Positions 1-64,000 of a stretch of DNA of 64,000 nucleotides are shown here, one piece after another. The stretch is taken from NCBI GenBank assembly GCA_000092065.1, contig CP000590.1. The stretch is one strand, 5' to 3'. This stretch comes from Ostreococcus lucimarinus. Taxonomy: Eukaryota. Within the stretch, counting starts at the first letter, position 1; each line of letters begins with the position of its first letter. Below the pieces are notes generated by a model. It did not search any database. It was not told where the DNA came from and saw only the letters and a list, made by a program, of their open reading frames with translations. The translations under genes and the position numbers were made by a program.

Positions 1-248
1 GAGCGATTCGGCGGTGCGTCGACATCGCGCGTCATGTCGGGCGCGCGCGCGCGAGGGCGCGGCGAGTCGGCGTGTGAGGATCGATGGACGCGTCGCGGCA
101 GTCTTGAACATCCAGCGCGCGGCGAGCGGCGACCGCGGCGCGGCGGCTCGATCGGAAACGATGCGCGCGAGCGCGCGGGTCGACGATCGGTTCGTGTGAC
201 GCATGATTAATAACGTCTGTGTTCTAGCTATGTGTGCGATGTGCGCGG

Positions 249-3200
249 TCAAGGGTCGATTTCGCCGCGCTCGATGGCGGCTTGTCGCGCGGCGGCGCGC
301 CGCTCGACGTCTTTTCGCGCGAGCTCGTCGGCTTGCGCGCGGAGGTTGGCGTATTCGGGCGGAATGCCGCCGGATTGCTCGAGCCACTTGCGCGCGGCGT
401 CGTCGGGAAGTACGATGGCGACGTCCAAGCGCTCTTCATCGGACATTTGGGTGAGGTAGTGCTCGGCCCAATCCGGAAGCGGGACGCCTTCCTCCGCAGA
501 GGCCATGCTGTGGATTTGGTCCTTGACGAGCCCCCAGAATTTTCCCTTGGAAGGGTCGTCCGACCAAATTGCGCTCATCAAATCGTCCCAATACACTTCT
601 TGCTGTTCACCCCACGCGATGTCCCAAACCCCCATGCCACGATCGCGTGTGATACCAGCCTTTTCGAAGGCTTGCGCAAGCTGGCGACCGCCGATTTCTC
701 GCGCCGTCGCGAGCGACTCCTTGAGCGAAAAGAGCATCTCTCTATTTTTCGGCTCGTGAAGAATCGCCACCGTACGCTGGGCCGCCTTAATCAACGTCTT
801 TCTCACCTCATTGTACACTAATAAATCCAATTCAGGCGATAACTGCCTCATCACCTCGATGTGCTCAGTCTTGCCGACGCGCAGGTAACCTTCTTCGCGC
901 GTAGGTTCGGCGGCGAGGGCGATGGGACCTAAATCACTCCACCCGTTCTGCATCACCATTTCGCACGCCAAATTCGTCGCAGCGGCGACATCGTGCATGC
1001 CGCGGGTCGTTACGTTCTCGGGACCGTACAAATAACGCTCCGCCATCTGGCCTGCGAGGAGTACGCACAGCTTGGCTTCGTAATACTCCATGGAGCGCAC
1101 CGTGCGAGCCGCGGGAGAGTCGACTTCATCCGGCACGTAGACGATTTGACCCGTGGCTACACCACCGTTAAACACCGTCACCTTGCTAATCTCGTCGTAC
1201 GAAGGCATGTGCATCGCGACCACGGCCTGCGCGGCGTAATAATTCACCACCGAGTCTCGTTCGTACGCGTCGAGTTGCGCGATGAGGGTATCTTCGAGCA
1301 TTCTATCGCGAGCCAAACTTCCGCTGCCACTTCCGTTGCGAACGAACGCTTGCGATCGTCGAATATCGTCGATGCAAAACAAGAAGTCACCCGTAGACGC
1401 GAGCGCCTTCTCGCCTTGCGCACAGCGCATGACGGCCGACTTGGTGAGGTTCTCGATGTCGGCGCCGCTGAAACCGGCAGTTTGTCTGGCGAGGTACTCG
1501 TAGTCCAAGTTGGGATCGACACTCGACGCGAACGATGGCTTGTTGCAGTGCAAGAACAAGATTTCTTGACGCGACTTCTTGTTCGGCAGACCCATCTCGA
1601 TGATGCGATCAAAACGACCGGCACGAATGAGCGCAGGATCGAGTACTTGCGGACGGTTCGTCGCCGCCAACACCATGATGCCCGTGGCGGTCGAGAAACC
1701 GTCCATCTCCGTCAGCATTTGATTGATCGTCGCCGTCGCTTCGTCGTTACCGTAAACCTGACCGGATTGTGTCTCAGTACGCTTCGTGCCGACGGCATCG
1801 AATTCATCGATGAAGATGATGCACGGCGCAACCTTCTTGGCTTGATCAAACAAGTTGCGAATACGCGCGGCTCCGACGCCGACGAACATCTCCATAAACT
1901 CCGTACCAGCGCATGAGAAGAAGGGCACATTTGCCTCGCCCGCGACACAACGAGCGAGCAACGTCTTACCCGTACCGGGCGGACCGCACAAAAGCACGCC
2001 TGCGGGAATGCGCGCGCCCATGGAGTTGTACTTTTCGAAATCCTTCAAGTAGGAAATGAGTTCAAACATTTCCGCCTTGACGTTGTCGATGCCGGTGATG
2101 TCCTTCAACGTCATCCCTTGGCGAACGTTCGAGTCGTAGTTACGCGTAGTCATGTTACCGAACATGTCTTCCGAGCTATCCTTGTACGTGCCTTCGTAAA
2201 TAAGCCACGCATAGAACACCATCACCATCGGCGTCAACGCGTTGAACAGGAACGCCGTAATCTCGAGCCAGCGAGGATACTTCTCCATCTCAATCTGAAT
2301 GACCCCTCCATTACCCGGTCTTTCGGTGACGAGCTTTTTGAACAACACCGGATCGTACGGAAGGTTGCAACCGAACACCTCCTCCGTGTCGTCGATGTAA
2401 TATCTAATGCTCGTCTCGTTGGCGCGGTACACCACGCGGTTGACGCGCCCGACGTCGAGTAATCTGTGGAACGACGTGTAAGACGTCTCCGTGGGGAATC
2501 TATCGGTGCCCATGGTTGAGTACGGATCGCGCAAGTACGCCAAGTTCACGTTGCGCACGAATCGTTCGCCGCGGTTGGAGAAAATCTTCTTGACGGGATT
2601 CTTCTTCTCCTGTTCGTACTTTTCGTACCGCTGGATGTCCTTCAAAACCTTTTCCTCCGCCGCGCTCAATTGCCTATTCCTACTCTCGGTGTGCTCACCA
2701 GTTTTCAACCCAACGAGTTCTTTCACCCTGTCCGCCATCACCTTCACCTTATCCACCTGTCCTCCCTGTTTGGGGGCCCTACGTTGGTGTTCTAAATTCA
2801 TTTTTTTCTTCTTCACCGTCCCGCGACGTCGTCGTCGTCTCTGCTTCGTCGGCGCCTCGACGACGCGCGGCTTATCCTCCGCGATCGCGTCGAGCTCTTC
2901 CAACAACTTCGCCGTCTCGTCCTCTTCATCCTTGGGATCGGAATCCACCGGCGCGATGTCGATCCCCACCCCCGCCACCTCGCCCACGCACGGCTCGCGC
3001 CGCGCGCTCGCCGTCGCCGCGCTCCTCGCCCCCTCCCGCCTCGCCTCGCGCGCCCCAGTCTCCAGCGCGCCCGCCGCTTTCGGCGCGCTCAACATCACCA
3101 ACGCCGCGATCGCGCCCATCTTCGTCGCCCGCTTCGCGCGCGCCCAGCCGTCGTCCGCGTTCGCGTCCCTCGCCGCGCGTCCCGCGCCGTCGTCGCCGCC

Positions 3201-3605
3201 GACGCCGCATCGCACCCCTCGTCCCCACCGCGCGCCCGCCTTCGCCCGCGCGACGCGCGCGCGTCGTCGTCCGAGTCCATCCGCGATCGCGCCGCGCGTC
3301 GGCGCGATCGTCGCGCCTCGCGCGATCGACATCGCGCGTCCGCGCGCGATCGGTCGAGTAAACCTAAGCCGCGATCGTCGAGCCGCGAATCGCGCGCGCG
3401 CGCGTCTCGAGGCGCGTCGAACCCGCGCGCGCGCGTCTCCCGACGCGTTCGCGACCTCGGCGCGCGCTTCGAGCGACCGCGCGTCGCGTCGCGCGCGTCG
3501 TCGTGTGCGCGCCGCCGCGCGCGGCGCGAGGGTTCGACGCGCGCTCGAATGATCGCGTTTCGTACGTCGTTTTCGACATACACTAGAGCATTTTAGCGCC
3601 ATCAT
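249..3605 (-). CDS. FtsH-like AAA+ ATPase / M41 peptidase homolog with degenerate zinc-binding site (FtsHi-like, presumed proteolytically inactive); 1118 aa ORF with Arg/Ala-rich N-terminal presequence-like region
   Basis: Walker A GPPGTGKT, Walker [10 protein letters not shown] and [23 protein letters not shown] are present. Where FtsH has AYHEAGHA the sequence reads [13 protein letters not shown], so HEXXH is lost. The rest of the M41 region is still alignable ([20 protein letters not shown]). Long C-terminal extension. The true start Met is uncertain because the N-terminal 200 aa is low-complexity. Confidence 0.8.
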
Positions 3606-3676
3606 TCAAAACGCTCGCGACGCGCGCCGACGCGCGCGCGACGGCGCGACGCGCGGCGACACCGCGACGCGCGACG

Positions 3677-4849
3677 ATGTCGAGCGTCGCGCCGACGCGC
3701 GCGCGATGGTCGTCGCGGCGGTTCGCGGGCGACGCGGGACGCGCGCGCGACGCGCGCGCGACGCGACGGCGCGCGCGAGATTTGAACGCGGCGCCGGCGA
3801 CGCGCGCGGGCGACGGCGACGGCGACGGCGCGGCGCTGGATTTCAACGCGTGCGCGCGCGAGCACGCGCGAGCGTTTCGCGCGACGCCGATGAGCGCGCG
3901 ACTGACGCGAGAGTTCGGGATGGGGGACTCGGGGACGGACGTGTCGCTCGCGCAGCGGTTGCTCGGGCGGGACGCGAGACGCGCGCACGGCGTGTGCGAC
4001 CGAGAGACGACGGAGGCGCTGCGCGCGTGGCAGATTTCGCGCGGATTAAAGCCGAGCGGGTTCTTCGGGGCGAGCTCGCGGGCGCAGATGGCGATGGAGG
4101 AGGAGCGGTGGCGCGAACTGGGGGGGGGGGCGCTGCTGGAGCGACTTTGGGAGGAGGAGGCGCGCGCGCGGGACGCGAGCGAACGCGCGAACGAACGCGC
4201 GGGAGGGAGCGGACGGACGCGCGGCGTGGTGGCGACGTCGACGACGCCGCGCGAAGCGCCGCGCGTCTCGCGCGTCGCGCGCGGCGCGTTGGTGTTGGTG
4301 GTCGCGTCGGCGGCTTTGGGCGCGGCGGCGCGTCTGAGAAATCGCGAGCGCTTCGCGGCGTTCGTCGATTCGGCGACGGCGTGGACGCGCGAATCGCGCG
4401 CGAAGGTCGCGCTCGACGTCGCGCGCGAGTTTATCGGCGCGTGCGGCGCGCGCGCGCGCGCGCGCTGGACCGAGATCGCCGCAGATTTCGCCGAGCGGCG
4501 CCGAGCGCTCGTCCGCGCCGCCGCGACGGCGATTTCTCGCGTTCGATCCGCGGCGGAACGCGTCGCGACGAACGACGCGCTCGACGCCGGCGCACCGCTC
4601 GCGGAGGGACACTTCGATGAAAACGGTCGCTGGTGGGAGTCCCCACTGCCCGCGTCCACGCCCAAAGCCGCCGACGCGAGGCCGCGTCCCGCCGAGCCGT
4701 CTCCGCGAGGCGGAGCGTCGACGGCTCGCGAGCGCGCCGAGCAAATGCGCGAGCGCTGGGTCAACATCCGTCGCCAACAGGTCGACGTCGGCGCGGACGA
4801 GCGTCGAGCGATTGAGCGCGTCTCTAAATTTCTCCGCGACGCCGAATGA
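3677..4849 (+). CDS. hypothetical protein with peptidoglycan-binding-like (PG_binding_1-type) domain
   Basis: The segment DVSLAQRLLGRDARRAHGVCDRETTEALRAWQISRGLKPSGFFGASSRAQM fits the LxxxLxxLG...G.FG..T..A...FQ...GL...G..G..T consensus. A Ser/Ala-rich ORF competes on the minus strand (3583..4956) and was judged antisense noise. Start uncertain. Confidence 0.45.
   Translation: MSSVAPTRARWSSRRFAGDAGRARDARATRRRARDLNAAPATRAGDGDGDGAALDFNACAREHARAFRATPMSARLTREFGMGDSGTDVSLAQRLLGRDARRAHGVCDRETTEALRAWQISRGLKPSGFFGASSRAQMAMEEERWRELGGGALLERLWEEEARARDASERANERAGGSGRTRGVVATSTTPREAPRVSRVARGALVLVVASAALGAAARLRNRERFAAFVDSATAWTRESRAKVALDVAREFIGACGARARARWTEIAADFAERRRALVRAAATAISRVRSAAERVATNDALDAGAPLAEGHFDENGRWWESPLPASTPKAADARPRPAEPSPRGGASTARERAEQMRERWVNIRRQQVDVGADERRAIERVSKFLRDAE
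4120..4130. repeat. G11 homopolymer inside a coding region
   Basis: Direct reading of gaactg followed by 11 g then cgctg. It encodes ELGGGALLE. Confidence 0.9.
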
Positions 4850-4939
4850 GCGCGCGCGCGCGATTTCAATGTACACGCATTCGTCGCCCTCGATTCGCTC
4901 CGTCGCCGCGCCTCCGCCGCGCCCGCACTCGACGACGCC

Positions 4940-6802
4940 ATGCTCGGTTTAGACACCTACGGCTCGTCCGATTCCGACGACGAGAACGACGCGCTCGCGA
5001 ACGTCGCGTCCGTCAAGCGCCCGATCGCGTCCGCGCCGCCCGTCGACGCCGGCGCGTTGGCGCTCGAGCGCGCGCTCGACGGCGATGGCGGCTCGACGGG
5101 AATGCGCGTCGTTCCGCTCGCGTCCACGCGCACGGTCGTCGGTGCGCGCGACGCGCGAACGCGATGGCATCGATCGATCGCTCGACGCGCGCGCGTCGCG
5201 CGAGGAACGCGCGTGGACGATGGACTGACGGAGATTCGTTCGACGCGCGCAGACCCGACGACGCGAGAGATGCGCGTGAACCTGACGTACGACGAGATGA
5301 CGGCCCCGATCGAGGGACCGAGGCACGAGACGCGAGAGGATAGACTCACGGGGCGAGGGGCGAGGAATCACGCGCTCGGGCAGGTGGACGCGACGACGGT
5401 GAACGCGTTTAGTTTCGACGAACAGTACAATACGTACAATTCGCGGGGGTACGCGGCGGCGCCGTCGGGGACTGGGGTCGTCGGTGACGCCGACGCGATG
5501 CGAGCGAGCAAGGGGGAGACGGCGTTTAATATTTCTGCGGCGAAAAAACGAAGGATTCGCGAGGAAGTGCTCGCGGGGGTGGCGACGCCGGCGAGCGGCG
5601 AGACGGATACGTCGGCGTGGGCGCCGGCTCGAGCGGCGCAAAAGGTGCTCGTGCACGATGATTTGTCGGAGAAGGAGAAGGAGTACGTGAAATGGCACAT
5701 GGATAATCGCGAGGCAAAGCTTCGGGCGAAAGGAAAGTTGGAAGGTTTGGAGACGGGTCCGGGCGAGGACGGCGGCGCTCAAGACGACTCAAAGTTTACA
5801 AAGTTTCACGGCTCGGAGGAAGTCAACTACGCGGGGGATTCTTGGATTGCGGCGCCAAAGAGCGAGAAGCGCGATGGAGATGGAACTTGCTTCGCGCCGA
5901 ACAAGTGCGTGCACACGTTTAACGGTCACACGAAGGGTGTGTCAAAGATTGAATTTTTCCCTCACACCGGTCACCTGTTGCTCTCGGCGGGCATGGACAA
6001 CGTGGTCAAGATTTGGGACGTGTACAACAGTCGAAAGTGCATGCGCACGTACATGGGACACGACAAGGCGGTAAAAGACGTGTGCTTCAACGGCGATGGC
6101 ACGCGCTTCGTGTCGACGTCGTGGGATAAAAAGGTTCGATTGTGGGACACGGAGACTGGCAAAATAATCCAAACCGTGACGAGCGGGAAAATCGGTTACT
6201 GCGCGAAGATTCATCCAAAGCAAGACAACTTGGTGTTGATCGGGCAGAGCGATAAAAAAATCGTGCAGTGGGACATGAACAACGGGGACTTGGTGCAAGA
6301 GTACGACCAGCATCTCGGGCCGGTGAACTCGATCACTTTCGCCGACGGCGGCGAACGCTTCATGTCCTCTTCGGACGACAAAACGCTTCGAGTTTGGGAG
6401 TTTGGAATCCCGGTGACGACTAAATACATCGCTGACCCGTCGATGCACTCCGTGCCCGCGACTGCGATATCGAACAACGGCAAGTACATCATCGGTCAAT
6501 CGCTCGACAATCAAATTATCACCTTTAGCGTCGACGAACGCTTTCGAAGAAACAACAAGAAACGCTTTGGTGGTCACCACAACGCCGGTTACGCGTGCCA
6601 GCCCGCGTTTTCTACCGATGACAGCACCGTCGTTAGCGGCGACGGGTCTGGTAAGATCTTCTTCTGGGATTGGAAGACGTCCAAAATCATCAAATCCGTC
6701 AAGGCGCACGCCGAGGTGTGCATCGGCGTCGCTTGGCACCCGCTCAAGAGCTCCGTCGTCGCGTCGTGCAGTTGGGACAAGACGATCAAGCTGTGGAAGT
6801 AG
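4940..6802 (+). CDS. PRP17: pre-mRNA-processing factor 17 (PRP17/CDC40), WD40 protein
   Basis: The N-terminus MLGLDTYGSSDSDDEN is typical of PRP17. The C-terminal half has 7 WD40 repeats (GHTKGVSKIEFFPHTGHLLLSAGMDNVVKIWDV, GHDKAVKDVCFNGDGTRFVSTSWDKKVRLWD and others). Single uninterrupted ORF. Confidence 0.9.
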   Translation: MLGLDTYGSSDSDDENDALANVASVKRPIASAPPVDAGALALERALDGDGGSTGMRVVPLASTRTVVGARDARTRWHRSIARRARVARGTRVDDGLTEIRSTRADPTTREMRVNLTYDEMTAPIEGPRHETREDRLTGRGARNHALGQVDATTVNAFSFDEQYNTYNSRGYAAAPSGTGVVGDADAMRASKGETAFNISAAKKRRIREEVLAGVATPASGETDTSAWAPARAAQKVLVHDDLSEKEKEYVKWHMDNREAKLRAKGKLEGLETGPGEDGGAQDDSKFTKFHGSEEVNYAGDSWIAAPKSEKRDGDGTCFAPNKCVHTFNGHTKGVSKIEFFPHTGHLLLSAGMDNVVKIWDVYNSRKCMRTYMGHDKAVKDVCFNGDGTRFVSTSWDKKVRLWDTETGKIIQTVTSGKIGYCAKIHPKQDNLVLIGQSDKKIVQWDMNNGDLVQEYDQHLGPVNSITFADGGERFMSSSDDKTLRVWEFGIPVTTKYIADPSMHSVPATAISNNGKYIIGQSLDNQIITFSVDERFRRNNKKRFGGHHNAGYACQPAFSTDDSTVVSGDGSGKIFFWDWKTSKIIKSVKAHAEVCIGVAWHPLKSSVVASCSWDKTIKLWK

Positions 6803-6964
6803 TCTCCGAGCTCAATCTTTGTCGTTGATATATCTCGCGTAGCGCACTTCCTCACGCGCGCGCCTTCTCTTTGCGTCGGCGTCTTCGTGTCCGCGTCTCG
6901 CTGTCCTTTCGCTTTCGCGAATTCTGAGCGCATCTCGTCATTGCCCCGCGCCCGATCGTCCAGC

Positions 6965-8164
6965 ATGCGCCGTTCGCGCGCGCGCGCGCTCGCCGGCGCG
7001 CTCGCGCTCACACTCGCCTGCGCCGCCCTCCCCCGCGCGCTCGCGCGCGCTGATTCGCACGCGGCGTCGCATCTGCGACTCGCCACGTCGGATGTCCCGG
7101 TCGACACCGTCGACGCTTCGGAGCCCGCGCGCGACGCCGTGCGCGAGGCGCGCGCGCTGGTCGCCGACGCCGCGGCGCTCGAAGCGAAGTTCGAGGCGTT
7201 CGTGGACGCGTTCGATAAACGCGCCGAGTACGCGACGAAGACGGCGACGGAACGCGCTCGGAGAATCGTCATCTTTGGCGAAAATCTCGTCAAGGCGGCG
7301 ACGAATCAAGCGAACGATCGAGGCAGCGCGAACCACGGGGTGACGATGTTCAGCGATCTCACCGCGGAAGAGTTTGCGGCGCGGTATTTGGGTCACGTGC
7401 GGTTGTCGAGCGAGGAGAGGGAGAAACGGAAGGCGAGGGGAGGGGAGACGCTCGAGACGTTGCCGGTGGAACATTTGCCGGAGGAATTCGATTGGCGATT
7501 TAAGGGCGCGGTGACGCGGGTGAAGGATCAAGGACAGTGTGGATCGTGCTGGACGTTTTCAACGACGGGTGCGATCGAGGGCGCGCACTTCATCAGCACC
7601 GGAAAGCTCGTTGAATTGAGCGAACAACAACTCGTGGACTGCGACGTCGGTTGCGATCCAGACGTGCCGAACGCGTGCGATTCTGGCTGTAACGGCGGCT
7701 TGCCGTCGAACGCGATGGAGTACATCGTAGAGCACGGAGGCATCGATACCGAGAAGTCGTACCCGTACGTCGGCGAGAAGGGCGAGTGCAAGGCGAAGAA
7801 AGGCAAACTCGGCGCGACGCTCAAGAACTTCTCCTTCGTCAGCGACGACGAAAAACAAATGGCGGCGGCGTTGGTCAAATACGGCCCACTGTCCATCGGG
7901 ATCAACGCTGCGTGGATGCAAAGTTACATCGGCGGCGTCGCCTGCCCTTGGCTCTGCGACGCCGAGTCGCTCGATCACGGCGTCCTCATCGTCGGCTACG
8001 GCTCGAGCGGCTTCGCCCCGGTTCGATGGGCGCCCGAACCGTACTGGATCGTCAAGAATTCTTGGAGTCCGGCGTGGGGCGAGGGTGGATACTACCGCAT
8101 ATGCAAAGACAAAGGTTCGTGCGGCATCAACAACATGGTCGTCGCCGCGCACGGCGTCGACTGA
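6965..8164 (+). CDS. cathepsin L-like papain-family (C1A) cysteine protease precursor with I29 propeptide
   Basis: Signal peptide RALAGALALTLACAALP. I29-like propeptide. Active-site Cys in QGQCGSCWTFSTTGAIEG, His in LDHGVLIVGYG, Asn in NSWSPAWGEGGYYRI. The ORF begins at 6887, but the Met at 6965 precedes the signal peptide. Confidence 0.9.
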   Translation: MRRSRARALAGALALTLACAALPRALARADSHAASHLRLATSDVPVDTVDASEPARDAVREARALVADAAALEAKFEAFVDAFDKRAEYATKTATERARRIVIFGENLVKAATNQANDRGSANHGVTMFSDLTAEEFAARYLGHVRLSSEEREKRKARGGETLETLPVEHLPEEFDWRFKGAVTRVKDQGQCGSCWTFSTTGAIEGAHFISTGKLVELSEQQLVDCDVGCDPDVPNACDSGCNGGLPSNAMEYIVEHGGIDTEKSYPYVGEKGECKAKKGKLGATLKNFSFVSDDEKQMAAALVKYGPLSIGINAAWMQSYIGGVACPWLCDAESLDHGVLIVGYGSSGFAPVRWAPEPYWIVKNSWSPAWGEGGYYRICKDKGSCGINNMVVAAHGVD

Positions 8165-8354
8165 TCGCGCTTCGCGTTCGCCTCGCGTCTTCATGCTTCT
8201 CTCGCGCCTCGTCGCCTTCATCGACGACGTCGCGCGCGTTTCTCGCATTTTCATCTCTGTATCTCATCATTCTAAAACTATCGTTACAATCGTATCTCGC
8301 CTCGCCGTCGTCGCGTTCGCGCGATAACCCTCGTCGTCTCGCCGCGCGTCCGCC

Positions 8355-8702
8355 CTACACCGCCTTCGGCCCGTTCGCGTCGAACGCCCCGCTCCACCTC
8401 TGGCTCGGTATCGCGTGCGCGGGATATATCGGCCGCTTCTCCCGCGCGCGCGAGTAGTTGAACGTCATCATCGCCAGCGCGCCGAGCGCGACGAATCCCC
8501 CGACCGTGTTTCGTTTCCACGCCTTCGGATCCGCGAACCACCCGCCGTACGTCGTCCACACGTGTCCCGTCACGCTCGTCGGTCCGCCGCCGCTCGCGGG
8601 CGCGCCCATGGTCGTCGCTGTGCGAACGCCGCCGATGGACGCGTCGTCGTCTGTCGTCGCGGCGCGTCGTCGATCCGCGATCGTCGAACGGCGGATCGTC
8701 AC
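8355..8702 (-). CDS. small hypothetical single-TM protein (possible start at internal Met near 8609)
   Basis: An ORF in the gap between the cathepsin 3' end and the proteasome gene start. Composition is non-repetitive ([45 protein letters not shown]) with one hydrophobic helix. No family recognised with certainty. Confidence 0.25.
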
Positions 8703-8773
8703 ACGACGACGCGCGCGCGCGCGACGCTCGACGCGACGCGACTCGACTCGACGGCGTCGCGACTCGACTCGAG

Positions 8774-9487
8774 ATGTTTCAGACGCGCAGCGAGTACGAC
8801 CGGGGCGTGAACACGTTCAGCCCGGAGGGACGGTTGTTTCAGGTGGAGTACGCCATCGAGGCGATCAAGCTCGGGTCGACGGCGATCGCGATAAAGACGC
8901 GCGAGGGCGTGGTGCTGGCGGTGGAGAAGCGCGCGACGTCGCCGCTGATGGACGCGTCGTCGCTGGAGAAGATCGCGGAGATCGACGCGCACGTGGGGTG
9001 CGCGGTGAGCGGGCTGACGGCGGACGCGTGGACGATGGTGGAACACGGACGGGCGGAGTGCCAGAATCATTACTTTACGTATAACGAACCGATGCCGGTG
9101 CTGAGCTGCACGACGTCGCTGTGCGAACTGGCGATGTCGTTCGCGGGCGAGGGGGAGAAGAGAATGTCGAGACCGTTCGGGGTGGCGCTGTTGGTGGCGG
9201 GGAAGGATGAGGACGGGTATCACTTGGTGCACACGGATCCGAGCGGTACGGCGGTGCAATATAAAGCGAAAGCGATCGGAAGCGGGAGCGAAGGCGCGCA
9301 GACGGCGCTGCAAGAGGAATATAGAGACGATTTGACGCTCAAAGAGGCGGAGACGCTGGCGTTGAAGACGTTGAAGGCGGTCATGGAGGAAAAGGTCAAC
9401 ACGACGAACGTCGACATGGCGCGCGTGGCGCCGGCGTACGTCAAGTATTCCGACGCCGCGATTCAGGAAATCATCGATCGTTTATGA
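8774..9487 (+). CDS. PSMA5: 20S proteasome subunit alpha type-5
   Basis: [53 protein letters not shown] is near-identical to the alpha-5 N-terminus. Full length 237 aa, single exon. Confidence 0.95.
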
Positions 9488-9518
9488 TGAGTGAGTAGAT
9501 TTAATTTCGGTTCGAGCT

Positions 9519-9534
9519 TGTAAGTTTCGTGTAA
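9519..9534 (+). promoter_or_regulatory. two TGTAA motifs (chlorophyte-type polyadenylation signal) in the proteasome alpha-5 3' UTR
   Basis: TGTAA at 9519-9523 and 9530-9534, about 30-45 nt after the stop codon. TGTAA is the established poly(A) signal of green algae. Confidence 0.4.
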
Positions 9535-9627
9535 AAGATTCTTCGTTCAATGATTTACATTACGTGCCTTGCGGCGCGCGCGCGCTCAACTGTTTTAAAC
9601 TAATCGATTATTCATCCAGTATTCCTC

Positions 9628-10830
9628 TCATTTCTTCGCCTTCTTCGCCGAAAGCGGCGATTTACCGACGCCTTTTGAGGGGGTCGGGGTTTTGCGCTTC
9701 ACCGGCGTCGCCTTTTGTGTCGTCGGTGTTTTCGACGTCGACGCTTTCGCCTCCGCGCCGCCGTCGTCGCCGACGACGCGCTTCTTGTGCAAATTGATCA
9801 TCTTCGTCAAGACGTGGAATCCGTCGTGGATTTGGAACGGCGTTCGATTGAAATCAAAGTGCACCGTTCGCTGATCGTCGGATATCTCCACGTCGATTTC
9901 CGCCTCGGATTTGGTTTGAATCAAAATGAAAGGAAGCTGAATGCCGGTGGGCGGCGGACCGTCCCCCGCGAGGGCTTTTTGGTTGCGTTCCACGAGCGCC
10001 ACGAGCGCGTCGTGTTGCTCCACGAGCTCGGCGAGGTAGTTGGTCTTCTGCTCGAACGCATCTATCGACTCCGTGGACGCCAATTCCCGATTCGACGTTC
10101 TCGGTCCCGCCGCCTTCGCGGGCGGCGGCGATTCGCCCGGTTTCACGTATCCCTCGGGGTATCCGTTCCAGAATATTTCCTTCTTCTTCTTTCTGATGAT
10201 TTCTAGCGCCATGAGAACATTAAGCGCGTCGTACACCCGTCGACGCACGTTCTTTTCGTCGAAATCCGCGTTCGTTTCTTCTGCAGTCACGCGAAGCTCC
10301 TCGACGAGCTCGTTCGCCACCTCGTTGTAAGACGTGTGCTTCTTCTCTTCAACCTTTTCGCACACGCGCATGCTAAAATGTCGCAACCCTTTCTGCTCGC
10401 GCTCGCCCGTCCCAGGAGTTTGCGGTAATGATTTTCGAATTTTGGACGACTTGGGCGTCGCGTACGCCTCATCGTCGCCAACTTCTGCTTTGACGCCCGC
10501 GCGCAAGTTCGCGCGCGCCGTGGCGATGATCCGTCGCGCCTGCGCGACGAATTCCGCCGCCTCCTGACACTTCTTTTCGGCCACCTCCGCGTCGTACTTC
10601 CCGATCGTAGGCGTCATCGCGCGCATCACCGTCGCTGCGGACGTCCCCGCCCTTTGAAATCGCAACCCGTCGTCCTCCGCCGCCTCGCGCCCGCTCACCC
10701 TCGCCGCCAAATCCCCGCGCTCGGGCGTCCCAAACTTCGGCGTAAACGCCCCACTATCCTCAAATCCCAACCCCGGCGACGTCGACTCCCCCCGTCGTCC
10801 TCCCTCGACGTCCCCCATGAACGCATTCAA
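9628..10830 (-). CDS. DP: transcription factor DP (E2F dimerisation partner)
   Basis: DP DNA-binding domain: GLRHFSMRVCEKVEEKKHTSYNEVANELV...EKNVRRRVYDALNVLMALEIIRKKKKEIFWNGYP, followed by the dimerisation region. Confidence 0.85.
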   Translation of the reverse strand: MNAFMGDVEGGRRGESTSPGLGFEDSGAFTPKFGTPERGDLAARVSGREAAEDDGLRFQRAGTSAATVMRAMTPTIGKYDAEVAEKKCQEAAEFVAQARRIIATARANLRAGVKAEVGDDEAYATPKSSKIRKSLPQTPGTGEREQKGLRHFSMRVCEKVEEKKHTSYNEVANELVEELRVTAEETNADFDEKNVRRRVYDALNVLMALEIIRKKKKEIFWNGYPEGYVKPGESPPPAKAAGPRTSNRELASTESIDAFEQKTNYLAELVEQHDALVALVERNQKALAGDGPPPTGIQLPFILIQTKSEAEIDVEISDDQRTVHFDFNRTPFQIHDGFHVLTKMINLHKKRVVGDDGGAEAKASTSKTPTTQKATPVKRKTPTPSKGVGKSPLSAKKAKK

Positions 10831-11436
10831 CGCATCCGCGTCGGCTAAGCCTACCCTCGCGCGTTCCGCTCGTCAGTCTCTCGCGTCTCTCGCTCGTCTC
10901 TCGTCTCTCGTCTCTCCTTCGCCTCGTTCCATTCGCACCTGAATCCCCGAGCACATCGTCGACGTCCGCGTACTCCGACACCCCCTACGCCTCGTTCGCG
11001 CGCCGCGCTTCGCCGTCAGTCGCCTCTTCGGTTTCGCCGCGTCTCGCGCGTCTTCGTCCTTTAAAATCTCCAAAAAATCTCCGCATAAAGCCATCTGTCG
11101 AATCGTCCGTCGTCCGTCGTCTCGCGTTCGCCTCGCGTCTCGCACGCACCGCGTCTCGCAGCGATCGAAACAGTTCCTCCGCCAGCGCGTCGTCGTCGCG
11201 CGAGGTCGTCGCCGTCGCCGTCGTCGCGCGTCGTCGTCGCGTCGACATGTCGAGCGCGAATTCCGAAACGTCGCGTCGCGCGTCGCGTCGCGCGCGCGAT
11301 GGGACGCGCGCGACGCGCGATGGGACGCGCGCGCGTCGCGCGCGTTCGCGCGGCTCGACGGCGCCGCGGTGCGCGCGCGTGTGACGCGCGCGACGCGACG
11401 ACGTCGGTTCGAACGACACTTCGCGACCGCGCGCGC

Positions 11437-11955
11437 ATGGCGACGTCGCGCGTCGCGCGCGCGACGCTGGACGTGCGAGGATACGCCGCGGATGGAAGCG
11501 CGCATCGCGTGAGCGCGCGCGCGAGCTTCGAGTACGCGTACGAGACGAGGGAGGACGACGCGAACGCGACGGTGCGAGTGATGCTCACGCCGAGCGACGG
11601 ACGGGCGACGTTCGCGCGGTACGCGTGCGCGCTGACGCGGGAACGGTTCGAAACGATGCGACGGGAACAGTCGTTGACGCTGCGGACGGCGAGGGAGTGC
11701 GCGGAGACGTGCGGGAGGGCGCTGGAGAAGGCGGCGCGCGGGGAGGGGCTCGCGGTGTTGGCGTGCGACGCGAAGAGCGGGAAAGCGAGGTTGGAGATCG
11801 TGGAGGAGTACGCGAATAGGTTGGTGAGCGTGATGGAGATGGAGTTTGAGATGATGGATGACGTCGAGGTCAGGGCGAGGGTGTCGGAGGAGTACGGGCG
11901 GATGAAGCGGACGTTGGCGGCGTACGAAGCCAAGTTTGGTCGGTTGGAGGCGTGA
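11437..11955 (+). CDS. hypothetical protein (no family recognised)
   Basis: Non-repetitive composition (SFEYAYETREDDANATVRVMLTPSDGRATFARYACALTRERFETMRREQSLTLRTARECAETCGRALEKAARGEGLAVLACDAKSG...), unlike the Arg-rich ORFs on the opposite strand. Start chosen at the first Met after the low-complexity leader. Confidence 0.3.
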   Translation: MATSRVARATLDVRGYAADGSAHRVSARASFEYAYETREDDANATVRVMLTPSDGRATFARYACALTRERFETMRREQSLTLRTARECAETCGRALEKAARGEGLAVLACDAKSGKARLEIVEEYANRLVSVMEMEFEMMDDVEVRARVSEEYGRMKRTLAAYEAKFGRLEA

Positions 11956-12043
11956 GGAAGACGCGCGCGTTTGATCGTTTGTATTGATAACCAGTAAGAA
12001 TCTCCGATACTAGTGCTTCTACTTTCCTTCTGCGGTCGTCGCG

Positions 12044-15037
12044 CTACATCGGATTTATGAGGCCGATTGGCTGAGTCTGGCCTAAGCGGCCGCGCGGAGG
12101 CGTCGGCGGACGATCGCGGTTGACGTCTTGCAGCCACAAGTTGTCGTCGATGCGGTCGGAGGGCGATAAAGACTCCATGGCGATCGGTGGTAACGGGTGG
12201 ATGAGCTTGGGGTATAACGTCAGATCGCGCCCTAACACCAGAATCGCTCCGGCGTTATTCGCGGTCCCGCAATAGTTTGTTGCGCTAAAGACGGTGAGCA
12301 GTTGTCCTTGGGCGAAACGCTCGAAACCGTCCATGACGCACTCGTGCGCGCGGATGATCATCTGGATCCCGTTCGTTTCGCAGAACGCCTTCACACGATC
12401 TGGCCCGAAAGTCACGAGACCTGGACCCCGCGCGTTCGGGCGTAAACCTTCGATACCATCGTTCTCTGTCGGGTCGCTCCAGAGAATGTCCATGAGCTCG
12501 ACGCCGCCGTTTTCCATGTTCAACGGTCGCTTCAGCTCATTGATTTGCGAGATGTGCGTCAAGCTACGGCCGATACCACCGTGCATGCAGCAAATACGAT
12601 CCTCGATGACGGCCGCAAGCGGGAGCCATTCGAACAACTCGTTGAATCTTCGCCAGACTGCGTCGCCCGCGGATTCGCCCAGACGCTCGACGCACTCGAT
12701 GCGGAATCCAAACAACGCATTGATGTCCGACTCTTCGTGGTTACCGCGAAGTAAATGCACAGCTTGCGGGTGCTCAATTTTCAGCGCGAGCAGCAGAGAA
12801 ATGGTCTCCAAGGAGTACGCACCGCGATCGACGTAGTCTCCCAAGAAAACGTAATCGATGTATGCGATGTCGCCCGCCGTCGATGGCGCGCCGTATTCGG
12901 CGAATAACCGCATCAAATCTCCAAACTGACCGTGCAGGTCGCCAAAGATTTTCGCCGGACCTTTCACCGTAAGTACGGTCTCTTCGTTCTTGAAACAATG
13001 CTCTGCGGCGTCGCATAACTCGTTGATGGCGCTCGCGCTAAGAAAGAATCGACGATCCGTGCTCGGCTCCCAGGTGTGCGGATGAAGCAAGTGCGTGAGC
13101 ACGGCCTTGTGCACGGGTTGCGCCCCGAGCTCAGCGGCGCGTCTCGCGCGCGCCATCTTCGCTGGAGTGTCTCCGGGGGTGAGCATATCCACACCGGGAG
13201 TACCGATGCGTCGCGCCTCGTTTTCAAACTGATCGATGGACAGCTGCCGCACCATGCTCGCGACGCCTCGCGGCGTTGACTTCGCGCCAGAATCTGGCGG
13301 CGCGGCGGCAACGACTACGGCACGATGATGTAACCTAACTTCCGACGCGGGCGTGCGTAGAGCCGATTCTGGGGAGCCGAAACGAGCGAATCCAGGCGAT
13401 GGCGTGTGCACGGACGATCCCGGAGAGCCAGAGTCAGATTCGCCCAACGAAAACTTTCTTCGAGCGACCAACTCGAGCGCGGCTGCCGCTTCTTGCGCGC
13501 TCGCCGCACGCAGCTCTTTCTCCGCAGCGGCGTTCATGTTGTCGGGCGAATCCGGGGACCCCGGCGAACCTCCGAGCGGTCGCAAGGCGATGCCCTCGGG
13601 AGACGAGGGCGAACTGAAGGATCCGTTTGAATACGTTGCGTCTCGTTGCGTGTTGATTGCGAACGAGTCTCGAACGTTTCTCGGCGAGTGCATTCCTAAT
13701 ATATCAGCCGACAGCCCGGTTTCACCGAGCCATTTACGCCAAGCCAAGGAATTCGGATCGATGAGAGTCGCGAGCTCTCGCGTGCGTTCGGCGCGCGTCG
13801 AACCGCTCTCTTGCGGCGGCTCTTCGAGCACGACCAAATCATCCAACAACGTTCCGTTTCTCAAACCACCGTGCACGAAAATGAATGGACCATACGCCAC
13901 ACTTGCATGGCGGCACCGTCGTCCGACGAGTGAGCTCGCGTCGTAGGAAAGCTGTGCCTTGCCCTCGGAACTCTTCGCGTCCCGCCATCCCGTGCTTCCA
14001 CCCGACGACGTGTCCAGCATCGACATCGTCGCTTCGTTCGTGACGAGCTGTCCCCCACCCGACGCCCCACCGGTGATGTGCAATCTCGTGTCCACGAATG
14101 CGGTCGCGTGCTGGTATCGACGCGTTGGTGCCTTGCCCGGCGCTTCGGCCCACTCCCAACGCCCGTCGCGGTGCCTAGCCAAACCGTACGCGTCATTCAG
14201 CGCGAAACCGTCCGCACCGCGGCCACCGCAGAGCAGCAACAGACCATCGCTTCGAGTACTCGCGCTCGCGTACGTTCTCGCGCTCGGCACGGGCCCACTC
14301 GGCGCGCACTTGGTCCATTCGTACGGTTTCGTCGTCGTGTCCAACACCCACGTATCGTCCAAGCACTTCGAACCGTCCGTCCCCCCGATCACCACCAAAA
14401 ATCTCTGCGCCACGAAACTCAACACGTGCGCGTATCGTTGCCCCGGACCTTGCCCCCGCACGTGCACGCGGTGCCACTTCGGGTCCCTCGTCGCTAAATC
14501 CAACACGTACAAATCTTCATCCGCCAACCCGTCCGGCCCGATGCCGCCGAGCACGACGAGCATCCCTCCCACCGTGGCCGCCCCGTGCGCCGCCCGCGGG
14601 CTCGGCACGTCACCGCCGCACTCCAACTTCCCCCACTCCCCGTTAAACGGGTCCAAGACGTGCAATTCATTCGTCGCGCCGCTCAGCTTGACCCACGCGC
14701 CCGCGTCTCGACCCGCCTGCGGGCTCAACCCCACGTTCGCGCTCGCGTTCGCCCCGCTTCCGCCCTCGAGCTCGGTCGCACCCCCGAACGTGACTATCTT
14801 CGTCTTTTGATTCCATCGCAGCGCCGTCATCGTGTGTCCACAGCGCGCGCCCGGCGCCGAAGACGTCGCGAACGTTTTCGAGTCATTCGCGAACGTCGAC
14901 GCGTTATTCGTCGCGTCCGCGAACCCAGCGCGCGATCGCGTCGCGTCGAACGGCGCGGCGAGCATTCTTCGCCCTCTGCGCGCCCGCGCGACGCGCAGTT
15001 CGCCGCTCGCGCGTCGTTCTGACGCGCAGTCGTTCAA
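12044..15037 (-). CDS. Kelch-repeat serine/threonine protein phosphatase (BSU1/BSL/PPKL family, PP1-like catalytic domain)
   Basis: N-terminal Kelch propeller (GHTMTALRWNQKTKIVTFGG, PRAAHGAATVGGMLVVLGG and others). C-terminal PPP catalytic motifs GDLHGQFGDL, GDYVDRG, RGNHE, HGG and the tail. 997 aa continuous ORF. Confidence 0.9.
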   Translation of the reverse strand: MNDCASERRASGELRVARARRGRRMLAAPFDATRSRAGFADATNNASTFANDSKTFATSSAPGARCGHTMTALRWNQKTKIVTFGGATELEGGSGANASANVGLSPQAGRDAGAWVKLSGATNELHVLDPFNGEWGKLECGGDVPSPRAAHGAATVGGMLVVLGGIGPDGLADEDLYVLDLATRDPKWHRVHVRGQGPGQRYAHVLSFVAQRFLVVIGGTDGSKCLDDTWVLDTTTKPYEWTKCAPSGPVPSARTYASASTRSDGLLLLCGGRGADGFALNDAYGLARHRDGRWEWAEAPGKAPTRRYQHATAFVDTRLHITGGASGGGQLVTNEATMSMLDTSSGGSTGWRDAKSSEGKAQLSYDASSLVGRRCRHASVAYGPFIFVHGGLRNGTLLDDLVVLEEPPQESGSTRAERTRELATLIDPNSLAWRKWLGETGLSADILGMHSPRNVRDSFAINTQRDATYSNGSFSSPSSPEGIALRPLGGSPGSPDSPDNMNAAAEKELRAASAQEAAAALELVARRKFSLGESDSGSPGSSVHTPSPGFARFGSPESALRTPASEVRLHHRAVVVAAAPPDSGAKSTPRGVASMVRQLSIDQFENEARRIGTPGVDMLTPGDTPAKMARARRAAELGAQPVHKAVLTHLLHPHTWEPSTDRRFFLSASAINELCDAAEHCFKNEETVLTVKGPAKIFGDLHGQFGDLMRLFAEYGAPSTAGDIAYIDYVFLGDYVDRGAYSLETISLLLALKIEHPQAVHLLRGNHEESDINALFGFRIECVERLGESAGDAVWRRFNELFEWLPLAAVIEDRICCMHGGIGRSLTHISQINELKRPLNMENGGVELMDILWSDPTENDGIEGLRPNARGPGLVTFGPDRVKAFCETNGIQMIIRAHECVMDGFERFAQGQLLTVFSATNYCGTANNAGAILVLGRDLTLYPKLIHPLPPIAMESLSPSDRIDDNLWLQDVNRDRPPTPPRGRLGQTQPIGLINPM

Positions 15038-15091
15038 GATTTTTGAATTTCAACGACGCGCGCGCGACAGTCGCGGCACTCGCGCGCGCGC

Positions 15092-16942
15092 ATGCCGCCG
15101 GCGACGCGGTCGCCGCTCGACGCGATCGCGCGAAACGTCGACATGCGCGCCTCGGCGCTGAGCGCGGTGGAGAAGTTGGCGCTCGAGGCCGACGCGACGG
15201 CGCTGTCGCCGATCGACGTCGCGCGCGCGCCGCGCGTCGAGACGACTCGCGCGCGCGAGAGCGACGCGACGGCGCGCGAGAGCGACGCGAACGCGCGCGA
15301 GGACGACGCGCGCGAGGACGACGCGGACGAGGCGTCGACGGCGACGACGGAGTATCGAGAGACGGTGGCGCTGCTGCGCGCGCAGACGACGGCGCTGCGC
15401 GAGGCGAACGAAGCGCGCGAGGAGCTCGAGGAAGCGCTTCGCGAGGCGGAGACGACGAAGGCGACGCTCGAGGGCGACGCGCTGGAGCGAATGCGCGCGG
15501 TGCGGGGAGAGATGGAATCGCTTCGCGCGACGCTGGAGGAGGTGGTGGAGAGTCGGCGACGCGCGCGAGAGGGGGAGGCGAACGCGGTGGCGCGAGCGAA
15601 GGCGTCGGAGGAGACGCTCGCGCGCGAGAGGGAATCGCACGAGCGCGCGGTGGAGGAAATGCGCGCGGAGCTGGCGCTCGCGCGGTCGAGCGCGGAAATC
15701 GCGGCTCGAGGCGTGCGAACGAAGGACGGCGTCGAAGTCACCGCGGAGCTGTACGAACAGTCGCACTCGATGGAAAAGAAGGCGTTGAAGGATGCGCAGC
15801 GGGCCAAAAACGCGCTCGTGGAGCAGAAGAAAACGCTCGAGGCGCTGGAGAAGCGATTGCGCGACACGAGGTCGCGCGCGGATTTAGCCGAAGCCAAGTG
15901 CCGAGAATTGAAATCGGCGCAAAAACGATGGGATCGATTGGAAGCCGGTGGTGATAACGCGTTCGCACAGTCCCCTGCCTCGGCAGCTACGCCGCGGACG
16001 CTGCGACAGAGCCATCGCGACGTGCGGGCGTACGCCGCCCAGCGCGTGGAGGCGTTGGAGAAGGATGTCAAGACGACGCGGCGCGAAGCTACGCTAGCGA
16101 CTGCGGATTTAGATTCAAAGTTAGCCGCCGAGTCAGGCACGCGTAGCGCTGTGCAAGGAAGCTTGGAGAGCGCACGCGCGCGTATCCGCGTGCTCGAAGG
16201 TGAGCGTGATGCGTTGCGAGCGCGCGCCGAGGCGGCAGAGACTGAGGTCGCAGATTTGAAGATGACGCTCAAGTTGACGGAGGAACGCGCGGCGCAAGCG
16301 GAGGAAACGGCGGCGAAAGAAATCGCGGCGGCTATGGACGCGATGCACCGAGTTCATTCGGCAGAAGACGCCCTGATGTCCGCCTCGCACCAGCAAGAGG
16401 AGGCGGTCAAGGCGAAAAGTGCAATGAAGCGGCGCGAATACGGAGAGAAGACGCGTGAGCTCGAGGAACGCATCGAAGCCGCTGAACGGGCGCGCGATGC
16501 CGCAGCGCAACGCGCACAAGTGGCGGAGGATGCACGCAGACGCGCCGAGTCCGAACTTGCGCGCGCGCAGACGAGCACAGCGCGCGACGGCGACGGCGCC
16601 GACGTCCGCGAACGAATTTGCGCCGCCGAGGACAGAGCGCTTCGCGCCGAGGAAGAGCTCTCTCAAGTCCGTAAAGCCGCGCGCGATGCCGCGCGCAACG
16701 CAAACGAATCCATCTCGCCGTCGCCCGAACGCGTGGCGCACCGACCACCGTTCTCGCAATCGCGACCGACTCGTCTTGCGCGCGAGCGCGACGGCCAACG
16801 CGCCGCCGCCGCCGAGCTCCTGCACAGCCTTCGCGCCAAACTCGAGGCCAGTTCCCCGTCGATCGGGCAGAAGTCGAAAAGTAGATTCACGGATGCCGAT
16901 CACGACGACGCCTCGTACGCTACGCCCGTGAAACGGGCTTGA
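15092..16942 (+). CDS. long coiled-coil protein (Ala/Glu/Arg-rich), hypothetical
   Basis: 616 aa ORF with heptad-like EEL/REL periodicity throughout. The competing minus-strand ORF is Ser/Ala low-complexity. Confidence 0.45.
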   Translation: MPPATRSPLDAIARNVDMRASALSAVEKLALEADATALSPIDVARAPRVETTRARESDATARESDANAREDDAREDDADEASTATTEYRETVALLRAQTTALREANEAREELEEALREAETTKATLEGDALERMRAVRGEMESLRATLEEVVESRRRAREGEANAVARAKASEETLARERESHERAVEEMRAELALARSSAEIAARGVRTKDGVEVTAELYEQSHSMEKKALKDAQRAKNALVEQKKTLEALEKRLRDTRSRADLAEAKCRELKSAQKRWDRLEAGGDNAFAQSPASAATPRTLRQSHRDVRAYAAQRVEALEKDVKTTRREATLATADLDSKLAAESGTRSAVQGSLESARARIRVLEGERDALRARAEAAETEVADLKMTLKLTEERAAQAEETAAKEIAAAMDAMHRVHSAEDALMSASHQQEEAVKAKSAMKRREYGEKTRELEERIEAAERARDAAAQRAQVAEDARRRAESELARAQTSTARDGDGADVRERICAAEDRALRAEEELSQVRKAARDAARNANESISPSPERVAHRPPFSQSRPTRLARERDGQRAAAAELLHSLRAKLEASSPSIGQKSKSRFTDADHDDASYATPVKRA

Positions 16943-17016
16943 TAGATATTTAATGTACCAACTCCCGACTCCCAGCGACCTCGACCGCCACTCCGCGGCT
17001 CGCACGTCTCCCAACC

Positions 17017-17913
17017 ATGCGCCTGGATCTCGCCCGCGTCGCCAGATTCGCCCAGCGCACGACGGGCGACGCTTCGGACGCGACGCCGAGTCGTCACACC
17101 ACTCCAGCGCGGCGTAAAACAATTTCAATGACGCTCATGGCCATCGTGCACGGCTTTGGATTACTCACCTTAACCGTCCCGGAAAACGATCTCACGGCGA
17201 ACGGGTTCGACAACAGCACCGCGCGTACGCTCCTCGCGCTGTTTGCGTTCGATGTCGTCGCGTACTGGCGCGTGCTCGGAAGCGATCCCGGATACGTGGA
17301 CGCGAGCGAGGACGCGAACGACGACGCCGAGGACGGCGAGCGACGCGCGTGCGAAAAATGCGCCGGCGCGCGCGTGCCGCTGCGAGCGAAACACTGTCAC
17401 GTGTGCGAAAGATGCGTGCGAAAATTTGATCATCACTGCTTTTGGGTCGGGACGTGCGTGGGCGAGCGGAACCACGGACGGTTTTGGTGGTTTTTGTTGG
17501 CGCAGTCGTGCGTCGCGGCGCACGCGTGTTGGATCGCGGTCACGGGCGTCGTGGGAGCGACGGTGAATCACGCGACGTGGTTCGATGTCTGGCGTGATAA
17601 CGCGTGGAGTGCGATGGCGTGCGGATACACGCAAATGATGACGCTGTTTGTGGGATTTTTATTCGTGTTTCACAGTTATTTATTGCTCAGCGGGCAGACG
17701 ACGTGGGAGGTGAGCAGCGAGCAGCGGGTGACGTATTTGCGGTCTTTACCGCGCGGGAGCAAGCCATTTGACGAGGGTGCGATCGAAAACGCGCGCACGG
17801 CGTGTTTTCCGAGAAAGATTCCCAAAACTTGGCGCATTCCGAGTGTAGAAACGTTGCAGGCTCGAGAAAACGAGCAAACCTTCTTCCAAAACGATCACTA
17901 TAGCTGCTTCTAG
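17017..17913 (+). CDS. DHHC-type protein S-acyltransferase (palmitoyltransferase)
   Basis: DHHC-CRD: [49 protein letters not shown], flanked by TM helices. True start may be an internal Met. Confidence 0.8.
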
Positions 17914-17936
17914 ATTTGCTTGTATTGCATAGACTT

Positions 17937-19025
17937 TTAGCCTTGAAAGAATGTGTGCTTCGAGGGTTCGCTCGGAACGTATTCTATCGGCCCGACGACG
18001 ACGGCGGCTTCGGGCAACGGCGCGCCAGGTGACGGGATCTTTTGAAAGAAGACCACCTCGTTCTCTTTGACAGCTTTCGCTGCGAGTGCGGCCACACGCG
18101 AGGCGAGCTCGCCGTGATACGTCGCCCACGAGACGATTTCTCCGGAGGCCTGCGCGCAATCGCGCACGGCTTCCTCCGCGCGCCTACACGCTGCGATGAC
18201 TTCGCCGCACTCGTCCGCAGCGCGCCGCGCCTCGGCGTGCGCGAGAAATGCCTCCGCTTCGTGCGTCTTCCAAGCTACCAGCACGCCGGCCGTCAAAAAT
18301 ATGTCCACGCCGTTCCAATCGCATCGACGCGACTGCAACACCGCGTTGGCATCGCGGTACAACTCGCTCGCGCCGCGATGCAGCCGCGCGCGCAAATTCG
18401 CCGCGCTTCCGCGTTCGAGCGCTCGCCGACACGCCGCGCCCTGCGCGTCACCGAGCGAAATCAACGTCATCACCTCCGCCATCGACGCCGTGAGTTCATT
18501 CGCCACGCATTCACCATCCAACGACGCCTTCAGCGGCGGCAAAACCGTCTCCTGCAAGTGCTTGAACATCCCCGCCGCGACTCTCGCGTTCTTCGAGCAG
18601 CTCGCCGCGCCCGCGTCGCCCAATCCTCCCTCCGCCATCCGCGCCGCCGTCTCTCGCGCGCAAAGTCTTCTGTGACACGACGCGAGTCCAAACAGCGCGA
18701 ACGCGCGCTCGCCGGCCAATCCCGGCGCCGGATACGACCTCGCCTCGCGTCCGCTCTCGAGCGTCGACGCCCATCGCGCCGTCGGCCCCTCCCCGCGGTC
18801 CAGCGCCTCCAGCGCGCCCTCCGCCTCCGTGATCACGTCCACGTATCGCTCGTACTTGCGCCTTCCGACGTCCGCGTCCGCGTGCGCCGCCGCGTGCGCG
18901 CACGACGCGCGCGCGGCGTTCAACGCGCGAAGTCGTTGGAACGCGAGCGAATCCGCGGCGCCGTCGGCGACGAACTCGATCGCCTCGGGCGTCAGCGCGC
19001 GCGCGTAGTCGATCGGCAGGAACAT
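17937..19025 (-). CDS. BRO1-domain protein (BROX-like); start taken at Met 19025 inside an 807-aa ORF whose upstream part is Pro/Arg low-complexity
   Basis: BRO1-like signatures: ERAFALFGLASCHRRLCA (compare ALIX ERSCVLFNCAALASQIA), LISLGDAQGAACRRAL (compare LAQAQE), and the C-terminal KENEVVFFQKIPSP (compare KDNDFIYHERVP). Confidence 0.55.
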   Translation of the reverse strand: MFLPIDYARALTPEAIEFVADGAADSLAFQRLRALNAARASCAHAAAHADADVGRRKYERYVDVITEAEGALEALDRGEGPTARWASTLESGREARSYPAPGLAGERAFALFGLASCHRRLCARETAARMAEGGLGDAGAASCSKNARVAAGMFKHLQETVLPPLKASLDGECVANELTASMAEVMTLISLGDAQGAACRRALERGSAANLRARLHRGASELYRDANAVLQSRRCDWNGVDIFLTAGVLVAWKTHEAEAFLAHAEARRAADECGEVIAACRRAEEAVRDCAQASGEIVSWATYHGELASRVAALAAKAVKENEVVFFQKIPSPGAPLPEAAVVVGPIEYVPSEPSKHTFFQG

Positions 19026-19108
19026 CTCGCGCGTCGTCGCGCGCGCGCGCGAGGGCCCGACGCGCCGTCGCGGCGCGCGGCGCGAGATGGCGTCGGACGG
19101 CGCGCGCG

Positions 19109-20260
19109 ATGCATCGAACTTTCGCCGCACCGCGACGCGCGCGCGGCGCGCGACGCGCGCGCGCGATGACGCGCGAATCACCCGCGACGGCGTCGACGTC
19201 CGCGCGCGCGTTTCTGCGCGGCGGCGCGTTCGAGCGCGCGGTGGCGACGCGTTCTTGGCCGTTTTTGGGCCTCTTCGCCGCGCGCGACGACGACGACGCG
19301 CGCGACGACGACGACGCGCGCGGCGAGGACGACGCGCGCGACGACGACGACGTCGCGAAAGTCGAGACCGTCGCGCGCGCGTCGCTCGATGGGCGCGTCG
19401 CGTACGATAAAGCGGCGTTGCTGCGACTTCGGGACGCGGCGGCGTCGAGCGGGACGCCGCCGGGCGCGACGGAGGAAGACATGCGGGCGTACCCTTGGCG
19501 CGCGCGCGTGGATGTGGGTCAAGGCGCGAGCGAGGTCGAGAATGACGCGGAGGAAGACGCGGTGACGGCGGCGGCGACGGCGAGGGTGGTGATGGAGACG
19601 GAGGCGGTCGCGCGCGCGCGGTCGGCGTGGCGCGAGCGGGAGACGTTCGAGGCGGACGCGGAACAGGCGGCGGTGGCGTTGAGGCGGGTGTTGGCGCGCG
19701 AATCGGAAGGTGACGGTGATGCGGTGAGCGAGGGTTATCGGGTGACGTTTCGCGACGGCGCCGTGCGGGCGTTCGTGCGAAAGCTGACGCGCGAACGGTT
19801 CGGCGATTTGTCGGCGGCGGATTTGGATCTTCGCGAGACGTCGCGAGAAGGAGAGACAGCGGTTTTGTACGGCACGCGAAGGCTCGCGGAAGACGGCGCG
19901 TACGAAGTGAGCGTGGCGTTCGTACATCCGTGGGATGGTGAACTCGAGCACGTGGTTTCGTGGCTCTCAAAACCGGCGGACGATTCGGAAACCGTCGTCT
20001 CGCCCGTGGGTTGGCTTCGCGCGAACGCCAGTCTCGGCGCCAGTTTACCCCCGAACGCGAAACGTGCGTACGACGACATCGCCACTGGTCGTGGCGATGC
20101 GCATGTGAACGTCTCAGCCGCGCGATTGTTTGTCGCGCTCGACGTCTCGACGAGCGCGTGCGGCCCTTTGGTGATGGAGTGTTACGATTTAGAATCGCGC
20201 GCGGGCGTAGAGTACTTCCTCGGGGGTGCCGACGCGGCGGAGCACGACGAGGATTATTAG
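19109..20260 (+). CDS. hypothetical protein (C-terminal globular domain, no family assigned)
   Basis: The C-terminal 250 aa is non-repetitive (YRVTFRDGAVRAFVRKLTRERFGDLSAADL...VAFVHPWDGELEHVVSWLSKP...). The N-terminal part overlaps the low-complexity antisense of the BRO1 ORF. Contains a YDKAALLRL (YxxxxLphi-like) segment of unknown significance. Confidence 0.35.
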   Translation: MHRTFAAPRRARGARRARAMTRESPATASTSARAFLRGGAFERAVATRSWPFLGLFAARDDDDARDDDDARGEDDARDDDDVAKVETVARASLDGRVAYDKAALLRLRDAAASSGTPPGATEEDMRAYPWRARVDVGQGASEVENDAEEDAVTAAATARVVMETEAVARARSAWRERETFEADAEQAAVALRRVLARESEGDGDAVSEGYRVTFRDGAVRAFVRKLTRERFGDLSAADLDLRETSREGETAVLYGTRRLAEDGAYEVSVAFVHPWDGELEHVVSWLSKPADDSETVVSPVGWLRANASLGASLPPNAKRAYDDIATGRGDAHVNVSAARLFVALDVSTSACGPLVMECYDLESRAGVEYFLGGADAAEHDEDY

Positions 20261-20341
20261 CGAGATAGCTCGATAGGCTTTTGCAACGTGAATGACAACG
20301 ATTATTATATGCGTGCGCAGTACGGAGACGAACATCGTTGT

Positions 20342-21721
20342 CTAGTCGTCGATACCACACTTCAAGTTGGCTGGGAGCGACTCGTCGATTTTCTTTGGGT
20401 ACGCCAAATTCAAGTTGCTCATGATTTCTACGAACTCCTCTTTGGTCTTCTTCAACCCTAATCGCGGGTTGAGCTCTTTTTCCTCACCGATCGTACTCAC
20501 CATACGCCCCTTGTAGTCGTGCGCTGGATACACGAGCGTCTCGTCGGGGAGTTCGAAGAGTTGAGTGCGCACCGAGTCGTATAGTTTTTCGCTCGAACCA
20601 CCTTGGAAATCGGTTCGACCGCATCCACGAATGAGTAACGCGTCGCCCGTGAAGACCATATTATCGCACACGTAGCTCACGCATCCGTCGGTGTGCCCCG
20701 GAGTCGCGCGGACTTCCAAGTTGATGACGTTGGAATCGGCGCCGAAAGAAATCACGTCGCCGTGCTTGATGTGCACGTCTGCGCGCGCGCCTGAAGACTC
20801 TGCGATGACGCTTTGCAGACCGGTGACTTTCGCCTTCAAATCACCGCTGCCCGTGATGTGATCGGCGTGGCAGTGCGTGTTGATGGCGTACTTGAGCTTC
20901 AAGCCCAAATCGTTGACAACCGCCAAATCACGGTCCACCATCTCCTTCAACGGATCGATTAACACCGCCTCCTTGCTCACCGGGTCCCCCAATAAGTACG
21001 TGTACGTCGAGCTCCCGCTTGTGTCGAACAACTGTCGGAAAATCAACCCTGCATCCGGGCGCAACCCCTCGCGCACGAAATCCGCCAACGGCGGCTTGGA
21101 GAAAAACTTCAAGTCCATCGCTCTCGCGCGTTGCAACGCCCCCGCCTGCGGCCATCGCTGCTCGCGAGCCTTGAACAGTATATACGCCATACTCGCTCGC
21201 GTTGCCGTCGAGCACTGCACCATCGTCGGTCGCGGTAACGCCTCCATGGCGTCCGCCAGCTTCTTCGCCAAGCCTCGCGTGAGCGTCGCGCCCTCCACGA
21301 CGAATTGTTTAAACCCATCGCCGAGCGCTTTCTTCGCCGCCGCCGGAAACGCGGCGTCGCTCTCGGCGTTCATGTATATCCACGACTTGAACTCACCCTC
21401 GCTCAGCGCTCGATCGACGTCCGCGGCGGAGAGATCGCCGACGAGCGTGATTCGTTCGCTCGAGAATTCTCGCGCGTGCGGTAAGTCGAGCGGCATCGTC
21501 CGCGTGAGACGACGCAGAAGCGCGAACGGGGGCCGGGAGACTCGAAACGAGACACCGCGAGGGTTCGTCGAGGGGCTGGATGCGAGTCGTGAGCACAGGG
21601 ACGCCGTGACGCGCATGGGTGTGCCTGTGGCGCGCGATGGCGCGTCCGGGCGGCACCGCAGTCGGCACCGAGATGTGGAATCGACGCCGAGGGCGAGTTC
21701 GCGAGCGCGAGAGCGCGGCAC
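20342..21721 (-). CDS. ETHE1: ETHE1-type persulfide dioxygenase (metallo-beta-lactamase fold) with additional about 150-aa N-terminal domain and organellar presequence
   Basis: C-terminal MBL motifs [23 protein letters not shown] and YPAHDY match ETHE1/GLY3. The N-terminal domain ([32 protein letters not shown]...) resembles the DUF442/phosphatase-like module fused to ETHE1 in bacterial Blh proteins. Confidence 0.85.
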
Positions 21722-21893
21722 GCGATCGACGGCGCGCGAAAACCAAACGACACGAGAGGAAGGGTAAAACGCGATGGAACGAGAACGAGAACGAGCGAAC
21801 GCGAGAGCGGTCGACGCGACGGCGCGCGCGCCGAGGCGCGGAAACGACTACGTGTTCGACGGTCGGCCACCACAAAACTAAACTTAACCGCGC

Positions 21894-22388
21894 CTACACC
21901 GCGCGCATCAACAGATAAATCCTATCATCGATCTCAATCTCCTGCAAATTCTTCGGATCGGCCTTCAAGTTCATCAATAATCCACCGAAGGAGATGTACG
22001 CGCTCGCGCGAGTCAATCCTCCCGCGTTTTCGTCGACCTTTTTGTAACACTTCCCGTACATCACGTACTCGTACCCATCCGCCAGCGACGGCTTCCCGCT
22101 CTGATCGAACGCGTCGTCTTCCGGAGTTCCATCCAGCGACAGCGTCGGCGCGAGCGCCAGGGAGAATCTCTGTCCGACCGTCAACGGGTACACGTCGACG
22201 TTGACGTCGATCGTGAGCTCTGCGTCGAATTCGCTTCGGCACTTGTACCTCGACACGCGATCGAATTTCTTTCCATCCGGATCGCGATCGATGACTTCAA
22301 ACATATCCTCGTACTTCGTCGCCCCCCCCGCGGTGGCTTTCTGCGCCGTCGCCGCCGCGGCGGCGGATTTCTTTTTACTTCCCGCCAT
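21894..22388 (-). CDS. RPB8: DNA-directed RNA polymerases I, II and III subunit RPABC3 (RPB8)
   Basis: MAGSKKKS...YEDMFEVIDRDPDGKKFDRVSRYKCRSEFDAELTIDVNVDVYPL...YEYVMYGKCYK...SAYISFGGLLMNLKADPKNLQEIEIDDRIYLLMRAV aligns along the whole length of RPB8. Start Met at 22388; the ORF track extends it upstream through low complexity. Confidence 0.9.
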   Translation of the reverse strand: MAGSKKKSAAAAATAQKATAGGATKYEDMFEVIDRDPDGKKFDRVSRYKCRSEFDAELTIDVNVDVYPLTVGQRFSLALAPTLSLDGTPEDDAFDQSGKPSLADGYEYVMYGKCYKKVDENAGGLTRASAYISFGGLLMNLKADPKNLQEIEIDDRIYLLMRAV

Positions 22389-22700
22389 GCGCGTCGTTGA
22401 TTCTCGTGCCGCGTTCCGCGCGACGCCGGCGTTCGCGCCTCGACGATCGCGCGCTTCGAGCGCGACGACGCGACGCGGCCGCCTTCGCGCGACGCTCGAC
22501 GTTCGCGCGGGCGGTCGCGCGCGAGAGTGCGGTCGCGGTCGCGGCGCGGAATCTCGCAGGGTTACGGCGACGCCCACCCGCGCAAACAGTGCGACACCGA
22601 CGACGCCGACCGCGCGCCCGTTTTTCGCGCGTTTTTCGTCGCGAAAAACCGGCACCGACGCGCGGTCGCGTCACACCGCGACGCGCGACGCGAACGCACC

Positions 22701-25319
22701 ATGAGCGAAGACACCGAAACCTTCGCCTTCCAGGCCGAGATCAACCAGCTGTTGTCGTTGATCATCAACGTGCGTCTCGACGCCGACCGCGACCGCGCGC
22801 GCGCCGCGAACGATCGCGGCGTCGCGACGCGCATCGCGATGGCGCGTCGCGGGACGACGGCGCGTCGAACGCATCGACGCGCTCGCGACGCGAGCGAACG
22901 ACTGACGAGGAAATCGTGGATTCGAAACGATCGCAGACGTTTTATTCCAACAAGGAAATCTTCTTGCGCGAGCTCATCAGGTGCGAGGCGCGAACGGCGA
23001 CGCGATTCGCGCGCGATGGCGATCGACGCATCGCGATGCGATGGCGGCGGTTGACTTTACGCGATGACGATGCGCGCGGGCGGGCGCGGGGGGGACGGAC
23101 GCGAGCGCGCGATGCGTGAGAATTCGTTTCGACGGGCGCGCGCGCGGGCGAGGACGCGCGCGCGAGGGATGGGGTAGAAAACGCGCGATCGTGATTCGGG
23201 CGTGCGTTTTCGAGTCATCTTCCAGAAGGGTGAAGAAGGCGCGACGGCGAGGACGAGCGGCGGCGCGCGCGAGCGAGACGCTTGGACGAACGGTGTGACT
23301 GACGACGAACGGTGTGTACGCGCGAATAATAGTAACTCTTCCGATGCGCTCGATAAGATTCGATTCGAGGGCTTGACGGATAAGTCCAAGCTCGAGTCCC
23401 AACCCGAGCTGTTCATTCACGTCGTGCCGGACAAGACGAATAACACGCTGACCATCATCGATAGCGGCGTGGGGATGACCAAGGCGGATCTCGTGAACAA
23501 TCTCGGTACGATCGCGCGTTCTGGTACGAAAGCGTTCATGGAAGCGCTCACCGCGGGGGCGGATATCTCGATGATTGGCCAGTTCGGCGTCGGTTTCTAC
23601 TCGTCGTACTTGGTCGCCGAAAAGGTCGTCGTGTACACCAAGCACAACGACGACGAGGGCTACCGATGGGAATCTCAAGCCGGTGGTTCGTTCACGGTGA
23701 CCAAGGACGCGTCCGCGAACGAACTCGGTCGTGGTACGAAGATGGTGCTTCACTTGAAGGATGATCAGCTCGAGTACCTCGAGGAGCGCCGCCTGAAGGA
23801 TTTGGTCAAGAAGCACTCTGAATTCATCTCGTACCCGATTTCGCTTTGGACCGAGAAGACGACCGAGAAGGAAGTCTCCGACGACGAAGCCGAGGAGGCT
23901 GGCGAGGAAGAAGAGGGCAAGATCACCGAAATCAAGGACGAGGGTGACGAGGTCAAGGAGAAGAAGACGAAGACGATCAAGGAAGTTTCTCACGAGTGGG
24001 CCATCATGAACAAGCAAAAGCCGATTTGGATGCGCGTGCCGGAAGAAATCACCAAGGATGAGTATGCTGCGTTCTACAAGTCGCTCACCAACGATTGGGA
24101 AGAGCAACTTGCGGTGAAGCACTTCGCCGTCGAAGGTCAATTGGAGTTCAAGTCGGTGCTCTTCGTCCCGAAGCGCGCGCCGTTTGATATGTTCGACGGC
24201 AAGAAGAAGTCGAACAACATCAAGTTGTACGTCCGTCGCGTTTTCATCATGGACAACTGCGAGGACATCATTCCGGAATACTTGGGCTTCGTTAAGGGCA
24301 TCGTCGACTCCGAAGATTTGCCGCTCAACATTTCTCGCGAAATGCTCCAGCAAAACAAGATTCTCAAGGTTATCAAGAAGAACATCGTCAAGAAGTGCCT
24401 CGAGATGTTCAATGAAATCGCCGAGAACAAGGATGACTACACCAAGTTCTACGAATCTTTCGGCAAGAACTTGAAGCTCGGTATTCACGAAGATGCGCAA
24501 AACCGCAGCAAGATCGCTGAGTTGATCCGATACTCTTCCACCAAGTCTGGCGAAGAGCAAACGTCGCTCAAGGATTACGTCACGCGCATGAAGGAGGGCC
24601 AAAAGGACATCTACTACATTACCGGCGAATCCAAGAAGGCGGTCGAGAACTCTCCGTTCATCGAGAAGCTCAAGAAGCGTGGCTACGAAGTTCTCTTCAT
24701 GACCGATCCGATCGACGAGTATGCGGTGCAACAGCTCAAGGAGTACGACGGCAAGAAGCTCGTCTCCGTCACCAAGGAAGGTCTGGAGCTCGACGAAACC
24801 GAGGAAGAGAAGAAGCAAAAGGAGGAAGTCAAGGCGCAATACGAGAACTTGTGCCGATTGATCAAGGACATCTTGGGCGACAAGATCGAGAAGTGCGTCG
24901 TCTCCGACCGCGTCGTCGACTCCCCGTGCGTGCTCGTCACCGGCGAATACGGCTGGAGCGCCAACATGGAGCGCATCATGAAGGCGCAAGCGCTTCGCGA
25001 CAACTCCATGGGTAGCTACATGTCGAGCAAGAAGACGATGGAAATCAATCCGGATAACTCCATCATGAAGGAGTTGCGCAAGCGCGCCGATGCGGACAAG
25101 GGTGACAAGACTGTCAAGGATTTGGTCCTCCTCGTATTCGAAACTGCGATGCTCACCTCTGGCTTCTCCTTGGACGAGCCGACGACGTTCGGCGGTCGCA
25201 TCCACCGCATGATCAAGCTCGGTCTCTCCATCGATGAGGACGACGCCCCGGCGGTTGATGACTTGCCCGCGCTCGAGGAAGAAGTCGACGAAGGTTCCCG
25301 CATGGAAGAAGTCGATTAA
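22701..25319 (+). CDS. HSP90: cytosolic heat shock protein 90 (HSP90/HSP83), 3 exons: 22701..22769, 22937..22980, 23333..25319
   Basis: Exon 1 encodes [23 protein letters not shown]. Exon 2 encodes [14 protein letters not shown](S). Exon 3 starts [17 protein letters not shown] and runs to MEEVD at the C-terminus. Splice sites gtgcgt...cgcag and gtgcgag...aatag restore the canonical HSP90 N-terminus exactly, and the phase is conserved. Confidence 0.92.
22770..22936 (+). other. intron 1 of HSP90 (167 nt, GC-rich)
   Basis: Donor GTGCGT, branch-like CGACTGACG 33 nt before the acceptor CGCAG. Joining the flanks gives ...LIIN|TFYSN... Confidence 0.85.
22981..23332 (+). other. intron 2 of HSP90 (352 nt, GC-rich, phase 2)
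   Basis: Donor GTGCGAG, branch-like GTGACTGACG, acceptor AATAG. Joining gives ...[13 protein letters not shown]. Confidence 0.85.
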
Positions 25320-25565
25320 TCGCCGCGCGCAGCAGTTGTGTTGACAAAAACGAGAGCGCCGCGTCGGCGGCGAGGATAATAGAAGAAAATACGCACCCCT
25401 CCTTACGAGGCGTCGAGATATACACCATCAACGTGATGTAACGTCAGATTCACGCGCACACGATTCATTCGCTCGACCGCCCTCTCGTCCGCTACGCGCT
25501 CGAACCAGCCCGGCCCAACACCGTCGCGACGAGCGCGACGCGCCGCACACGCCGCCTCCGTCGGC

Positions 25566-26860
25566 ATGGCGCCCGATCGCCGACCCCCCGACGGCAAATG
25601 GGCGCGCGCGCGCATCACGCGGCCGACGTTCGGCGCCATGGCGTCATCCATAGGCGCTGTGGTCGTCCCCGTCGCGATCGCGATGGCGCTCTGCGTGTGG
25701 TTGGTGACGCTGTTGCGCGGTGACGCCACCGAAGACGCGGAGGCGACGAGCGGTGGGGTGATCTCGGCGGTGTACACCGAAAAGGTACGACGATTTAAGA
25801 CGCGCGCGCGGCGAACGGACGATTGAACGACGCGTGGGATGGGAAAACCTGATGTTGGCGCGCCGCGAGAGGGTGTTGAGACGCGGAAACGCGACCTCAT
25901 CGACGATGATACTGACGCACGCGATGTGATTTCGCGAGTAAACAGAGCGGTGATAGCGAGTACGTCAAATTTACGGGTAGTGTGGAGAACGCGGCGGTGT
26001 TCGTGGGGTTCATTACCGCCATGACGTTTGCCCTTTTTCTGCTCTTCAAGTATCGAATGGGCAAGGTGATTTGGGCGTACATGGGCTTCAGCGGATTGTT
26101 GATATTCGGCGTGCTCGGGGGAAATATTCTCATGCGAGTGCTGCAAAAGTTAGATATAGCGATAGATATGGTGACGGTGGGGCTGCTGATGTGGAATTTC
26201 TCAATCGGCGGCGTGCTGATGACATTTTTCTGGCACGGACCTCTGGTGGTGAAGCAAGGATATTTAATTTGTGTGTCCACGATCGTGTCGTTTTACTTCA
26301 CGCAGATTCCCGAGTGGACGACGTGGTCGCTTTTGATCGCGATGGCGCTGTACGATCTGTACGCCGTGCTCACGCCGAACGGGCCGCTCAGGTTGATGGT
26401 GGAGTTGGCGCAAGAGCGCGACGAAGACATTCCCGCGCTCGTGTACGAATCAAGGGGCGGAAGTTTCGGCGACGCGCGCGCTCGCGCGCGGCAAAATTCT
26501 GGTGTATCGGGCGAGGCAGTCGGGGCCGATGGGTCGCCGTACGATCCGTCGTTGGAAGCCGACGACGAAGACGGTGAGTTCGGACTTCCCGATTCCATCA
26601 AACTCGGTCTCGGAGATTTCATCTTCTACAGCGTCCTCGTCGGTCGAGCGGCGATGTGGTCTCCGATCACGTGCGCGTTTTGTTTCATCGCCGTGCTGCT
26701 TGGTTTAGTGCTCACGCTCGTCGCCCTCGGCATGTACGGCAAGGCGCTTCCCGCGCTCCCCGTGTCCATCGCCCTGGGCTCGGCGACGTACTTTCTCTCT
26801 CGATTTTTCCTCGAGCCCGCGATCGTGCAGTCCTACGCCAGGCACTTCCTGTGCGAATAG
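25566..26860 (+). CDS. PSEN: presenilin (intramembrane aspartyl protease, gamma-secretase catalytic subunit), 2 exons: 25566..25784, 25946..26860
   Basis: Exon 1 encodes TM1 and ends ...AVYTEK. Exon 2 continues SGDSEYVKFTGS... (compare human YTRKDGQLIYTPFT). It carries the catalytic YD in LYDLYAVLTPNGPLR, GLGDFIFYS, and the PAL motif in ALPALPVSI. Confidence 0.85.
25785..25945 (+). other. presenilin intron (161 nt, phase 0)
   Basis: Donor GTACGA, branch-like ATACTGACG 34 nt before the acceptor AACAG. Confidence 0.7.
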
Positions 26861-27045
26861 CGCGCGACTCGAATATTTCCCGACGACTCGCGTCGTCGTC
26901 GCCATCCGTAGAATGTAAACTTAGCCAGCCGCGTATTCCGCGCGTCGCGTCCGCCGCGCCCCGACCGGCCCTGGACGACGCGTCCCCACACCCGCGCGCG
27001 CGCCCGGTCGCGCCGATCGCCCCGTCGCGCTCGATTTCGACCGCG

Positions 27046-27557
27046 ATGTCCCTCGTCGTCGCGCGCGCGTCGACGCGCGCGCCGACGCGCGCCGGCGCGT
27101 CCGCGCGTCCGTCCCATCCGTCCCGCTCGAGGTTTCCCGCTCGAGGTTTGTCCCCAGTCTGTCGAAGCTCGGCGAGCGGAGACGGCGTCCCCGACCCGAT
27201 CAGCGCGCGCGAGAAAGCCGACGCCGCGCGCAAAGCCCTGCAGGGCGCGCTCGGGAACAAGCGCGACGTCCTGAGCAAGTTCGACGGCGGAGGAAAGGGC
27301 GGCGGGCCGCTGGACTGGTTCTTCGGCGGCGGCGGCGGCGACGACGACGGCGAAAACGCGCAAGCGCGAAAAATCGCCAACTGGGTCTTCCTCGCCTTCG
27401 TGGTGCTTTTGTTGTTCAAACCAGTCACCGCGGTGATCGTGAATGCGGTGTATTACGCGTTCGGGTGGCGCACGGGACGAGAGGCGCCGACGGAGGCGGA
27501 GCTCGCGGCGATGAACGCGCCCGCGGACGCGAGCGTGATATCAAAGTACGCCGCCGA

Positions 27558-27597
<40 letters not shown>

Positions 27598-27600
27598 TAG
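27046..27600 (+). CDS. hypothetical small membrane protein with transit-peptide-like N-terminus, Gly-rich segment, one TM helix and poly-Asp C-terminal tail
   Basis: ORF 26656..27600; the Met at 27046 begins MSLVVARASTRAP... The sequence includes GGGKGGGPLDWFFGGGGG, the TM helix WVFLAFVVLLLFKPVTAVIV, and ends D13-A. Confidence 0.4.
27556..27594 (+). repeat. (GAC)n trinucleotide microsatellite encoding poly-Asp
   Basis: GAT followed by 12 GAC, read directly at the 3' end of the ORF. Confidence 0.95.
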
Positions 27601-27727
27601 TTAAATTTGTTTGTTGCTTGTATTAGACGTAACATCGTAGGCGGAGGTATTTCCCGCGGCGTCGTTCCGCGGCTCGTCGACGAAGCCGAGCGCGCCGCGC
27701 GCCCCTCCTCACATTCGCGCACGCACC

Positions 27728-28363
27728 ATGGTCAAGCAAATCGCCAGCGCGGAAGAATTCGCCGCCATTAAAGCGGCCGGTAAACCGGTGCGTGCGTCGA
27801 CGCGCGATCGCGCGCGAATCGACGTCGACCGCGACGCGATCGCACTCGGCACCGTCTCGGAATGCGAACGCGCGATCGACGCGCGCGACGCGACGTTCGT
27901 CGAGCGAGGCGCGCGCGCGCGGGTCTGAAACGTGCGCGTCGTCATCGCGCGTCGATGCGCGGCGTCGCGCTCGCGCTCCACGCGTCTGGAACGATGCATT
28001 CGAACGCGTCGCGCGGCGGCGATCGATCGATCGCCGCGCGAAAACCGACGCGAGCCGAGCGAAGACTGACGACGTCACGCCGCGAACGCGCGTCGCGCGA
28101 AACAGGTCGTCGTTGATTTCACCGCGAGCTGGTGCGGACCGTGCAAGTCCATCGCGCCGTTCTTCGAGGAATTGGCGGCCAAGTACCCAGAAGTTGAATT
28201 CGTCAAGATCGACGTCGACGAACTCGAAGACGTCGCGGCCGAGTGCGGAATCTCCGCGATGCCGACGTTCCAAGTGTACTCCAACGGCGTGAAGGTTTCT
28301 GAAATGACTGGTGCGGACAAGGACAAGCTGTCCGCGCTCGTCAAGGATGCCAACGAGTTGTAG
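27728..28363 (+). CDS. TRX: thioredoxin (h-type), 2 exons: 27728..27787, 28106..28363
   Basis: Exon 1 encodes MVKQIASAEEFAAIKAAGKP. Exon 2 encodes VVVDFTASWCGPCKSIAPFFEELAAKYPEVEFVKIDVDELEDVAAECGISAMPTFQVYSNGVKV... with the WCGPC active site. The ORF track shows the two halves as separate ORFs in the same frame. Confidence 0.85.
27788..28105 (+). other. thioredoxin intron (318 nt, GC-rich, phase 0)
   Basis: Donor GTGCGTG, branch-like AGACTGACG 36 nt before the acceptor AAACAG. Confidence 0.8.
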
Positions 28364-28402
28364 GTGGATGAAGCGCGCGCTAGACGTACGAAAAGTTCAG
28401 GT

Positions 28403-28407
28403 GTAAT
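28403..28407 (+). promoter_or_regulatory. TGTAA polyadenylation-signal motif in thioredoxin 3' UTR
   Basis: TGTAA 40 nt after the stop codon, in an AT-richer stretch between the convergent thioredoxin and DUF760 genes. Confidence 0.4.
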
Positions 28408-28498
28408 CAGAGCGTCACTCGCGAACGTTTCAATTTATTTATCCGCTCGCGCGTTCGGGTTCCTTAATATTTCGCATTAAAATGAATCAAGCATTAAC

Positions 28499-29887
28499 CT
28501 AGGCCACGGGACTCCCGCCGTCGTCGTCGTCTCCGGACGGGAGCGAGGCCCCGGGCGGGCCCGTCGGACCGCGCGGCGTGGGGGTCAACAGTTTGGGGTT
28601 GTAACCGTCGATGTAAGTTTCGGATTGGCGCAAAAACGCGCCGAACGCCACGGCTTCGAGCACAAGGCGACGCTGCGACGCATATGCGAGCGTGAGCGTC
28701 TGTACTTTCTTCTCCGCGACCGCGTCGTTCACCGCATCCATGAGCTCTTCCGGGGTCACCGCGTTCATGCCCACCGCGTCTTGCATCTCGCGTTGCAAAT
28801 CTTCGATCGAACCGAACAACGCGCCGGTTTGGCGCTCGGCCACTTGTACGCCCTCCATGGAAACGATGCGCGCCGTTTGCGCCAACGTGGACTGATCAAA
28901 GTTCTGAATGTATTGCTTCAGAGTGAGTTGACTCCCCGTCCCGCTCGAGGGGGCGCTGTCGCTGAACAAGTCGAAATCCTCGCCGCCAAAGTTTTGCGGC
29001 GCCGCGTCAGCCTCGTCGATGGAATCCATCGCGCTGGCGCTGTTGAACAAGCGTTCGAGCGCCATGGCGCTCTCCATCGGGTCCATGGGCAAAGTGCCCA
29101 CCATGCGATCGAGCTGGAACCGCTTATCCGCGCGCGTGACAAAGTATCCAAACATGATCGACGCCGCGTACACCTGCGCCGCCTGAAGCTTGGACATCCG
29201 CACGAGCTGCGACGAGTACGCGTTCTCCCCCGCCCCTCCCAACACGGCCATCAGGTGTTCTCGCACCATGTCCAGCGCCTCCTTGCTGTGCACGCCGTCC
29301 GTCAACCGATTCAAATCGATCCCCTTCAGCATCGTCGTCTCGTCCAACGGCGGCAACATATCCACGCCGACGCTCAAAAACTTTTGAATGATCGTCGTGT
29401 ACATGATATCCTCCAGCCCGTTCCTCCGCTCCAGCGCCCGCACGTCCGCGATTCGTTTAAACAGCACCAACTGCTCCGTCTTCGCCTCCTCGCTCGCGCT
29501 CTTCGCCTCGCGTTCGACTTCCTCGCCCAGCCCGTCCAACTGCGAATCCACCGCCGCGTCGAACATCTCCGGCGCCGTTCGCAGTATGTACGCCAGCTGC
29601 TGCCCTCGCGGGCTCTCCGGCGTGCTCGGCGCTTTCAGTCCCGCCGCTGGATTCGTCTCCGCGTCCCCGAAGCCGTCGCCGCGTCCCGTCGCGCGCGCGC
29701 GTCCCGTCGCCCTCGCCCTCGCCGCGCGTCCCGCGTCCCATCGTCCGCGCGCGCGCGTCGCCGTCGCGCGCGCGCGCGCGCGCGTCGCCTCGAGCGTCGC
29801 TCGACCGATCGTCGCCGTCGCCATCGCCGTCGCGCGCGTCGTCGCGCCGCGTCGTCGTCTGTCGACGCGCGGCGAAACAATTTCCAA
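28499..29887 (-). CDS. DUF760-family protein (UV-B-induced At3g17800-like, likely plastid-targeted)
   Basis: Two DUF760-like units: ...GTLPMDPMESAMALERLF / MFGYFVTRADKRFQLDRM and LTLKQYIQNFDQSTLAQTARIVSMEG (compare plant IGTLPPQFF, TGYMFRNAQYRLELQ, LQQYLKSVQPE). Arg/Ala-rich presequence. Confidence 0.75.
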   Translation of the reverse strand: MEIVSPRVDRRRRGATTRATAMATATIGRATLEATRARARATATRARGRWDAGRAARARATGRARATGRGDGFGDAETNPAAGLKAPSTPESPRGQQLAYILRTAPEMFDAAVDSQLDGLGEEVEREAKSASEEAKTEQLVLFKRIADVRALERRNGLEDIMYTTIIQKFLSVGVDMLPPLDETTMLKGIDLNRLTDGVHSKEALDMVREHLMAVLGGAGENAYSSQLVRMSKLQAAQVYAASIMFGYFVTRADKRFQLDRMVGTLPMDPMESAMALERLFNSASAMDSIDEADAAPQNFGGEDFDLFSDSAPSSGTGSQLTLKQYIQNFDQSTLAQTARIVSMEGVQVAERQTGALFGSIEDLQREMQDAVGMNAVTPEELMDAVNDAVAEKKVQTLTLAYASQRRLVLEAVAFGAFLRQSETYIDGYNPKLLTPTPRGPTGPPGASLPSGDDDDGGSPVA

Positions 29888-29949
29888 AACATTCGCGCGT
29901 CGCCACCGCGCGACGCGCGACGACGGCGACGCGCGCGCGTCGCGCGAGC

Positions 29950-30819
29950 ATGGCGACGCGCGCGCTTCGCGCGATGGCGACGCGCGCGACGCGCGCGACG
30001 GCGACGGCGACGCCGACGCTTCGACAATCGATGACGGCGCTCGTGCGACTCGTGCACCCGGACGTGCTCGCGGCGACGCACCCCGAGCACGCGCGCGCGA
30101 ACGGCGACGCGCTGGCGCACCTGCAGGGGACGCTGGACGACGCGCGCGGGCGAGGGGCGCTGCCGGGGGCGAGGGTGCGGCGATTGCGATTTTACGTGCG
30201 GGACGACGCGCGCGCGGAGGGCGTGCGAGACGTCGGGTTCACGCTGCGCACGACGGGAGGGGACTGTCGAAACGTGATGCGACGGGATTTGGGCGCGCTG
30301 TTCGCGCAGGTGGGGATCGAGCGGGAGTTCGAGTGGGGGGAGGGCGATTGGGGCGCGACGCGGACGGAGACGGAGGCGGAGGACGAAGGCGCGCGAGGAC
30401 GCGGGGAGGGCGAGACGTCGAGGTCGAGCGAGACGCCGGAGGTGGCGCAGGCGTACAGAGAACAGACGACGACGAACGCGGGGGGCGGTGGGACGCGGAC
30501 GAGGGACGTGCACGAGGCGCTCAAGGCGTTGGATCCCGCGTTCGAGGGCGTCGCCGCCGTCGCGTGGTTGCGCGACGCGAGCGAAAACGCGGACGAGGGC
30601 GAACGGAAGCGCATCGTCATGTTTGAGGTGATTCCGCATCTCGTGCGCGAGGGATGGAATCTGAAGGGCGAGACGCTGGAGGCGATTTGGCGCGGCGAAC
30701 GCGACGAGAAGGTTTTATTGGACGGGTTGGACGGCGGCAGCGCGTTGGCCGTCGTGTCCATTTTAAAGCACACGAAGAATCTCGAGCGCATGTACGGACC
30801 AGCGCCGCGGAAGGATTAG
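29950..30819 (+). CDS. hypothetical protein with J-domain-like HPD segment
   Basis: TALVRLVHPDVLAATHPEHARANGDALAHLQGTLDD resembles the helix II/III region of a J domain, including the HPD tripeptide. The rest is non-repetitive. The overlapping minus-strand ORF is Arg-rich noise. Confidence 0.4.
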   Translation: MATRALRAMATRATRATATATPTLRQSMTALVRLVHPDVLAATHPEHARANGDALAHLQGTLDDARGRGALPGARVRRLRFYVRDDARAEGVRDVGFTLRTTGGDCRNVMRRDLGALFAQVGIEREFEWGEGDWGATRTETEAEDEGARGRGEGETSRSSETPEVAQAYREQTTTNAGGGGTRTRDVHEALKALDPAFEGVAAVAWLRDASENADEGERKRIVMFEVIPHLVREGWNLKGETLEAIWRGERDEKVLLDGLDGGSALAVVSILKHTKNLERMYGPAPRKD

Positions 30820-30929
30820 GACGTAGAATCGATCGTCCGCTAGGTACGAGTAGGTAGCGCTTGTGTAAATAGTTAGCGAAAGATGTCGAGGTGATGTATC
30901 GTTACAAACAAGTGCGTCGTCGTGATAAT

Positions 30930-32606
30930 TCAGAATATTTGCGCGTTTCCTTGGCGAAGATTTTCGTTATCGTCTCGTTCGTAAGCGACCACGTAGCACT
31001 CGCGTTCGAATTCTTGAAGCGAGTTGAAAATGAGCTCATCGCGCGCCACGTAGGAAGTCACGCGCTCGTCGTCGTAAGTCTTCCACGCCTTCGATTTGCG
31101 CTCGCGGATGTGCGCGACGAAGTGCCCGAGCTCAACCGTGTTCCCGTGGTGCGAGATGACGGCGAGCAAGTCGAACGGTCTCGTAGCCGCCACCGATCGC
31201 GTGTTGTGACGCTTCACACCCGGGGTATCGGGCGAACTTTTGGACGCGTTGTTAGCGTGTTCGAGATCCGAATCGTCTCCAGACGATTTGGGGACGACGA
31301 TTTCGGCGGCGGCGGATCCAGCGTGCATCAGCGACATCTTTGAAGGAAGACGAATCGAAGCCGTGAGCTTTTGCAAACGCAACACACCGCGCGCTATCAC
31401 CGCATTGAATCGCTTGAGGTGCAAGAGGAGGAATTTCGGCTCTGAGACGATTTGTCGAGTCGAGATTGCGAACAAGCATCCACACGAACACTTGCGTTCG
31501 AGCTTTTCTGGAATGAAGTACCGATCGAGCAGCGCGTCGACAGACTCGTTCTCGTCGATGATGAGCTGCAACGTCAGCATGTACATCGATTCGTCCATCA
31601 CGCTCCTTTCGCCGCAGCTGACGCACGATAGCGCGTGCTCGATGCGCCACGCGAAGTTTTGTCGACTCGGACAGTGCGCCGCGTCGTCACCCATTTCGCG
31701 CTCGATCGTGTCCAACATTTGCGTCATGAATTCCATTGCGTCGTGTTGATCGAACTCTCCGTACTCGTCCCGCACGCGACCCATTTCGCGCTTCACGCCC
31801 GACGCGCTCAACTCGCTCGCGTCCGATCTGAAAAACTCGCCGAGCGCGGCGAGTAACGGTTTACCGTCCTCGTCTCCAGACACCTCGTGAACCGACTCCA
31901 CGAATCCACGCATGCTTCGCAACAACTGCAAAGACGCGGCGATGTAGCACGAATTCCCTAAATTTTCAATCCCGCCCGTCTCGCGCGCCGGTCGCCGTCG
32001 CTCGCTCCGCGCCGTCTCGCGCTCCCACGCCGACATGTGCTTCCCCTCGCTCGCCACCCCTCGCCACATCTGCGCGTCGAACCCCTCGCATCGAGTCCTT
32101 TTCTTTCTCTCGTACGTCACGACGTCGTGATTCACGCGCGCCGCGCCGCGCGTGAACGATCGATCCCGGTCGCCGCCGTATCCGCGCGCTCGCGCCGCCT
32201 CGGTCGTCTCGGACCAATCGAGCGCGTTCGCCCGCCCCCACGCCTCCGTCGCGTCGCGCCGCATCGCCTCGTCGCGCCGGTACGCGTCGTCGATCGCGTC
32301 GTCCGCGATCGCGTCGTCCGCGAACGCGAACCACGCGCTGAGATCGCGCGCGTCGCTCGGCGACGCGTCGTCGAACAATCGTCGATTGGTGTCCTCGGAC
32401 GCGACGACGGGCGTCTTCAGCGGCAACGCGCCGCGGTTCGCGCGCGGTTCGCGCGGCGCGCGCGCGGCGCGCGCGCGTCTCGATTTCGCGCCGCCGTAGC
32501 CGCGGCCGCGGCCGCCGCCGCGCGCGCGCGCGTCGTCGTCGTCGTCGGTGACTCGCATCGAGTCGTCGCGAAGTGACTTCAGTCGGCGGCGCGCGGCGCG
32601 CGGCAT
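30930..32606 (-). CDS. ubiquitin carboxyl-terminal hydrolase (USP/UBP family C19 peptidase)
   Basis: Cys box GIENLGNSCYIAASLQLL. His box ISHHGNTVELGHFVAHIRERKSKAWKTYDDERV. A zinc-ribbon CSCG...CGC lies between them. The true start may be an internal Met, since the first ATG overlaps the PIG-C start on the other strand. Confidence 0.85.
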   Translation of the reverse strand: MPRAARRRLKSLRDDSMRVTDDDDDARARGGGRGRGYGGAKSRRARAARAPREPRANRGALPLKTPVVASEDTNRRLFDDASPSDARDLSAWFAFADDAIADDAIDDAYRRDEAMRRDATEAWGRANALDWSETTEAARARGYGGDRDRSFTRGAARVNHDVVTYERKKRTRCEGFDAQMWRGVASEGKHMSAWERETARSERRRPARETGGIENLGNSCYIAASLQLLRSMRGFVESVHEVSGDEDGKPLLAALGEFFRSDASELSASGVKREMGRVRDEYGEFDQHDAMEFMTQMLDTIEREMGDDAAHCPSRQNFAWRIEHALSCVSCGERSVMDESMYMLTLQLIIDENESVDALLDRYFIPEKLERKCSCGCLFAISTRQIVSEPKFLLLHLKRFNAVIARGVLRLQKLTASIRLPSKMSLMHAGSAAAEIVVPKSSGDDSDLEHANNASKSSPDTPGVKRHNTRSVAATRPFDLLAVISHHGNTVELGHFVAHIRERKSKAWKTYDDERVTSYVARDELIFNSLQEFERECYVVAYERDDNENLRQGNAQIF

Positions 32607-33567
32607 GCCGCGCGACGACGCGCGCGCGAGAGACTATCGCGTGCTCTACGACCGCGACGCGCGCGCGCTGCGCGATAATCACACCGATCCGCGGACGTTT
32701 CTCGCGCGCATGCGATTGAACAAAAGCGTCAAGACGCGGTCGTTCGCGACGAGCGCGCGCGCGGCGTGGACGATCTCGCAGCAGTGCGCGGTGGTGGTGA
32801 TACACAGCGGCGCGCACGGCGCGATCGCGGACGGCGCGGTGCGCGCGCGGACGCTGGTGCGGTGGGAGACGCGGGCGCTGGGCGTCGGGCTGGCGGCGTG
32901 GGCGCTGGGCGGCGACGGATCGAGCGCGGAGGGATCGGTGAAGCTCGGGCGCGCGGGAAGGGCGTGGCGGTCGATTCGATTGGGCGCGCTCACGCTCGGG
33001 GGGCTCGTGGCGCTGACGCCGCTGTGTCAGACGATGACGGCGGCGGTGAGCGACGATACGGCGGCGACGTGCGCGACGCTCGCGCTCGCGCTCTACGCCA
33101 TCACGTACGATTACGCGTTCGTGAATCTCGAGACGAAACAGCTCGCGAGTTCGTTTTCGCTCGGAGCGTCCATGTTCGCGTCGTTGCTCATGGCGAGTCG
33201 TTTGGACGATCCCGCGAGCGTCTTCGCCGACGTCTTGCTCGCGCTCGAGTGTTACGTGTTATCGCCGTACGTCTGGCGCGCCATTCGCGCCTTCTCCACG
33301 ACGCTTCATCTCGTCGTGGTGTTCGCACTACACATCATCGCGTTCACCGTCGCGCGGGCGCGCGACGAGACTTTGGCGTGGGCGTACGTCGTCGGCGTCT
33401 TTCTTCTCGCCGTCGTCGCGCCGGCGTCGCTCGTTCGGCTCGCCGCGAGCGGTAAGCGTCAAATCGCCGGTCCGTGGGACGAGGCGTTGCCCAAGCTGTA
33501 TTTATTCAAGGACACCGTGCGCGCGGCCGGGGTGCCGCGGTACCGCCACTGGGCGGCGAACAAGTAG
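32605..33567 (+). CDS. PIGC: phosphatidylinositol N-acetylglucosaminyltransferase subunit C (PIG-C/GPI2)
   Basis: YRVLYDRDARALRDNH (compare WQKVLYERQPFPDNYVD), SQQCAVVVI (compare IQQLCSVCVF), SLGASMFASLLMASRLDD (compare SLNMAIFASVCLASRLP), and the C-terminal QIAGPWDEALPK (compare NIHGPWDEA). Multi-TM protein. Confidence 0.8.
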   Translation: MPRDDARARDYRVLYDRDARALRDNHTDPRTFLARMRLNKSVKTRSFATSARAAWTISQQCAVVVIHSGAHGAIADGAVRARTLVRWETRALGVGLAAWALGGDGSSAEGSVKLGRAGRAWRSIRLGALTLGGLVALTPLCQTMTAAVSDDTAATCATLALALYAITYDYAFVNLETKQLASSFSLGASMFASLLMASRLDDPASVFADVLLALECYVLSPYVWRAIRAFSTTLHLVVVFALHIIAFTVARARDETLAWAYVVGVFLLAVVAPASLVRLAASGKRQIAGPWDEALPKLYLFKDTVRAAGVPRYRHWAANK

Positions 33568-33844
33568 CCTTAGCTCTCTAGCCGACGTCTCTCGCGCTCT
33601 CGCGCGCCGCGTCTGTAATTTCTTTCTTCTAAACCCTCAGTGTGGGTCCGGCGCTGAGATCGTCAGAGCGCGACGCCTCGCGCTTTCCAACTCGCGTCTT
33701 CGGCGATCGAGCGACGCAACACTTCCTCCCGCCGCGTCTCCGCGCGCGCGCTCGCCCCGAGCGCGCGCACCGCGCGCGGAAAGTGTCGTCTTCTCGAACG
33801 ATCGCGCCGAAGCACGAAATCTTGCGCGCGCATTTTCTCACGAA

Positions 33845-36800
33845 ATGAGCGTTCACGATCGGTTCCCGCACTCGACCGCGGAGCTGTGCCGCGTAAACGC
33901 GGTGCAGTTTGGGGTGTTGTCGCCCGATGAGATCGTACGTGCATCGAACGCGCGCGCGCGCGAAGCGAAGGCGCGAAAGAGCGCCGGCGCGGGAGATCTT
34001 CGAGAGGGCGAGGCGGCGAGGGCGAACGCGCGACGCGGGCGACGAAGGCGAGCGAGCGCGCACTGACCGAACGTGAAACTTTCGCGCGATAGCGTAAAAT
34101 GTCCGTGTGCGCGATCGAGACGAGCGAGACGTACGAGAAGGGTAGACCCAAGCGAGGGGGTTTGTCCGATCCGCGCATGGGGACGATGGATCGCGGCGCG
34201 GTGTGCGAGACGGACGGGTGCGACAGCGTGCAGACGCCGGGTTACTTTGGGCATCTTGAGTTGGCGAAACCGGTGTACCATCATGGGTTCATCAACGTCG
34301 TGTTGAGAATTCTGAGATGCGTCGGATACTCGTCTTCGCAATTGTTGCTGCACAAGGACGAGGACCCAAAGTTTGCGCAGTTGATGCGAATCAAGAACCC
34401 GAAAAACCGATTGAAGAAACTCACCGACGCGTGTAAAACCAAGAGCGTGTGTCCGTACACCGGGACGGCGCAACCGCAGTATCGTTTGGAGGGAATGAAG
34501 ATCACCGCCGAGTTCAAGCACCGCGACGAGGAGCTGTTGCCGGAAGGTGGCGAACGCAAGGTGATCGTCACCGCGGAGCGCGCGTTACAGATCTTGAAGG
34601 CGATTTCTGACGAGGATTGCCGTGCGCTGGGTCTCGACCCCGAGCACGCGCGTCCGGATTGGTTCATCTTGCAAGTGATGCCCGTGCCGCCGCCGCCGGT
34701 TCGTCCGTCGGTGTCGTTCGACGCTTCCACGCGCTCGGAGGACGATTTGACGGTCAAGCTCATGGAAATCGTGAGAACGAATAAAAATTTAGAGAGACAA
34801 GAACAAAATGGAGCGCCGCAGCACGTCATTTTAGAATTTACAGAGCTGCTTCAGTATCACATCATGACCTTCATGGACAACACGGTGGCTGGCATGCCGC
34901 GAGCGCTCACGCGCAGCGGCCGAAGCATTAAATCCATTTCAGAGCGTTTGAAGGGCAAGGCGGGTAGAATTCGAGGCAACTTGATGGGTAAGCGCGTGGA
35001 TTTCTCTGCGCGTACCGTCATTACGCCCGATCCAAACTTGATGCTCGACGAGCTCGGAGTTCCGTGGTCCATCGCGTTGAACATGACGTATCCGGAAACC
35101 GTGACGCCGTACAACATCGATCGCCTTCAACGATTGGTCGAGAACGGCCCGCATCCACCTCCTGGTGAGACCGGTGCGCGTTACATCATTCGTGAGGATG
35201 GTCAGCGACTCGATCTTCGCTTCTTGAAGAAGTCGAGCGAGAAGCGTCTCGAGTACGGTTACAAAGTTGAACGTCACATGGTGAACGGAGACGTCGTCCT
35301 GTTCAATCGTCAACCTTCTTTGCACAAGATGTCCATCATGGGTCATCGCGTCCGAATCATGCCTTACTCGACGTTCAGATTGAACTTGTCTGTCACGCCG
35401 CCATACAACGCTGATTTTGATGGGGATGAAATGAACATGCACCTTCCGCAGTCTTACGAGACACGCGCGGAGGTGAAGGAGTTGATGATGGTACCGAAAA
35501 TGATCGTATCGCCCCAGGCCAACAAGCCCGTGATGGCTATCGTGCAAGACACCTTGTTGGGTTGCCGCTTGATCACGAAGCGCGACACCTTCATCACAAA
35601 GGACGTCTTCATGAACATCATCATGTGGTTGGAGGATTGGGACGGGAAGGTGCCGAAGCCGGCTATCCTCAAACCCCAACCTTTGTGGACTGGTAAACAA
35701 GTGTTTTCGATGATGTTACCGAAGGTGAACTTGCTTCGCACGAGTGCGTGGGCCAAGGACTCCGACGACATGGCTTTCAGCGTGGACGACACCGGTGTCC
35801 GAATTGAACAAGGCGAATTGCTCACCGGGACGCTGTGCAAGAAGACTATGGGTAGCGGCGGTGGCGGTTTGATCCACGTGACCTGGGAAGAGTGGGGTCC
35901 CATCGCCGCACGCGGGCTCATCTCTCAGACGCAGACGCTCGTCAACTACTGGGTGCTCCACCACGGTTTCACCGTCGGCATTGCGGATACCATTGCGGAC
36001 GACGAGACAATGTTCTCCATTAACAACACCATCACCAAGGCTAAAGCTGACGTGAAGGAAGTCATCAAACTCGCACAAAACAATGAACTCGAGTTGCAAC
36101 CGGGTATGACGATGCAACAATCGTTCGAACAGAAGGTGAACCAAATCTTGAACAAGGCGCGTGATAACGCTGGTAACTCGGCGCAAAACTCGCTTATGGA
36201 TACCAACAATGTCAAGATGATGGTGACGGCCGGTTCGAAGGGTTCGTTCTTGAACATTTCGCAGATGATTGCGTGTGTAGGACAACAAAACGTAGAAGGA
36301 AAACGTATTCCGTACGGTTTCAAAGGCAGAACATTGCCGCACTTTAGCAAGGATGATTTCGGTCCCGAGTCGCGTGGTTTCGTCGAGAACTCGTATTTGC
36401 GTGGTTTGACTCCTCAGGAGTTCTTTTTCCACGCCATGGGTGGCCGAGAAGGTTTGATCGATACTGCAGTTAAGACGTCTGAAACTGGTTACATCCAACG
36501 TCGTCTTGTCAAGGCTATGGAGGACGTGGTTGTCAAGTACGACGGCACTGTGCGTAACAGCGTCGGCGACGTCATCCAGTTCTTGTACGGCGAGGACGGC
36601 ATGGACGCGACCATGATTGAAAGCCAATCCATCGATACGTTGCGTTTCAGCGTGAAGGAGTTCGCGGCGAAGTTCCACATCGATCCAGATGTCCCGGGCT
36701 TTAACAATGGCTGGTTGAGCGAGGAGCAAGCGAGCGAACTCGCGCACACTGCAAAGGTGCGCGAGATTCTTGACGCAGAATGGGATCGACTTCAGCGCGA

Positions 36801-38943
36801 CCGAGTCGAACTGCGAACGATTTGTCCCACAGGGGATCCTCACGTGCACTTACCAGTGAACATGAAGCGTATCTTGTGGAATGCACAAAAGCAGTACGGC
36901 CTGTACCGACCGGATTCTGGCGAAGAAGAGGTCAAGGTGACGCACATCATCGAGAGCGTCGCTGAACTTTTGCCGAAGCTCATCGTGGTGCCTGGTACAG
37001 ATCCGTTATCCGTCGAAGCGCAAAGAAACGGTACGATGCTATTTTTCGCGCACGTGCGCGCCAATTTGGCAGCCAAGCGCGTGCTGAAAGAACACAAGCT
37101 CACGCGCGCCGGCTTCGACTGGGTCATCGGCGAAATCGAATCACGCTTCAAGATGGCACTTGCGCCGCCCGGTGATGGTATTGGCACGGTTGCCGCGCAA
37201 TCAATCGGTGAGCCGGCGACGCAGATGACGTTGAATACGTTCCACTTCGCCGGTGTGTCCGCCAAGAACGTGACCCTTGGTGTGCCGCGCTTGAAAGAAA
37301 TCATCAACATCGCGAAGAGCATCAAGACGCCAAGCTTGACGATCGCACTCAAGCCAGAGTTAGCTGGTGACAGAACGAGAGCGAAGGACTGTCAAGCGAG
37401 CCTAGAGTACACCACGCTCCACAGCGTTGCCGCAGTCACCGAGGTTCACTACGATCCAGATCCCACGGACACTGTCATCGAGGAAGACCGCGAATTCGTT
37501 CGCGCGTACTACGAAATGCCAGACGAAGACGTTGACCCGTCGCGCATGTCCCCATGGTTGTTGCGTATCGAGCTTAACCGTGAGATGATGGTAGACAAGA
37601 AGCTCCTCATGGCGGATGTTGCGGAGAGAATCAACGAAGATTTCGCCGGCGACTTGAGCTGCATCTTCAACGACGACAACTCTGAAAAGTTGGTGTTGAG
37701 AATTAGAATCATGAACCCCGAAGGCGTGAAATACGAGGACGCCTCGACCGAGGACGAAGTATTCTTGAAGCGTCTCGAGACGCAGATGTTGAGCAACCTT
37801 GCATTGCGCGGTATTCCAGACATTAAGAAGGTTTTCATCCGCGAAGCCAAACAAAACGCCATCAACAGCAAGACGGAGCTCTTCGAGAAAACCACCGAGT
37901 GGATGTTGGACACCGAAGGCGTCAACTTGCTCGAAGTCATGGCACATCCGGACGTCGACTTCACGAGAACTACATCTAACCACTTGATTGAAGTGATTCA
38001 AGTTCTTGGCATCGAAGCGGTGCGCAATACGCTCTTGCGTGAGTTGCGTGGTGTGATTGAGTTCGACGGTTCGTACGTGAACTACAGACATCTCGCGATT
38101 CTCGTCGAAGTGATGACATACCGTGGTCACTTGATGTCGATTACGCGACACGGCATCAACCGCGTGGAGACCGGTCCGCTCATGCGCTGCAGCTTCGAAG
38201 AAACTGTCGACATTCTCATGGAGGCGTCGGCGTTCTCTGAGCGAGACAATATGACTGGGCCGAGCGAGAATATCATGCTCGGGCAGTTCTGTCCGATCGG
38301 TACCGGGGAGTTCAAGCTGCACTTGAACGACGAGTTGTTACAAGATGCAGTTGAGTTAGAACTGTTCGGGGATGGATCTAGGACCCCTGGACACGGCGGA
38401 ATGATGACGCCGGGGCGCGATGGAACGCCCGGTTGGGGATCAAAGTCGCCGAGTTTCTTGTTGAGTCCAGGTGGACATCAAAGTCCGTTCGATACAAGCA
38501 TGGCATTCTCGCCGTACTCCGATGGCATGGCGTTCTCACCGGGAATGTCCCCTGGTGGTTTTGGAGGTTACTCCCCCACGAGTCCAGCGTATTCTCCGAC
38601 GAGCCCAGCATACTCCCCCACGAGTCCGGCGTACTCGCCCACGAGCCCAGCGTACTCGCCCACGAGTCCAGCGTACTCGCCCACGAGCCCGGCTTACTCG
38701 CCCACGAGTCCAGCGTACTCCCCCACGAGTCCAGCGTACTCCCCCACGAGTCCGGCGTACTCGCCCACGAGCCCAGCGTACTCGCCCACGAGTCCAGCGT
38801 ACTCGCCCACGAGCCCGGCTTACTCGCCCACGAGTCCAGCGTACTCCCCCACGAGTCCAGCGTACTCCCCCACGAGTCCGGCGTACTCGCCCACGAGCCC
38901 AGCGTACTCCCCGAAAGAGGAAGAAGAAAACGAAGAAGAATAG
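33845..38943 (+). CDS. RPB1: DNA-directed RNA polymerase II largest subunit RPB1, 2 exons: 33845..33934, 34093..38943; CTD of 16 perfect YSPTSPA heptads
   Basis: Exon 1 encodes ...VNAVQFGVLSPDEI. Exon 2 continues RKMSVCAIETSE..., which restores the conserved VQFGxLSPDEIRxMSV. All RPB1 regions A-H are recognisable (NADFDGDEMN metal-binding site and others). The C-terminus holds tandem YSPTSPA repeats ending YSPKEEEENEEE. Confidence 0.93.
33935..34092 (+). other. RPB1 intron (158 nt, phase 0)
   Basis: Donor GTACGTG, branch-like GCACTGACC 30 nt before the acceptor GATAG. Confidence 0.85.
38569..38904 (+). repeat. RPB1 CTD heptad array: 16 x 21-bp units encoding YSPTSPA, containing a perfect 126-bp (6-heptad) tandem duplication (38632..38757 = 38758..38883)
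   Basis: Unit-by-unit reading shows synonymous variation between neighbouring heptads. The 6-unit block is repeated identically, and a 7th identical unit starts a third copy. Confidence 0.9.
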
Positions 38944-39048
38944 AGGAAAGGAGACAACTGTTTGTTTTAATGCATCACTGCACAGTTACGTTGCACAAGA
39001 TTTTGTTTACAACAACTTTCGGCGCCGCGCTCGATTATAATAAACTGT

Positions 39049-40572
39049 TCACAGTTTTGACTGTGGGCGCGTCATTTCTTCAGGCTTTATCCATTCATCG
39101 AACTGTTCGTTCGTCAGTAAACCGAGCGCGATGCCAGCTTCGCGTAAAGTTAAACCTTCGGCGTGTGCTTTTTTCGAAATTTTTGCGGCGTTGTCGTACC
39201 CGATCTTCGGCAGCAAGCTGGTGACGAGCATTAAGCTGCTTCGCATGAGCGCGTCGATGCGCTCGATGTTTGGTTCGATACCAACGACGCAGTTTTGCGT
39301 GAAGCTGATGACCGAATCAGAAAGGAGCGCGATGGAGTTCAGGTTGTTGTGAGCGATCAGAGGCTTAGCTACGTTGAGCTCAAAGTGGGAGCTCGCGGAA
39401 CCGCCGATGGTGACCGCGAGATCGTTACCGATGACTTGCGCGCACACCTGCATCAGACTTTCGCACTGCGTCGGGTTCACCTTACCAGGCATGATACTGC
39501 TTCCGGGCTCGTTTTCAGGCAGCTGAAGTTCGCCGAGTCCGGCGCGAGGTCCAGAGCCGAGAAGACGAATATCGTTGGCAATTTTCAACAACGAAATCGC
39601 GATAGTCTTCAACAGACCGGACAGCGCGGACTGCGCGTCGTGTGCGGCGAGCGCCTCAAACTTATTTGGCGCGCTCACGAACGGCAAACCGGTTAATAGG
39701 GAGATTTCCGCCGCCATCGCCTCGCCGAAACCTGGTGGCGAGTTTAGCCCCGTGCCGACGGCGGTGCCGCCGATGGCGAGCTCGAGCAAGTGAATGAGCG
39801 CACCTTTGGCGCGCACGAGAGAATTCTTGCACTGTTGCTCGTACCCACTGAATTCTTGCGCGAGCGTGATCGGGACGGCGTCTTGAAGATGCGTTCTGCC
39901 GATTTTCACTATGCCTCCCCACGCGAGCACTTTCTGGTGCAACGCCTCCTGCAGCATTTTCAACGCCGGAATCAGCCGCTCTTGCACTTCGTGCGCGGTG
40001 GCGATGGACATAGCGGTCGGAAACGTATCGTTACTCGACTGCGATTTGTTGACGTGATCGTTCGGGTGAATCGGAGACTTGGTCCCGACGGCGCCGCCGA
40101 GCACGCGCGAATTCGCGTAATTCGAGATGACCTCGTTCAGATTCATGTTCGTCTGCGTCCCACTTCCCGTTTGCCACACGGCGAGCGGAAAATGATCATC
40201 CAACCGTCCCTCCACCACCTCCCGCGCCGCCTTTCGAATCGCATCCGCCAATCTCGGCTCCAGTCCCCCCGCCCGTTCGTTCACCGTCGCCGCCGCGTAC
40301 TTGACGATGGCCAAGCTTCGCACGATCGCCACCGGCATCTTCTCCCCCCCGATCCTAAAATTCTGCAGCGACCGCTGCGTCTGCGCCCCCCACAGCTTAT
40401 CCGCGGGCACGCGCACCTCTCCCATCGTGTCCGTCTCGACGCGCCACCCGCGCTCGCCCTCACCGCTCGCCGTCGTCGTCGGCGCGAGCGACGTCCCGTG
40501 CGCGACGATCCGCGTCTCGTCCCGCGCGTTCGACGCCCGCATCAGCTCCACCAACCGCTCCGCGAACGGCAT
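39049..40572 (-). CDS. FUM: fumarate hydratase class II (fumarase C), mitochondrial-type presequence
   Basis: [15 protein letters not shown] signature. Conserved along the whole length ([30 protein letters not shown] and others). Confidence 0.93.
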
Positions 40573-41217
40573 CGCCTCTCGCGCGTCGCGTCGACCCGGT
40601 CGCGAGGATTCGATTCAATCCGCGTAACGACCCGCGTCGCGTCGCGCGCGCCGACTCGATCGAATCCTCGCGCGCGCGTCGCGCGTCGCGCGCGTCGCGT
40701 CGCTCGCGCGCGAACGGCGCGTCGCGCCCGTTTTTTATTCGCCGTCCGCGGCGTTCGCGCGTCGACGCGTGCCGACGCCGCGTCGCGTCGCGTCGCGCGA
40801 CGCGTCGACGCGGCCGTTCGCGAATCGCGACGGTCGCGCGCGGCGCGCGAATCGACGTCGCCGCGCCCCGCGCGCGCGCGGCGCGACGCCCGCGACGCGC
40901 GCGACGGCGCGCGAAAATTTTTATCGCGCGTTTCGCGTCGACGCGCGCGCGCCGGGCGTCGCGACGGCGATGCGGCGGCGCATCGCGCGCGCATCGCGCG
41001 CGCATCGCGCGTCCGCGACGCGCGGCACTGCGCGCCTCGCGACGTCTCGCGCGTCGATCCGACCGACGCGCGCGCGGACGGACGAAGAGCTCGGCGACGC
41101 GCGCGGCGCGGACGCACGACGAGCGCGGCGCGCGTCATCGCGCGCGTCGCGCGCGCGCGCGGCGCGAGCGCGAGGGGCGCGCGCGACGGACGGCGACGCG
41201 CGGCGACGACGCGCGCG
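40573..41217. promoter_or_regulatory. CG-dinucleotide-rich simple-sequence divergent intergenic region between fumarase (-) and MYG1 (+) starts; presumed bidirectional promoter
   Basis: 645 bp made almost entirely of cgcgcg/gacgcg motifs. It lies between two head-to-head start codons. All long ORFs here are Arg-rich artefacts. Confidence 0.4.
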
Positions 41218-42231
41218 ATGACGAACGAGGCGAAGCGGACGAAGGCGCAGACGACGATCGCGACGCACGACGGCGCGTTTCACTGCGACGAGGCGCTCGG
41301 GTGTCACCTGCTGCGAAGGACGCGCGCGTTCGCGGGCGCGGCGATCGACCGCTCGCGAGACGGCGAGCGATGGGCCAAGGCGGACGTCGTCATCGACGTC
41401 GGCGCGGTGTACGACGCGGAGAAGAGGCTGTACGATCATCATCAGCGGGAGTTCGCGGAGACGTTCGGACGGGGGTTCGGGACGAAGCTGTCGAGCGCGG
41501 GGTTGGTGTACAAGCACTACGGGGAGGAAATCGTGCGCGAGGCGTTGACGCGAGCGAAGCGCGGCGAGGCGCCGGATGAGAAGACGGTGGAGAAGATTTA
41601 CGTGAAGATGTACGAAGAATTCATCGAGGGCGTGGACGCGATCGATAACGGGGTGAACATGTACGATACGGATGCGAAGGCAAAGTACAAGGACAACACC
41701 GGGTTGTCGGCGCGCGTCAAGCGATTGAATCCGGCGTGGGACGAGCCCAATTCGCCGGAAAAGCAAATGGAACAGTTCGAAAAGGCGGTGGCGTTGACCG
41801 GGGGTGAGTTCGACGACGTGCTCGAGTACTACGCGAGTAAGTGGCTTCCCGCGCGCTCGCACGTGGAGAGCGCGCTCGACAAGGCGAAGAGCGTGCACGA
41901 GAGCGGCGAAATTCTTTACCTCGAGACATTTTGTCCGTGGAAAGAGCACCTTTACGAGCTCGAAGCCGAACGTCAGATGACGACGTTGCCGAAGTTTGTG
42001 TTGTGGCAAGACCCCAAAGGTTTCCGCGTGAGCACGATCTCCCTCTCGCCCTCGAGTTTTGAGTTTCGCAAAGGCTTGCCTACGGCGTGGCGCGGTCTTC
42101 GCGACGATGACTTGAGCAAGGCGTCGGGGATTCCGGGATGCGTGTTCATCCACGCCGCTGGATTCATCGGTGGCAACGCCACCTACGATGGCGCGCTCGC
42201 CATGGCCGTAGCGGGCTTACAGATGGATTAG
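41218..42231 (+). CDS. MYG1: UPF0160 protein MYG1 (metal-dependent protein hydrolase family)
   Basis: IATHDGAFHCDEALGCHLL N-terminal motif and overall length match the MYG1 family. The ORF track merges it into an 813-aa ORF whose upstream part is antisense to fumarase. Confidence 0.85.
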   Translation: MTNEAKRTKAQTTIATHDGAFHCDEALGCHLLRRTRAFAGAAIDRSRDGERWAKADVVIDVGAVYDAEKRLYDHHQREFAETFGRGFGTKLSSAGLVYKHYGEEIVREALTRAKRGEAPDEKTVEKIYVKMYEEFIEGVDAIDNGVNMYDTDAKAKYKDNTGLSARVKRLNPAWDEPNSPEKQMEQFEKAVALTGGEFDDVLEYYASKWLPARSHVESALDKAKSVHESGEILYLETFCPWKEHLYELEAERQMTTLPKFVLWQDPKGFRVSTISLSPSSFEFRKGLPTAWRGLRDDDLSKASGIPGCVFIHAAGFIGGNATYDGALAMAVAGLQMD

Positions 42232-42281
42232 AAGACAGACGATTTTAGAGACGCGCTTGTTGTCGTACGAACCCTCACAAC

Positions 42282-42788
42282 ATGCCTCCCAACATCCCGG
42301 GCGCGCGCCGCGGCGTGCGTCCGAGCAAAGGTTCGCGCAAAGCGAACGCCCGCGCGCACAAATTCTCCAAGCGCGCGTCCAAGCGCGGTGCGAGCGACGA
42401 CGGTCGTCCCCGTCCCCGCGGCGGCTTTGGTCTCCTGGCGCTTGTCGGCGCCGGTGTCGCCGCGCTCGTCGGTTTCGTGCTCCATCAAGCCGCGGAGTAC
42501 GAGCGCGAGAACGAGCGCGTGCGCGCGAGGCTGCGGTCGAAGCCTCGGGTGACGAGCGAGCACGCGGCGTGCCGCATGGAGTGCAGGTTCATCACGGCGG
42601 AGGAGGTCGAGCGCACGCTCGTGGACGGGAAAGTGGATGCGAGGCACAGCACGCCCAACGCGCGACCGTGTCCGAAAATAGCTCTAAACATGGGTCGCGT
42701 GCGAGCGGTTTGGGCGGATTGCGCGGACAGCACGAGGCTGGTGACGGCGATCGACGCGGAGACGAACCATCCGTGCGGGCCGTGCTGA
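42282..42788 (+). CDS. hypothetical small membrane protein with DUF4258-like segment
   Basis: Basic N-terminus, the TM helix FGLLALVGAGVAALVGFVL, then EHAACRMECRFITAEEVERTLVDGKV, which resembles the hAxxRMxERgIt.eev motif. Confidence 0.4.
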   Translation: MPPNIPGARRGVRPSKGSRKANARAHKFSKRASKRGASDDGRPRPRGGFGLLALVGAGVAALVGFVLHQAAEYERENERVRARLRSKPRVTSEHAACRMECRFITAEEVERTLVDGKVDARHSTPNARPCPKIALNMGRVRAVWADCADSTRLVTAIDAETNHPCGPC

Positions 42789-42882
42789 GACGCGGGACGA
42801 CGTAGTACATTTCAGAGGAGGATAGCGCGAGAGGAGAGCGATTGTAACATTAAGTAGCGCGAGGTAGAGAGATATCAAATCA

Positions 42883-43470
42883 CTATGCGGCGCGTCGCGT
42901 TTTTCCCGCACGAACGGTGGACTTTTTGACATCGCCGTCGCCGCGACTCTTCGTATTCTTCGCGCGCTTCGTCTTGGTCTTCCTCTTCTTCGGACGCTTA
43001 CGTCCGTTGGCGACCCAACGCCGAAATGCGCGCTGAATCGTGGTCGCCGAACGCACGCGCCGGAACTCTAAGAGACGCGCCTGCGCACGCGCTTCGCGCT
43101 TTGCTGCCGCCGCCCTCTCGGCGCGCTCGCGAATCGCTTCGACTTCGCTCGCCAACTGCGCGTTGGCGTTCTGAATCTCGCGCAAGACGTCGCGCGCGCC
43201 ATCACACTTCACGTCCAATGCCGACATACGCGCGCGCGACGTCGCGCAGTCTCGCTCGGATGCCGCGCCTACTGCGCGCACGGCGGCTCGGTGCCGCTCG
43301 AGCGTCGTCGCCGAGCGCGTCTCCAGCGCCTTTAACTCCCGCCTCAAGTCATCAATCTCAGCCTCTCGCGCGCGCTTCGCAAACGCACGCTCGTGCGACA
43401 ACGACTTTACGCGAACAGATATCTCGATCCTCGCCGTTCGAGCGGCGCGCGCGCGTCTACTCGCCCACAT
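42883..43470 (-). CDS. hypothetical coiled-coil protein with IQ-like motif
   Basis: Heptad-pattern coiled coil, then TIQRAFRRWV (IQ-like) and a basic tail. Confidence 0.35.
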   Translation of the reverse strand: MWASRRARAARTARIEISVRVKSLSHERAFAKRAREAEIDDLRRELKALETRSATTLERHRAAVRAVGAASERDCATSRARMSALDVKCDGARDVLREIQNANAQLASEVEAIRERAERAAAAKREARAQARLLEFRRVRSATTIQRAFRRWVANGRKRPKKRKTKTKRAKNTKSRGDGDVKKSTVRAGKTRRAA

Positions 43471-43705
43471 TCGCTCGACCGAAAATAGAAGCCCGGTAAG
43501 ATTAGAATACCAGGCGTCTCGCGCAGCGGACGCCTCGTCGCGCGCGCGCGCCGTTCAAGGTTAAAATTCGCGAGATCAAAATCGCCACGCGCCGATTCGT
43601 CGCGCGGCGTGAGCGCGCGCGACCGCTTGAGGCCCAGCCGCGTCTTGAACTGAGGCTCGTTCGCGCCTGTAGCATACGAAACGCCACTACGACGCGTGAC
43701 GCGTC

Positions 43706-44221
43706 ATGCGCGCGCGACGCCGCTCCGCGACGCTCGCGTGCGTCGCGTCATCACTCGTGTCCGTCGTTCGCGCGCACTCCGCCGCCGAGTGCGCGGCGCT
43801 CGGCTTCGTGTCGTCCGAGTGCTCTGTGGATGCCTGCGATAATTTACGTTCGAAAACAGCGTCCGTCGCGCTCTACGACGAGTGCCGCGCGTGTTGCGCC
43901 GCCTCGAACGACGCCGCGGCGCCCGTGACATACGCTCGAGCGCTCGTTCGCGTGTGCTCGTGAAAACTGGGACGCTTTCCGGAGTTGAAGAAGTTTCAAA
44001 CGGAGAGCTTGCCCGCGTTGCGCCAGACCCGCGACGTGCGGTTCGATTTAGTTCAAGGAATGTCACCGACGCTCACGATGTACGAAGACGCGGCGAGCGA
44101 TAACAACGGCATCGACGTCGACGTCGGTAGCTGGAGTTCGGACGTCATCGTGGAGTATCTCAAATCAAAGTTGACGCCGAGCCCGGACGCGTCGTCGCGG
44201 TCCTCGCGAGACGAGCTTTAA
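43706..44221 (+). CDS. SEP15: selenoprotein Sep15/SELENOF-like with in-frame TGA (selenocysteine) at 43961..43963 and C-terminal RDEL
   Basis: Signal peptide and Cys-rich N-terminal domain. ...RVCS-TGA-KLGRFPELKKFQTESLPALRQTRDVRFDLVQGMSPTLTMYED... matches the Sep15 redox motif C-x-U-KLGRFP. The ORF track splits the gene into 43706..43963 and 43985..44221, which share a frame. Confidence 0.8.
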
Positions 44222-44339
44222 GACGCCGCATCGCGCGAAACATAGACACACGGACATCGCGCCACGACGATCGGTCGTCGCGCGCCGTTAGATTAGCCCG
44301 CGTACGAGTCTTGGGCTTTGACGTTGACGAATTCGACGA

Positions 44340-44410
44340 CGACCGCGCGGTGACTCGCGCTCGGCGAAACGCTCTCGATTCCGAGCCGCCGAGCGCGACG
44401 ATACGCGGTC
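44340..44410 (+). promoter_or_regulatory. candidate SECIS element region in Sep15 3' UTR (unverified)
   Basis: GTGAC...AAA...GA arrangement (ggTGACtcgcgctcggcgAAAcgctctcgattccGAgcc) about 130 nt after the stop. The non-canonical GUGA quartet and the fold are not verified. Confidence 0.2.
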
Positions 44411-44633
44411 GTGCGTCGCGTCGCGTCCTCGTTTTCGACCGTCTCGCGCCTAGCGCCGCACCGTGTAATCACGGCATCACATTCGCTCGGCGAACGCGCT
44501 TCGTCGCGCGTTTTCGCGACGCCCTCGTCTCGCGTCTCGCCGCGACGTTTGCCTCGCGGCGCGAGAGCTCGATCGATCTTCACACTCGCGCTCGCGCCGC
44601 GTCCGCACGCGTCCGATCGTCCGCGCGCGCGCG

Positions 44634-46145
44634 ATGACGCGTGCGAAACATCATCCCGCGCGGGCGCGCGGGCGTCGTTCCCCGCTCGCGCGCCTCGTCG
44701 CGCTGATTTCCTTCGCGTTCGTCGTCCGCGCGCGCCTCATCGTGGCGTCGTCGGATGACTACTATAAACTGCTCGGCGTCGATCGCAACGCGGACGAACG
44801 CACGCTGAAGAAGAACTATCGCATTCAGGCGCTGAAGCATCACCCCGATAAGGGCGGATCGCCCGAACACTTCGCGAAGATCTCCGAAGCGTACGAGGCG
44901 CTGACGGATCCGGAGAAGCGACGCGTGTACGACCAGTACGGCGCGGAGGGACTGCGGAACCAGCAAGCCGGCGGGCATCCGGGCGGCGGAGGCGGATTCG
45001 GTGGAGGTGGGTTCGGACATCCGGGAATGCGGTTCGAGTTTAATCAACGCGGCGGCGGGGGAGGTCCGTTCGGCGGGGGCGACCCGTTCGGGGACATTTT
45101 CGGCGACATGTTCGGACGCGGAGGCGGAGGCGGACGCGGAGGGCGAAGACATCCGCATCAGCAGCAGCGTCAGCAGCAACAGCGACCGAAGGAAAATTTA
45201 TTCGATAAAAAGTCACCGGTGACGAGCTTGAGGCAAGGACGGTTTCCGGGGACGGATGCGAAGAATATTTGGTTCATTTCGTTTTACGCCCCGTGGTGCG
45301 GGCACTGTCAGCAGATGAAATCGCAGTTTGAGGAACTCGCGAAGGCGCTCAATGGGTTCGTTCGCGTCGGGGCGGTGAATTGCGAGAAGCAAAAAGGTCT
45401 CTGCGCGATGGAGGGCGTTGATTCGTACCCGACGCTTAAGCTGAAGAAAGCCGGCGTGAGCACGACGTACGATAGCGGCGGACACGGATTTCAACAAATG
45501 TACGACTGGGTGATGAATCAGCTTCCCGTGAGTTTTGCGAACTTGCGAAAGACGGTGCAGTTGGAGAAATTTGTCGCCACGGATTGCACGAAGTGGTCGT
45601 CGAGCGGGAGCGCGTGCGTCATCTTTTTGAACGACAAGCACGAGACGCCGGCTTGGTTTAAAGTCACCGCGTACGCGTTCAGGGACAGGATGCACATGGC
45701 GGAGAGTAGGAGCAACAATCTCGAAATGGGTTTGCATTTCGACGTCGTGAAGCAGCCCGTGCTCATGGTACTTTGCGACGGTGACATGGACAAGACGGTT
45801 GCATACGGTGGCAAGCTCGATCACGACATGAAGAGCGCCGAGGTGGAGAAGTGGCTCGAGTCGTACGCGAAGAGCTACGCGACGGGTTGCGCTCGCGTGA
45901 AAGCGGTGCCGAAACAAGGCCTCAAACTCGACCCTTCGAAGAATTACAGCAAGATGAAAGTGAGCGCGATCAAGGCGCTCATGCAAGTGCACTCGATTCC
46001 GTGCGTCTCATGCTACGAAAAGAGTGATTTCGTCAACGCGATCAACGCGTACATTGAAGAAAAGTTTCCTAAACCGAAATCGAAGAAGAAACGCGGATTC
46101 GGTGCGGAGTACTTGCACTCGTCGTTCGCGCACGACGATTTTTAG
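44634..46145 (+). CDS. DnaJ (J-domain) plus thioredoxin-domain ER protein (ERdj5/PDI-like)
   Basis: Signal peptide. J domain DYYKLLGVDRNADERTLKKNYRIQALKHHPDKGG...EAYEALTDPEKRRVYDQYG. Gly-rich linker. Thioredoxin domain WFISFYAPWCGHCQQMKSQF. Confidence 0.85.
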   Translation: MTRAKHHPARARGRRSPLARLVALISFAFVVRARLIVASSDDYYKLLGVDRNADERTLKKNYRIQALKHHPDKGGSPEHFAKISEAYEALTDPEKRRVYDQYGAEGLRNQQAGGHPGGGGGFGGGGFGHPGMRFEFNQRGGGGGPFGGGDPFGDIFGDMFGRGGGGGRGGRRHPHQQQRQQQQRPKENLFDKKSPVTSLRQGRFPGTDAKNIWFISFYAPWCGHCQQMKSQFEELAKALNGFVRVGAVNCEKQKGLCAMEGVDSYPTLKLKKAGVSTTYDSGGHGFQQMYDWVMNQLPVSFANLRKTVQLEKFVATDCTKWSSSGSACVIFLNDKHETPAWFKVTAYAFRDRMHMAESRSNNLEMGLHFDVVKQPVLMVLCDGDMDKTVAYGGKLDHDMKSAEVEKWLESYAKSYATGCARVKAVPKQGLKLDPSKNYSKMKVSAIKALMQVHSIPCVSCYEKSDFVNAINAYIEEKFPKPKSKKKRGFGAEYLHSSFAHDDF

Positions 46146-46194
46146 ATTAGCTACGCGGTAATATTCTTTTACAACACACGAATTCGTTCGAGTT

Positions 46195-47175
46195 TTAATC
46201 GCCACTTCCCCAGGCGTCGCCGAAGGAGGCGGCTCCGGGCGCGCCGCGATTGTCGAACCCGCCCGGCCCGCCCGGAGGACCGAACTGCTGCGGCGGACGT
46301 GGGGGCACGGGATATCCCATAGCCTTGAGTAAAATGCGTGACATCTCTCCGTACAAATGCCCGCCGCGGTCTAGGAGCTGCAACAGCGACATGATGAAAA
46401 AATGCAACGCCTGCGTGTTTTCGTCGACGAGAAAGGAAATCTTCCCAAACAAGTGCACGACGGACGACAAAGAGTGCATGAGCGCCTGCCAACCCGTCAA
46501 CGGCGGCGCGCCGGGCGGTGGACCACCGGGCCCATACGGTCCCATGGGTGGCTGCCCGTACATCCCGCCGCCGTACATCCCGCCGCCGTGCCCGCCGTAC
46601 ATCCCGCCGCCGTACCCGCCGTACATCCCGCCGCCGTACCCGCCGCCGTACCCGCCGCCGTACATCCCGCCGCCGTACCCGCCGCCGTACATCCCGCCGC
46701 CGTACATCCCGCCGCCGTACCCTCCGTACCCGCCGCCGTACATCGAATTTCCGTACGCGCCTCCCCGATACCCTCCGTACATCGAATTTCCGCCGTACGG
46801 CGCGCCTCCGTACGTCGTCCCCGCGTACCCGCTCGGCGACGCCCCGTGCGACGTCCCTCGATTCGTCGTCTCCCACGCTCGACTCTCCGGCGTCGCCGTC
46901 GTTCCCGTCGGATTATTCACCGTCGCCACGGGCGCTATCGCGCGAACGTCGTCGTCGTCGTCGTCGTCAGTCTCTCCGCGTTCGCCTTCGCCTTCGCCTT
47001 CGCCTTCGCGTCGCGTCGCCCGTTCGCTCGTTCGCGCACCGCTCGGCGTCTGTCCCGCCCCCGGCTTATCCCACGGTTTCACCGCGCTTCCGTCGGCCAC
47101 CGGCGTGGACTTCACCGCCGTCTCGCCCGCGCCCGCCGCCGCGCGCCACGGTTTCGGCGGCGGCGGCGTCGCCAT
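46195..47175 (-). CDS. PEX13: peroxin PEX13-like (Gly/Tyr/Met-rich repeat region plus conserved Peroxin-13 N-type domain; no SH3, as in plants)
   Basis: GGGMYGGGYGG repeats, then SVVHLFGKISFLVDENTQALHFFIMSLLQLLDRGGHL (compare human PEX13 SVVHTVGSIAMMLDSTYMALHNSFRAVLDVANHFSRL). The plus-strand Pro/Tyr-rich ORF is its antisense. Confidence 0.7.
   Translation of the reverse strand: MATPPPPKPWRAAAGAGETAVKSTPVADGSAVKPWDKPGAGQTPSGARTSERATRREGEGEGEGERGETDDDDDDDVRAIAPVATVNNPTGTTATPESRAWETTNRGTSHGASPSGYAGTTYGGAPYGGNSMYGGYRGGAYGNSMYGGGYGGYGGGMYGGGMYGGGYGGGMYGGGYGGGYGGGMYGGYGGGMYGGHGGGMYGGGMYGQPPMGPYGPGGPPPGAPPLTGWQALMHSLSSVVHLFGKISFLVDENTQALHFFIMSLLQLLDRGGHLYGEMSRILLKAMGYPVPPRPPQQFGPPGGPGGFDNRGAPGAASFGDAWGSGD
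46540..46800. repeat. imperfect tandem DNA repeats (ccgccgccgtacatcccg-type) encoding the Gly/Tyr/Met repeats of PEX13
   Basis: Repeats of 18-30 bp with variants, visible by direct reading. Confidence 0.8.
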
Positions 47176-47639
47176 GCCGATTCCCCTCGACGATTCGATT
47201 CGTTCGTCGCGTCGCGCCTTCTCGCCGTCGTCGCGCGTTCGATCGCGACGGCGCGCGCGACGATCAACGCGCGCGTCGTCGCGCGTCGTCGCGGCGCGAC
47301 GGAAGCGACGCGAGCCGACGCGAGCGCGCGATTGTGCGGCGAGTCAACGGCGTCGCGATTCCGTCGCCAGATCGCGCCGCGACGACGCGCGCGATGCCCG
47401 CGCGCGCGCGCGGACGCGCGACGACGCGCGCGGAGAACGCGTTCGTCGTCGCGCGCGATCGCGAGATCGGGCTGCGGCGCGCGCGCGACGAACGACGCGA
47501 CGACGACGACGACGACGATAAAGGCGAGCGATTAGCGACGACGCGCGACGTCGAGCGCACGCCGCGACGCGACGACGCGCGCGCGAGGACGCGGAACGCG
47601 AACGACCGCGCGACGACGCGCGCGCGGTGCGAGGGGCGG

Positions 47640-49376
47640 ATGCGACGATGGGCCGAGGACGACGCGCTGCGGCGGGTGAGCGGACGGTACTGCCCGTTCG
47701 AGCCGGCGCCGCGAAGCACGATCGCGGTGGCGTACAGCGCGGACGGGAAGACGCTGGCGAGCACGCACGGCGATCACACGGTGAAGCTGATCGAGTGCGC
47801 GACGGGGAGGATGGTGCGGACGCTGGAGGGACACGGAAGGACGCCGTGGGTGGTGCGGTTTCACCCGACGAATTCAGACGTGCTGGCGAGCGGATCGCTG
47901 GATAACACGGTGATCGTGTGGGATCGGGCGAGCGGGGTGATGACGGCGCGGTGGGACTTCGGGAAGAGCATCGCGAGCCTGGCGTTCTTTCCAGGGAGCG
48001 ATATTTTGTGCGTCACGTCGGGGCACAGGCTGTACGCGTGGAAGTATAAAAAGTACAAGTTTAGAGAGCAGGTGAACCCCGATGGGAGCGCGGTGAGCGC
48101 GCAGGACGCGATCAAGGTGCTGCTGCGAACGACGCGGTCGCTGCGCGCGGTGCACTTTCATCCCACGGGGGCGCCGATGATTCTCACGGCGGAGGTTCGC
48201 GACATGGACGCGGACGCGCTCGGTCCGGCGTACACTAAGGATGTGGAAGGGGGTTATGATCAAGAAGCTGGGGTGTATTGCGCGCGCGACGACGTCGTCG
48301 AAACGGCGCGGTCGAGATTAGAGACGGAGCTGGAGCTCGGAACGGCCACGAGCGGCCGCCGACGTAGCCTCAACGCCCAAGGAGACGCGATGTGGCGAGA
48401 CCGAGCGAACGCGCCGGCGAACGTCGAAAACGCGCCCGAGGCGACGCGGAAGTACGTGCACGAAATGTTAGGGTTAGGGAATCGTAGATACGCCACGTAT
48501 TCCATGACGCAGATGATGGGACGGATCACGAGCGCGCCCATGCGAGCCGCGCACGAGGAGCGAAACGACGAGGGCGCCGACGCTCGAGGCGCTCGGCGTT
48601 TGCAGCCAGAAGCGAGAGCGGGAGGGATGCCGCAACAGATGCCGCAACAGACGGCACCGATCGTCGCCGCGGCGAGCGCATCGACGATGGCGTCGCCAGA
48701 CTTGCCGTGTATCGTCAAGCTCAAGCTTTGGGAGTTTGAAACGCAATTGGACGAGGATGGCGAGATTGAACTCAAACCTCTCGAGGAGCTACCGTTCGTG
48801 TTACCACAAACAGTGCTATGTAGCGAGATGGGTGCGCACTTTTCACCGTGCGGACGGTACATCGCGACCTGCCAGGCGTGTAAACCGCCCGTACCGAGGC
48901 AAGATTTACGATTTATTTGCGAGCTGCGAGTGTACTCGCTCGATTCACAAAATTTCGGTCAAGTCCTGAGCGCGAGGGCCATCAAGGCGGCGCAGTGCTT
49001 GACGAGCATCCAGTTCAGTCCAACGAGCGCACACGTACTTTTGGCATACGGCCGTCGACACGCTGCGCTGGAAATTCTCATGCCGCATGGTGATTCGTTT
49101 TCCCAAGTGCACACCATCCTCGAGGTGTTTTGCACTGAGAACATGCGTCTCGTGCGGATCATTCCATCCGTCGAGGACGAAGTCAACGCCGCGTGTTTTC
49201 ACCCGATCCCAGGGCAGGGTATCGCGTATGGCACCAAAGAAGGCCGGCTTCGAGTTTTACTCCACGACAGCTCTCCGAAGAGAGCGGAGAAGAGATTATT
49301 GGCCGATGCCGCGGGCGACGATTCACCGCTCACCGTGTCCCGTCGCGATTCTCACGCCATGGACATCGACGAGTGA
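47640..49376 (+). CDS. WD40-repeat protein, AMBRA1/DCAF-like
   Basis: TIAVAYSADGKTLASTHGDHTVKLIECATGRMVRTLEGHGRTPWVVRFHPTNSDVLASGSLDNTVIVWD matches the AMBRA1 N-terminal WD pattern (LASTH..H.....TG....L.GH.RTPW.V.FHP....ASG.LD..V..WD). Start taken at the Met where the Arg-rich upstream ORF part ends. Confidence 0.65.
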   Translation: MRRWAEDDALRRVSGRYCPFEPAPRSTIAVAYSADGKTLASTHGDHTVKLIECATGRMVRTLEGHGRTPWVVRFHPTNSDVLASGSLDNTVIVWDRASGVMTARWDFGKSIASLAFFPGSDILCVTSGHRLYAWKYKKYKFREQVNPDGSAVSAQDAIKVLLRTTRSLRAVHFHPTGAPMILTAEVRDMDADALGPAYTKDVEGGYDQEAGVYCARDDVVETARSRLETELELGTATSGRRRSLNAQGDAMWRDRANAPANVENAPEATRKYVHEMLGLGNRRYATYSMTQMMGRITSAPMRAAHEERNDEGADARGARRLQPEARAGGMPQQMPQQTAPIVAAASASTMASPDLPCIVKLKLWEFETQLDEDGEIELKPLEELPFVLPQTVLCSEMGAHFSPCGRYIATCQACKPPVPRQDLRFICELRVYSLDSQNFGQVLSARAIKAAQCLTSIQFSPTSAHVLLAYGRRHAALEILMPHGDSFSQVHTILEVFCTENMRLVRIIPSVEDEVNAACFHPIPGQGIAYGTKEGRLRVLLHDSSPKRAEKRLLADAAGDDSPLTVSRRDSHAMDIDE

Positions 49377-49605
49377 GCGCGACGGGTACACCGAACCCAT
49401 CCCATAGTTGTATCACACACTGTATCACCCCACCTTGTATTCGAACACGTTTTGTCTAGTCTTCACTTTCATCGCGTTCCCCGAGGCGCTGCTGCCGACG
49501 TCGCGGCGTCGCGTCGTTCCGATATCTGGGCCCAACTCCCGCGAAATCCGCATACACGCGCGCGCGACCGCGTCGATGGTGCCAAAACCCTAAGCATAAA
49601 ATTCC

Positions 49606-50592
49606 ATGTCGATCGACATCGTCACGCGCGCGTCGCCTCGCGCCCGTTCGTCGCGCAAACTGTTTCAGGAAGACGTTGACGGTGGCAACGCCGCGAGCTC
49701 CAACGCCACCACACTCGAACCGAGCGCGCGCATGCGCCAACCGTACGCTTGGCCAGCTTTGTGGATATTTCCCGTCGCCGTGTTGTTTCTCGCGTTGTTG
49801 TTCCGGGGCATTCGATGCGGTCGCCGTGGTCGCCGATGCCAAAGGCTGTGCTTCGGCGACGATTCAGATTCCAATGACGACGACGTCGAGTTGGGCGATC
49901 GACGCGCGAGCGAATCGGGAGAATCCGACGCCGCGATCACACCAATCGTGCCAGACGCGGATGTCCACGAGTTCCTTCGCGTGATGCGACGGGCGGAATC
50001 TCGCAGAGCGCCAGGTCGATGGACGCACGACGCCGCGTTCGATCCGGGGACGTGGCGCCAGTTAGCCGTCGCTCGCGAGCTCGAGCGACAACGACGTTTG
50101 CGCGACAACGACGAAGCGTCGACGCATCGTCAACCGCTCGTTGGTTTACCCGATCGTCTCGTTCGCCGCGCGAGTACATTTGAAGAGCTCAACAAAGCGC
50201 GCGTCGGCCCCGCGTCGAGAACCGCTCTCCGCAGCTTGCCGCGCTGCGTCGTCGGCAGCCCGCGCTGGTTTCAATTCCTCCGAGCGAACGGCCACATCGA
50301 AGTCAAGATCATCGACGGCTCGGTTCGCCACGTCAAGGACTGCGCCGTCGCCGAGTGCGCGATCTGCACCGAAAGTTTCGAAGACGAGGACTTGGCCCTC
50401 GTCCTCAAGTGCGCGCACGCGTTTCACGACGAGTGCTGCACGCATTGGCTTAAAATTCACGCCTCGTGTCCCATATGTCGCGAGGAGGTCACGCGCATGT
50501 CCCTCGTCGACCGTCACGACGTTTTCACGCGTCGGCGCCGGCGGTACGTGCGCGACGACGCCGAGGCCGCGTCGCGCGGCGCGGCGCCGTGA
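49606..50592 (+). CDS. RING-H2 finger E3 ubiquitin ligase with N-terminal TM segment
   Basis: CAICTESFEDEDLALVLKCAHAFHDECCTHWLKIHASCPICREEV (C3H2C3). TM helix PALWIFPVAVLFLALLF. Confidence 0.8.
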   Translation: MSIDIVTRASPRARSSRKLFQEDVDGGNAASSNATTLEPSARMRQPYAWPALWIFPVAVLFLALLFRGIRCGRRGRRCQRLCFGDDSDSNDDDVELGDRRASESGESDAAITPIVPDADVHEFLRVMRRAESRRAPGRWTHDAAFDPGTWRQLAVARELERQRRLRDNDEASTHRQPLVGLPDRLVRRASTFEELNKARVGPASRTALRSLPRCVVGSPRWFQFLRANGHIEVKIIDGSVRHVKDCAVAECAICTESFEDEDLALVLKCAHAFHDECCTHWLKIHASCPICREEVTRMSLVDRHDVFTRRRRRYVRDDAEAASRGAAP

Positions 50593-50793
50593 GCGGGACG
50601 CTCGCGAACAGACGCCGAGGCACTCGACGTCGCCGCACACGGCCGCGCGCGGTCGACGCCTCGCGCGCGCGCGCGAAACGAAAGATCGAACCAATCGACG
50701 ACGTTGTGATACGAACGTGCGCGCGCAAACCGAGCGAACGACGCGAAAACGGCGCGCAAACGTTCACGCGGTTGAAATTACGAATCGGTTTGA

Positions 50794-52436
50794 ATGAGTT
50801 CTCCCGCGCGTAAACGCGGCGCTGAGAACGCGTCGCCGGGCCTGTGCACGCCCACGGATGCGTCGCCGGAGACGTCGATCGCGACGCCGCACTACGGCGA
50901 GCGGGAGAGCGGTAATAAACGAGGACGGGTGAAGAAGGATGATGAGACGGGGGCGAGCGGACGAGAGTCGAGCGGACGAGAGTCGAGCGGCGAACGGGCG
51001 TCTCGATCGTCCGTGCGTCAGGTAGCGGTGAAGATGCATCTGGACGCGACCCGAACGCGAATGCGAGAGCTGTGCGCGGATTTGGCGGCTAATTACGAAC
51101 GGGCGAGGCGCGCGAGGTAGGGATTCCGGACGATTGCGCTCGAATCGCGTCGGGTCGGACGCTCGGCGCGAACGGCGATGACGCGCTCGGACGATCGCGC
51201 GCGAGAAAGACACTGACGCGTTGGATGTATTGATCATTACAGTGCCCACGCCGCTCGCGAAGAGGCGAGATTGGCCGCGGAAGATATTTTAGACGAGCTC
51301 GAGGAAGTGGAACGGTACGTTTGAACGCACGAAAGACCCGAACCGTTTGAACGGGCACTGACTTCGTTCTTTTTCGCGTCCTTTGCAGGCGACTTCGTGC
51401 GATCGGTGACGACGAACCCGCGGTGGCGGCGATGTTGACGTACTTGTCGTTCGTGCGACGAAAGTCGCGAACGATGGTGACGTTGAACGACATCAACGAG
51501 GACACCCTGCAACTCATTTTGCGGCGAATCGAAGCGCCGTCGCCGAAAGAGTTACTCGCGCTTTCGCTCGTCAACAAACGGTTTCGCGCGGCGATCCGAA
51601 GCCCTACTGTGTGGCATACGCTCGATCTCAGCCGACATGCGGCGACGATGACGAACAAAGTGTTGTACGGGATAGTCAAGGACGACAACGCGTTCGCGTC
51701 CATCGAAGTGCTGAACTTGAGCGGGTGTTCGCAACTCACGGATCTTTCAGTGTTGAAGGTGTTGAACAAGTGCCATCACACCATTCGAGAGATCGATTTG
51801 AGTGGATGCGAACTCTTGACGCTCGAAACCGCGGAGTACATCGGCTTCCACTGCCACGAGCTCGAGCGACTCGACCTCACGGGCTGCAAGCGCGTGCCGA
51901 CGACGTTTTTGTTTCAGAACCTTCCCATCATGCAGTTGAACCTCAAAGACTTGCGCGTCAAAGGGACGAAGCATCTCAACGGGCGCGTTGACGAAGTCGA
52001 CTTTGAAGATCTCGTGGACGCCATCGCGAAATACGTTCGTTGGCTTCAATCGTTCGATGGGACAGTCTTTGACAAGGGTGACGTCCGAGACGTGATGGAG
52101 CTCGTCCACGTGTGCGAGGAGCACCTCGAGTTTTGGCGAAGTGGGAATGCGGTCGCGATCTGTGATCACGCGAGTGAATTACAAAACAATGATCCAACGA
52201 GCACGCCCATGTGTACCATCTTTCCGGAGTGCGGTCACGTCATGTGCGTCGAGTGCTCGGCCGTGGAGCGCCGAAACATGATGCGCGAGGGCGGACGTTA
52301 CGTCTACCCGTGCTCACATTGCGCGCACCCAGTGCGTTTCATGCCCGCGCCGGGCGGATTTGAAATTGTCGTTCACTCGCCCGAAGACTTCAAAAAGCTG
52401 CTCGCCGAACGGCGACGTTTGGGTGGTCCGCCTTGA
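50794..52436 (+). CDS. F-box/LRR-repeat protein with C-terminal Cys/His zinc-binding module; proposed 3 exons 50794..51116, 51243..51314, 51389..52436 (core CDS 51432..52436 certain)
   Basis: F-box LNDINEDTLQLILRRIEAPSPKELLALSLVNKRFRAAIRSPTVWHTLDL. LRRs LNLSGCSQLTDLSV, IDLSGCELLT, LDLTGCKRV. The proposed splices ag|GTAGGG...ATTACAG and GGTACGT...CCTTTGCAG join three ORFs into one continuous reading (...ANYERARRA-S-AHAAREEARLAAEDILDELEEVE-R-RLRAIGDDEPAVAAMLTYL...). Both introns carry CACTGAC. Confidence 0.7.
51117..51242 (+). other. proposed intron 1 of F-box gene (126 nt, phase 2)
   Basis: Donor GTAGGG, branch-like ACACTGACG 39 nt before the acceptor TTACAG. Confidence 0.45.
51315..51388 (+). 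other. proposed intron 2 of F-box gene (74 nt, phase 2), AT-richer with polypyrimidine tract
   Basis: Donor GTACGT, branch CACTGAC, then TTCGTTCTTTTTCGCGTCCTTTGCAG. Confidence 0.5.
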
Positions 52437-52870
52437 ACGAGGAGTAGTCCTAGCAAACGCCGACGCCGCGAGCGCGTTTTAGTTCTCTACTAGTGCTTTG
52501 CTACTGCTGTACCAATTTTGTAACGCAATGCGTAGATGTATTACGATTCGTACCGTTGTGATCGCGGAGTTACAGGCGAGAGACGAGGCACATTCTTCGG
52601 TGATGTCACGAAAACTTCGTATTACAGGTGAAATGCCGCCGCCCCGCTGCGGGGCGCCGCGTCGCCGAGAGCTTTATCGACGGACTAGAAAGAAGTGGGT
52701 TGAGCTTTCGCCAGGATACAAACCTGAGCGTATAGATCACGCTTATGAGAAAGCGCGCTTACTTACTGTGGGCAGGATAAAGTATAATGTCGTCAGTCTT
52801 TTGTTCGGTTCGGGTTGGGGTCGGCGTCGGGGACGGGAGCTTTCGCTTCTCTTTCGCCTCAAAAGAAAAC

Positions 52871-54055
52871 TTACCTGAGCGCATTCGTCGCGTTGAGATC
52901 TTCATAAGCCGCAAGCAACCGGTCGCACGTCGCTTGTTCCGCGGATCGGATCCACGCGCGCGGATCGTAGTACTTCTTGTTCGGCTTTTCGGCGCCCTCC
53001 GGGTTGCCAATTTGGCCTTGGAGGTACGCGTTGTTCTTGGCTTCGTAGTTCTTGACGCCATCCCAGAAGCTCCACTGGGTGTCGGTGTCGATGTTCATCT
53101 TGATGACACCGTAGCCAACCGCCTCACGGATTTCTTCGCGGGAAGAACCGGAGCCGCCGTGGAAGACAAAGTACACCGGCTTGTCGCTGTCGCCGCCCGT
53201 CTTTTCCTTGACGAACTTTTGCGCGTTGGCCAAAATCTTCGGCGTGAGCTTGACGTTACCCGGGGAGTAGACGCCGTGCACGTTACCGAACGCCGCAGCG
53301 ATGGAGTAGAAGTCCGGCGCGATCGGTTGGAGCGCTTCGTAGACTTGGTAGATCTCTTCCGGCTTGGAGTAGAGGTCTTCCGGCGCGACGTCCGAGTTGT
53401 CGACGCCGTCCTCCTCGCCGCCGGTGATGCCGATCTCCATCTCGAGGAAGCAGTTGATCTTCTTCATGCGCGCCAAGTACTTCTTGCAGATTTCCAAGTT
53501 CTCCTCGATCGGTTCCTCGCTCAAGTCGAGCATGTGCGACGAGAACAACGGTTCACCGTGCTTGGCAAAGTACGCCTCGTTCGCCTCCAACAAGCCGTCG
53601 AACCACGGGAGCAAGTTTTTCGCGCAGTGGTCGGTGTGCAAAATCACCGGCACGCCGTACAGCGCCGCCAATTCCCGCACCATGACCGCGCCCGCGACGC
53701 ATCCCGCGACCGCGGCCTTCTCATCCGCGTTGCTCGTGCCCTTACCGGCCATGAAGTATCCGCCGCCGTTTGAGAATTGCACGATCATCGGCGCGTTCGC
53801 CTTCTTCGCCGCCTCGAGGCACGCGTTGATCACCGGCGACATCGTGCAGTTCACCGCCGGAATCGCGTATCCGTGATGACGCGCGTGGTTCAGCACGTCG
53901 ATCATGTCCTGTCCCGTGACGACGCCCGTCTTCAGCGTCTTCGGCGGCGCGCTCACCGCCGCGCGCGTCTTCGTCGCGCGTCGCGATCGCGACGCGGTGC
54001 TCCGCGACGTCGTCGTCGCGATTCGCGCGGTGTGCGCGAGCTGGCTCGCGTGCAT
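52871..54055 (-). CDS. FBA: fructose-bisphosphate aldolase class II (FbaA-type) with transit-peptide-like N-terminus
   Basis: HTDHCAKNLLPWFDGLLEANEAYFAKHGEPLFSSHMLDLSEE and the remaining class II FBA zinc/substrate motifs. Full length 394 aa. Confidence 0.93.
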   Translation of the reverse strand: MHASQLAHTARIATTTSRSTASRSRRATKTRAAVSAPPKTLKTGVVTGQDMIDVLNHARHHGYAIPAVNCTMSPVINACLEAAKKANAPMIVQFSNGGGYFMAGKGTSNADEKAAVAGCVAGAVMVRELAALYGVPVILHTDHCAKNLLPWFDGLLEANEAYFAKHGEPLFSSHMLDLSEEPIEENLEICKKYLARMKKINCFLEMEIGITGGEEDGVDNSDVAPEDLYSKPEEIYQVYEALQPIAPDFYSIAAAFGNVHGVYSPGNVKLTPKILANAQKFVKEKTGGDSDKPVYFVFHGGSGSSREEIREAVGYGVIKMNIDTDTQWSFWDGVKNYEAKNNAYLQGQIGNPEGAEKPNKKYYDPRAWIRSAEQATCDRLLAAYEDLNATNALR

Positions 54056-54375
54056 GATGAGAGAGGTGTGCGCGCGCGTGTGCGTCTCGGTTCGGTCGTC
54101 GGGCGGTCGAGCGCGGCGATGTGACGACGCGTCGCGCGTCGCGATCGCGTCGCGCGAGCCTTATCCGCGGCGGCGCGGATGACGTCGCGCGTTCGGACAT
54201 TCGGAGTCATAAAGATGGGCGCATTCGCGACTCTTGTGCGGGGATGTTCGGTGATAAATACGATAAATACATCGTGACTGCGCGCGCATACGACCGTGCG
54301 GTCGGTCGCGGTCGGTCGCCGCGAGTCCGAGCGTCGCGCGCGCCGCGCGACGCCGCTCGGCGACGCGCGCGCGCG

Positions 54376-54855
54376 ATGGACGATCTCGCGCGGCACCGCG
54401 CGACGCTCGGACTCGCGCGCGACGCGCGTCCGACGCGCGACGAGGTCAAGGCGGCGTTTAAGCGCGCGGCGCGCGCGGCGCATCCCGACGCGGCGGGATG
54501 CGCGGTGAAGTTTCGCGAGGTCGTCGCCGCGCGAGACGCGCTGCTGGGACGAGGGCGATCGCGCGACGCGGCGTACGCGCGCGGAGGGGCGGCGGCGGCG
54601 GCGGCGGCGCGGGGGGGGTCGGGAGGGCGGCAGACGCGGGCGTTCGCGGCGGTGCTGGCGACGCCGTTCTTCGTCGCGGCGATGGTGTCGACGACGCTGC
54701 CGAAATCGAACGAGAGCGGCGCGAACGCGGAGATAGGACGGGTGCACGGATGGATAAACGCGCCGGTGAACGCGTGGTTGAAGGAGGATCGACGCGAGCC
54801 GGGAGATGGGAATCGGGAAAGGTTTTGGAAGACGGGTCGCGTCAACGCGAAGTGA
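54376..54855 (+). CDS. hypothetical J-like-domain protein with TM segment
   Basis: EVKAAFKRAARAAHPDAAGCAVKFREVVAARDALL (J-domain-like, with HPD), then the hydrophobic helix FAAVLATPFFVAAMV. Confidence 0.4.
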   Translation: MDDLARHRATLGLARDARPTRDEVKAAFKRAARAAHPDAAGCAVKFREVVAARDALLGRGRSRDAAYARGGAAAAAAARGGSGGRQTRAFAAVLATPFFVAAMVSTTLPKSNESGANAEIGRVHGWINAPVNAWLKEDRREPGDGNRERFWKTGRVNAK

Positions 54856-54910
54856 CGCGAAGCGCGCCGACGCCGAGGCGCGTATTGTAGCGAGCTTAAC
54901 TGTATGTAAA

Positions 54911-56053
54911 CTAGGTAGTAGTACTAGCGGCAGACACCGAGGCGTCGACGACGACGTTGGCGCCCTCGAGACGTTCGCCCGCGCAAAACTGGCGAAAGTT
55001 TTCCGCGGTGTGCTTGGCGATTTCGTCCAGCGCCTCGTGCGTCAAAAACGCGGTGTGCGGCGTCACGAGTACTTGCGGCATCGAGCCTAAGATCGCCATC
55101 GTCTCGTCCCACACCAACATGCGCTCGTTCGTGTTCATCGAACTGAAATCCTTGAAGAAGAGGCGATTTTCGTTTTCGTACACGTCCAAGCCGAGCGCGG
55201 CGATGCGCCCGGAATACAAACCGTCGATAGCAGCGCGAGCGTCGACGAGCAGACCACGGCTGGTGTTGATGAGGATCGTACCCTCCTTCATCTTCGCTAT
55301 CGTCTCCACGCAAATCATCCCACGCGTCTCCGGCGTGAGCGGAAGGTGGAGCGACACGACGTCGCTCCGCGCCAAGAGCTCGTCGAGCGACACGTAATCG
55401 CCGCAAAAATCGTCCTTCTCGAATTTATCGTACCCGAGCACGCGCATCTGAAATCCATTCTTCAAAATTTCCGCCACACCGCGGCCGATTTTACCCGTTC
55501 CCACGACGCCGACGGTTTTCCCTCGCATCGAACTTCCCACCAAGCCGTCGAGCGTAAAGTTTCCCATGCGCAGCCGGTCGCGCGACGCGCACAAGTGTCG
55601 ATTCAGACTCATCATCATCGCCACCGCGTGCTCGCTGATGCTCAACGGATCGTACGCCGGCACGCGCAGCACGCTGATCCCTCTCTCGCGCGCTCGCTCG
55701 CAGTCCACGTTGTCGAATCCCGCGCAGCGGAGCAATATCAACTTCACCCCGCGCTCCGCGAGGGCGTCCACGACCTCGCCGCGCGCGTCGTCGTCGACGA
55801 ACACGCAGACCGCGTCGTGGCCCTGCGCGAGCGACGCGGTGTCGAGCGATAGACGCGCGCTGCTGTACGTCGCGTTCGGGAGCGCGCGGCGAAGCGTTTC
55901 GTCTTCGTAACGGTGCGCGCTGAAAACAAAGCATCGCGCGTCCGAGGACGCGCGCGCGGCGACGATGACGCTCGAGAGACGTCGCGCACCGCGCGCGCGC
56001 GCGCGGGACGCGCGGGCGGCGATGAGGGGCGCGCGAACGACGGAAGAAGACAT
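54911..56053 (-). CDS. LDHA: D-lactate dehydrogenase, fermentative LdhA-type (D-isomer-specific 2-hydroxyacid dehydrogenase) with organellar presequence
   Basis: Aligns throughout with E. coli LdhA: LRCAGFDNVDCERARERGISVLRVPAYDP, GKTVGVVGTGKIGRGVAEIL, the catalytic RGLLVD...E...H region, MLVWDE. Confidence 0.9.
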   Translation of the reverse strand: MSSSVVRAPLIAARASRARARGARRLSSVIVAARASSDARCFVFSAHRYEDETLRRALPNATYSSARLSLDTASLAQGHDAVCVFVDDDARGEVVDALAERGVKLILLRCAGFDNVDCERARERGISVLRVPAYDPLSISEHAVAMMMSLNRHLCASRDRLRMGNFTLDGLVGSSMRGKTVGVVGTGKIGRGVAEILKNGFQMRVLGYDKFEKDDFCGDYVSLDELLARSDVVSLHLPLTPETRGMICVETIAKMKEGTILINTSRGLLVDARAAIDGLYSGRIAALGLDVYENENRLFFKDFSSMNTNERMLVWDETMAILGSMPQVLVTPHTAFLTHEALDEIAKHTAENFRQFCAGERLEGANVVVDASVSAASTTT

Positions 56054-56144
56054 GCCGCCGCCGCGAGGTGAGCTACGTTGTGCGGTTGGATTATTACAGC
56101 CGCGAGTGTGTCTTCGATTCTAAAAGTGCGCGCGCGATCGGCGC

Positions 56145-56866
56145 CTACTCGAACGGTGCGGGAACGGTGTTGGCGTCGGTCTCCTTCTGACGCCGGCGCG
56201 ACCAGCGAGAGACGTCTTCGCCCGCGAGCGTGTCCGTCGCCGCCTGCCCGCGCTCGAACCGCTCGCGGCGCGTCGCCGCCAACTTCTCGTCCGTGTCCAC
56301 AAACTTGCGCATGAGCCAGTGCAACGCGATCGTCGGCGGGTTGCGAATGTTCGGCACCAATCCTCGAACGTTTCGTGCGGGCACCCAATCCGACAACCCG
56401 TTCCCCCAAACCAACGTGTGTTCGTCCACGACGCCGTTCACCCAGCACTGTCGCATCGTGTTCAACGGCGCCGGTCCACGGCACTTACCCACGCGATCGC
56501 GGTAAAACCACACGTTATTATCGTTCGCTGTTTTCGGTCGAAAATTCACGAAACCGTCGTCAGTCGCGCGTTCGTCGTCGTTCGCTTCGTCTCGCCGTCG
56601 CCGTCGACCCTACGCCGCGAGAAGGTCCACCGGTTTCCTCGCTTTCGCGCGCCCGTCGTCGCGCGCGTTCGCGCGCGCGCGCTTCCGCGGTGTCGAACGC
56701 GCGCTCGCGCGTCGCGCGCGGGCGCGGCGCGACGCGCACCGTCCGTCGCGCGAAGATCGTTCCGCGCTTCAAACTTGTACGGCCCGAGCTTGTCTCGCCA
56801 CGACTGCAGGTACTTTCTGCGCGATTCCGTCGCGTCCGTGGGGCTGTCTTCGCCGTAGAAGCTCAT
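56145..56866 (-). CDS. GYF-like/DUF4339 domain protein, proposed 2 exons (minus strand): 56740..56866 and 56145..56527
   Basis: Exon 2 encodes WFYRDRVGKCRGPAPLNTMRQCWVNGVVDEHTLVWGNGLSDWVPARNV. Exon 1 (MSFYGEDSPTDATESRRKYLQSWRDKLGPYKFEARNDLRATD) joins through donor GGTGCGCG, branch GACTGACG 31 nt before the acceptor AAAACAG. The apparent Met of ORF 56145..56549 is a GTG. Confidence 0.5.
56528..56739 (-). other. proposed intron of GYF-like gene (212 nt, phase 1)
   Basis: See CDS evidence. The donor/branch/acceptor pattern is identical to the other introns in the window. Confidence 0.45.
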
Positions 56867-57069
56867 GGTGCGCGCCTGGGGGGGGCGGGCGGGGGCGAGC
56901 GCGTCGGCGCCGCGCGCGCGAGTGCGGACGGGGCGCGCCCGCCGTGAGGGTCTAGGTTTTTTTCGTCTCGAGTCGCGCGAGACGTTTCGCGCGCGCGAGA
57001 CGCCCGCGGGCGCGTGATTTACAAGAGAGCGAGCGCTAATAAATGATGCTAAATGCACGCTCGGTGCGA

Positions 57070-58248
57070 TCAACGCCAGCGCGAGCGGGCGATGTTGAGG
57101 ATGATTTGCGCGACGGCGTCGTACACCACGGGGCGGTAGTGGACGCCGTCGACGGAGCACTCCGCGCCGCACAGGGCGGTGATTTCGCGCGCGCGCACGC
57201 GCACCGCCGGACCGGCGGGGAGGACGATCCTCGTTGACTTTTGGTCGTCTCGTATTTTGGCGTACCGCGCCAGATTCGTGTCGGTAAATTTGACGCGTTT
57301 GTCCTCGGCGACGAGCTTGTCGCGAATCACGAGCGCGGCGTCGATCCACACAATCACCACCTTTGGATGCGCCGCCTCGATCGTGCGCACGCGCGCACCG
57401 AGCGCGGCCATCGTCGTCTTGTACCTAGACACCGATTCGTCGTGCAAAACGTGCCACAGCGCCGTGGATATGACGATCAAATCCGGCGCGTCGCGCTCGC
57501 CGTACGCGTCCAGCGCGTCGACGACGTCCGACGCGTACGGCGCCCACGTAAACGTCGCCTTCGCCCCCCCGACCAAGTCGTGCGCCCAATCGCGATGTTT
57601 CTCCCCATCCTTCGTCGTCAAGCTCACGTCGCTCCACGCATCGCTCGTCGCCGCGACGAATCCCCCGTACGCGTTTCTCGCGCCCGAGTCGCCCAAAAAC
57701 GCCGCGCGCCGCCCTTCGATCAATTTCCCCACCCTGTTCCCCCGCGCCGTCGCCGCCAACCGCCCGAACCCGCACGTCTCCCCCACGTCCTCGCGCATGA
57801 CCCACGCCAGGGCGTTTTCTCGCCCCCTTCGTCCTCTCTTTCCTCCGCGTCCCCGTCCCCGCGTCTCCGCGTCGTCCTCGTCGCCGCACCCCGTCCTCGC
57901 CAGCGTCCACGCGCGCGTCGCGCACGCGCTCGCGCCGCGCGTCCACGTCCCTCGCCACGCGTGCGTCGCGCACCCGTCGACGTCGACCGCGAACGCGCCG
58001 ACGTCGACGTCGTCGTCGCGCGTCGTCGTCGTCGTCCCCGTCGTCGCGTCTCGCGGCGCGTCGCGCGTCGTCGCCGCGCGCGCCGCGCACGCGACCGCCG
58101 CGCACGCGAGCGCGACGACCGTCGCGACGCGCGCCTTCGTCGCCGTCGCCGTCGGCGCGCGCGCGTCGCCGCGCGCGCGCATGCGCGCCGCGCTCTGCCG
58201 CGCGCCGCCGCGCGTCCCGGCACATCGTCGCGCGCGACGGCGCGCCAT
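57070..58248 (-). CDS. PC-esterase/SGNH-type (TBL/PMR5-like) domain protein with signal-anchor
   Basis: GDS motif in FLGDSGARNAYGG and DxxH motif in SVDGVHYRPVVYDA; hydrophobic N-terminal segment. The true start is probably an internal Met. Confidence 0.6.
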   Translation of the reverse strand: MARRRARRCAGTRGGARQSAARMRARGDARAPTATATKARVATVVALACAAVACAARAATTRDAPRDATTGTTTTTRDDDVDVGAFAVDVDGCATHAWRGTWTRGASACATRAWTLARTGCGDEDDAETRGRGRGGKRGRRGRENALAWVMREDVGETCGFGRLAATARGNRVGKLIEGRRAAFLGDSGARNAYGGFVAATSDAWSDVSLTTKDGEKHRDWAHDLVGGAKATFTWAPYASDVVDALDAYGERDAPDLIVISTALWHVLHDESVSRYKTTMAALGARVRTIEAAHPKVVIVWIDAALVIRDKLVAEDKRVKFTDTNLARYAKIRDDQKSTRIVLPAGPAVRVRAREITALCGAECSVDGVHYRPVVYDAVAQIILNIARSRWR

Positions 58249-58720
58249 GGCGTCCGCGCGCGGCGTCGTGCTCGGGTGCGCGCGAATCGCGCGCGTCTCG
58301 CGCGCGCGACTGACGACGGCGCGCAGCGCGTACAGAGAGCTCGTGTGGCTCGCGCGACGCGCGCGGGCGGAGGAGCGGCGAAGACTCGAGGACGTCGTCG
58401 CGGACGTCGCGCGGCGCGCGCGCGCGGCGCGCGGGGCGAACGCGACGGCGGCGGACGTCGCGGACGGCGTGCGACGATTGGTGGGGACGGTGGGGTACGC
58501 GCGAGCGATGACGTCGAGGGTCGGGCGACGACGGTTCGAGTGGGACGAGGACGCGCGCGAGGCGACGCGCGTCGTGGAGCGAACGGGAGGAAAGAGCGGA
58601 CGCGAACGCGTCGCGAACGGCGTGCTGAGTCGAGAAGACGCGTGGGCGTATCACAATAGGTTGATCGATCGACAACACTTCGGGAGACGGTTGAAAAAGT
58701 TTAAGCCGGAACCGCTGTAG
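58247..58720 (+). CDS. hypothetical small protein with LYR-like motif (Complex1_LYR-type)
   Basis: RSAYRELVWLARRARAEERRRLEDVV resembles the LYR/F motif. Non-repetitive C-terminus ...AWAYHNRLIDRQHFGRRLKKFKP. It lies at the 3' end of a long plus-strand ORF that is otherwise antisense noise. Confidence 0.4.
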   Translation: MASARGVVLGCARIARVSRARLTTARSAYRELVWLARRARAEERRRLEDVVADVARRARAARGANATAADVADGVRRLVGTVGYARAMTSRVGRRRFEWDEDAREATRVVERTGGKSGRERVANGVLSREDAWAYHNRLIDRQHFGRRLKKFKPEPL

Positions 58721-58776
58721 ACGGCGGGATGCAATAAATACATGAAATGGGACGCGCTCGGCGGCGACGGAGCGCT

Positions 58777-60396
58777 TTAATCTTTTCTCGTCGCGCTGGC
58801 GAGCTCGTGCCTTCGCTGACGCATGCTCTTTTGCAATTCTGATCCGACGTCTGGATCCGAGGCGATCGCCCACGCCATCTCGCGTCGACCCATGACCAGA
58901 CATTGCACTTCGGTTTGGGCGATGACGTCGGCGTTGCGTCGACCGCCGATCCATTTCTTGGCGACCATTCTCGCGCTCACCCACGATTTCAGTGTGAATT
59001 TCTCCCCTTTTTTTCTCTTGGGCGGGCCTTTGGCGAGGACTTCCGCAATGCGTTTATCAATCATCGCGCGCGACGATGAGGCTGACTTGCTTTTCGCAAT
59101 CAACCGATCGCCGAGAGCCATCTCTCCGATGAATTCGCCCGGCTCGCGCTTGGCCACCTGCGCGCCCTGGTCGCGCAAGATGTTCCGGTCCGCGTCCACC
59201 GGACTGACGACAATTTTCACACTGCCGGACTTAATGAGAAACACTTCATCGGTCGCGCGTGCGCCCTGATGAATGAGGATATCACCGGCTTCGTACTTTC
59301 TCAACGGAAGCTTCATGCCCTTCGCGAAGTCGCGAAGCTTGGATTTAATGCGCAGAGGCGCCGGTCGCACGCTCTCCACTTGTTGCAACCATGGATGCTT
59401 GAGGCAGTTTGCCGGGGTCAAACGATGGACCGGTTTGTGCGCCAGACACGACATGACGAACTCGCGAGCCGTTTCACTCACGGAGTCCCACTCGAAGCAA
59501 TCAAAACCAAAATCGCGTTGGACGACGCGTCCGTACTTCAACGCGCTCTTCCACAAGCTCCTCGGCATGGCGCCCGTGAGCAACACGTACGTGATGACAC
59601 CGAGAGACCACATATCGATCGCACCACCGTACGACTTTTGCTCCACGACCTCCGGCGCGGCGAACACGGGCGTACCCACGGGCGCGGTATCGATCCCTCG
59701 GCTGTGCGGCAACGACCCCAACCCTTCAGGGTTTTGGCACCGTCTCGCCAACCCGAAATCCGCGATCACGACGCTCGCGAGATCATCGTTCGACCGCAGC
59801 AATAAGTTCTCCAGCTTCAAATCTCGATGTAACACAAAATTTTTATGCATGTAATCGATCCCTTGCACCGTGCGCTGCACCACCACCTTCGCCTCCGCCT
59901 CGGTGTATCGCTCGCTCTTCATGCGCAAAATCGCGTCCAACACCGCCCCCCCGTGCAGGACCTCCGTCACGACGTACACCTTATCGCCGTACCAGTGGCA
60001 CTCTTCGAGTCTCAACATCGTCGGCGACGTCAACACGCGCAGAATATCGATCTCACTCGTGACCTCGTTCACGCTCATGCGTTCCTTCCCATGTTCGTCC
60101 TTGTCCGCGTCCGCGTCCGCGTCGCCCTCCTTGACGCTGATGATCTTCATCGCGTACGTCTTCGCGCTCTGACGATGGCGCACTTTGCGCACGACGCTGA
60201 AACCGCCCGCACCGAGCGACTCGAGGTCGTCGTAGCGCTCCATCGGGTCGCGCTCCGCGCGCTTCAGCTTCACCGGCGGGACGCTCGGCATCGTCTCGCG
60301 CGTCGCCGGCGCGCCGCCGTCGCGCGTGCGCGCGCTGCCGCGCTTTCGAGGCTTCGGCGACGCATCGCCGTCGGGTTTGGAGGCGACGCAACCCAT
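58777..60396 (-). CDS. Ser/Thr protein kinase (CaMK-like) with C-terminal cyclic-nucleotide-binding domain and N-terminal MGC acylation motif
   Basis: Start MGCVASKPDG. Kinase subdomains LGAGGFSVV, AMK, HRDLKLENLLL, DFGLA, APE. C-terminal CNB domain FLIKSGSVKIV...GEFIGEMAL...RNADVIAQTEVQCLVM. The upstream part of the ORF is antisense to the ABCG gene. Confidence 0.85.
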   Translation of the reverse strand: MGCVASKPDGDASPKPRKRGSARTRDGGAPATRETMPSVPPVKLKRAERDPMERYDDLESLGAGGFSVVRKVRHRQSAKTYAMKIISVKEGDADADADKDEHGKERMSVNEVTSEIDILRVLTSPTMLRLEECHWYGDKVYVVTEVLHGGAVLDAILRMKSERYTEAEAKVVVQRTVQGIDYMHKNFVLHRDLKLENLLLRSNDDLASVVIADFGLARRCQNPEGLGSLPHSRGIDTAPVGTPVFAAPEVVEQKSYGGAIDMWSLGVITYVLLTGAMPRSLWKSALKYGRVVQRDFGFDCFEWDSVSETAREFVMSCLAHKPVHRLTPANCLKHPWLQQVESVRPAPLRIKSKLRDFAKGMKLPLRKYEAGDILIHQGARATDEVFLIKSGSVKIVVSPVDADRNILRDQGAQVAKREPGEFIGEMALGDRLIAKSKSASSSRAMIDKRIAEVLAKGPPKRKKGEKFTLKSWVSARMVAKKWIGGRRNADVIAQTEVQCLVMGRREMAWAIASDPDVGSELQKSMRQRRHELASATRKD

Positions 60397-60580
60397 GACG
60401 GCGGTCGCGACGCGGTGTGGACGCGCGACCGGTCGAAAGACCCGAAGCCCGCGAAGGTGCCGCGAAGGTGCCGCGAAGGCTGGAACGCGGCGAAGGCGAG
60501 GCGAGACGAAAGCGACGCGCGATGGGCGTCGCACGGCGGTGGTGCGCGCGATTTGAGATGAAATGCATCTCTGGGTTACA

Positions 60581-62503
60581 CTATTTCGCGCGTTTGAGCA
60601 CCAGAGCGACGTAGGTGACGGCGACGTTGAGCGCGGCGACGCCGAGCTGAGATTTGCACGCTCTGCCGGCGTGCCCGCGAACGGGCAAACCCAAGCCTTC
60701 GAGGACGTCCTCGCCGTTTCTCGGGGGGACGCCCTCGTTGAATCGACGCGCGAGGACCTTTCGAACGCCGCGGGATTTGGCGAGCTTTTTGCTCTTGGCG
60801 TCGGTGTCTTCTTTCTCGAAGACCAAGCCCTCAAATTCCGAGCACAAGACGCCTTCAAAGGCGTGGCGAATGAGCGAGAGCTTGGAAAGCGGCGCTAAAG
60901 AATCGGGAATTTCTGCGAATGCGCCGGATGCATCGCCGAGCATGATGTTAAGTACCATTACGCACGGTCCGATGGCGAGAGCGACGTCAGCGCTCGGACT
61001 CAGGGCGCTTATGGAGAGCCCCAAAGACGACGCCGCGGCGGATTGCAACGCGAGCGACGTCAGAAACATCTTTCGTCCAGACTTGTTTAAACCTACCATG
61101 GGCGCCATGACACCTCCGAAAACGACTGGAAACACCATATCAATCGGAGTTTCTATCAAAAGCTTCGATAGAAAGTACGGGCCAGGGCTGTAGCCACCGC
61201 TTTGGCGCGCCATCTCGCGTCGCACCGTGGCGCGCTCGCGTGGAAACCCGTTCAAGCTCTTCACCAATGCGAGCATGGAGGTGTTAATGCACGCCTGCAT
61301 GAGTACCGCGACTCGTCGTTTCACACTACGAGGTCCGAGTCCAAGCTGGAAGTTACATCCGCCAAACATCGCGGCCAGACCGACTGAGGCCACCATGCGG
61401 ACGCCGTTCACCCACATCTCTCGCTTGGCTTGTCGCCAAGCACGACCGGCGAGTAATCTAAATTGCTTAAGCGGATCACAGGCTTTCTTTCGCACGGCTT
61501 TCGAAGTCGAAGTCGATTCAGGCGCCCGTGTCACATCTGCCGCTCTCGGTGCCGTTGTTTTGCTATGCTTTGCCCACTCGTCAACGATGCGTTCTATTCG
61601 CGCGCGGCTCTTGGCCTCGGCGTCGTCGCTCCCGACGCCGTCGCCGACGTCGACGCTCACGAGATCAATCAAAAACTCGGCCGGATTAAAATGCTCGGGG
61701 CACTCGAAACCGATGCCGCGAAAGTAACTGATGACGTCTTCGCTCGGCCCGTGGTACGCCACACGCGCGCCGCTCGCGAGCAACAACACGTCGTGCACCT
61801 TGGCGAACGAGGCGCTCCTCGGTTGGTGCAGCGTGCACACTACGCACGCGTCTTCGCGTTCCGCGAGCTCGACCAGCTTCTCCACCATCTTATCCGCCTG
61901 AAATGCATCGAGCCCAGACGTCGGCTCGTCCACGAGCACGACTAAACCACCACCCGACTTCGAATCCGTCGTTCCCAGTCCGAGCGTCTCGCTCGCGATG
62001 GCCAACCGCCGCCGCTCGCCTCCTGATATCCCCGCCACCGCCTTCCCTCCGGTATCACCCCCCACGACCGTATCCGCGCACGTCATCAACGACATCTTTC
62101 TCAACGTCGAGTTCACGAGCGCCGCGGCGCTCTCCTGCGTCTCTCCGCGCAGCCGCGCGTCCAACTCGAGCGTCTCTCGCACCGTGAGATTGCTAAAGAA
62201 TTTCGGCTCTTGCTCCACGTAGCTCATCGAAACGTCCTCGTCATCGGCGCCGGTGATGCGTTTCCCATCGTACGTCACGACGCACTCGAGCGAGTCGCCT
62301 CGCTTGACGTCCAGGCGATGGGACAGGGCGTTGAGCAGCGATGTCTTGCCGCAACCGCTCGGGCCGAGAATCGCCAAGACGCGGCCGCTGTTGGCGTGCG
62401 CGGACGTCCCGCGCAGGATTACGCGCGAAGAGGCGTTGTGGCCGTCGGCATCTTTCGTGCGGACGACGTATTCGACGTCGCGCCAAGCCAGGGTGCCACC
62501 CAT
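60581..62503 (-). CDS. ABCG: ABC transporter G-family half-transporter (white/WBC type, NBD-TMD)
   Basis: Walker A GPSGCGKTS, signature ISGGERRRLAIA, Walker B LVVLVDEPTSGLD, and the ABC2 membrane domain with 6 TM segments. Confidence 0.9.
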   Translation of the reverse strand: MGGTLAWRDVEYVVRTKDADGHNASSRVILRGTSAHANSGRVLAILGPSGCGKTSLLNALSHRLDVKRGDSLECVVTYDGKRITGADDEDVSMSYVEQEPKFFSNLTVRETLELDARLRGETQESAAALVNSTLRKMSLMTCADTVVGGDTGGKAVAGISGGERRRLAIASETLGLGTTDSKSGGGLVVLVDEPTSGLDAFQADKMVEKLVELAEREDACVVCTLHQPRSASFAKVHDVLLLASGARVAYHGPSEDVISYFRGIGFECPEHFNPAEFLIDLVSVDVGDGVGSDDAEAKSRARIERIVDEWAKHSKTTAPRAADVTRAPESTSTSKAVRKKACDPLKQFRLLAGRAWRQAKREMWVNGVRMVASVGLAAMFGGCNFQLGLGPRSVKRRVAVLMQACINTSMLALVKSLNGFPRERATVRREMARQSGGYSPGPYFLSKLLIETPIDMVFPVVFGGVMAPMVGLNKSGRKMFLTSLALQSAAASSLGLSISALSPSADVALAIGPCVMVLNIMLGDASGAFAEIPDSLAPLSKLSLIRHAFEGVLCSEFEGLVFEKEDTDAKSKKLAKSRGVRKVLARRFNEGVPPRNGEDVLEGLGLPVRGHAGRACKSQLGVAALNVAVTYVALVLKRAK

Positions 62504-62601
62504 GGCGTCCGAGAGTGCGGGCGCGACCGTCGTCGGGACGGGACGCGGGCAAAAGTGGTACAGTAATGTTACACGATGCCCCCGACGCGTCGTCGGGCGC
62601 G

Positions 62602-63534
62602 CTAATCAGAATCGCTACCGTAATCGCCGAGCAAACCCCCGAGCCCGGCCGGAGGCGGGGATTCAGCCTTCGGCGGCGCGGCGGCGGCGGTCGATTTGAC
62701 CTTTGCTTTGACCGCGGCATTCGTCGGACGCTTGACGACGACACTCACCGCGGGCGCGTCCACGCGAGCTTTCTTCGCCGCTGCATGATCGTCGTCGTCG
62801 CTCTCGCTCTCGATGCGCTTGACGATTTTCGCGCGCTGTTCCTTAAAAATAGCGCGCGCGGTTTCCGCGTCCAACTCGTCGGCTCTGCGCGCGAGACAAG
62901 GTGAAATAAAAGTCAGTCTTCCCGTTCGGAAATTGGCGTCGCGCTCGCATCTGAGGCGTCGACGGCACGGCGCACTCGCGTACCTCTCCTTATCCGTTCT
63001 CGTATTCGCCGTCATCGCGTTCAAAGCGTCCGCGTTCGATATTCCGGCGTGTCTCGCGTTGAGCGACCGCATCTCGTCCAACGCCGCCATGATATCCATC
63101 TCTCGTTTACTCTCCTCCGTTCGATTCTCCAATCGCCGCATCTCGTTATTTTCCTCATCATCCGCGCGCGCTTTCGCCTCATCTTCCTCCGTCGTGTCCT
63201 TCCACGCCTCAAAGTTTCGCGACGCCCCGGCTTCGACGACGTAGTCCCCGTTCTTCGGGTCCGTCTTCATCGCCAACTCCGCGCTGCATCGCGTGCATCG
63301 AAAGTAAAACCTAAATATTTGTATTCCCAAGTAGTCTTCGCCCTTGACGTCCTCCTTGCGCGCGTTGAATTTCGTGCCCTTGCAGATGAATTCGCCGCAC
63401 GTGTTGCAGCAAATCGTCATGGGGAGCATGATTCTGACTTTGATTTGTCCACCCTTCGGCGCCCTGCCGCGCGGGATCTTGGCCGGATCGAAGTCGGGAG
63501 GGATGTACTTGTTCAGCACCTTGCGCTCGCCCAT
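62602..63534 (-). CDS. YJU2: splicing factor YJU2/CWC16 (CCDC94 homolog), proposed 2 exons (minus strand): 62984..63534 and 62602..62884
   Basis: MGERKVLNKYIPPDFDPAKIP...CNTCGEFICKGTKFNARKEDV...YLGIQIFRFYFRCTRCSAELAMKTDPKNGDYVVEAGASRNFE is near-identical to the YJU2 N-terminal zinc module. A 99-nt in-frame segment (62885..62983) has donor GGTACGCGAG, branch AGACTGAC, a pyrimidine tract and acceptor CGCGCAG, so it is annotated as an intron. Confidence 0.8.
   Translation of the reverse strand: MGERKVLNKYIPPDFDPAKIPRGRAPKGGQIKVRIMLPMTICCNTCGEFICKGTKFNARKEDVKGEDYLGIQIFRFYFRCTRCSAELAMKTDPKNGDYVVEAGASRNFEAWKDTTEEDEAKARADDEENNEMRRLENRTEESKREMDIMAALDEMRSLNARHAGISNADALNAMTANTRTDKERYASAPCRRRLRCERDANFRTGRLTFISPCLARRADELDAETARAIFKEQRAKIVKRIESESDDDDHAAAKKARVDAPAVSVVVKRPTNAAVKAKVKSTAAAAPPKAESPPPAGLGGLLGDYGSDSD
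62885..62983 (-). other. proposed YJU2 intron (99 nt, frame-preserving, no in-frame stop)
   Basis: Strong splice signals, and the encoded 33 aa (YASAPCRRRLRCERDANFRTGRLTFISPCLARR) are unlike the flanking protein. Intron retention would still be translatable. Confidence 0.55.
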
Positions 63535-63692
63535 GGCGCGCGGACGTCGAGGGCGGGAGGGGAGGCGAGGAGTGCGGACGGGGAGACGGCGGCGTTCTCG
63601 AGACTTCCGGCGGCGCGCGGCGGACGAGGGAAGGCGTTTGAAACAAGGCAACACGGACTATGACAATGCGAAACTATATGCGACTAATAATA

Positions 63693-64000
63693 TTAGGCCA
63701 CTGGGGCGAGCTCGACGCCCGGCTCGTCGTCGGCGTCGAGCTCGCGACCGGCGGTTTCGACGGCGAGCGAGAGCGCGGCGGCGCACGCGACGGCGGCGAC
63801 GGCGATGAAGACGACGACGGAGAGCGTCAGATGTCCGGACTCAATCAAAGTCACAGCGAATATCGGGCATGTTATTCCACCGATGCGCGCGAACCCGTTT
63901 CCGAGGCCGACACCGGTCGAACGGATCGACGTCGGATAGACTTCGCCGGCGAATATGTACAAGACGGTGAACGCCGCGAACGCGGCGCTTCTTCCACCGA
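63693..64000 (-). CDS. major facilitator superfamily transporter (sugar/organic-ion porter type), 3' portion only; gene continues beyond the window end
   Basis: The C-terminal TM segments carry the MFS sugar-porter motif EVYPTSIRSTGVGLG. The ORF is open to the window edge. Confidence 0.6.
   Translation of the reverse strand, partial: GGRSAAFAAFTVLYIFAGEVYPTSIRSTGVGLGNGFARIGGITCPIFAVTLIESGHLTLSVVVFIAVAAVACAAALSLAVETAGRELDADDEPGVELAPVA

What the first reader, a model, noticed from the sequence alone, without database searches (positions are those of the whole stretch)
43706..44410. Selenocysteine-encoding Sep15/SELENOF gene hidden as two ORFs split by an in-frame TGA
ORFs 43706..43963 and 43985..44221 share a frame and are separated only by TGA at 43961-43963. 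Read through, the product is signal peptide, Cys-rich domain, then RVCS-U-KLGRFPELKKF..., which is the Sep15/SelM-type redox motif (CxU followed by KLGRFP). It ends in RDEL-like ER retention. A stop-codon ORF caller will always miss or truncate this gene. A SECIS element must lie in the 3' UTR (44222-44633); one weak candidate, GTGAC...AAA...GA, sits near 44350.
Basis: partly seen in the sequence, partly recalled or inferred. Interest (0 to 1): 0.75.

Follow-up and report, generated by a model that had tools for sequence, protein, structure and literature searches.

The report
Known Ostreococcus selenoprotein F (Sep15) gene
This is a real selenocysteine-encoding Sep15/SELENOF gene with its SECIS RNA hairpin, but it is the same Ostreococcus lucimarinus chromosome 10 gene that was published as a selenoprotein in 2007, so it is correct but not new.

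Summary
Window 43706-44221 (+) is one reading frame with a single in-frame TGA at 43961-43963. Read through, it gives a 171-residue protein with four parts: a signal-peptide-like N-terminus, a six-Cys domain, a C-S-U redox motif followed by KLGRFP, and a C-terminal RDEL.

Pfam Sep15_SelM scores 44 bits (cut-off 26) and the match spans the TGA. The Sec codon aligns with the Sec of human SELENOF and with the Cys of the solved Drosophila Sep15 structure.

It is a type II stem-loop at 44335-44417 with a GUGA/GA core, a 12-bp helix II, unpaired AAA and a mini-stem. It is the only hit of a generic SECIS-pattern scan in the whole window. Four orthologous loci from other Ostreococcus-like genomes keep it, with compensatory changes, and they also keep the TGA and the downstream frame. 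Rfam SECIS_1 does not detect it.

The gene is already published. Lobanov et al. 2007 (PMC2375036) list O. lucimarinus Sep15 at Chr_10 [235706, 236176] with this sequence. Since 235706 - 43706 = 192000 = 3 x 64000, the window is chr10:192001-256000. The same paper describes the G-before-quartet and long mini-stem as typical of Ostreococcus SECIS elements.

Verdict: interpretation supported, already known, low interest.

The parts
43706..44221 (+). SELENOF/Sep15 coding sequence, 171 codons plus TAA stop (44219-44221), no intron, one in-frame TGA
   Evidence: Identical, apart from machine-reading errors, to the O. lucimarinus Sep15 printed in the supplement of PMC2375036. Its published start Chr_10:235706 equals window 43706 + 192000.
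43706..43774 (+). Signal-peptide-like N-terminus (residues 1-23: basic RARRR, hydrophobic ATLACVASSLVSVV, then V-R-A before the likely cleavage site)
   Evidence: Read directly from the sequence. No signal-peptide predictor was available, so the cleavage site is inferred. The same n/h/c layout is present in all five orthologs.
43790..43897 (+). Cys-rich N-terminal domain: Cys29, 39, 44, 60, 63, 64 (C-x4-GF ... C-x4-C ... C-x2-C-C). This is the counterpart of the UGGT-binding domain of animal Sep15.
   Evidence: All six Cys are conserved in five orthologs. The domain aligns with the Cys-rich domain of human SELENOF (and the supplement alignment). UGGT binding itself was not tested.
43955..43963 (+). 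Redox motif Cys84-Ser85-Sec86 (TGC TCG TGA); the Sec codon is TGA 43961-43963
   Evidence: TGA occupies the same alignment column in all five orthologs as C-[SKE]-TGA-AAA-CT. It aligns with U of human SELENOF and with Cys of Drosophila Sep15 2a4h.
43940..44173 (+). Sep15/SelM thioredoxin-like redox domain (residues 79-156)
   Evidence: Pfam PF08806, 44 bits, cut-off 26, E = 2.3e-11, profile positions 2-74 of 75. PDB 2a4h, E = 1.8e-7.
44207..44218 (+). C-terminal RDEL, an ER-retrieval-type tetrapeptide
   Evidence: Orthologs end in RDEL, KDEL, RSEL and RDEL. Function is inferred from the established KDEL-receptor pathway.
44335..44417 (+). SECIS element, type II. Helix I is 44335-44347 with 44404-44417. 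The core is GUGA 44350-44353 opposite GA 44400-44401. Helix II is 44355-44366 with 44387-44398 (12 bp). Unpaired AAA is at 44367-44369. The mini-stem is 44371-44374 with 44383-44386.
   Evidence: MFE -54.4 kcal/mol, z = -5.0. It is the only SECIS-pattern hit in the window. The same architecture occurs at the same place in four orthologous loci. 4 of 12 helix II pairs show compensatory changes and 89.8% of cells are paired, against 14-48% when partners are slid. It is the top hit (34.9 bits) of a covariance model built only from three other species. G before the quartet and a long mini-stem are the published hallmarks of Ostreococcus SECIS elements. Rfam SECIS_1 does not match it.
44464..44468 (+). 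TGTAA, a possible green-algal polyadenylation signal about 47 nt after the SECIS
   Evidence: Sequence. It is conserved only in the closest ortholog L014, at 1978. There is no transcript evidence, so this is a weak inference.

Best explanation
The region is the intronless nuclear gene for selenoprotein F (Sep15/SELENOF) of the picoalga Ostreococcus lucimarinus, chromosome 10, about 235.7-236.4 kb. The mRNA carries one UGA at codon 86. A type II SECIS stem-loop 128 nt downstream of the TAA stop recruits the eukaryotic Sec-insertion machinery (SBP2, eEFSec, tRNA-Sec), so that this UGA is read as selenocysteine instead of stop. The product is a secreted-pathway protein. A signal peptide takes it into the ER, a six-Cys N-terminal domain corresponds to the UGGT-binding domain of animal Sep15, and a thioredoxin-like domain carries a C-S-U redox centre. 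RDEL at the C-terminus would retrieve it to the ER. It most likely acts as a thiol-disulfide oxidoreductase in ER glycoprotein quality control. Shown here: the reading frame, domain homology, conservation of the TGA and downstream frame, the SECIS structure and its conservation, and identity with the published gene. Inferred: actual Sec insertion, ER location, UGGT binding and enzymatic role.
For: Single frame with one TGA. Pfam Sep15_SelM above its cut-off across the TGA. The Sec position aligns with the Cys of solved Drosophila Sep15 and with U of human SELENOF, 31% identity over 147 aa including the Cys-rich domain. Five orthologs (window, L014, L001, L008, L011) all keep TGA in the same column, keep the frame downstream through indels that are multiples of three, and end in [KR][DS]EL at a TAA or TAG. 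Substitution patterns upstream and downstream of the TGA are alike. The SECIS evidence is: a stable fold, the unique pattern hit in 64 kb, the same architecture in the orthologs, compensatory changes in helix II, and the top hit of an independent covariance model. TGA ends 9 of 30 long ORFs in the window, so it is an ordinary stop elsewhere. Lobanov et al. 2007 list this very sequence as O. lucimarinus Sep15 at Chr_10 [235706, 236176]. They state that Ostreococcus SECIS elements have a G before the quartet and a long mini-stem, and they report 75Se labelling of O. tauri selenoproteins. Jiang et al. 2020 again list CxU-type SELENOF in algae.
Against: Rfam's eukaryotic SECIS model gives no match even at E <= 10 on a 101-nt slice. 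The core has GUGA rather than the usual AUGA, although this is the published Ostreococcus norm. My covariance model's E-values are inflated in this CGCG-rich DNA: an unrelated hairpin scores 27.9 bits against 34.9 for the SECIS. Covariation rests on only five sequences, two of them nearly identical, and only helix II could be aligned reliably. No transcript, 75Se or mass-spectrometry evidence specific to this protein was available here. The signal peptide was judged by eye.
Confidence: 0.95

Rival explanations
1. The TGA is a genuine stop. The locus is either a pseudogene with a premature stop or two unrelated short ORFs, and the downstream frame is not translated.
For: Every automatic gene call in the protein collections stops at the TGA. 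Rfam finds no SECIS.
Against: The TGA is conserved at the same column in five diverged orthologs. The downstream 85 codons stay in frame through indels, keep Sep15 homology and a [KR][DS]EL end, and evolve like the upstream half. The Pfam domain and the PDB alignment run straight across the TGA. A conserved SECIS-shaped hairpin follows.
Confidence: 0.02
2. TGA is decoded as a standard amino acid (Cys or Trp) by general stop-codon read-through or a variant genetic code, without selenocysteine.
For: None specific. Cys-containing Sep15 homologs exist in insects (2a4h).
Against: TGA terminates 9 of 30 long ORFs in the same window. A SECIS-type element lies in the 3' UTR and is conserved. The organism has a documented selenoproteome of 29 genes.
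Confidence: 0.02
3. The gene is a SelM (SELENOM) rather than a Sep15 (SELENOF) family member.
For: The Pfam family is shared by both. A C-terminal ER-retention-type signal is a SelM trait in mammals (own knowledge).
Against: The motif is CxU, not CxxU. The six-Cys N-terminal domain that aligns with human SELENOF is present. The PDB search hits Sep15 only, with no other Sep15/SelM-family chain at E <= 1. O. lucimarinus has a separate SelM on Chr_4.
Confidence: 0.01

Closest known systems
Ostreococcus lucimarinus Sep15 (Lobanov et al. 2007, Genome Biol 8:R198, Additional data file 2: Chr_10 [235706, 236176])
   Same: It is the same gene. The printed protein matches the window's read-through product, apart from a few characters that look like PDF machine-reading errors. 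The published start coordinate minus the window coordinate is exactly 192000 = 3 x 64000.
   Different: Nothing substantive. The published range ends 45 nt before the stop codon, although the printed alignment runs to ...DEL.
Human/mouse SELENOF (Sep15)
   Same: Signal peptide, six-Cys N-terminal domain, CxU followed by KLGRFP, a thioredoxin-like domain, and a SECIS in the 3' UTR. Identity is 31% over 147 residues.
   Different: The algal protein ends in RDEL (KDEL or RSEL in relatives), whereas mammalian SELENOF has no retrieval signal and is held in the ER through UGGT (own knowledge). The algal SECIS has G instead of A before the quartet, plus a mini-stem. The second to third Cys spacing is C-x4-C rather than C-x2-C.
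Drosophila Sep15 (PDB 2a4h)
   Same: Same redox domain; E = 1.8e-7 over residues 70-158.
   Different: The fly protein has Cys (CTC) where the alga has Sec (CSU), and so needs no SECIS.
Ostreococcus-type SECIS elements (Lobanov et al. 2007, Figure 1)
   Same: An unpaired G directly before the non-Watson-Crick quartet and a long apical mini-stem (type II); both are present here.
   Different: None for the window. The O. tauri-like ortholog L008 has CAGC in place of the AAA motif.

Membership tests
SELENOF / Sep15 | Sep15/SelM thioredoxin-like redox domain | tested here: met
   Pfam PF08806, 44 bits against a cut-off of 26, residues 79-156. PDB 2a4h Sep15, E = 1.8e-7.
SELENOF / Sep15 | CxU redox motif with U encoded by in-frame TGA (SelM has CxxU) | tested here: met
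   C84-S85-TGA. It aligns with CGU of human SELENOF and CTC of fly Sep15, and is conserved as C-[SKE]-TGA in five orthologs.
SELENOF / Sep15 | N-terminal Cys-rich (UGGT-binding) domain | tested here: met
   Six Cys are conserved in five orthologs and align with the human domain (supplement alignment). Binding to UGGT itself cannot be tested with these tools.
SELENOF / Sep15 | N-terminal signal peptide / ER targeting | tested here: inconclusive
   The n/h/c regions and a V-R-A site are visible in the sequence and conserved in layout, but no predictor was available.
SELENOF / Sep15 | SECIS element in the 3' UTR | tested here: met
   Stem-loop 44335-44417 with a GUGA/GA core, 12-bp helix II, AAA and a mini-stem. 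It is conserved with compensatory changes. The Rfam SECIS_1 model is negative.
SELENOF / Sep15 | Selenocysteine actually incorporated | not testable with these tools
   Needs 75Se labelling or mass spectrometry. The literature reports 75Se labelling of the O. tauri proteome only.
Eukaryotic SECIS, type II | Non-Watson-Crick quartet (N-UGA on the 5' side, GA on the 3' side) between helix I and helix II | tested here: met
   GUGA 44350-44353 opposite GA 44400-44401, flanked by helix I (13 bp with one bulge) and helix II. The motif is invariant in five orthologs.
Eukaryotic SECIS, type II | Helix II of about 9-14 bp, followed by an unpaired AA(R) motif and an extra mini-stem | tested here: met
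   12 bp, then AAA 44367-44369, then a 4-bp mini-stem. Present in L014, L001 and L011. In L008 the AAA is replaced by CAGC.
Eukaryotic SECIS, type II | Match to the curated Rfam covariance model SECIS_1 | tested here: not met
   No SECIS family among the matches at E <= 10, on 1.2 kb or on 101 nt. My reading, not tested, is that the model is insensitive to Ostreococcus-type elements (G before the quartet, long GC-rich stems).
SELENOM / SelM | CxxU motif and no Cys-rich N-terminal domain | tested here: not met
   The motif is CxU and the Cys-rich domain is present.

The most novel reading that the evidence does not exclude
In Ostreococcus, SELENOF carries its own [KR][DS]EL retrieval signal. 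It also sits in a conserved head-to-tail pair with a gene for an ER-type DnaJ + thioredoxin (WCGHC) + ARMET_C protein. The two could form a dedicated selenium-dependent disulfide-reduction and quality-control module, analogous to ERdj5, that does not depend on UGGT. The gene pairing itself was already noted as a 'SELENOF-PDI_a cluster' in Mamiellales (PMC7539508); only the functional coupling would be new.
Probability: 0.15. Interest if true: 0.35.

Novelty: already known. Interest (0 to 1): 0.1.

Why it matters
As a discovery it matters little. This exact gene, its Sec codon and the Ostreococcus SECIS type were published in 2007 and revisited in 2020. It does work as a positive control for the scan. 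A reader working from raw sequence alone correctly recognised a recoded UGA, the protein family and the position of the SECIS. The case also documents two practical blind spots. Stop-codon ORF callers split the gene in every metagenome data set examined, and Rfam's SECIS_1 model misses this Ostreococcus-type SECIS.

Tried and rejected
1. Rfam cmscan on 43600-44800 and again on 44325-44425 with E <= 10 gave no SECIS family. The only matches were weak, chance-level ones to miRNA and sRNA hairpin models.

2. The word-indexed protein search with the read-through protein (U replaced by C) returned a single hit, the N-terminal fragment of an ortholog truncated at its TGA. The exhaustive representative search with the C-terminal half returned only six hits, five of them short Ostreococcus-like C-terminal fragments. 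Gene callers split the gene, so full-length relatives are not in those collections.

4. MAFFT could not align helix I or the mini-stem across species because their lengths differ. Alignment A2 was unusable, so covariation was counted for helix II only.

5. The covariance model from three orthologs does rank the window's element first. Its E-values are not trustworthy in this CGCG-rich DNA, where about 20 unrelated hairpins score E < 0.1.

6. I looked for a second selenoprotein gene in the window, since Jiang et al. describe a SELENOF-PDI_a cluster. The neighbouring thioredoxin-domain gene has WCGHC with Cys in all loci. The published O. lucimarinus PDI selenoproteins lie on chromosomes 1, 12 and 13. 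The SECIS scanner finds no second element.

7. There is no tRNA, and so no tRNA-Sec, in the window.

8. The O. lucimarinus genome paper, requested as PMC1863510 (an id and attribution given from memory), is not held. I could not check whether the deposited annotation marks the Sec codon.

Full report
**Observation**

The region holds one reading frame of 171 sense codons. It is interrupted only by TGA at 43961-43963 and closed by TAA at 44219-44221. The apparent start of the second ORF at 43985 (TTG) is an artefact of ORF listing; the frame is open from 43964.

The product has four parts:
- a basic and hydrophobic N-terminus, MRARRRSATLACVASSLVSVVRA
- six cysteines in the pattern C-x4-GF...C-x4-C...C-x2-C-C
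- the motif RVC-S-[TGA]-KLGRFPELKKF
- the C-terminus SRDEL

**What the protein is**

With the TGA written as Cys, Pfam Sep15_SelM (PF08806) scores 44 bits against a curated cut-off of 26. The match covers residues 79-156, so it runs across the TGA.

The only credible solved relative is Drosophila Sep15 (2a4h, E = 1.8e-7). Its CTC motif aligns with C-S-U.

BLASTP against human SELENOF gives 31% identity over 147 residues (E = 7e-21 for the single comparison). I took the human sequence from the supplement of PMC2375036 and repaired its machine-reading errors from memory. The alignment covers both the Cys-rich domain and the CxU-KLGRFP motif. The CxU motif and the Cys-rich domain together make this Sep15/SELENOF rather than SelM.

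**The SECIS**

Its parts are:
- helix I: 44335-44347 paired with 44404-44417
- internal loop: GUGA (44350-44353) opposite GA (44400-44401)
- helix II: a perfect 12 bp, 44355-44366 paired with 44387-44398
- unpaired AAA: 44367-44369
- a short mini-stem

The minimum free energy is -54.4 kcal/mol, with z = -5.0 against dinucleotide shuffles.

I wrote a generic scanner with these requirements: RTGA, GA, at least 10 of 12 helix II pairs, AA 10-16 nt after the core, and at least 5 bp of helix I. It finds this site and no other on either strand of the 64 kb window. It found 0.13 sites per window in simulated sequence.

Rfam's SECIS_1 model does not report the element, even at E <= 10 on a 101-nt slice. 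This is the main negative result.

**Orthologs**

The truncated N-terminal and C-terminal ORFs led to four further loci from marine metagenomes and sequencing runs:
- L014, about 90% identical
- L001
- L008, whose C-terminal half equals the published O. tauri Sep15
- L011

All four have a single TGA in the same alignment column, in the context TG[CT]-NNN-TGA-AAA-CT. All keep the frame downstream through indels that are multiples of three. Their C-termini are RDEL, KDEL, RSEL and RDEL, and all stop at TAA or TAG. Substitution patterns are similar upstream and downstream of the TGA.

Each locus has a GUGA...GA stem-loop with the same architecture 32-137 nt after its stop codon. On the five-sequence alignment, helix II is paired in 89.8% of cells. 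When the partners are slid the figure is 14-48%. Four of the 12 pairs show changes on both sides.

A covariance model built only from L001, L008 and L011 ranks the window's element first, at 34.9 bits. The next hit scores 27.9 bits and lacks the UGA/GA core. The E-values are unreliable because the window is CGCG-rich.

TGA ends 9 of 30 long ORFs in the window, so it is an ordinary stop codon in this genome.

**Comparison with what is known**

Lobanov et al. 2007 (PMC2375036) found 29 selenoprotein genes in Ostreococcus lucimarinus, including Sep15. They state that all but one of its SECIS elements have a G directly before the quartet. [quoted passage not shown]

Their Additional data file 2 gives the O. 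lucimarinus Sep15 locus as Chr_10 [235706, 236176]. It prints a protein that equals the window's read-through product, apart from a few characters that look like PDF-reading errors. The offset 235706 - 43706 is exactly 192000 = 3 x 64000. The window is therefore O. lucimarinus chromosome 10, 192001-256000, and the finding is that published gene.

Jiang et al. 2020 (PMC7539508) again describe CxU-type SELENOF in algae, and a SELENOF-PDI_a gene cluster with conserved synteny in Mamiellales. In the window, the gene immediately downstream (44634-46145) encodes DnaJ + thioredoxin (WCGHC) + ARMET_C. It is the same neighbour in all the orthologous loci. It is probably the 'PDI_a' partner, in its Cys form. 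That identification is my inference.

**Mechanism**

Established knowledge of eukaryotic Sec insertion gives the likely mechanism. The SECIS in the 3' UTR binds SBP2, which brings eEFSec carrying Sec-tRNA to the ribosome at UGA-86. The full-length protein enters the ER and acts as a thiol-disulfide oxidoreductase through its C-S-U centre.

Shown here are the gene structure, family membership, the conserved recoding signals and the identity with the published gene. Inferred are Sec insertion for this particular protein, ER residence through RDEL, any UGGT interaction, and the enzymatic role.

**Verdict**

The finding is already known, so interest is low. Its residual value is as a control for the scan, and as a record that both stop-codon ORF callers and Rfam SECIS_1 miss this Ostreococcus selenoprotein gene.

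Noticed in passing
window 44634-46145 (+): The gene immediately downstream of SELENOF encodes a 503-aa protein with DnaJ, a Gly-rich linker, thioredoxin (WCGHC) and ARMET_C domains. The head-to-tail pairing with SELENOF is kept in L001, L008, L014 and L011. It probably corresponds to the 'SELENOF-PDI_a' cluster reported for Mamiellales (PMC7539508). The active site is Cys, not Sec, in L001, L008 and L014; L011 ends before that part of the gene.
   Followed up: partly
L008 1728-1778 (O. tauri-like ortholog): The orthologous SECIS keeps the GUGA/GA core, helix II and a 6-bp mini-stem. It has CAGC where the other four species have the unpaired AAA motif. This is a non-AA apical motif at the conserved position.
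   Followed up: partly
window 43706-44221 and orthologs L014, L001, L008, L011: All five SELENOF orthologs end in an ER-retrieval-type tetrapeptide (RDEL, RDEL, KDEL, RSEL, RDEL) and terminate at TAA or TAG, never TGA. To my knowledge mammalian SELENOF lacks such a signal.
   Followed up: partly
window 44464-44468: TGTAA, a possible green-algal poly(A) signal, lies about 47 nt after the SECIS. It is conserved only in the closest ortholog (L014, 1978) and absent from the other three intergenic regions.
   Followed up: partly
window 38569-38909: A tandem array of a 21-bp unit, 16.2 copies with 88% matches. It lies at the 3' end of the 1614-aa ORF 34099-38943 (+) and so would encode a 7-residue peptide repeat. 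GC content drops to 52-57% around 34-40 kb.
   Followed up: no
window 46195-47175 (-), repeats at 46556-46792: A 326-aa ORF with a long Gly/Tyr-rich low-complexity region (GGMYGGGYGG...) and an N-terminal PPKPW motif. It has no Pfam match. A YG-rich region plus KPW motif recalls peroxin PEX13, but that is from memory only and was not tested.
   Followed up: no
window 39049-43470: The upstream gene order is fumarase class II (39049-40572, -), MYG1 exonuclease (to 42231, +), a DUF4258 protein (42282-42788, +), then an Arg/Ala-rich coiled-coil-like ORF (42883-43470, -) with no Pfam hit. Fumarase, MYG1 and DUF4258 have the same order in L001, and a 195-196-aa minus-strand gene occupies the matching slot in L008 and L014.
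   Followed up: partly
window 19324-19388 (-): A GC-rich hairpin scores 27.9 bits with the SECIS-derived covariance model but lacks the UGA/GA core. It illustrates how many stable CGCG hairpins this genome contains. It is not a SECIS.
   Followed up: partly

What the first reader, a model, noticed from the sequence alone, without database searches (positions are those of the whole stretch)
58777..60396. Protein kinase with the cyclic-nucleotide-binding domain C-terminal to the catalytic domain, plus N-terminal MGC acylation site
PKG and PKA-R place CNB domains N-terminal to, or separate from, the kinase. Here a CaMK/CDPK-like catalytic domain is followed by a linker (KLRDFAKGMKLPLRKYEAGD) and a single CNB domain with canonical GEFIGEMAL and RNADVIAQT elements. 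This mirrors the CDPK layout but with cNMP sensing in place of EF hands. MGCVASK predicts myristoylation/palmitoylation and membrane anchoring.
Basis: partly seen in the sequence, partly recalled or inferred. Interest (0 to 1): 0.55.

Follow-up and report, generated by a model that had tools for sequence, protein, structure and literature searches.

The report
Algal CaMK-type kinase with cyclic-nucleotide sensor
This is a real, single-exon gene of a marine picoalga (Ostreococcus) for a lipid-anchorable CaMK-type protein kinase with a cyclic-nucleotide-binding domain at its C-terminal end, a layout already present in sequence databases but not described in any paper I could search, and whose nucleotide pocket carries an unusual 54-residue insertion.

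Summary
Window 58777-60396 (minus strand) is one uninterrupted 539-codon ORF starting MGCVASK. Pfam finds Pkinase (residues 55-337, E 2.8e-57) and cNMP_binding (48 bits against a cut-off of 27.5).

The kinase belongs to the CAMK group, with CaMKI, CaMKII and CDPK1 as the closest solved structures, and all catalytic residues are present. The C-terminal part folds as a CNB domain. Its best structural match is PKG I CNB-B.

The phosphate-binding cassette is split by a 54-residue coding insertion, giving 61 residues between GE and the Arg against 8-24 in short-cassette paralogues. Asn also replaces the usual Ser/Thr after the Arg.

The gene is not unique. Orthologues exist in O. tauri (Q010C3, named "RmlC-like jelly roll fold") and Micromonas pusilla (C1MI79). 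Related subfamilies include M. commoda "gliding motility related CaM kinase". I found no functional study.

The most likely reading is a membrane-tethered kinase in which cNMP binding to the C-terminal CNB relieves autoinhibition through a CaMK-like junction helix. Ligand binding itself is untested.

Verdict: an uncharacterised variant of cNMP-regulated kinases, of moderate interest.

The parts
58777..60396 (-). Complete single-exon CDS (539 codons plus TAA stop) of the kinase-CNB protein
   Evidence: ORF list and translation. The identical protein is found on three other contigs. GC3 of 0.76 against GC2 of 0.44 shows coding periodicity.
60376..60396 (-). MGCVASK: N-terminal Gly2 myristoylation and Cys3 palmitoylation motif
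   Evidence: It fits G-{EDRKHPFYW}-x2-[STAGCN]-{P}. The pattern is present in 25 of 25 homologues with a complete N-terminus, and 17 of these start MGC. A Phytophthora CAMK1 (P0097) starts MGCVSSKPD. Acylation itself is inferred.
60235..60375 (-). Residues 8-54: low-complexity, poorly conserved N-terminal arm
   Evidence: pLDDT is below 50 for residues 1-38. The region is variable in alignments A1/A2.
59386..60234 (-). Residues 55-337: CAMK-group Ser/Thr protein kinase domain, catalytically complete
   Evidence: Pfam Pkinase E 2.8e-57. The best solved relatives are CaMKI gamma/delta/alpha, CaMKII and CDPK1, at E about 1e-40 to 1e-38. K84 (YAMK), E115, H190-R191-D192, D213-F214-G215 and A247-P248-E249 are present; all except K84 are invariant in A2.
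59302..59385 (-). Residues 338-365: junction (QQVESVRPAPLRIKSKLRDFAKGMKLPL), the proposed autoinhibitory/relay helix and CNB N-helix
   Evidence: Near-invariant in subfamily A. It aligns to the N-terminal helix of PKG I CNB-B. The predicted helix spans 353-360. hhalign places it in register with the RxFNARRKF segment of CNB-less CAMK1-like relatives, but weakly (E 0.012, probability 3.6%).
59110..59301 (-). Residues 366-429: N-terminal part of the CNB beta-barrel, ending in G420-E-F-I-G424-E425-M-A-L (start of the phosphate-binding cassette)
   Evidence: First stretch of Pfam cNMP_binding, 366-429. Predicted beta strands have pLDDT 76-89. G424 and E425 are invariant in A2 and A3.
58948..59109 (-). 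Residues 430-483: coding insertion inside the phosphate-binding cassette. It has a variable Ser/Lys-rich loop plus a conserved basic helix, SWVSARMVAKKWI
   Evidence: The reading frame is kept, both other frames have stops, and no credible GT..AG intron exists. Indels against orthologues are multiples of three, with synonymous-only codon changes. Low pLDDT in the loop; helix at 469-483. The KKW(I/V)GxRR end is conserved in subfamilies A and C.
58780..58947 (-). Residues 484-539: end of the cassette (G-G-R-R487-N488-A489-D-V), the last barrel strands and the C-terminal B/C helices
   Evidence: It aligns to RTANVIAAEAVTCLV of PKG I CNB-B. R487 is invariant and A489 nearly invariant. Predicted strands at 490-493 and 497-502 and helices at 504-538.

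Best explanation
The locus is an intron-less nuclear gene of an Ostreococcus-type picoalga. It encodes a 539-residue Ser/Thr kinase built in the order:
- acylation motif (MGC)
- disordered arm
- active CAMK-group kinase domain
- a 28-residue conserved basic junction
- one cyclic-nucleotide-binding (CNB) domain

It is the orthologue of O. tauri Q010C3 and M. pusilla C1MI79.

Proposed mechanism:
1. The protein is tethered to a membrane by N-myristoylation and S-palmitoylation.
2. At rest, the junction helix, which is at the same time the N-terminal helix of the CNB domain, holds the kinase in an autoinhibited state, as the regulatory segment does in CaMKs and CDPKs.
3. A cyclic nucleotide binds in the CNB barrel, contacting the conserved Gly-Glu and Arg-x-Ala of the phosphate-binding cassette.
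4. Binding moves the cassette and the flanking helices, pulls the junction away and switches the kinase on.

The 54-residue insertion in the cassette sits next to the pocket. It probably tunes or adds a second input to this switch.

Shown: the gene structure, the two domains, intact catalytic residues, the CNB fold, retention of the Gly-Glu and Arg-x-Ala motif positions, the insertion being coding, and conservation of the family.
Inferred: acylation, ligand binding, ligand identity, and the direction and route of regulation.
For: One ORF with both domains:
- Both Pfam domains score above their thresholds.
- The kinase is closest to CaMKI, CaMKII and CDPK1. The catalytic residues are invariant in 36 homologues, apart from the VAIK Lys K84, which I read from the window sequence only.

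CNB fold:
- The AF2 model of the C-terminal 207 residues matches PKG I CNB-B (4ku8, E 1.7e-8), CRP-family proteins and PKA RI CNB-B.
- Sequence-level hits also go to PKG I CNB-B.

Motif positions that contact the ligand in characterised CNB domains:
- G424, E425 and R487 are invariant, and A489 nearly invariant, across three subfamilies down to about 30% identity.
- Short-cassette paralogues have a canonical GEMAV-x(8-18)-(P/A)RTASV.
- This argues the domain family is a genuine ligand binder.

Single gene and coding insertion:
- The fused ORF is present on independent contigs and in syntenic loci of species 90% and 70% identical.
- An MMETSP transcript marked 'type:complete' encodes the 474-residue M. 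commoda paralogue, so the fusion is transcribed as one unit there.
- The insertion shows codon periodicity, in-frame indels and synonymous changes.

Other support:
- The N-myristoylation pattern is conserved in 25 of 25 complete N-termini.
- The junction is highly conserved and aligns in register with the regulatory segment of CNB-less CAMK1-like relatives (weak).
- cNMP signalling exists in this lineage. O. tauri is reported to have five further kinases with cNMP-binding domains (PMC4143559). Cyclase-coupled modular rhodopsins are described for Ostreococcus (PMC7693036).
Against: - No ligand-binding or activity data exist for any member. I found no paper on the family.
- The phosphate-binding cassette is interrupted by 54 residues, giving a GE-to-Arg spacing of 61 against 8-24 in short-cassette relatives. 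I know of no characterised cNMP-binding CNB with such an insertion.
- The residue after the Arg is Asn in this clade, Thr in Micromonas/Bathycoccus and Gly in subfamily C. A position that helps read the base in PKG is therefore not conserved.
- The CNB region is divergent. Only 85 of 1.84 billion representatives match it at E<=0.001 with a single-sequence search.
- The AF2 full-length model has pTM 0.56 and low confidence at 344-351 and 426-461. It says nothing reliable about how the domains pack.
- The junction/CaMK similarity is statistically weak.
Confidence: 0.55

Rival explanations
1. The C-terminal domain is a CNB-homology domain that no longer binds cyclic nucleotides. It would serve as a constitutive autoinhibitory, dimerisation or docking module, or bind another small ligand. 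Precedents are KCNH-channel CNBHDs, which are self-liganded, and trypanosomatid PKA regulatory subunits, which bind nucleosides. Both precedents are from general knowledge.
For: - A 54-residue insertion splits the phosphate-binding cassette.
- The residue after the Arg varies between N, T, G and S among subfamilies.
- The CNB sequence is very divergent, with weak phmmer E-values of about 1e-3 to PKG CNB-B and only 85 library hits.
- The long C-terminal helix 515-538 could mediate dimerisation.
Against: - The Gly-Glu and Arg-x-Ala motif positions (G424, E425, R487, A489) are invariant or nearly so across all three subfamilies. From general knowledge, these positions contact the ribose and phosphate in characterised CNB domains and are lost in non-binding CNBHDs. 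I did not test that here.
- Paralogues with an uninterrupted, fully canonical cassette (GEMAV...PRTASV) are clearly homologous end to end.
- The end of the insertion, KKW(I/V)GxRR, is conserved. It is predicted helical directly before the Arg, where the cassette helix normally sits.
Confidence: 0.3
2. The CNB domain does bind cNMP, but its role is targeting or scaffolding at a membrane signalling site rather than allosteric control of the attached kinase. In that case the kinase would be controlled mainly by activation-loop phosphorylation or by the insertion.
For: - The activation loop is about 10 residues longer than in the CAMK1-like and paralogue sequences it was aligned with (gaps at 225-233).
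- It carries a conserved Thr/Ser five residues before GTP (T237; Ser or Thr in homologues).
- The insertion is Ser- and Lys-rich.
- There is no reliable interdomain prediction.
Against: - Kinase and CNB are separated by only about 28 residues.
- Those residues are among the most conserved in the protein. That is hard to explain for a passive tether.
- From general knowledge, in characterised kinases with fused or associated CNB domains (PKG, PKA holoenzyme) the CNB domains control activity.
Confidence: 0.12
3. Gene-model artefact: the kinase and the CNB part are separate genes, or the 'insertion' is an unspliced in-frame intron.
For: Only that the window is raw genomic DNA and no transcript of this exact gene was examined.
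Against: - There is no stop codon between the parts.
- The fusion is conserved across Ostreococcus, Bathycoccus-like, Micromonas and Cymbomonas sequences.
- A complete MMETSP transcript encodes the fused paralogue.
- The insertion has codon periodicity (GC by codon position 0.43/0.48/0.65) and stops in the other frames. None of the 10 in-frame GT..AG pairs starts with a GTAAG/GTGAG-type donor sequence (my reading; no splice-site model was run).
- Indels against orthologues are whole codons, and there are 12 synonymous-only codon changes against the 70% orthologue within residues 430-470.
- The C-terminal part of the insertion is conserved at protein level between subfamilies.
Confidence: 0.03

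Closest known systems
cGMP-dependent protein kinase (PKG), animal and apicomplexan
   Same: A protein kinase and its cyclic-nucleotide sensor sit on one polypeptide. The CNB domain here is closest, by sequence and by predicted fold, to PKG I CNB-B. Micromonas/Bathycoccus orthologues and subfamily B carry the PKG-like Arg-Thr-Ala.
   Different: PKG has an AGC-group kinase with two to four CNB domains N-terminal to it and an N-terminal autoinhibitory sequence. Here the kinase is CAMK-group and no AGC C-terminal-tail family (Pkinase_C) appears among the Pfam hits. There is a single CNB, it is C-terminal, and its cassette carries a 54-residue insertion with Arg-Asn-Ala.
Calcium-dependent protein kinases (CDPK) of plants, green algae and apicomplexans
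   Same: The order of parts is the same: N-terminal myristoylation/palmitoylation motif, variable arm, CAMK-group kinase, short junction, C-terminal second-messenger sensor. CDPK1 structures are among the best kinase matches.
   Different: The sensor is a CNB beta-barrel instead of four EF hands. No EF-hand family appears even at E<=1. The junction similarity to CaMK/CDPK regulatory segments is only suggestive.
CaMKI / CAMK1-like kinases of protists (for example Phytophthora cinnamomi CAMK/CAMK1, P0097)
   Same: These are the closest catalytic domains: 34% identity over 344 residues to P0097, which also starts MGCVSSKPD. CaMKI is the top solved structure.
   Different: They end in a calmodulin-regulated tail and have no CNB domain.
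Database orthologues and paralogues: O. tauri Q010C3/XP_003081585.1 ('RmlC-like jelly roll fold'), O. tauri OUS43352.1, M. pusilla C1MI79/XP_003055623.1 ('predicted protein'), M. commoda C1FGQ3/XP_002508045.1 ('gliding motility related cam kinase')
   Same: The architecture is the same. The O. tauri and M. pusilla proteins are orthologues, at 66% and 50% identity with full-length coverage and with the insertion. The M. commoda protein is a paralogue, 31% identical end to end.
   Different: The paralogue subfamily has an uninterrupted canonical cassette. Names in the databases are automatic and none reflects the kinase-plus-CNB design. I found no experimental work.
Other kinase/CNB combinations: plant and oomycete PP2C-CNB-(pseudo)kinase proteins (PMC3019232); Dictyostelium GbpC (general knowledge)
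   Same: These are a precedent that CNB domains are combined with non-PKG kinases. In GbpC the CNB domains lie C-terminal to the kinase. The P. infestans kinome table lists cNMP-binding domains in AGC and CAMK kinases.
   Different: They are much larger multidomain proteins with different kinase groups (an inactive AGC-like kinase, or a TKL/Roco kinase). They have no acylated CAMK-junction-CNB design.

Membership tests
Eukaryotic protein kinase, CAMK group | Pkinase profile above the curated threshold | tested here: met
   PF00069, 194.6 bits against a cut-off of 31.7, residues 55-337 covering profile positions 1-263 of 263.
Eukaryotic protein kinase, CAMK group | Catalytic residues: VAIK Lys, alpha-C Glu, HRD, DFG, APE | tested here: met
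   K84 (YAMK), E115, H190-R191-D192-L-K-L-E-N197, D213-F214-G215 and A247-P248-E249 are present in the sequence. All except K84 are invariant in 36 homologues; K84 is not in the invariant list.
Eukaryotic protein kinase, CAMK group | Closest characterised catalytic domains are CAMK-group members | tested here: met
   The top PDB sequence hits are CaMKI gamma/delta/alpha (E 2.5e-40 to 1.8e-39), followed by CaMKII, CDPK1, DAPK and the RSK C-terminal kinase. No formal phylogeny was made.
Cyclic nucleotide-binding domain (PF00027) | Profile match above the gathering score | tested here: met
   48.0 bits against 27.5, E 1.3e-12, in two stretches.
Cyclic nucleotide-binding domain (PF00027) | Eight-stranded beta-barrel flanked by helices | tested here: met
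   The AF2 model (pLDDT 71) shows the strands and the B/C helices. The top Foldseek hits shown are CNB-type domains of PKG, CRP-family regulators and PKA RI, with a best E of 1.7e-8.
Cyclic nucleotide-binding domain (PF00027) | Contiguous phosphate-binding cassette G-E-x-A-L-x(about 6-10)-R-[STA]-A | tested here: not met
   G424-E425 and R487-x-A489 are present, but 61 residues lie between GE and R, against 8-24 in short-cassette relatives. The residue after R is Asn.
Cyclic nucleotide-binding domain (PF00027) | Binds cAMP or cGMP | not testable with these tools
   Needs binding assays. The only indirect support is that the Gly-Glu and Arg-x-Ala motif positions are invariant or nearly so.
PKG (cGMP-dependent protein kinase) | AGC-group kinase with an AGC C-terminal tail | tested here: not met
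   The kinase is closest to CAMK members. Pkinase_C does not appear among the Pfam hits at E<=1.
PKG (cGMP-dependent protein kinase) | Tandem CNB domains N-terminal to the kinase | tested here: not met
   There is a single CNB, C-terminal to the kinase.
CDPK | C-terminal calmodulin-like domain with EF hands | tested here: not met
   No EF-hand family appears at E<=1. The C-terminal domain is a CNB.
CDPK | Autoinhibitory junction directly after the kinase domain | tested here: inconclusive
   There is a conserved basic helix-forming segment at 338-365. hhalign puts KLRDFAKGMKL in register with RMRVFNARRKF of CAMK1-like relatives, but at E 0.012 and probability 3.6%.
CDPK | N-terminal myristoylation/palmitoylation motif | tested here: met
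   MGCVASK fits the pattern, which is conserved in 25 of 25 complete homologues. Actual acylation was not tested.
Mamiellophyceae kinase-CNB family, insertion-bearing subfamily (O. tauri Q010C3, M. pusilla C1MI79) | Full-length similarity with the same architecture, including the cassette insertion ending in KKW(I/V)GxRR | tested here: met
   66% identity to the cluster holding Q010C3 and 50% to C1MI79, with 99-100% coverage. The alignment shows the shared insertion.
Mamiellophyceae kinase-CNB family, insertion-bearing subfamily (O. tauri Q010C3, M. pusilla C1MI79) | Conserved gene neighbourhood among Ostreococcus-type genomes | tested here: met
   The order MFS - Saf4/Yju2 - ABCG - kinase-CNB - ... 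- 2-hydroxyacid dehydrogenase - class II aldolase is seen in the window and in loci L001, L004 and L005. The O. tauri kinase and aldolase orthologues lie on the same contig.

The most novel reading that the evidence does not exclude
This family would be a second, independently evolved class of cyclic-nucleotide-dependent protein kinases. It would be a CDPK-style, membrane-anchored CAMK in which a C-terminal CNB domain replaces the calmodulin-like domain. cNMP binding would release a CaMK-type autoinhibitory junction. The conserved helix-loop insertion in the phosphate-binding cassette would provide a second regulatory input, such as phosphorylation or a protein or lipid partner, making the enzyme a coincidence detector in the smallest free-living eukaryotes.
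Probability: 0.3. Interest if true: 0.65.

Novelty: new variant of a known kind. Interest (0 to 1): 0.45.

Why it matters
All biochemically characterised cyclic-nucleotide-dependent kinases that I know of are AGC kinases. They are controlled by CNB domains placed N-terminally (PKG) or on a separate subunit (PKA).

A CAMK-group kinase with a C-terminal CNB would show that the 'kinase plus junction plus C-terminal sensor' design known from CDPKs has been re-used for a different second messenger.

Ostreococcus has a very small kinome, and I recall that gene targeting by homologous recombination works in O. tauri. The orthologue (Q010C3) would therefore be an unusually tractable entry point into cNMP signalling in marine picophytoplankton. 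That signalling includes possible links to the cyclase-coupled rhodopsins of these algae.

The split phosphate-binding cassette is also a natural test of how much the CNB pocket can be remodelled while keeping its key contacts.

If the domain turns out not to bind nucleotides, the gene is simply one more lineage-specific CAMK-like kinase with a degenerate regulatory domain.

Tried and rejected
- **In-frame intron in the CNB.** Rejected on codon periodicity, stops in the other frames, lack of credible splice sites, whole-codon indels and synonymous substitutions.
- **Two separate genes.** Rejected on the continuous ORF, wide conservation and a complete transcript of the paralogue.
- **PKG membership.** Rejected because the kinase is CAMK-group and the CNB is single and C-terminal.
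- **Literature.** Six successful full-text searches found no paper describing a CAMK kinase with a C-terminal CNB.
  - I could not map the orthologue to an Ot locus id. An attempt by synteny was dropped because the gene order was inconsistent with the published locus numbers (BSL Ot10g01220, HSP90 Ot10g00440).
  - The P. infestans kinome table lists cNMP-binding domains in AGC and CAMK kinases without giving the order of domains for the CAMK case.
- **Profile search with the CNB alignment.** It returned mostly fragments and no new named taxa.
- **AlphaFold-database fold search of the full-length model.** It could not be run because the library was not installed. The taxonomic range beyond prasinophyte green algae therefore remains open.
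- **Neighbouring genes.** They give no functional hint; all are unrelated housekeeping genes.
Full report
**What is there**

Window 58777-60396 on the minus strand is a single open reading frame of 539 codons plus a stop. It begins with MGCVASK. That is the first in-frame ATG downstream of the stop codon (60581) of an ABCG-type transporter gene on the same strand, leaving a 184-bp spacer.

Pfam reports two domains:
- A full-length protein kinase domain at residues 55-337, E 2.8e-57.
- A cyclic nucleotide-binding domain at 48.0 bits, against a curated cut-off of 27.5, matched in two separate stretches.

**Source organism and context**

The window has about 62% G+C and is densely packed with intron-poor eukaryotic housekeeping genes. 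These include:
- FtsH and a papain-type protease
- a DP transcription factor
- a Kelch-PP1 (BSL-type) phosphatase
- a DHHC palmitoyltransferase
- HSP90 and RPB1
- fumarase and class II aldolase

The aldolase is 85% identical to the cluster that holds the O. tauri protein, and 77% identical to Bathycoccus. The kinase-CNB protein is 66% identical to a cluster that holds O. tauri Q010C3/XP_003081585.1 and OUS43352.1. It is 50% identical to Micromonas pusilla C1MI79.

The window therefore comes from an Ostreococcus species other than O. tauri. I did not resolve which one. The identical protein is on three other public contigs. Orthologues 90% and 70% identical sit in the same gene order.

**The kinase**

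The closest solved structures by sequence are CaMKI gamma, delta and alpha (E about 1e-40), then CaMKII, apicomplexan CDPK1, DAPK and the RSK C-terminal kinase. The domain therefore belongs to the CAMK group, not the AGC group of PKA and PKG.

The catalytic residues are all present: the Lys of YAMK, E115, HRDLKLEN, DFG and APE. Apart from that Lys (K84), which I read only in the window sequence, they are invariant in an alignment of 36 homologues. The enzyme should therefore be active.

Two further features:
- The glycine loop reads GAGGFS, as I recall for CaMKI.
- The activation loop is about ten residues longer than in the CAMK1-like and paralogue sequences it was aligned with. It keeps a Thr/Ser five residues before GTP.

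**The N-terminus**

MGCVASK fits the N-myristoylation pattern, with Gly2 and Ser6, and has Cys3 available for palmitoylation. Among the homologues retrieved, every one whose predicted N-terminus is complete (25 of 25) starts MG(C/S/T/V) and fits the pattern. Seventeen of these start MGC. The rest are truncated inside the kinase domain or extended by gene-calling.

A CNB-less CAMK1 of Phytophthora cinnamomi starts MGCVSSKPD. This conservation supports both the start codon and a lipid anchor. Acylation itself remains an inference.

**The C-terminal domain**

A model of residues 333-539, built with 21 homologous sequences, has mean pLDDT 71. It shows the expected strands and the terminal helices. 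Its Foldseek matches in the PDB are led by PKG I CNB-B (4ku8, E 1.7e-8). They are followed by CRP-family regulators, PKA RI CNB-B and PKG II CNB-B.

phmmer also finds PKG I CNB-B first. It aligns RNADVIAQTEVQCLV with RTANVIAAEAVTCLV, and LRIKSKLRDFAKGM...YEAGDILIHQGAR with the N-terminal helix and first strands of that domain. This is a genuine CNB fold.

The two 'canonical elements' are the two ends of the phosphate-binding cassette, and here they are 61 residues apart. In short-cassette relatives the spacing is 8-24 residues. Residues 430-483 are an insertion between GEMALG and GGRRNADV.

I tested whether this could be an unspliced in-frame intron. It is not, for these reasons:
- The segment keeps codon periodicity, with GC by codon position 0.43/0.48/0.65.
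- Both other frames contain stops.
- None of the ten in-frame GT..AG pairs starts with a GTAAG/GTGAG-type donor sequence, by my reading. No splice-site model was run.
- Against orthologous DNA the indels are whole codons, and there are synonymous-only codon changes.
- Its C-terminal part (TLKSWVSARMVAKKWIGG) is conserved at protein level, including between subfamilies.

AF2 predicts the variable Ser/Lys-rich part with low confidence. It predicts a helix at 469-483 immediately before the cassette Arg, where the short cassette helix normally lies.

The residue after the Arg, which is Thr in PKG and Ala in PKA by general knowledge, is Asn in the Ostreococcus clade.

**A family with three subfamilies**

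Alignments show three groups with the same overall architecture.

| Subfamily | Members | Cassette |
|---|---|---|
| A | This gene, O. tauri Q010C3, M. pusilla C1MI79, Bathycoccus-like sequences | Insertion ending KKW(I/V)GxRR(T/N)AD |
| B | Includes M. commoda XP_002508045.1, annotated 'gliding motility related cam kinase' | Uninterrupted canonical cassette, GEMAV-x(8-18)-(P/A)RTASV |
| C | Environmental sequences | Insertion ending KNKWVGGRRGADVRA |

- The subfamily B protein from M. commoda is 31% identical to the window protein end to end.
- A Cymbomonas protein (P0059) has an insertion ending REWVGKRRSMSV and carries an extra MA3 domain (PF02847). I did not assign it to a subfamily.
- G424, E425 and R487 are invariant and A489 nearly invariant across all of these.
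- A single-sequence search of 1.84 billion representatives with the CNB region found only 85 hits. Of the 37 longer ones, 25 also have a kinase domain and 3 have EF hands as well.

The kinase-then-CNB design is therefore a small but real family of mostly marine environmental sequences. Its named members come only from prasinophyte green algae so far.

**The junction**

It is at once the first helix of the CNB domain and the segment that immediately follows the kinase C-lobe. That is the position of the autoinhibitory or regulatory helix in CaMKs and CDPKs.

CNB-less CAMK1-like relatives retrieved in the same search have (L/M)(R/K)xFNA(R/K)(R/K)K(F/L) at the same distance from HPW. From memory, the CaMKII regulatory segment (LKKFNARRKL) shows the same pattern. 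A profile-profile comparison aligns KLRDFAKGMKL with RMRVFNARRKF in that register. The statistics are weak, at E 0.012 and probability 3.6% over 26 columns, so I treat this as suggestive only.

The motif R-I-K-S, with Arg at -3, could be an autophosphorylation or pseudosubstrate site. It is Asn in M. pusilla. This is speculation.

**How it most likely works**

Putting the parts together gives the following model:
1. The protein is a membrane-tethered CAMK-type kinase.
2. Its activity is gated by its C-terminal CNB domain through the shared junction helix.
3. Ligand binding to the barrel, through the conserved Gly-Glu and Arg-x-Ala contacts, would move the cassette and flanking helices.
4. That movement would release the junction from the kinase.

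This is analogous in logic to PKG, PKA and Epac, and in layout to CDPKs. The insertion lies next to the pocket and may tune affinity or add a second input.

The lineage has cNMP signalling. The O. tauri kinome paper reports five other kinases with cNMP-binding domains (PMC4143559). Cyclase-coupled modular rhodopsins are described for Ostreococcus (PMC7693036).

Steps shown here: gene structure, domains, catalytic competence, CNB fold, retained motif positions, the coding insertion and family conservation.
Steps inferred: acylation, ligand binding and identity, autoinhibition and its relief.

**Rivals**

- **Degenerate CNB domain (about 0.3).** The main rival is that the CNB domain no longer binds cNMP, given the split cassette and the variable residue after the Arg. 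The invariance of the Gly-Glu and Arg-x-Ala positions, and the canonical paralogues, argue against it. Only a binding assay can decide.
- **Targeting only (about 0.12).** A weaker rival is that the CNB binds ligand but serves only for targeting.
- **Gene-model artefact (about 0.03).** This is effectively excluded.

**Comparison with the known, and novelty**

It is not a PKG, because the kinase group is wrong and the order and number of CNB domains are wrong. It is not a CDPK, because it has no EF hands. It works, at least on paper, like a hybrid of the two.

The sequence family has been in GenBank and UniProt since the O. tauri and Micromonas genomes, under uninformative automatic names. The P. 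infestans kinome table notes cNMP-binding domains in CAMK kinases. So the bare architecture is not a discovery.

I found no paper that describes or tests it. As far as I could find, the split cassette and the conserved junction have not been described.

I rate it a new variant of a known kind, that is, cNMP-regulated kinases. Interest is moderate at 0.45. It would be higher (about 0.65) if cNMP-dependent activation of a CAMK were demonstrated.

Noticed in passing
window 17017-17913 (+): A 298-residue ORF carries a DHHC palmitoyltransferase domain (E 9.7e-32). This is the enzyme class that would palmitoylate Cys3 of an MGC protein. It lies 41 kb away, so this is probably coincidence.
   Followed up: no
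window 58217-58720 (+) and 57070-58248 (-): A small convergent gene ends only 57 bp from the kinase stop codon. It is called as 166-192 residues in related loci L001 and L004. It overlaps the N-terminal low-complexity part of a 392-residue minus-strand ORF. Neither has any Pfam family. In this GC-rich DNA several long ORFs overlap on opposite strands, so the true starts are uncertain.
   Followed up: partly
window 12044-15037 (-): A Kelch-repeat plus PP1-type phosphatase (BSL/BSU1-like, 997 residues), a green-lineage signalling phosphatase. The O. tauri kinome paper lists a single 'BSL' phosphatase locus (Ot10g01220).
   Followed up: no
window 23202-25319 (+) vs 22977-25205 (-): A full-length HSP90 gene on the plus strand is mirrored by a 742-residue antisense ORF with no family match. 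This shows how high GC content creates long spurious ORFs here.
   Followed up: partly
window 34099-38943 (+): RNA polymerase II largest subunit (RPB1), including the C-terminal heptad repeats. The Pfam match to Rpb1 domain 1 starts at profile position 20, so the listed ORF may lack the true N-terminus, which could be an upstream exon or start.
   Followed up: no
P0059 (Cymbomonas tetramitiformis, 902 aa): A relative of the family carries, after the kinase and the insertion-bearing CNB, an additional C-terminal MA3 domain (PF02847, as found in eIF4G/PDCD4). Three other CNB relatives combine kinase, EF hands and CNB. The C-terminal sensor region of this kinase family seems to be a hotspot for domain shuffling.
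   Followed up: no
residues 89-108 of the protein (window about 60073-60132, -): An acidic low-complexity insert, KEGDADADADKDEHGKERMS, lies between kinase strand beta-3 and helix alpha-C. It is variable in length and sequence among homologues and has low pLDDT (92-104). Its function is unknown.
   Followed up: no
P0054-P0057 (brown algae Pylaiella, Ectocarpus, Ascophyllum): The closest CNB-less relatives of the kinase domain in brown algae are about 650-residue proteins. In them the CaMK-like regulatory segment is followed by what looks like a second glycine-loop/kinase start (GDVLGKGAYS), so they may be tandem kinases.
   Followed up: no
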